A DNA stretch of 13,588 nucleotides from Sulfurimonadaceae bacterium. GTDB taxonomy: Bacteria; Campylobacterota; Campylobacteria; Campylobacterales; Sulfurimonadaceae. Of this stretch, positions 1 through 13,588 are shown one piece after another (the stretch's first letter is position 1; each line of letters starts with the position of its first letter). The position numbers and the translations under genes were made by a program. The stretch is from contig JBFEXS010000060.1 of NCBI GenBank assembly GCA_041562555.1, positions 1-13,588 of the forward strand, written 5' to 3'. A model generated the notes under the pieces. The model was given only the letters and a program-made list of their open reading frames with translations, did no database searches and had not been told where the DNA came from.

Positions 1-65
1 TCATCTTTCATAGCACGGCCAATAGAATATTCGCGCCCACCGCTACCAAGTATCATTACATTCAT
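1..65 (-). CDS. purD: Phosphoribosylamine--glycine ligase (GAR synthetase), 5' fragment running off the left edge
   Basis: Manual minus-strand translation from ATG at 65 gives MNVMILGSGGREYSIGRAMKD, with the PurD N-terminal GSGGRE motif. SD GGAGA at 75-71 lies 5 nt upstream. An in-frame ATG at 68 is too close to the SD. Not in the ORF track. Confidence 0.93.
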   Translation of the reverse strand, partial: MNVMILGSGGREYSIGRAMKD

Positions 66-99
66 CATTATCTCCGATCAGGTTATTGTTCTAGTTTGC

Positions 100-145
100 A
101 GATTATTTATTAAAACTCATAATCATGAGCTCTGATCAATAATCT
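100..145 (-). other. Long imperfect RNA hairpin between the 6S RNA and the purD RBS
   Basis: Minus-strand RNA AGAUUAUU-G-AUC-AGAGCUCAU-GAUU-AUGAGUUUU-AAU-A-AAUAAUCU forms an 8-bp perfect outer stem and a 9-bp inner stem (two G-U) with a 4-nt loop. There is no U-tract after the outer stem. Confidence 0.6.
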
Positions 146-149
146 TCCC

Positions 150-345
150 TAGGGGTCCAGGTGGGCGTTCCGCGAAATGCTTTGGTTCTCAAAGCCGAAA
201 TAAAGCAGAACGAAAGTGTCCTATAGGTAGCAGATTCTAAGCTCATCGCCTCAAACAAAAATGCTTCACACAGACTCTCTTACGGCGTCCGCTATATGAA
301 TATGTAGAACCCCCTGATATGCGAGTAGTCGCACCACCCAGGCTA
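150..345 (-). ncRNA. ssrS: 6S RNA (epsilonproteobacterial 'purD RNA motif'); ends approximate
   Basis: Intergenic ~195 nt directly upstream of purD, the known location of this RNA in Campylobacterota. Hand folding gives a rod: closing stem CUGGGUGG (341-334) with CCACCUGG (164-157), then GCG/CGC, UCGC/GCGG and GGUUCU/AGAACC (311-306 with 189-184). An unpaired central bubble (305-294 opposite 203-190) is followed by AGCGGACG/CGUUCUGCU. It has its own extended -10 promoter just upstream. Confidence 0.88.
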
Positions 346-351
346 AGAAAG

Positions 352-380
352 ATTATAACAAATAAAAGATTAAAAAAGAG
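352..380 (-). promoter_or_regulatory. Housekeeping sigma promoter (extended -10) for 6S RNA/purD
   Basis: Minus strand reads CTCTTTTTTAATCTTTTATTTGTTATAAT: TGnTATAAT at 360-352, preceded by T-tracts typical of Campylobacterota RpoD promoters. Predicted TSS ~345. Confidence 0.8.
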
Positions 381-383
381 TTA

Positions 384-1019
384 TTACAGCAGAGACTTGG
401 CACACGCGACAGTGCTCTCCAGAGAGGTCTTTTCACTCACTATTGCCGTAATCCCTTGAGGTAAAGAATCACGGGTTGTCTCACCGATGCAAACGATCTT
501 ATATGTGGGTAGAAACAGATACTGTTTTAAAAAACATTTCACCGCCGATGGAGAGGTAAAAATACAGATGGCATCCTCAGGAAGGTCAACGGCCGTAAGA
601 TGCGAACATCGTGTCTCATATACGCTAAACGCATCTATATCAATGCCCCGCTCTTTTAACTGAGTTTCTATATCCACAGCAACTATTGTGGCATGGGGAT
701 ACAAGGCTTTGAGTTTGGGATATTTTGTTTGGATCATATCAATAATGTCCTTCCCGCTTCCTTGGGCCACGTCAAGCAACTTAGCCCCCTTTGCTTCTGC
801 AAAAGCGGCAGTTGCCTGAGAAATAGCCAAAACGGGAAGGTGTTTCCAGTCCCCTATTTTATCCAGGGCAGAGAGTGTCTCTTTGGAAGAGGCAATGACA
901 TAATCATAATCGGTGAAATCGATCTTGGGCTGAAGATAATAAGAAGACAATATCGGGATATGGTTTACATCAGGATGAGAAGTTTTAGAAAAAAGAAAAA
1001 TGGAGCTGTGCTTAGGCAC
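384..1019 (-). CDS. hemD: Uroporphyrinogen-III synthase
   Basis: 211 aa, GTG start. HemD-type motifs YDYVIASSK, AISQATA, VYET, IFTSPSAV and CIGETT. Starts 3 nt after the guaA stop. Confidence 0.85.
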   Translation of the reverse strand: MPKHSSIFLFSKTSHPDVNHIPILSSYYLQPKIDFTDYDYVIASSKETLSALDKIGDWKHLPVLAISQATAAFAEAKGAKLLDVAQGSGKDIIDMIQTKYPKLKALYPHATIVAVDIETQLKERGIDIDAFSVYETRCSHLTAVDLPEDAICIFTSPSAVKCFLKQYLFLPTYKIVCIGETTRDSLPQGITAIVSEKTSLESTVACAKSLL

Positions 1020-1022
1020 AGA

Positions 1023-2561
1023 CTACTCCCATTCTATTGTTGCCGGTGGTTTAGAGGAGATATCATACACTACACGGTTAATACCATCTACCTCATTGAT
1101 GATCCTGCGTGAGATACGTTCCAACAGATCATGCGGCAAATGAGCGAAGGTCGCCGTCATACCATCAACAGCTTCAACAACACGTACACAAACCGTGTTG
1201 TCATATGTACGATTATCTCCCATGACCCCTACAGACTTCACATTGAGAAGTACTGCAAAGGCTTGCCATGTCTTCGTATAATACCCGCTTGCTTTTAATT
1301 CATCAAGCAAGATCACATCGGCTTCACGAAGCAGGTCAAGATCAGGCACATTCACATCACCCATGATACGGATTGCAAGTCCCGGTCCAGGGAATGGATG
1401 ACGATTGATCATTGACTCAGGAAGGCCAAGTTCAAGACCGATTTTACGTACCTCGTCCTTAAATAACTCACGAAGCGGTTCGATCAACTCAAAATCCATC
1501 CAATCCGGAAGGCCCCCTACATTATGGTGTGACTTGATCACCTCAGATGGACCATTGACTGAGATAGACTCGATGACATCCGGATAAAGTGTACCCTGTG
1601 CTAAGAACTTGATACCATCATGTTTCTTCGCTTCTTTTTCAAACTCTTCAATGAAGGTATGCCCTATGATCTGACGCTTCTTCTCCGGATCAGACACCCC
1701 AGCAAGCTTACTTAAGAAATTATCAGCAGCATCTACAGTCACAAGAGGCGTTTTAAGGTTGATTTTAAACACTTCCTCAACCTGCTCACGCTCACCCTTA
1801 CGTAACAGTCCGTTATCAACGAATACAGGGATCAATTGATCACCGATTGCTTCATAAAGCATGGCAGCAACGACTGAGCTGTCTACCCCACCTGAAAGAC
1901 CACAAAGGACCTTCCCGTCACCAACCGTCTCACGGATCTTTGCAATCTGTTCTTTTAGAAAATGTTCCATCTTCCATTTTTCCGTTACACCACAGATCTT
2001 ACGCGCAAAATTGCGCAGCATCAGATACCCCTCAACAGAATGATTTACTTCCGGGTGGAACTGCATCGCGTAAATTTTCTTCTCTTCATTAGCAATTGCC
2101 GCATATGGGGAATTATCCGAAGTCGCTATCGGAGTGAAACCTTCAGGAAGTGTCTCCACACGGTCAGAGTGAGACATCCACACGATCCCGTTATCATCGA
2201 CATCCTCAAAAAGTGCAGATTTGGCACCAAGTGTCAACTCAGCTTTTCCGTATTCATGATGATCCGAACGAACGACGGAACCGCCAAAATCAACTGCAAT
2301 GCGCTGCATTCCATAACAGATACCCATGACAGGGATCCCCATCTCATAAACACCCTGGTCTACTTCATAGGCGTCTTTGTTATAAACAGAAGAAGGACCG
2401 CCTGAAAGAATAATACCTTGCGGGTTTTTCGCTTTAATATCATCTATACTTGAATGATAAGGAATGATCTCACAATAGATCTTATCTTCACGTAGACGAC
2501 GTGCGATTAACTGTGTATATTGCGAACCGAAATCAAGAACAATAATGCTTACATTTTTCAA
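1023..2561 (-). CDS. guaA: GMP synthase (glutamine-hydrolysing)
   Basis: 512 aa, TTG start with AAGG SD. Motifs [21 protein letters not shown] (catalytic Cys), [24 protein letters not shown] and C-terminal KPPATIEWE. Confidence 0.98.
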
Positions 2562-2673
2562 TTGGGATACCTTTTGGTGATCTAGTGGTAGAAGAATACT
2601 CTATTTATCATTAAAAGTTTGTGAAAGTAAAAGCTCTATATAAAAGCCGAATACAATGAAGATAGGAAGGAGA

Positions 2674-4086
2674 CTAGTGTCCCCCTTCCATTGGAAGTTC
2701 AAACTCCGTATTACACTCAGGACAGTGTGCTTTTGGAGCCTCTTTTTTATTGTGCACTTCATGTTTGTTGTACAGGCCTAGGACTTCGAACTGTGTATAC
2801 CAGATGGCAATTGACAGTACATAACCGACTAGGATCGTCCAAGAAAGGCGCATATGTGCACCAAAGGTATAAATACCTTTTAGTTTACCCATAACACCGA
2901 CTCCTGCCGCAGAACCAAAGGCGATCAATGATCCCCCGATACCTGCAGTCAATGTAACAAGAAGCCACTGATCCAGACCAAGATCCGGAGATGCTTTTAA
3001 CACTGCCGACATAACCGGAACATTATCTACAATTGCCGATAGGAAACCAACACCGACATTCACAACCGTCGGGTCAAACATATCATACAGTTTTACTGCA
3101 TACGCAAGGAAGCCTGCAAAGTGCAATGCACCTACCGCTGCCAAGATACCAAAGAAAAACAATAAAGTGTCATTCTCGACCTTAGCAATAGAGTGATAGA
3201 TATCCATATCTTCCTGATGCTTCTTCTGTAAAAAGTACACATAAAGCTTCAAGATAGAAAGACCGAACAACATACCCCACATTGGAGGAAGATGCATGAC
3301 CTGTTTTGAGAAGACTGCCGTGGCAATAGTAAATACTCCAAGGGCTACAATTACCTTACCGCCTTTAAGGATCTCGATACTTTCTGCTTTAGCATCATCC
3401 TCTTTACCGGGATGACCCTCCGGTACATAGCGACTCAACAGGTACGCCGTCACTAACCATCCCAGAACAGAAGCCGGGAACAGGTACAGGAAATCTACAA
3501 AATGCCCCTTGTTTGCCGTCCATGCCATAAGTGTCGTGATATCTCCGAAAGGAGACCATGCACCACCGGCATTTGCCGCGACGACAATATTGATCGCACC
3601 AGGGACCAAAAACTCTTTATTACTCTTGTCAATCGTGATCAAGACCGTCGAAAGGATCAATGCCGTCGTCAGGTTATCTGCCACCGGAGAGATAAAGAAT
3701 GCAAGTACACCCGTTACCCAGAACAGACCTTTATAACTATAACCTTTGGCGATCAGCTTCTCTTTTAAAGCATTGAACACACCTCTGTCAATCAACGCTT
3801 CGATAAATGTCATCGCAACATATAAAAAGAAAAAGATCTCAGCGATTTCCAAAATCAAATGAGCGATTTCTGTCTCAAAAGGTTTCATATTAATGCCGTT
3901 ATATGCATAAAACCCTCCGATAATCATAAACATCAATGTACCGATAAACAGGGCCGGTTTTGCCTTGTTAATATGATACTTTTCCTCCGCTGCAATAAAA
4001 TAATATCCAATTACGAATATTGCCAGTAACGCCCAACCTATAGGCTCTGACGCCATATCCAAAGTCTCTTCGACTGCTCTTGTCAT
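2674..4086 (-). CDS. nhaD: NhaD-family Na+/H+ antiporter (IT superfamily) with a C-terminal His/Cys tail
   Basis: 470 aa, multi-TM. NhaD signatures ISPVADNLTTA, AANAGGAWSPFGDITTLM, SAIVDNVP and GIGGSLIAFGSAAGV. The start overlaps the nadB stop (ATGA, 4086-4083). Confidence 0.92.
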   Translation of the reverse strand: MTRAVEETLDMASEPIGWALLAIFVIGYYFIAAEEKYHINKAKPALFIGTLMFMIIGGFYAYNGINMKPFETEIAHLILEIAEIFFFLYVAMTFIEALIDRGVFNALKEKLIAKGYSYKGLFWVTGVLAFFISPVADNLTTALILSTVLITIDKSNKEFLVPGAINIVVAANAGGAWSPFGDITTLMAWTANKGHFVDFLYLFPASVLGWLVTAYLLSRYVPEGHPGKEDDAKAESIEILKGGKVIVALGVFTIATAVFSKQVMHLPPMWGMLFGLSILKLYVYFLQKKHQEDMDIYHSIAKVENDTLLFFFGILAAVGALHFAGFLAYAVKLYDMFDPTVVNVGVGFLSAIVDNVPVMSAVLKASPDLGLDQWLLVTLTAGIGGSLIAFGSAAGVGVMGKLKGIYTFGAHMRLSWTILVGYVLSIAIWYTQFEVLGLYNKHEVHNKKEAPKAHCPECNTEFELPMEGGH

Positions 4087-5531
4087 TCTTCATTCTCCTT
4101 CATATAATGTACCCCTATTGAGGTCTTTCGCTTTATAGCAGATATCACTATCTCTTTAGCAGTTAACAATCGCAACTTCAAAAGACGTCCAATATGCTTA
4201 TGCAAGGTGTCCTCAATAAAGTCCAGGGCTTCCTGAAGTCCTTTTTGCGTACGTACAATCCCTACATCGTTCCACATTATACGACGAAGTTCACTCTTGT
4301 AATATGTATCATCCTCACAACGTAAACAATCTTTGCTGATTGGAAAGTTTTTTGGCACATAAGTAACACTTTTGGACTCAATTCTTCTAGCCGCACGTGC
4401 AGCAAAAACCAAACCTTCCAAAAGTGAGTTACTGGCCAAACGGTTTGCACCATGTACCCGCGTTGATGCCACCTCACCAATAGCATACAGGTTGTCTATG
4501 TTAGGGACTTCTCCGTCCAGATTCGTCTTGATACCCCCGATCGCATAATGAAAGGCAGGTGAGATAGGTACGCGATCCTTAGGAAGATTGAAACCGGCGG
4601 ATTTCAATTTGGAAGCGATATTGGGAAAACGCTTATTAAAATACTCGGGTTCAAAGTTTTCAAACGAGAGATAGACCTCTTGCCCCGTTTTCTGCTTATA
4701 ATCGAAAATCGCTCTAGATACGATATCGCGTGGCGCCAATTCTGCCCGTTCATCATAATCTTTCATAAATGCGTAACCATTTTTGTCCACAAACCTAGCA
4801 CCTTCTCCACGCAATGCCTCAGTCAGTAACTGTTTTTGTGCAGCATTTGAGCTGACGTATACGGTAGGATGAAACTGCAGCATCTCCATATGTTCAAGTT
4901 CGATCTGCTTTTCCAGACAGATACCCTGTAGATCCCCACTGATCGTAGACGCATTCGTATGATAGGCGAAGAGTGAACCCAGCCCTCCCGAAGCTATCAC
5001 AACACTTTTTGCAAAAATCTGCTTTAACTCGTCCCTATAGTTGACACAGACACCGTAGCATTTTCCATCATCTATAAGCAGGTCCGTGACCTGTGCGCCT
5101 TCAAGCATAGGGTGTATGTTGTTCTCCAGTAAAAAGCAGTGAAGGTAACGCCCTGTCGCATCCCCTCCCGCATGCAGAATACGTGAGGCTGAGTGAGCCG
5201 CTTCTTTGGTATAATGCAGTTCACCTTGAGGGTTCTTGTCAAATTGGAAACCTCTCTTGATAAGATCACCGACGACCTCTCTGCTGTGTTCGCTGAGCAC
5301 TCTGACTGCTTCTTCATCACACAGTCCCGCACCGGCGATCATAGTATCTTGGATATGTGAGGCTTCATCTGCATCATCCACAGCAGTAACAACTCCGCCT
5401 TGAGCGTAATAGGTATTACACTCCCACGGATGGTTCTTGTTGATGATAAGTACTTTCTTATTTTTAGGAAGATTCATCGCGGCATATAGACCGGCAACAC
5501 CGGCGCCAATAATTACTACGTCATAGACCAT
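4083..5531 (-). CDS. nadB: L-aspartate oxidase
   Basis: 482 aa. FAD-binding IIGAGVAG, TYYAQGG, EAAHSASRILHAGGDATG, QFHPT, LLTEALRGEGA, ELAPRDIVSRAI, HYAIGGI and HGANRLASNSLLEGLVF. It lacks the covalent-FAD His motif of SdhA/FrdA. Confidence 0.93.
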   Translation of the reverse strand: MVYDVVIIGAGVAGLYAAMNLPKNKKVLIINKNHPWECNTYYAQGGVVTAVDDADEASHIQDTMIAGAGLCDEEAVRVLSEHSREVVGDLIKRGFQFDKNPQGELHYTKEAAHSASRILHAGGDATGRYLHCFLLENNIHPMLEGAQVTDLLIDDGKCYGVCVNYRDELKQIFAKSVVIASGGLGSLFAYHTNASTISGDLQGICLEKQIELEHMEMLQFHPTVYVSSNAAQKQLLTEALRGEGARFVDKNGYAFMKDYDERAELAPRDIVSRAIFDYKQKTGQEVYLSFENFEPEYFNKRFPNIASKLKSAGFNLPKDRVPISPAFHYAIGGIKTNLDGEVPNIDNLYAIGEVASTRVHGANRLASNSLLEGLVFAARAARRIESKSVTYVPKNFPISKDCLRCEDDTYYKSELRRIMWNDVGIVRTQKGLQEALDFIEDTLHKHIGRLLKLRLLTAKEIVISAIKRKTSIGVHYMKENEE

Positions 5532-5558
5532 AAACTTAATTACTCACTCTTTTTTGAA

Positions 5559-5566
5559 ATTATAGC
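5559..5566 (-). promoter_or_regulatory. Putative -10 element for the nadB-nhaD operon
   Basis: Minus strand GCTATAAT (TATAAT at 5564-5559) with upstream T-tracts, 27 nt before the nadB ATG. Confidence 0.6.
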
Positions 5567-5692
5567 GACAAAAAGCAAAAGCCTTATGTCCATATATAAT
5601 GCTAGATTTTATTCTTATCTAGTTTACTGCTTTTCAGAAGGATAATATGGAGGTGCTTTATAACCGCATCCATTTAGACTTAACATCAAAAC

Positions 5693-5701
5693 TGTTATAA
5701 T
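5693..5701 (+). promoter_or_regulatory. Extended -10 promoter implying a leaderless transcript starting at ATG 5708
   Basis: TGTTATAAT at 5693-5701, then 6 nt (AGTGAT), then ATG at 5708. No SD between them. Confidence 0.75.
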
Positions 5702-5707
5702 AGTGAT

Positions 5708-6151
5708 ATGAAAAATTCTCAACAGCTTGTTTCTCATCTTCGCTCTCAATCGGCCTTTTCGCCTTTAGATAGATTACCCTGCATCAACGCCGTCAAGGAG
5801 CTTCTTCCTACACGGTTACATCGGTTTATTTTATTTGGATATATTCGTCATAACATTCTATTTTTTGCACTGAATCACCCGGGTGCAAAACAAGAATTCG
5901 ATAATATTATAAATTCTATAAAAGCACCTTTAAAAAAAATGCCGCCAATTTCCTGTAAGAACTTCGAAATATATGATGTGAGGGCTTTTGTTTCCCATAA
6001 AAAAACACTAAAGTTTCATACCCACAAACCTAAAGAAGTTCATTACTCGGAACGATCCAATGGGGAATTTGAGAACCATGTTGACGATGAAAAACTTCAC
6101 TCCATCATCGAAGAGATACGAGATCTGATTAAAACTAATGAAAACACTTAA
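5708..6151 (+). CDS. Conserved hypothetical protein, DUF721/DciA-like (tentative)
   Basis: 147 aa, basic. The segment FILFGYIRHNILFFALNHPGAKQEF resembles the beta-beta-helix KH-like core of DUF721/DciA by eye only. Overlaps the uvrC start by 14 nt. Confidence 0.55.
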   Translation: MKNSQQLVSHLRSQSAFSPLDRLPCINAVKELLPTRLHRFILFGYIRHNILFFALNHPGAKQEFDNIINSIKAPLKKMPPISCKNFEIYDVRAFVSHKKTLKFHTHKPKEVHYSERSNGEFENHVDDEKLHSIIEEIRDLIKTNENT

Positions 6152-7961
6152 CGAAACCCTGCTTAAACAGGTCAAAAACCTTCCAAAAACAGCCGGAGTA
6201 TATCACTATTTCGATGAGAATGGGAAACTGCTATATATAGGTAAGGCAAAAAACCTTCTTGCCCGTGTCAAAAGTTATTTTCGCTTTTCACCGAAGTTCG
6301 GCATCAACCCCAACCTTAGCAGCCGTATTCTAAAAATGCTGCATGAAGTACACTCTATGCATTACATTCTTGTCGAGAGTGAACATGATGCCCTGATTTT
6401 AGAGAACTCCCTTATCAAGCAGCTCAAACCAAAATATAATATACTCCTCAGAGATGACAAGACCTATCCCTATATTTATATCAATTCGGATGATCCCTTT
6501 CCCCGTTTTGAGATCACCCGAAAAGTCCTTTCACATAAATCCATTCAATATTTTGGCCCCTTCTCTACAGGAGCACGGGATATCTCCAATGCACTGTATG
6601 AATTATTGCCCCTGGTTCAAAGTAAAAGTTGTCTCAAAGGAGGAAAAGCCTGCCTCTACTATCAGATCAAAAAATGCCTCGCACCATGTGAGGCCAAAGT
6701 CACACCCAGTGCATATGCTCAATACATCGATCAGGGAATAGCCTATATCAATGATAAAAAAAAGCTTTGTCAGGATCTCGAAATCAAGATGCATAGCCTG
6801 GCGGAGGCCTTGCGTTTTGAGGAAGCTACGCTCTTACGCGACAGCATCGAAAAAATCAAAAAAAGCACCACCATTTCCCAAATGGACATGGCAAGCAGTG
6901 AGGATTTGGACCTTTTTGCTGTCGATTCCAATGAGAAAAGAGCCGTTGTCCTGCGTTTGTTTGTTCGGCATGGCAAAGTGATATCCTCTTCACATAATTT
7001 CATCCATCTCAATCACGGTTTTGATCGTGATGAACTGTATAAACGTGCTATCCTGGAGTTTTACCAGTTTTCTCCGCTTACCTCAAAACAGATCCTCGTT
7101 GCCCATGAATTTGAAGAGATGCAGGAGATCAGTGATTATCTTAAACAGAACTTCTCTTCAGCACTCAAACTCACCCATGCACAGCGGGGTCCAAAAGCCA
7201 AACTGTCTCAACTGGCTCTGACCAACGCCCAGGAGCTATTGAACAATTATGCGAAAGAGACGAGTCCGATGTATGAAGAACTCGAACAAAAACTACAAGA
7301 ACTATGTGAGCTAGATGTACAGCCAAAACGTATTGAGGTTTTTGACAACTCGCATATGCAAGGATCAGCTCCGGTAGGCGCCATGATCTGTTTTGAGAAT
7401 GGGGGCTTCAATAAAAGCGGCTACCGTCAATATCATCTTGAAAGCCTGGATGAATATGCACAAATGAAAGAGACCTTGACACGACGTATTCAAAGTGCCG
7501 AGTCCAACCCTCTGCCGGACCTTTGGATCCTAGATGGAGGGACTACCTTGCTGCACCTTGCTAAAGATATCTTAGACTCTCAAGGAATCAATCTGGAAGT
7601 CATCGCTATTTCAAAAGAAAAAATCGATGCCAAGGCACACAGAGCGAAGGGAAAAGCAAAAGATATCCTGCATACACATACCCAAAGTTTTGCTTTAAAC
7701 AGCAGTGACAGACGACTTCAATGGGTACAACGTATGCGGGATGAAGCACATCGGTACGCCATCACCTTTCATCAAAAAACAAAACTTAAACAAGACAAAG
7801 CTTCAAAGCTTTTACAGACTAAAGGGATCGGCCCGGCTAAGCTTAAAAAACTGCTAAATCACTTCGGTAGTTTTGAAGCGCTGAAGGATGCTACACAAGA
7901 GGATATAAGCCTCATTTTGGGAAAAAATGATGCAATCGAAATTAAGAAATTATACAAATAA
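6138..7961 (+). CDS. uvrC: Excinuclease ABC subunit C
   Basis: 607 aa. GIY-YIG domain (GVYHY..LLYIGKAKNL..RV), PKYNILLRDDKTYPYI, four-Cys cluster CLKGGKACLYYQIKKCLAPC, UVR motif LRFEEATLLRD, RNase H-like RIEVFDNSH / PDLWILDGG / RDEAHRYA, and C-terminal HhH GIGP. Confidence 0.97.
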   Translation: MKTLNETLLKQVKNLPKTAGVYHYFDENGKLLYIGKAKNLLARVKSYFRFSPKFGINPNLSSRILKMLHEVHSMHYILVESEHDALILENSLIKQLKPKYNILLRDDKTYPYIYINSDDPFPRFEITRKVLSHKSIQYFGPFSTGARDISNALYELLPLVQSKSCLKGGKACLYYQIKKCLAPCEAKVTPSAYAQYIDQGIAYINDKKKLCQDLEIKMHSLAEALRFEEATLLRDSIEKIKKSTTISQMDMASSEDLDLFAVDSNEKRAVVLRLFVRHGKVISSSHNFIHLNHGFDRDELYKRAILEFYQFSPLTSKQILVAHEFEEMQEISDYLKQNFSSALKLTHAQRGPKAKLSQLALTNAQELLNNYAKETSPMYEELEQKLQELCELDVQPKRIEVFDNSHMQGSAPVGAMICFENGGFNKSGYRQYHLESLDEYAQMKETLTRRIQSAESNPLPDLWILDGGTTLLHLAKDILDSQGINLEVIAISKEKIDAKAHRAKGKAKDILHTHTQSFALNSSDRRLQWVQRMRDEAHRYAITFHQKTKLKQDKASKLLQTKGIGPAKLKKLLNHFGSFEALKDATQEDISLILGKNDAIEIKKLYK

Positions 7962-7981
7962 GTTATATTTTGCGAGAAATA

Positions 7982-7990
7982 TGATATATT
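7982..7990 (+). promoter_or_regulatory. Possible extended -10 (TGaTATATT) for the signalling operon
   Basis: TGATATATT, one mismatch to TGnTATAAT, in the 94-nt uvrC-PAS gap. Confidence 0.35.
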
Positions 7991-8055
7991 GTTTCATCAG
8001 CTACGCTTAAATGGGCAGATTAGCTACATAAATAGCTATTTTTTAAAGGTTTTAT

Positions 8056-8469
8056 ATGGGACAAGTAGAAGCATTAGATGAAGAGTATCTCTTTCAAGGG
8101 CGTGTAATCATAAGTGAGACTGACTTAAAAGGTGTCATAACGTATGCCAACCGTAAGTTTTGTGAAATATCCGGTTACTCTAACGATGAGCTTGTTGGAC
8201 AACCACATAACATTATTCGTCATCCTGATATGCCAAAAGAAGCATTTGCAAAGGTCTGGAGTACGATTCAAGGTGGTCAAATCTGGCATGGGTTAGTCAA
8301 AAATTTACGAAAAGATGGTAAATTTTACTGGGTCGAAACGGAAATCCTTCCGTCCAAAGATGCTGACGGCAATATTATAGGTTATGTCGCTGCGCGCAAA
8401 CCTGCTGCACGTAAAGATATTGAAGAAACAGCTGAAATTTATAGAAAAATGAAAGAAAAAGAACTCTAA
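8056..8469 (+). CDS. Stand-alone PAS protein of the Aer/CetB type (putative FAD-binding redox sensor)
   Basis: 137 aa: IISETDLKGVITYAN..FCEISGY..ELVGQPHNIIRHPDMP..AF..VW..I..G..W.G.VKN.RKDG..YWV. This matches the Aer PAS pattern, including the RHxD, Trp and Asn residues linked to FAD binding. No TM or output domain. AAAGG SD. Confidence 0.9.
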   Translation: MGQVEALDEEYLFQGRVIISETDLKGVITYANRKFCEISGYSNDELVGQPHNIIRHPDMPKEAFAKVWSTIQGGQIWHGLVKNLRKDGKFYWVETEILPSKDADGNIIGYVAARKPAARKDIEETAEIYRKMKEKEL

Positions 8470-8481
8470 AAAGGGGAGCTA

Positions 8482-10389
8482 TTGCTATTATACAACCAAC
8501 GAAAAGAGTTTATCGGTATTGATGAAGATGATCTAAGTGCATTAGACTTTCAAAATATCGCTGAACTGCAGAACGAATCCAATGACTTTGCGGATTTATT
8601 CGTCAAGAAACCGGGATACATCCATAACTTCAAGAATTTTTCATGGATTGACTTCATTCTACACAGTGAGTCAGATGAATCCAAAGCAGTGATTCATGCC
8701 AAAGGAAAGAACTATTCCTGTGTGTTGCATGTCACACCGTTCCACTTTACTTCAGAAGAAAGCGGCTTTGCCATCAACATCAAGAATCTTCGTCCTCTTT
8801 CCGGGGCTGAAGATGCTCAAGCGAGCAAAGACCTGGCTGCTGCAGGTGGGATCCAGGCTTCCCCTGCACCGAAGGTCGCTCCCTCAGCACCTACTCCTCC
8901 TGTTGCAAAAGCTGTTGAAGAGAAAAGACCTGAACTGGACATATCACTCAGTGACATACAGATGCCGGAACAAGGAAGTAGTATACCTACAGAGTCAGAA
9001 CCTGATATGGAACTACCAAGTTTCGAGCTTGAAAATGCCCATGAACTGAGCGAACCAGATCCGTTGGAAGTACCTGAACCACAAGAGATCGATCTGGGAC
9101 TATCTTCTCCTGATCTACCAAGCGAAAATGCTTTTGGCGCTCCGACTACAAACGAGTTTGGTGCTCCAAGTACCCTGGATATCAATGCACCTCTGGACAT
9201 CAATGCAGATGATCTTATGCATGACGATTTTGAAGAAGTTCCTGTACCTGAAGAGATTGATATCCCAGAGCCCCTAACACCAAAACCTTCCGAAGCTCCG
9301 ATGCTTGGTGACTATGTAAGTGGTGAGGGTTCAGAACACCTGAGTGAACTCGTCAGATCAGGCGAATATAGATATGACCCGAGTGTCGCCGCCAATGAAC
9401 TTGGCTTGCCGGTTGATCTGATCGAAGAGTTCATAGGTGACTTTATCGATCAGGCCCACGAGTTCCATGATGACCTTTTTGCTTCCGTTGACGCAGGTGA
9501 TTTTGACAATGTACAGATACTTTCACATAAGCTCAAAGGAGTCGCGGCGAACCTTCGTGTAGAAGACGCCTTTGATGTATTAAGTGTTGTGAACACCTCA
9601 AAAGAGAGTGAGGAAATCCTTCCAAACCTCAATGAGTTCTACAAGATCATCGCAAGACTCGAAGGTAAAGAAATCCCGGCAGCAGCACCAGCCGCACCAG
9701 TCATTGAAGCTCCTGTTCAAGATGAAGAACCGGCAGCAACCATTGAAATCAAACAGCCCGATGAAGGACCAATGCTTATTGATGAAGATGTCATGCCTCC
9801 AATGGATGATGATGACCTATATGCAGACCTTCTTGCCACACCGGAACCTGCACCTGAGCCAGAGCCGGAACCAAGTTTTGAACAGACGCAGACTTCCATA
9901 GATGACGATATCTATGATGATCTTTTGGCAAGTCCGGAGTTATCCGAACCTGTGATGAGTGAACCTGAACTGGACCCGACACCGGTAGCAATCGACGATG
10001 ATATTTATGATGACCTTCTGGGTGCACCACTGGATGAGCCTTCAGTAGAAGTATCTCAGAACGATCCAATACCTTCTTCTGACGTTCCTGCACTTAACTT
10101 TGATGCACAACGCAGTGCCAATGAGCTTGGTATCCCTGTGGATATTGTCAATGATTTTGTACAGGACTTCAAAGAGCAGGTACGTATACATCAAAGTGAT
10201 TTTGACAACGCTATTGCCAGCGGTAACATTCAAGAAATCAACAAAACAGCTACTCTTCTTAAGGGAATGAGTGATAATCTACGTCTAAATGAAATCTCTG
10301 AGGTTCTCAAAGAACTTCAATCTGAAAAAGACGTTAACAATACAGCACAAGCTCTTGCATCATTGCAAGCTTATGCAGATCAATTATAA
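8482..10389 (+). CDS. Hpt (histidine phosphotransfer) domain protein: PAS-like N-terminus, acidic Pro-rich linker, Hpt, repeat linker, degenerate Hpt
   Basis: 635 aa, TTG start with AAGGGGAG SD. Hpt1 (~9373-9663) has SHKLKGVAANL, His349 at 9526-9528. Hpt2 (~10099-10386) is a clear paralog (ANELGLPVDLIEEFIGDF vs ANELGIPVDIVNDFVQDF) but reads ATLLKGMSDNL. Confidence 0.85.
   Translation: MLLYNQRKEFIGIDEDDLSALDFQNIAELQNESNDFADLFVKKPGYIHNFKNFSWIDFILHSESDESKAVIHAKGKNYSCVLHVTPFHFTSEESGFAINIKNLRPLSGAEDAQASKDLAAAGGIQASPAPKVAPSAPTPPVAKAVEEKRPELDISLSDIQMPEQGSSIPTESEPDMELPSFELENAHELSEPDPLEVPEPQEIDLGLSSPDLPSENAFGAPTTNEFGAPSTLDINAPLDINADDLMHDDFEEVPVPEEIDIPEPLTPKPSEAPMLGDYVSGEGSEHLSELVRSGEYRYDPSVAANELGLPVDLIEEFIGDFIDQAHEFHDDLFASVDAGDFDNVQILSHKLKGVAANLRVEDAFDVLSVVNTSKESEEILPNLNEFYKIIARLEGKEIPAAAPAAPVIEAPVQDEEPAATIEIKQPDEGPMLIDEDVMPPMDDDDLYADLLATPEPAPEPEPEPSFEQTQTSIDDDIYDDLLASPELSEPVMSEPELDPTPVAIDDDIYDDLLGAPLDEPSVEVSQNDPIPSSDVPALNFDAQRSANELGIPVDIVNDFVQDFKEQVRIHQSDFDNAIASGNIQEINKTATLLKGMSDNLRLNEISEVLKELQSEKDVNNTAQALASLQAYADQL
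9127..9210 (+). repeat. Two short in-frame tandem duplications in the first linker of the Hpt protein
   Basis: 24-nt x2 encoding NAFGAPTT/NEFGAPST (9127-9174), followed at once by 18-nt x2 encoding LDINAP/LDINAD (9175-9210). Confidence 0.75.
9805..10083 (+). repeat. Degenerate 93-nt (31-aa) tandem repeat, three units, core [D/I]DDD[L/I]Y[A/D]DLL
   Basis: Units start at 9805 (DDDDLYADLLATP), 9898 (IDDDIYDDLLASP) and 9991 (IDDDIYDDLLGAP), exactly 93 nt apart. Confidence 0.85.
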
Positions 10390-10401
10390 GGTGGGTAAAC
10401 A

Positions 10402-13400
10402 ATGCAAATAGGTCTTAAAGCCAGACTTAGGCTGATCAGTCTTTTCCCGATTTTTATGCTTATCGGGATTGCAAGTTATTATGTATATGATTCGTATATT
10501 GGTTACGACTCTGCGATCAAACTACAGTCAAAACTTGAAGAGAACAAAAAACTTAATGAACTAATCGGGGATCTTTCTCGTGAACGCGGTATGACCGTTA
10601 TGTACATGGGAAACAGTTCAGAGGCAACCGCTGAATCACTTAGATCACAACGTGCAATCGTTGACAAGAAAGTTTCAGCTTATATTACACACTTGAAGAC
10701 AACTGAGCAGTTACATAACCACTCCGGCGAAGGTGTCTGTTTCGCCTGTAGAAGTGTAAAAAGTATTGAATCCAACTATTCTACGATTAGAGACGTTCGT
10801 CCACTTGTTGACAATCAAAATGTGGAATTCCAGGAAATCTTCTATGATATCTACGGAAACGCACAAAAACTTATCATCAAAGAACTTGAAGAGATTCGTA
10901 ACTACGAACTGGATGAAAAGATCACATCTATCGCGACCTCCTACCTTATTCTGGCAAAGGCAAAAGAGTTTACCGGTTCTGAACGTGACTTCATTACCTA
11001 TGCACTGGCACGTTCGACCAAGTTTGACTCCGAAGAGCTCAATGTATGGCTGACACTCATCGGTAAGGCCGATGCAATCAACTATAATGCCTTGACAAAT
11101 GAAGATCTGAAACAGCGTTTGAATGCACTCTTTCAAGATGAAGACAATGCCGAACTTTTTGAGGATATTACCCTTGAACGTGCAGAGATCATGCAAGCTG
11201 TCAATGATGGACTTTACGCGACAGAAGCAGGTATCTGGTTTACCATGCTTTCAGAGAAGATCAACCTGATAGACGAAGCAGAACAGATTCTACTTAATGC
11301 GATGGATGAAGAGTCTGAGTTGTTTAAACAAGAACAGTTAAAGATCCTTGTCATTTCGATTGGTATCTGGGCATTTGCTATTCTTGGAGCGATCTTTGGT
11401 ATCCTTCTTTCTACGGATATCGCAAGAAACATCAAAAACCTTGAAACGGTACTTCAGCGTGTTGCGACGGATACTCATGAGGGTGATGATATGTCATCAT
11501 CAGAGATTGCATCACATATCAACCTTGATACCGCTAAGGGTACTGCACAGGCTTACCAACTACTTGAAACGATCATTGATCAGACCCGTAAGGATAAAGA
11601 CTTTGCGATGGAGGCTTCAGAAGCCAAATCAATGTTCCTTGCAAACATGTCACATGAGATCCGTACACCACTCAATGGTATTGTCGGGTTTACCGAGCTA
11701 CTGAAAGACACGGCCCTTCACGATGAGCAACGCGAGTTCGTAGATATCATTGAGAAATCTTCAGAAAACCTTCTTGAAATTATCAATAATATTCTTGACC
11801 TCTCCAAAATCGAATCAAATAAACTTGAGATCGAAGAGATCGTCTTCAACGCTCAAGAAGAGTTCGAATCTGCCGTTGAAGTATACGCGGTGCGTGCTTC
11901 CGAAAAACATATCGATCTTGGCTGTTTTATTGACCCTGAACTTGAGAACCCGATTAAAGGGGATCCTACCAAAATCAAAGAAGTTGTCATCAATCTTCTT
12001 TCAAATGCCGTCAAGTTTACTAACTCCGGTGGTGCGATTACTGTCGATATCCGCAAGATGGAGTGTGAAGAACCTGGTCGTGCACGTGTACGCTTCAGCG
12101 TTAAAGACAGCGGTATCGGTGTTACACAAGAACAGAAAGACAGAATTTTCGAGGCCTTTGGACAGGCAGACTCCTCTATTACGCGTAAATATGGTGGTAC
12201 AGGTCTTGGTCTTACCATTTCATCAAGCTTTATTGAACTTATGGGTGGTAAGCTTGATCTTGAGTCTGAACCAGGACAAGGTACAACCTTCTTCTTTACA
12301 CTTGACTTTGAAGAGATTGAAACACTTAATGAGTCAATGCGCAACCAGTATTCAAATATTAATGCTGTTATTCTTGAATCAGACTCCAAACGTAAAGTAC
12401 AAGAGACCAATCTACGTGAATACCTTGATTTTTATGGCGTCTCCTATCAGAGCTTCAAAAATATTGATGAACTCAATAAACTTGAGCAGAAGATCTCTTA
12501 TGACTTGATGTTTGTTGATTATGACTATAGTAGCGAAGAAGACCTGTATGAGTATGCGAATCATCCTGAACACATGATCTTGATCACCAAATCATATTAT
12601 ATGAAGAAAATCGATTCACTCAAGCTCAGTCTGTTCAAGGTTATGTACGAACCGCTTAATGCATCAAAGATTCGCAGTGTACTCGAGTCTCATGATGTTG
12701 AAGAGTTTAATCAATCTAAACAAAAGACTATCCAGAAGCGAAAATACGATGAAAAAACATCTCGTTTTGATGCCAAAGCATTAGTTGCAGAAGACAACTT
12801 GATTAACCAAAAACTGATCAAACGTACCCTTGAAGATATCGGTCTGAGCGTTCAATTGGCGAACAATGGCCTCGAGGCTTTTGAAAAACGTAAAAACAAT
12901 CAATTTGATGTTATCTTTATGGATATTCAGATGCCGGTTCTTGATGGAGTTGAGGCAACACAAGAGATCTTAGAGTATGAAGAAGACTATAAGGTTGAGC
13001 ATACACCTATAATCGCTTTGACTGCAAATGCACTTAAAGGTGACCGTGAACGTTTTATGGGTGCAGGTATGGATGAGTATACAACTAAACCTCTCGTCCG
13101 TTCAGAGATTATCTCACTTCTAAACCACTTTATTGGCCACAAAATCGTTGATGCCAAAGCCATCACGAACCAGGAGCCGAAAGTAGAGCCTACACCTGAA
13201 CCAGTCGTAACACCTGAACCGGTAGTTGCTCCTGAACCAACACCTGAGCCTGTTCTCATTCCTCAAGCAAGTGTAGAAGATCAGATCATGAATGACACGC
13301 TCAATGAGGATGAATTCAATGTTGATCTCACCTTGGATGATTTGAGTCTGGATATTCAGGAATCACCTGTTTTGGAACCTGAACCAATTATGGAGCCAGA

Positions 13401-13588
13401 GGTACCGTCCATAAGTATTGAAGAAGATGACATATATGCCGATGACGCTGTTGAGACGGCAATACCTTCTGCATACGACGCCGATATCTTATTGGCGAAA
13501 AAAAGTGCTTTTGAAAACCGCCTGTTCAAATCTATCCTTGATGATTTAGGATATACATCTATTAGTGTAGATGGTATTGATGCTGTCA
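10402..13588 (+). CDS. Membrane-bound hybrid sensor histidine kinase with NIT-like periplasmic domain and multiple receiver domains (partial, 3' end beyond window)
   Basis: Manual translation shows an open frame from ATG 10402 to the window end (1062 codons), absent from the ORF track. Order: TM1 LISLFPIFMLIGIASYYVY; NIT-like LSRERGMT, QRAIVD, AKEFTGSERD, WFTMLSEKIN; TM2 ILVISIGIWAFAILGAIFGILL; H-box FLANMSHEIRTPLNG (His418, 11653-11655); N-box NLLSNAVKFT; G1 DSGIG; F FEAFGQAD; G2 GGTGLGL; canonical REC LVAEDN..FMDIQMP..LTA..KP (Asp841, 12922-12924). Confidence 0.95.
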   Translation, partial: MQIGLKARLRLISLFPIFMLIGIASYYVYDSYIGYDSAIKLQSKLEENKKLNELIGDLSRERGMTVMYMGNSSEATAESLRSQRAIVDKKVSAYITHLKTTEQLHNHSGEGVCFACRSVKSIESNYSTIRDVRPLVDNQNVEFQEIFYDIYGNAQKLIIKELEEIRNYELDEKITSIATSYLILAKAKEFTGSERDFITYALARSTKFDSEELNVWLTLIGKADAINYNALTNEDLKQRLNALFQDEDNAELFEDITLERAEIMQAVNDGLYATEAGIWFTMLSEKINLIDEAEQILLNAMDEESELFKQEQLKILVISIGIWAFAILGAIFGILLSTDIARNIKNLETVLQRVATDTHEGDDMSSSEIASHINLDTAKGTAQAYQLLETIIDQTRKDKDFAMEASEAKSMFLANMSHEIRTPLNGIVGFTELLKDTALHDEQREFVDIIEKSSENLLEIINNILDLSKIESNKLEIEEIVFNAQEEFESAVEVYAVRASEKHIDLGCFIDPELENPIKGDPTKIKEVVINLLSNAVKFTNSGGAITVDIRKMECEEPGRARVRFSVKDSGIGVTQEQKDRIFEAFGQADSSITRKYGGTGLGLTISSSFIELMGGKLDLESEPGQGTTFFFTLDFEEIETLNESMRNQYSNINAVILESDSKRKVQETNLREYLDFYGVSYQSFKNIDELNKLEQKISYDLMFVDYDYSSEEDLYEYANHPEHMILITKSYYMKKIDSLKLSLFKVMYEPLNASKIRSVLESHDVEEFNQSKQKTIQKRKYDEKTSRFDAKALVAEDNLINQKLIKRTLEDIGLSVQLANNGLEAFEKRKNNQFDVIFMDIQMPVLDGVEATQEILEYEEDYKVEHTPIIALTANALKGDRERFMGAGMDEYTTKPLVRSEIISLLNHFIGHKIVDAKAITNQEPKVEPTPEPVVTPEPVVAPEPTPEPVLIPQASVEDQIMNDTLNEDEFNVDLTLDDLSLDIQESPVLEPEPIMEPEVPSISIEEDDIYADDAVETAIPSAYDADILLAKKSAFENRLFKSILDDLGYTSISVDGIDAV
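13174..13254 (+). repeat. Pro-Glu low-complexity repeat in the kinase inter-receiver linker
   Basis: Encodes EPKVEPTPEPVVTPEPVVAPEPTPEPV, with a recurring CCTGA(A/G)CC unit. Confidence 0.75.

Follow-up and report, generated by a model that had tools for sequence, protein, structure and literature searches.

A Campylobacterales operon predicted to link a NIT-domain hybrid kinase and an Aer-type PAS protein to a lone receiver

The window (the whole stretch of 13,588 nucleotides analysed) ends with the first three genes of an operon, the fourth of which lies on another contig of the same genome. The genes encode a stand-alone PAS protein, a PAS-Hpt-pseudo-Hpt protein, a hybrid kinase with a periplasmic NIT domain and a single-domain receiver, all of them parts of known kinds. 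As a tentative model, we propose a four-gene phosphorelay in which a nitrate-responsive kinase and an FAD-binding PAS protein acting in trans signal through the lone receiver to the PilT-driven type IV pilus and to attachment. A preliminary description had read the first three genes as a relay integrating nitrate and redox signals in place of ArcBA or NarXL, and this interpretation is partly supported.

Campylobacterota are dominant at sulfidic redox interfaces. The phylum has no Arc, FNR or Nar regulators (PMC6682613), and for the most part no signal has been assigned to its atypical kinases (PMC9239204). The literature searched contained no earlier description of this operon and no characterised system of the same architecture, as the preliminary description had supposed; supplementary material to PMC9239204 (Table S3, Fig. 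S4, atypical kinase clusters), which lay outside the search, may list the genes.

Operon layout and promoter

The open reading frames of the three genes (137 aa; 635 aa with a TTG start; 1062 aa, open at the contig end) are co-directional and spaced by 12 nt at both junctions (8469/8482 and 10389/10402), as first described. A Shine-Dalgarno (SD) sequence had been claimed before each of them. SD-like purine-rich tracts precede genes 2 and 3, but gene 1 has a short AAGG only. The kinase gene is left incomplete at the contig end. Contig C107 holds its last 13 codons, followed after a 9-nt gap by the fourth gene, and approx. 65 kinase codons are missing between the contigs; full-length relatives of the kinase comprise 1032-1281 aa.

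Table 1. Features of the operon (window positions unless a contig is named)
Feature	Position	Strand	Remarks
Extended -10 promoter element TG-n-TATATT (predicted)	7982..7990	+	between uvrC and PAS gene
Gene 1, stand-alone Aer/CetB-type PAS protein, 137 aa	8056..8469	+	Pfam PAS_3; predicted FAD redox sensor
Gene 2, 635-aa soluble protein	8482..10389	+	predicted PAS fold (1-105), acidic Pro-rich linker, Hpt, second acidic linker, His-less Hpt
His349 codon	9526..9528	+	predicted phospho-acceptor of Hpt repeat 1, H-x-L-K-G motif
Thr591 codon	10252..10254	+	His position of pseudo-Hpt repeat 2
Gene 3, membrane hybrid kinase, cut by contig end	10402..13588	+	TM1, periplasmic NIT, TM2, helical linker, HisKA, HATPase, receivers
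NIT domain (PF08376), residues 53-301	10558..11304	+	Pfam 95.8 bits vs cut-off 24.9
His-x-His ... Cys-x-x-Cys insert, residues 105-116	10714..10749	+	periplasmic domain
His418 codon	11653..11655	+	predicted kinase autophosphorylation site
Asp841 codon	12922..12924	+	canonical receiver
Contig end	13588..13588	+	operon resumes on G000:C107, minus strand
Gene 4, 124-aa single-domain receiver	C107:6702-6328	-	receiver domain only

The extended -10 pattern occurred in 70 of 73 uvrC-PAS intergenic regions, that of the analysed genome (G000) included, compared with a mean of 4.3 and a maximum of 11 in 200 shuffles, the 73 sequences being kin. It is likely to be the operon's own RpoD promoter. A generic promoter scan returned 3 elements where 5.5 were expected. 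No plus-strand terminator was found within 7800-10600, and sigma-54, sigma-28 and Nss/FNR-like patterns were not enriched in the 73 regions. A looser TGA-N8-TCA pattern was seen in 7/73 (mean 1.4). Judged from the sequence, the four genes form one operon; co-transcription is predicted from gene spacing and the promoter motif, a search for RNA sequencing data at one relative's locus (L154) having returned none. The preliminary description had proposed a survey of synteny in relatives, and the arrangement proved conserved, with the PAS gene present in 76 of 80 operon loci and the receiver gene in all 61 loci long enough to reach its position.

Predicted sensory inputs

The domains named in the preliminary description (PAS_3, Hpt, NIT, HisKA, HATPase_c and Response_reg) were all matched by Pfam, and the relay residues H418, D841 and H349 are present as it stated. 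In the kinase, which accounts for the NIT, HisKA, HATPase_c and Response_reg matches, the HATPase domain is followed by a pseudo-receiver, a canonical receiver, an acidic linker and the start of an atypical third receiver. It carries the H-box His, N and G boxes and a receiver with acidic pocket, Asp, Thr and Lys.

NIT profiles matched NasR (4AKK) at E 4.8e-5 and 6e-8, and R62 and R195 of the kinase correspond in the alignment to the pair of arginines at the nitrate site of NasR, whose residue numbering was transferred by chain offset to E175/R176 of PMC7496416. Both E-R motifs of NasR and of NIT chemoreceptors (PMC7496416 and PMC8199190, excerpts) recur here: E61, R62, G63, E194 and R195 were identical in 69/69 close relatives, and in other families the arginines were kept in 26/27 and 24/27 proteins. 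They belong to the few invariant periplasmic residues. Since neither arginine of the NasR nitrate site varies among the 69 relatives, periplasmic nitrate or nitrite is the likely, predicted input of the kinase. Two points weigh against this assignment. The position of NasR Gln47 is Ser, Ala or Pro in 69/69 kinases, and some NIT domains do not bind nitrate, such as that of PA4520 (PMC6381276). At the small residue of the Q/G-x-x-R motif, site 2 is G here (25/69 relatives) and site 1 is S, neither Q nor G. Unlike NasR, the NIT domain is periplasmic, belongs to a hybrid kinase, has Ser at the Gln47 position and contains the HxH/CxxC insert; its ligand is a prediction. This insert is possibly a metal or thiol site. 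Both motifs occurred in 43/69 and CxxC in 46/69 Sulfurimonadaceae kinases, and CxxC was found in none of the kinases scanned outside this family (f1). An AlphaFold2 model of the NIT domain from the single sequence was too poor for use (pLDDT 49.5).

Gene 1 would provide a second, redox input. Its product matched PAS_3 (E 2e-17) and the PAS domain of E. coli Aer (8DIK, E 7.8e-33), placing it in the same FAD-PAS subfamily. In the 8DIK alignment, H51, N83 and R114 occupy the positions of Aer His53, Asn85 and Arg115, given as flavin contacts in PMC9668731; among 75 relatives, these residues are conserved in 65, 72 and 56, respectively. The stand-alone form resembles C. jejuni CetB (PMC9665402, excerpt). 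Unlike Aer and CetB, gene 1 is encoded with a histidine kinase; the operon contains no chemoreceptor. The gene is even retained in the operon of three genomes (G169, G180, G157) without any match to the MCP signalling domain, and its partner there therefore cannot be a CetA-type chemoreceptor. It is likely that the predicted FAD-binding protein tunes the kinase in trans.

Proposed phosphotransfer and scaffolding

The linkers of the gene 2 product are rich in Asp+Glu (23-29%) and Pro (14-17%). Pfam Hpt matched two stretches (E 9e-13), which are 31% identical to each other (E 7e-15). The N-terminal approx. 105 aa had no Pfam match. An AlphaFold2 model based on a 42-row alignment folds this region as a PAS domain (pLDDT 92), and the rows listed by VIA-align were PAS-domain proteins (best Z 9.1, rmsd 2.7 Å over 90 residues); Foldseek gave a best E of 0.04, and the ESM Atlas returned unnamed or weak PAS clusters only. 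No additional Pfam domain was fused to gene 2 relatives among the best 120 of 206 longer proteins.

The His of the first Hpt motif was present in 79/81 ORF rows from 80 loci; of the two exceptions, one is a truncated ORF and the other the second fragment of a split ORF. It was kept in 28/28 proteins of families f1, f4, f6, f14 and f17. The second repeat was rightly called a pseudo-Hpt, with Thr591 at the His position and a residue other than His in all 58 complete relatives with a detected second motif. H418 of the kinase was conserved in 69/69 relatives and in 27/27 proteins outside f1 and f12, with 2/5 in f12. D841 was found in 66/69, the remaining three being gaps. In the lone receiver, which has neither an output nor a DNA-binding domain, D10-D12, D57, T88 and K107 were invariant in 13/13, and D57, T88 and K107 in 20/20. 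Four acceptor sites are thus encoded together (H418, D841, H349 and receiver D57), and in this lineage phosphate would travel from His418 via Asp841 and His349 to Asp57.

The His-Asp-His-Asp relay suggested earlier therefore has all its sites, but an obligatory linear path is doubtful, since none of 24 detected Hpt-like-repeat proteins from seven families (f11, f12, f13, f19, f23, f24, f25) keeps the His. One complete clade retains kinase and receiver alongside a His-less Hpt. Such lineages raise a different, rather unlikely reading, in which the core is a kinase-scaffold pair that works largely without an Hpt step and senses a non-nitrate input, for example another small anion or, through the HxH/CxxC insert, a metal or thiol. 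It is consistent with H418 and D841 being intact in the His-less-Hpt families except f12, with three f12 genomes in which a kinase lacking its His adjoins the PAS protein, with family f19 (lone receiver in 0/12) and with one genome (G148) that has kinase and receiver and lacks gene 2. The invariance of His349 in this lineage and in the five His-keeping families is opposed to it, as are the conserved NIT arginines and the restriction of the insert to part of one family. In our phosphorelay model the PAS-Hpt protein is likely to double as a scaffold whose His-less repeat docks a receiver domain, a role put forward for FimL. Where a lineage has lost the Hpt His, the kinase would pass phosphate straight to the receiver.

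The closest comparison is ShkA-ShpA-TacA of Caulobacter crescentus, described in an excerpt of PMC6969517, which shares the kinase core, pseudo-receiver, canonical receiver and a separate Hpt protein. Structure 6QRJ ('Hybrid kinase'), an identifier occurring in that excerpt, matched the cytoplasmic query over its residues 7-498 (E 5.6e-55). A further comparison returned no alignment to 6QRJ across Rec1, which bears the c-di-GMP site of ShkA (R324, Y338, R344). ShkA is described as a soluble kinase without an N-terminal sensor; c-di-GMP switches it via a DDR linker, and its relay ends in a transcription factor. The operon analysed here differs in its TM-NIT-TM membrane sensor, a Rec1-Rec2 linker without DDR, the third atypical receiver, the 635-aa PAS-double-Hpt protein and the lone receiver. 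The unorthodox kinases ArcB, BarA and TorS share His-Asp-His chemistry. They are set apart by NCBIfam scores of our kinase far below the cut-offs (BarA, the best match, 424.7 bits vs 890; ArcB 264.5 vs 838), by its Hpt on a separate protein and by the missing linked DNA-binding partner.

Distribution and candidate outputs

Kinase orthologues were found in 95 of 170 Campylobacterales genomes; a phylum-level search gave genomes of the same order only. Weak matches in f5, f8, f16, f20 and f25 (490-750-aa or double-NIT 913-962-aa proteins) were discarded by length, and a 978-aa ORF of a pilT-less genome (G053) was rejected with a match limited to the NIT part (E 7e-18). The operon is one of a small number of signalling units that many families of the order have retained, even lineages that have lost flagella and all chemoreceptors. 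The receiver forms a distinct family in 79/170 genomes, 76 of them kinase-positive.

The preliminary description had proposed looking downstream for the terminal response regulator. One was found on C107, but it is the lone receiver without a DNA-binding domain. The suggested substitute for ArcBA or NarXL in denitrification, in which an unlinked DNA-binding regulator would set nap/nir/nos transcription and the lone receiver would be a phosphate sink, is weakened and now appears improbable, because no linked DNA-binding regulator occurred in 61 complete loci and napA tracks the kinase poorly. NIT and Aer-PAS inputs would fit this reading, as would the lack of Arc, FNR and Nar regulators in the phylum and the analysed genome itself, which has napA and many unlinked receiver proteins. 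The proposed correlation with nap/nir genes held in part: napA was enriched in kinase-bearing genomes (86/95, 91%, vs 49/75, 65%, of kinase-less ones), but family f10 has napA in 13/13 genomes and the kinase orthologue in none, and a single-contig, 99% complete genome with the full operon (G126) has no napA over cut-off, no narG and no nirS. Likewise, nirS was not found in the analysed genome (88.9% complete), and an Nss/FNR-like box preceded the operon in 0/73 regions.

The output is not flagellar, because flhA is missing from 16/95 kinase-bearing genomes and the Aer-PAS gene persists in three that have no chemoreceptor. Energy taxis, with the PAS protein serving a chemoreceptor as CetB does and the lone receiver acting as CheY on the flagellar motor, is thereby disfavoured and very improbable. 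Its precedents are the stand-alone C. jejuni PAS proteins Aer1/Aer2 (CetB/CetC), which serve Tlp9/CetA (PMC9665402, excerpt), and the analysed genome has flhA; against it, the operon including the PAS gene persists in genomes without flhA and MCP, 14 flhA-less genomes have the receiver family, and the MCP signalling domain was found in 0/5 genomes (G169, G180, G157, G148, G036).

The distribution of pilT pointed to another output. It was present in 95/95 kinase-bearing genomes, and the kinase in 0/30 pilT-less ones. In f12, the orthologue occurred in all four pilT-positive genera and was missing from the only pilT-less genus. A minor pilin encoded near the operon in f1, f4, f6 and f17 was counted by hand in 86/95 kinase-bearing genomes; the pilin cluster lies past lon-bamD-fliW-proC. 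Several observations limit the association. The nesting amounts to about three losses, only one of them a clean co-loss, on an rpoB tree (FastTree; f15 left out, f7 partial), and 45/75 kinase-less genomes retain pilT. At E 1e-20 the minor pilin had no match in 9/95 kinase-bearing genomes, including all three of genus g47, and the loci inspected of f11, f12, f14, f19, f23 and f24 did not have the pilin cluster next to the operon. Moreover, napA is likewise enriched.

Another unlikely alternative, slightly better placed than the rival readings above, retains the same inputs and lets the lone receiver or the kinase receivers control c-di-GMP enzymes and a motile/sessile switch, the pilT pattern being incidental. 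In this phylum, c-di-GMP genes often lie on the flanks of atypical kinases (PMC9239204), and C. crescentus HmrABCX, a hybrid kinase with separate phosphotransfer proteins, is proposed to act via c-di-GMP on such a switch (PMC11481889); its sensor and parts differ from those found here. GGDEF genes occurred in all five kinase-bearing genomes tested (2 to 18 each), with 0-2 in 4/5 tested genomes lacking kinase and pilT. However, the loci inspected, part of them Pfam-scanned, had no adjoining GGDEF/EAL gene, the kinase is absent from a genome with 10 GGDEF matches (G110), and the DDR motif of ShkA was found in 0/67 and 0/30 linkers.

In the tentative pilus model, the lone receiver likely modulates attachment to surfaces, with neither swimming nor gene expression as its target, and would do so through protein contact with the PilT-driven type IV pilus and attachment machinery. 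Cells at an oxic/nitrate/sulfide interface could then choose between stay and release without a change in transcription. A precedent for pilus control by His-less Hpt domains and CheY-like receivers is given by FimL and by ChpA with PilG/PilH of Pseudomonas aeruginosa (PMC3019171, excerpt), where tandem Hpt-like domains, His-less in FimL, and the Chp role in type IV pili control are described. The analogy is functional only: the Chp system is chemosensory and includes CheA, MCP and CheW, none of which was found in the operon cluster of the loci inspected, and here a HisKA hybrid kinase carries a NIT sensor. More speculatively, the operon may represent an ancestral, array-free control of type IV pili in Campylobacterales, in which nitrate kinase, free FAD-PAS protein, FimL-like scaffold and lone receiver set retraction and attachment. 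If so, it would account for the way in which vent biofilm lineages lacking flagella and chemoreceptors find their place in O2/nitrate gradients, and it would offer a case in which a histidine kinase pathway is regulated in trans by a free Aer-type PAS protein. The operon is a defined set with one ligand-binding domain and four phospho-sites, and natural variants exist that lack the PAS gene, the Hpt His, the receiver or the kinase His.

Organization of the predicted operon

The window covers contig C60 of the 2.1-Mb, 88.9% complete source genome (G000) entirely. The preliminary description was confirmed for the three open reading frames, the 12-nt spacing between them and residues H349, H418 and D841, and Pfam bore out its domain calls (PAS_3, two Hpt stretches, NIT, HisKA, HATPase_c and one canonical receiver), with a NIT score of 95.8 bits against a cut-off of 24.9. 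The canonical receiver of the kinase is preceded by a pseudo-receiver and followed by an atypical receiver. The gene 2 product has a PAS fold at its N-terminus. A hydropathy scan placed two membrane segments in the kinase, at residues ~3-29 and 311-342; the gene 1 and gene 2 proteins showed none. The best 80 of 135 relatives from named records were labeled mostly Sulfurimonas or Sulfurimonadaceae, and family f1 was therefore taken as Sulfurimonadaceae.

In relatives, the kinase gene is followed by a gene of 124-127 aa with a receiver as its sole domain. This lone receiver gene, located on contig C107 in the source genome, supplies the terminal regulator sought downstream. The end of C107 comprises the last 13 kinase codons, the stop codon and 9 nt before the receiver start, and the assembly gap between C60 and C107 swallows ~65 kinase codons. 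The PAS gene is present in 76 of 80 loci and the receiver gene in all 61 loci with a complete kinase and >450 nt downstream, with median intergenic spacings of 10.5 nt (n = 70) and 11 nt (n = 55). Of 73 uvrC-PAS intergenic regions, 70 contain an extended −10 element, compared with a shuffle mean of 4.3; these regions are kin, and the element persists while the surrounding DNA varies. We infer a four-gene operon under its own predicted housekeeping-type promoter.

The housekeeping block lies upstream of the operon in most families. Pfam backs the labels uvrC, hemD, lon, YfiO, FliW, proC and the N-methyl pilin motifs, and other neighboring genes are presumed to be guaA, nadB, nhaD, DUF721, bamD and MSHA-like. 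In families f4, f14, f17, f23 and f24 a gene with a signal-peptide-like start lies between gene 2 and the kinase; one copy matched the Sel1 repeat at 28.9 bits, under the cut-off of 30.7.

Coordinates of features in the window, on other contigs (C) of the source genome and at loci of relatives (L)
Feature	Position	Strand	Remarks
Housekeeping block	window 384-7961		hemD, guaA-like, CitMHS/NhaD-type transporter, nadB-like on minus; then 147-aa gene and uvrC
Extended −10 element	window 7982-7990		between uvrC and PAS gene
Lone receiver gene	C107:6702-6328	minus	84% identical to relative's copy
Gene between gene 2 and kinase, 125-149 aa	L132:10843-11241, L150:10467-10871, L172:10338-10772, others
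NIT-family protein, 321 aa	C33:11532-12497
NIT-family protein, 811 aa	C17:21374-23809		membrane protein
Aer-type PAS gene, 142 aa	C31:664-1092		stand-alone
Adhesin-like and prepilin-like genes	C107:1-1566, C6:26372-36912, C35, C71, C75
Lone-receiver paralogue	C99:5923-6300	minus	60% identical to relative's copy; directly upstream of 434-aa protein
434-aa protein	C99:4440-5744	minus	membrane anchor, acidic linker, receiver, His-less Hpt-like C-terminus (by eye)
Tandem hybrid kinases	C63:6415-8382, C63:8407-10359		N-termini match gene 2 PAS subfamily (~40 bits)

Sensor domains

NasR (4AKK) was the only noteworthy match to profiles of the periplasmic region. The NasR motifs Q-C-E-R-G and G-Q-E-R-A align with S59-R-E-R62-G and G192-S-E-R195-D of the kinase, respectively. 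Excerpts of PMC7496416 name NasR E175 and R176 as nitrate-pocket residues, and those of PMC8199190 describe two arginines and a G-x-x-R motif. Residues E61, R62, G63, E194 and R195 are kept in all 69 kinases that span 700 aa or more and include an N-terminus (from 80 loci), and in other families the two arginines are kept in 26 and 24 of 27 kinases. Two points count against nitrate binding: none of the 69 kinases has Gln or Gly at position 59, and some known NIT domains fail to bind nitrate (excerpts of PMC6381276 and PMC13343842). On balance, binding of nitrate or nitrite by this NIT domain is slightly more likely than not. A His-x-His...Cys-x-x-Cys insert (residues 105-116) is present in 43 of the 69 kinases, CxxC alone in 46, and the insert is absent from every kinase scanned outside f1. 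The source genome encodes two more NIT-family proteins: the one on C33 comes after what we take to be a nitrate ABC transporter cluster, and the one on C17 presumably resembles NIT-GGDEF-EAL.

The gene 1 protein matches E. coli Aer (E 7.8e-33) and retains three Aer flavin contacts (listed in the consulted part of PMC9668731). Its gene is confined to f1, f4, f6, f14 and f17. Stand-alone Aer-type PAS proteins are known from C. jejuni, where they serve a chemoreceptor (PMC9665402, in part). The second such gene of the source genome, on C31, has no adjoining signaling gene.

Distribution of the relay and of the Hpt histidine

Every probe was run against one fixed set of 170 genomes from 25 family codes, each at least 90% complete. 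Kinase orthologues, taken as matches whose ORF either reaches ~890 aa or is truncated at a contig end, together with G098 and G112 as confirmed from their loci, occur in at least 95 genomes, a minimum because 94 weaker matches are unlisted and orthologues were possibly missed, for example in the receiver-bearing genomes G069, G125 and G168. Among the 59 of these 95 whose locus was examined, only G051 lies outside the operon context. The receiver family occurs in 79 of the 170 genomes.

At least one Hpt His is retained in all 28 proteins of f1, f4, f6, f14 and f17, in the first repeat in f1, the second in f4 and two of three in most f17. It is found in none of the 24 proteins with a detectable repeat from f11, f12, f13, f19, f23, f24 and f25; no repeat was detected in four further proteins of these families. 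Since all His-less families except f25 lie within one clade with 100% support in the rpoB tree, the His was probably lost in one event plus one. In the rpoB gene of G027 (L193), a second frame besides that of RpoB itself is free of stops over the same 1364 codons, probably on the opposite strand.

H418 and D841 are intact in all 27 kinases outside f1 and f12, and f11, f13, f23 and f24 retain the receiver despite a His-less Hpt. The receiver is found in 0 of 12 cases in f19, and f25 keeps gene 2 and lacks the kinase. Three f12 kinases (L147, L167, L171) without H-box His and with eroded ATP boxes, beside a shortened gene 2, are a pseudokinase version of the system. G148 (L187) lacks gene 2; there, uvrC is followed immediately by the genes for a 1380-aa kinase and the receiver. 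These variants indicate that the Hpt step, likely real in this lineage, is likely not the conserved essence. At L228 and L229 (G098, G112) a divergent 1011-aa kinase is accompanied by an unrelated 465-489-aa gene where gene 2 would be.

ShkA-ShpA is the closest architecture (PMC6969517, in part) and differs in sensor, output and the absence of DDR here. The kinase scores far under the cut-offs of the BarA, TorS and ArcB models. No study of this operon was found among the full texts searched, which include few subscription papers, and the consulted parts of PMC6682613, PMC9239204, PMC11481889, PMC2628731, PMC11804620 and PMC10832524 do not describe it. The phosphorelay is real and ancient, assembled from known parts, and apparently uncharacterised.

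Output and proposed mechanism

No DNA-binding regulator is linked at the operon loci, which argues against local transcription as output. Nitrate respiration tracks the relay loosely: napA occurs in 86 of 95 kinase-bearing versus 49 of 75 kinase-less genomes, f10 has napA in 13/13 and no relay, and G126 has the relay and no napA, narG or nirS. Of the initial proposal, the nitrate and redox inputs are plausible, and the transcriptional role is weaker. Flagella are likewise disfavored, because flhA is missing in 16 of 95 kinase-bearing genomes and no MCP was found in five tested genomes, three of which retain the Aer-PAS gene in the operon.

The only marker tested within which the kinase is fully nested was pilT, present in 95/95 kinase-bearing genomes, with the kinase in 0 of 30 pilT-less genomes. 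This nesting corresponds to about three losses on the rpoB tree; for two of these, the kinase is missing from pilT-positive relatives as well, leaving genus g38 as the sole clean co-loss, and 45 kinase-less genomes retain pilT. By hand count, 86 of the 95 kinase-bearing genomes gave a match to the minor pilin encoded near the operon, and the source genome has three pilT-family matches. Output through c-di-GMP is possible as well, as GGDEF genes occur in 5/5 kinase-bearing genomes tested and are scarce in 4/5 kinase-less ones. The pilus link remains a lead, albeit the most promising one. A large adhesin-like gene is also present in the source genome, as are several clusters of prepilin-like genes.

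A mechanism starting from the observed genes, gene order, promoter motif, sites and distribution would be as follows. A periplasmic anion would set kinase activity, and a free, predicted FAD-PAS protein would pass the redox state to the kinase or gene 2. Phosphate would travel from H418 via D841 and H349 to D57 of the lone receiver, while the His-less repeat and acidic linkers may scaffold receiver domains. The lone receiver would then work by contact on attachment machinery. A parallel is FimL, which has a pair of His-less Hpt-like domains and acts beside the CheY-like PilG/PilH in pilus control (PMC3019171, in part); its relation to gene 2 is an analogy only.

The receiver paralogue and the 434-aa protein on C99 look like a second pseudo-Hpt module. 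The tandem hybrid kinases on C63 contain no Hpt motif and are possible further donors to His349.
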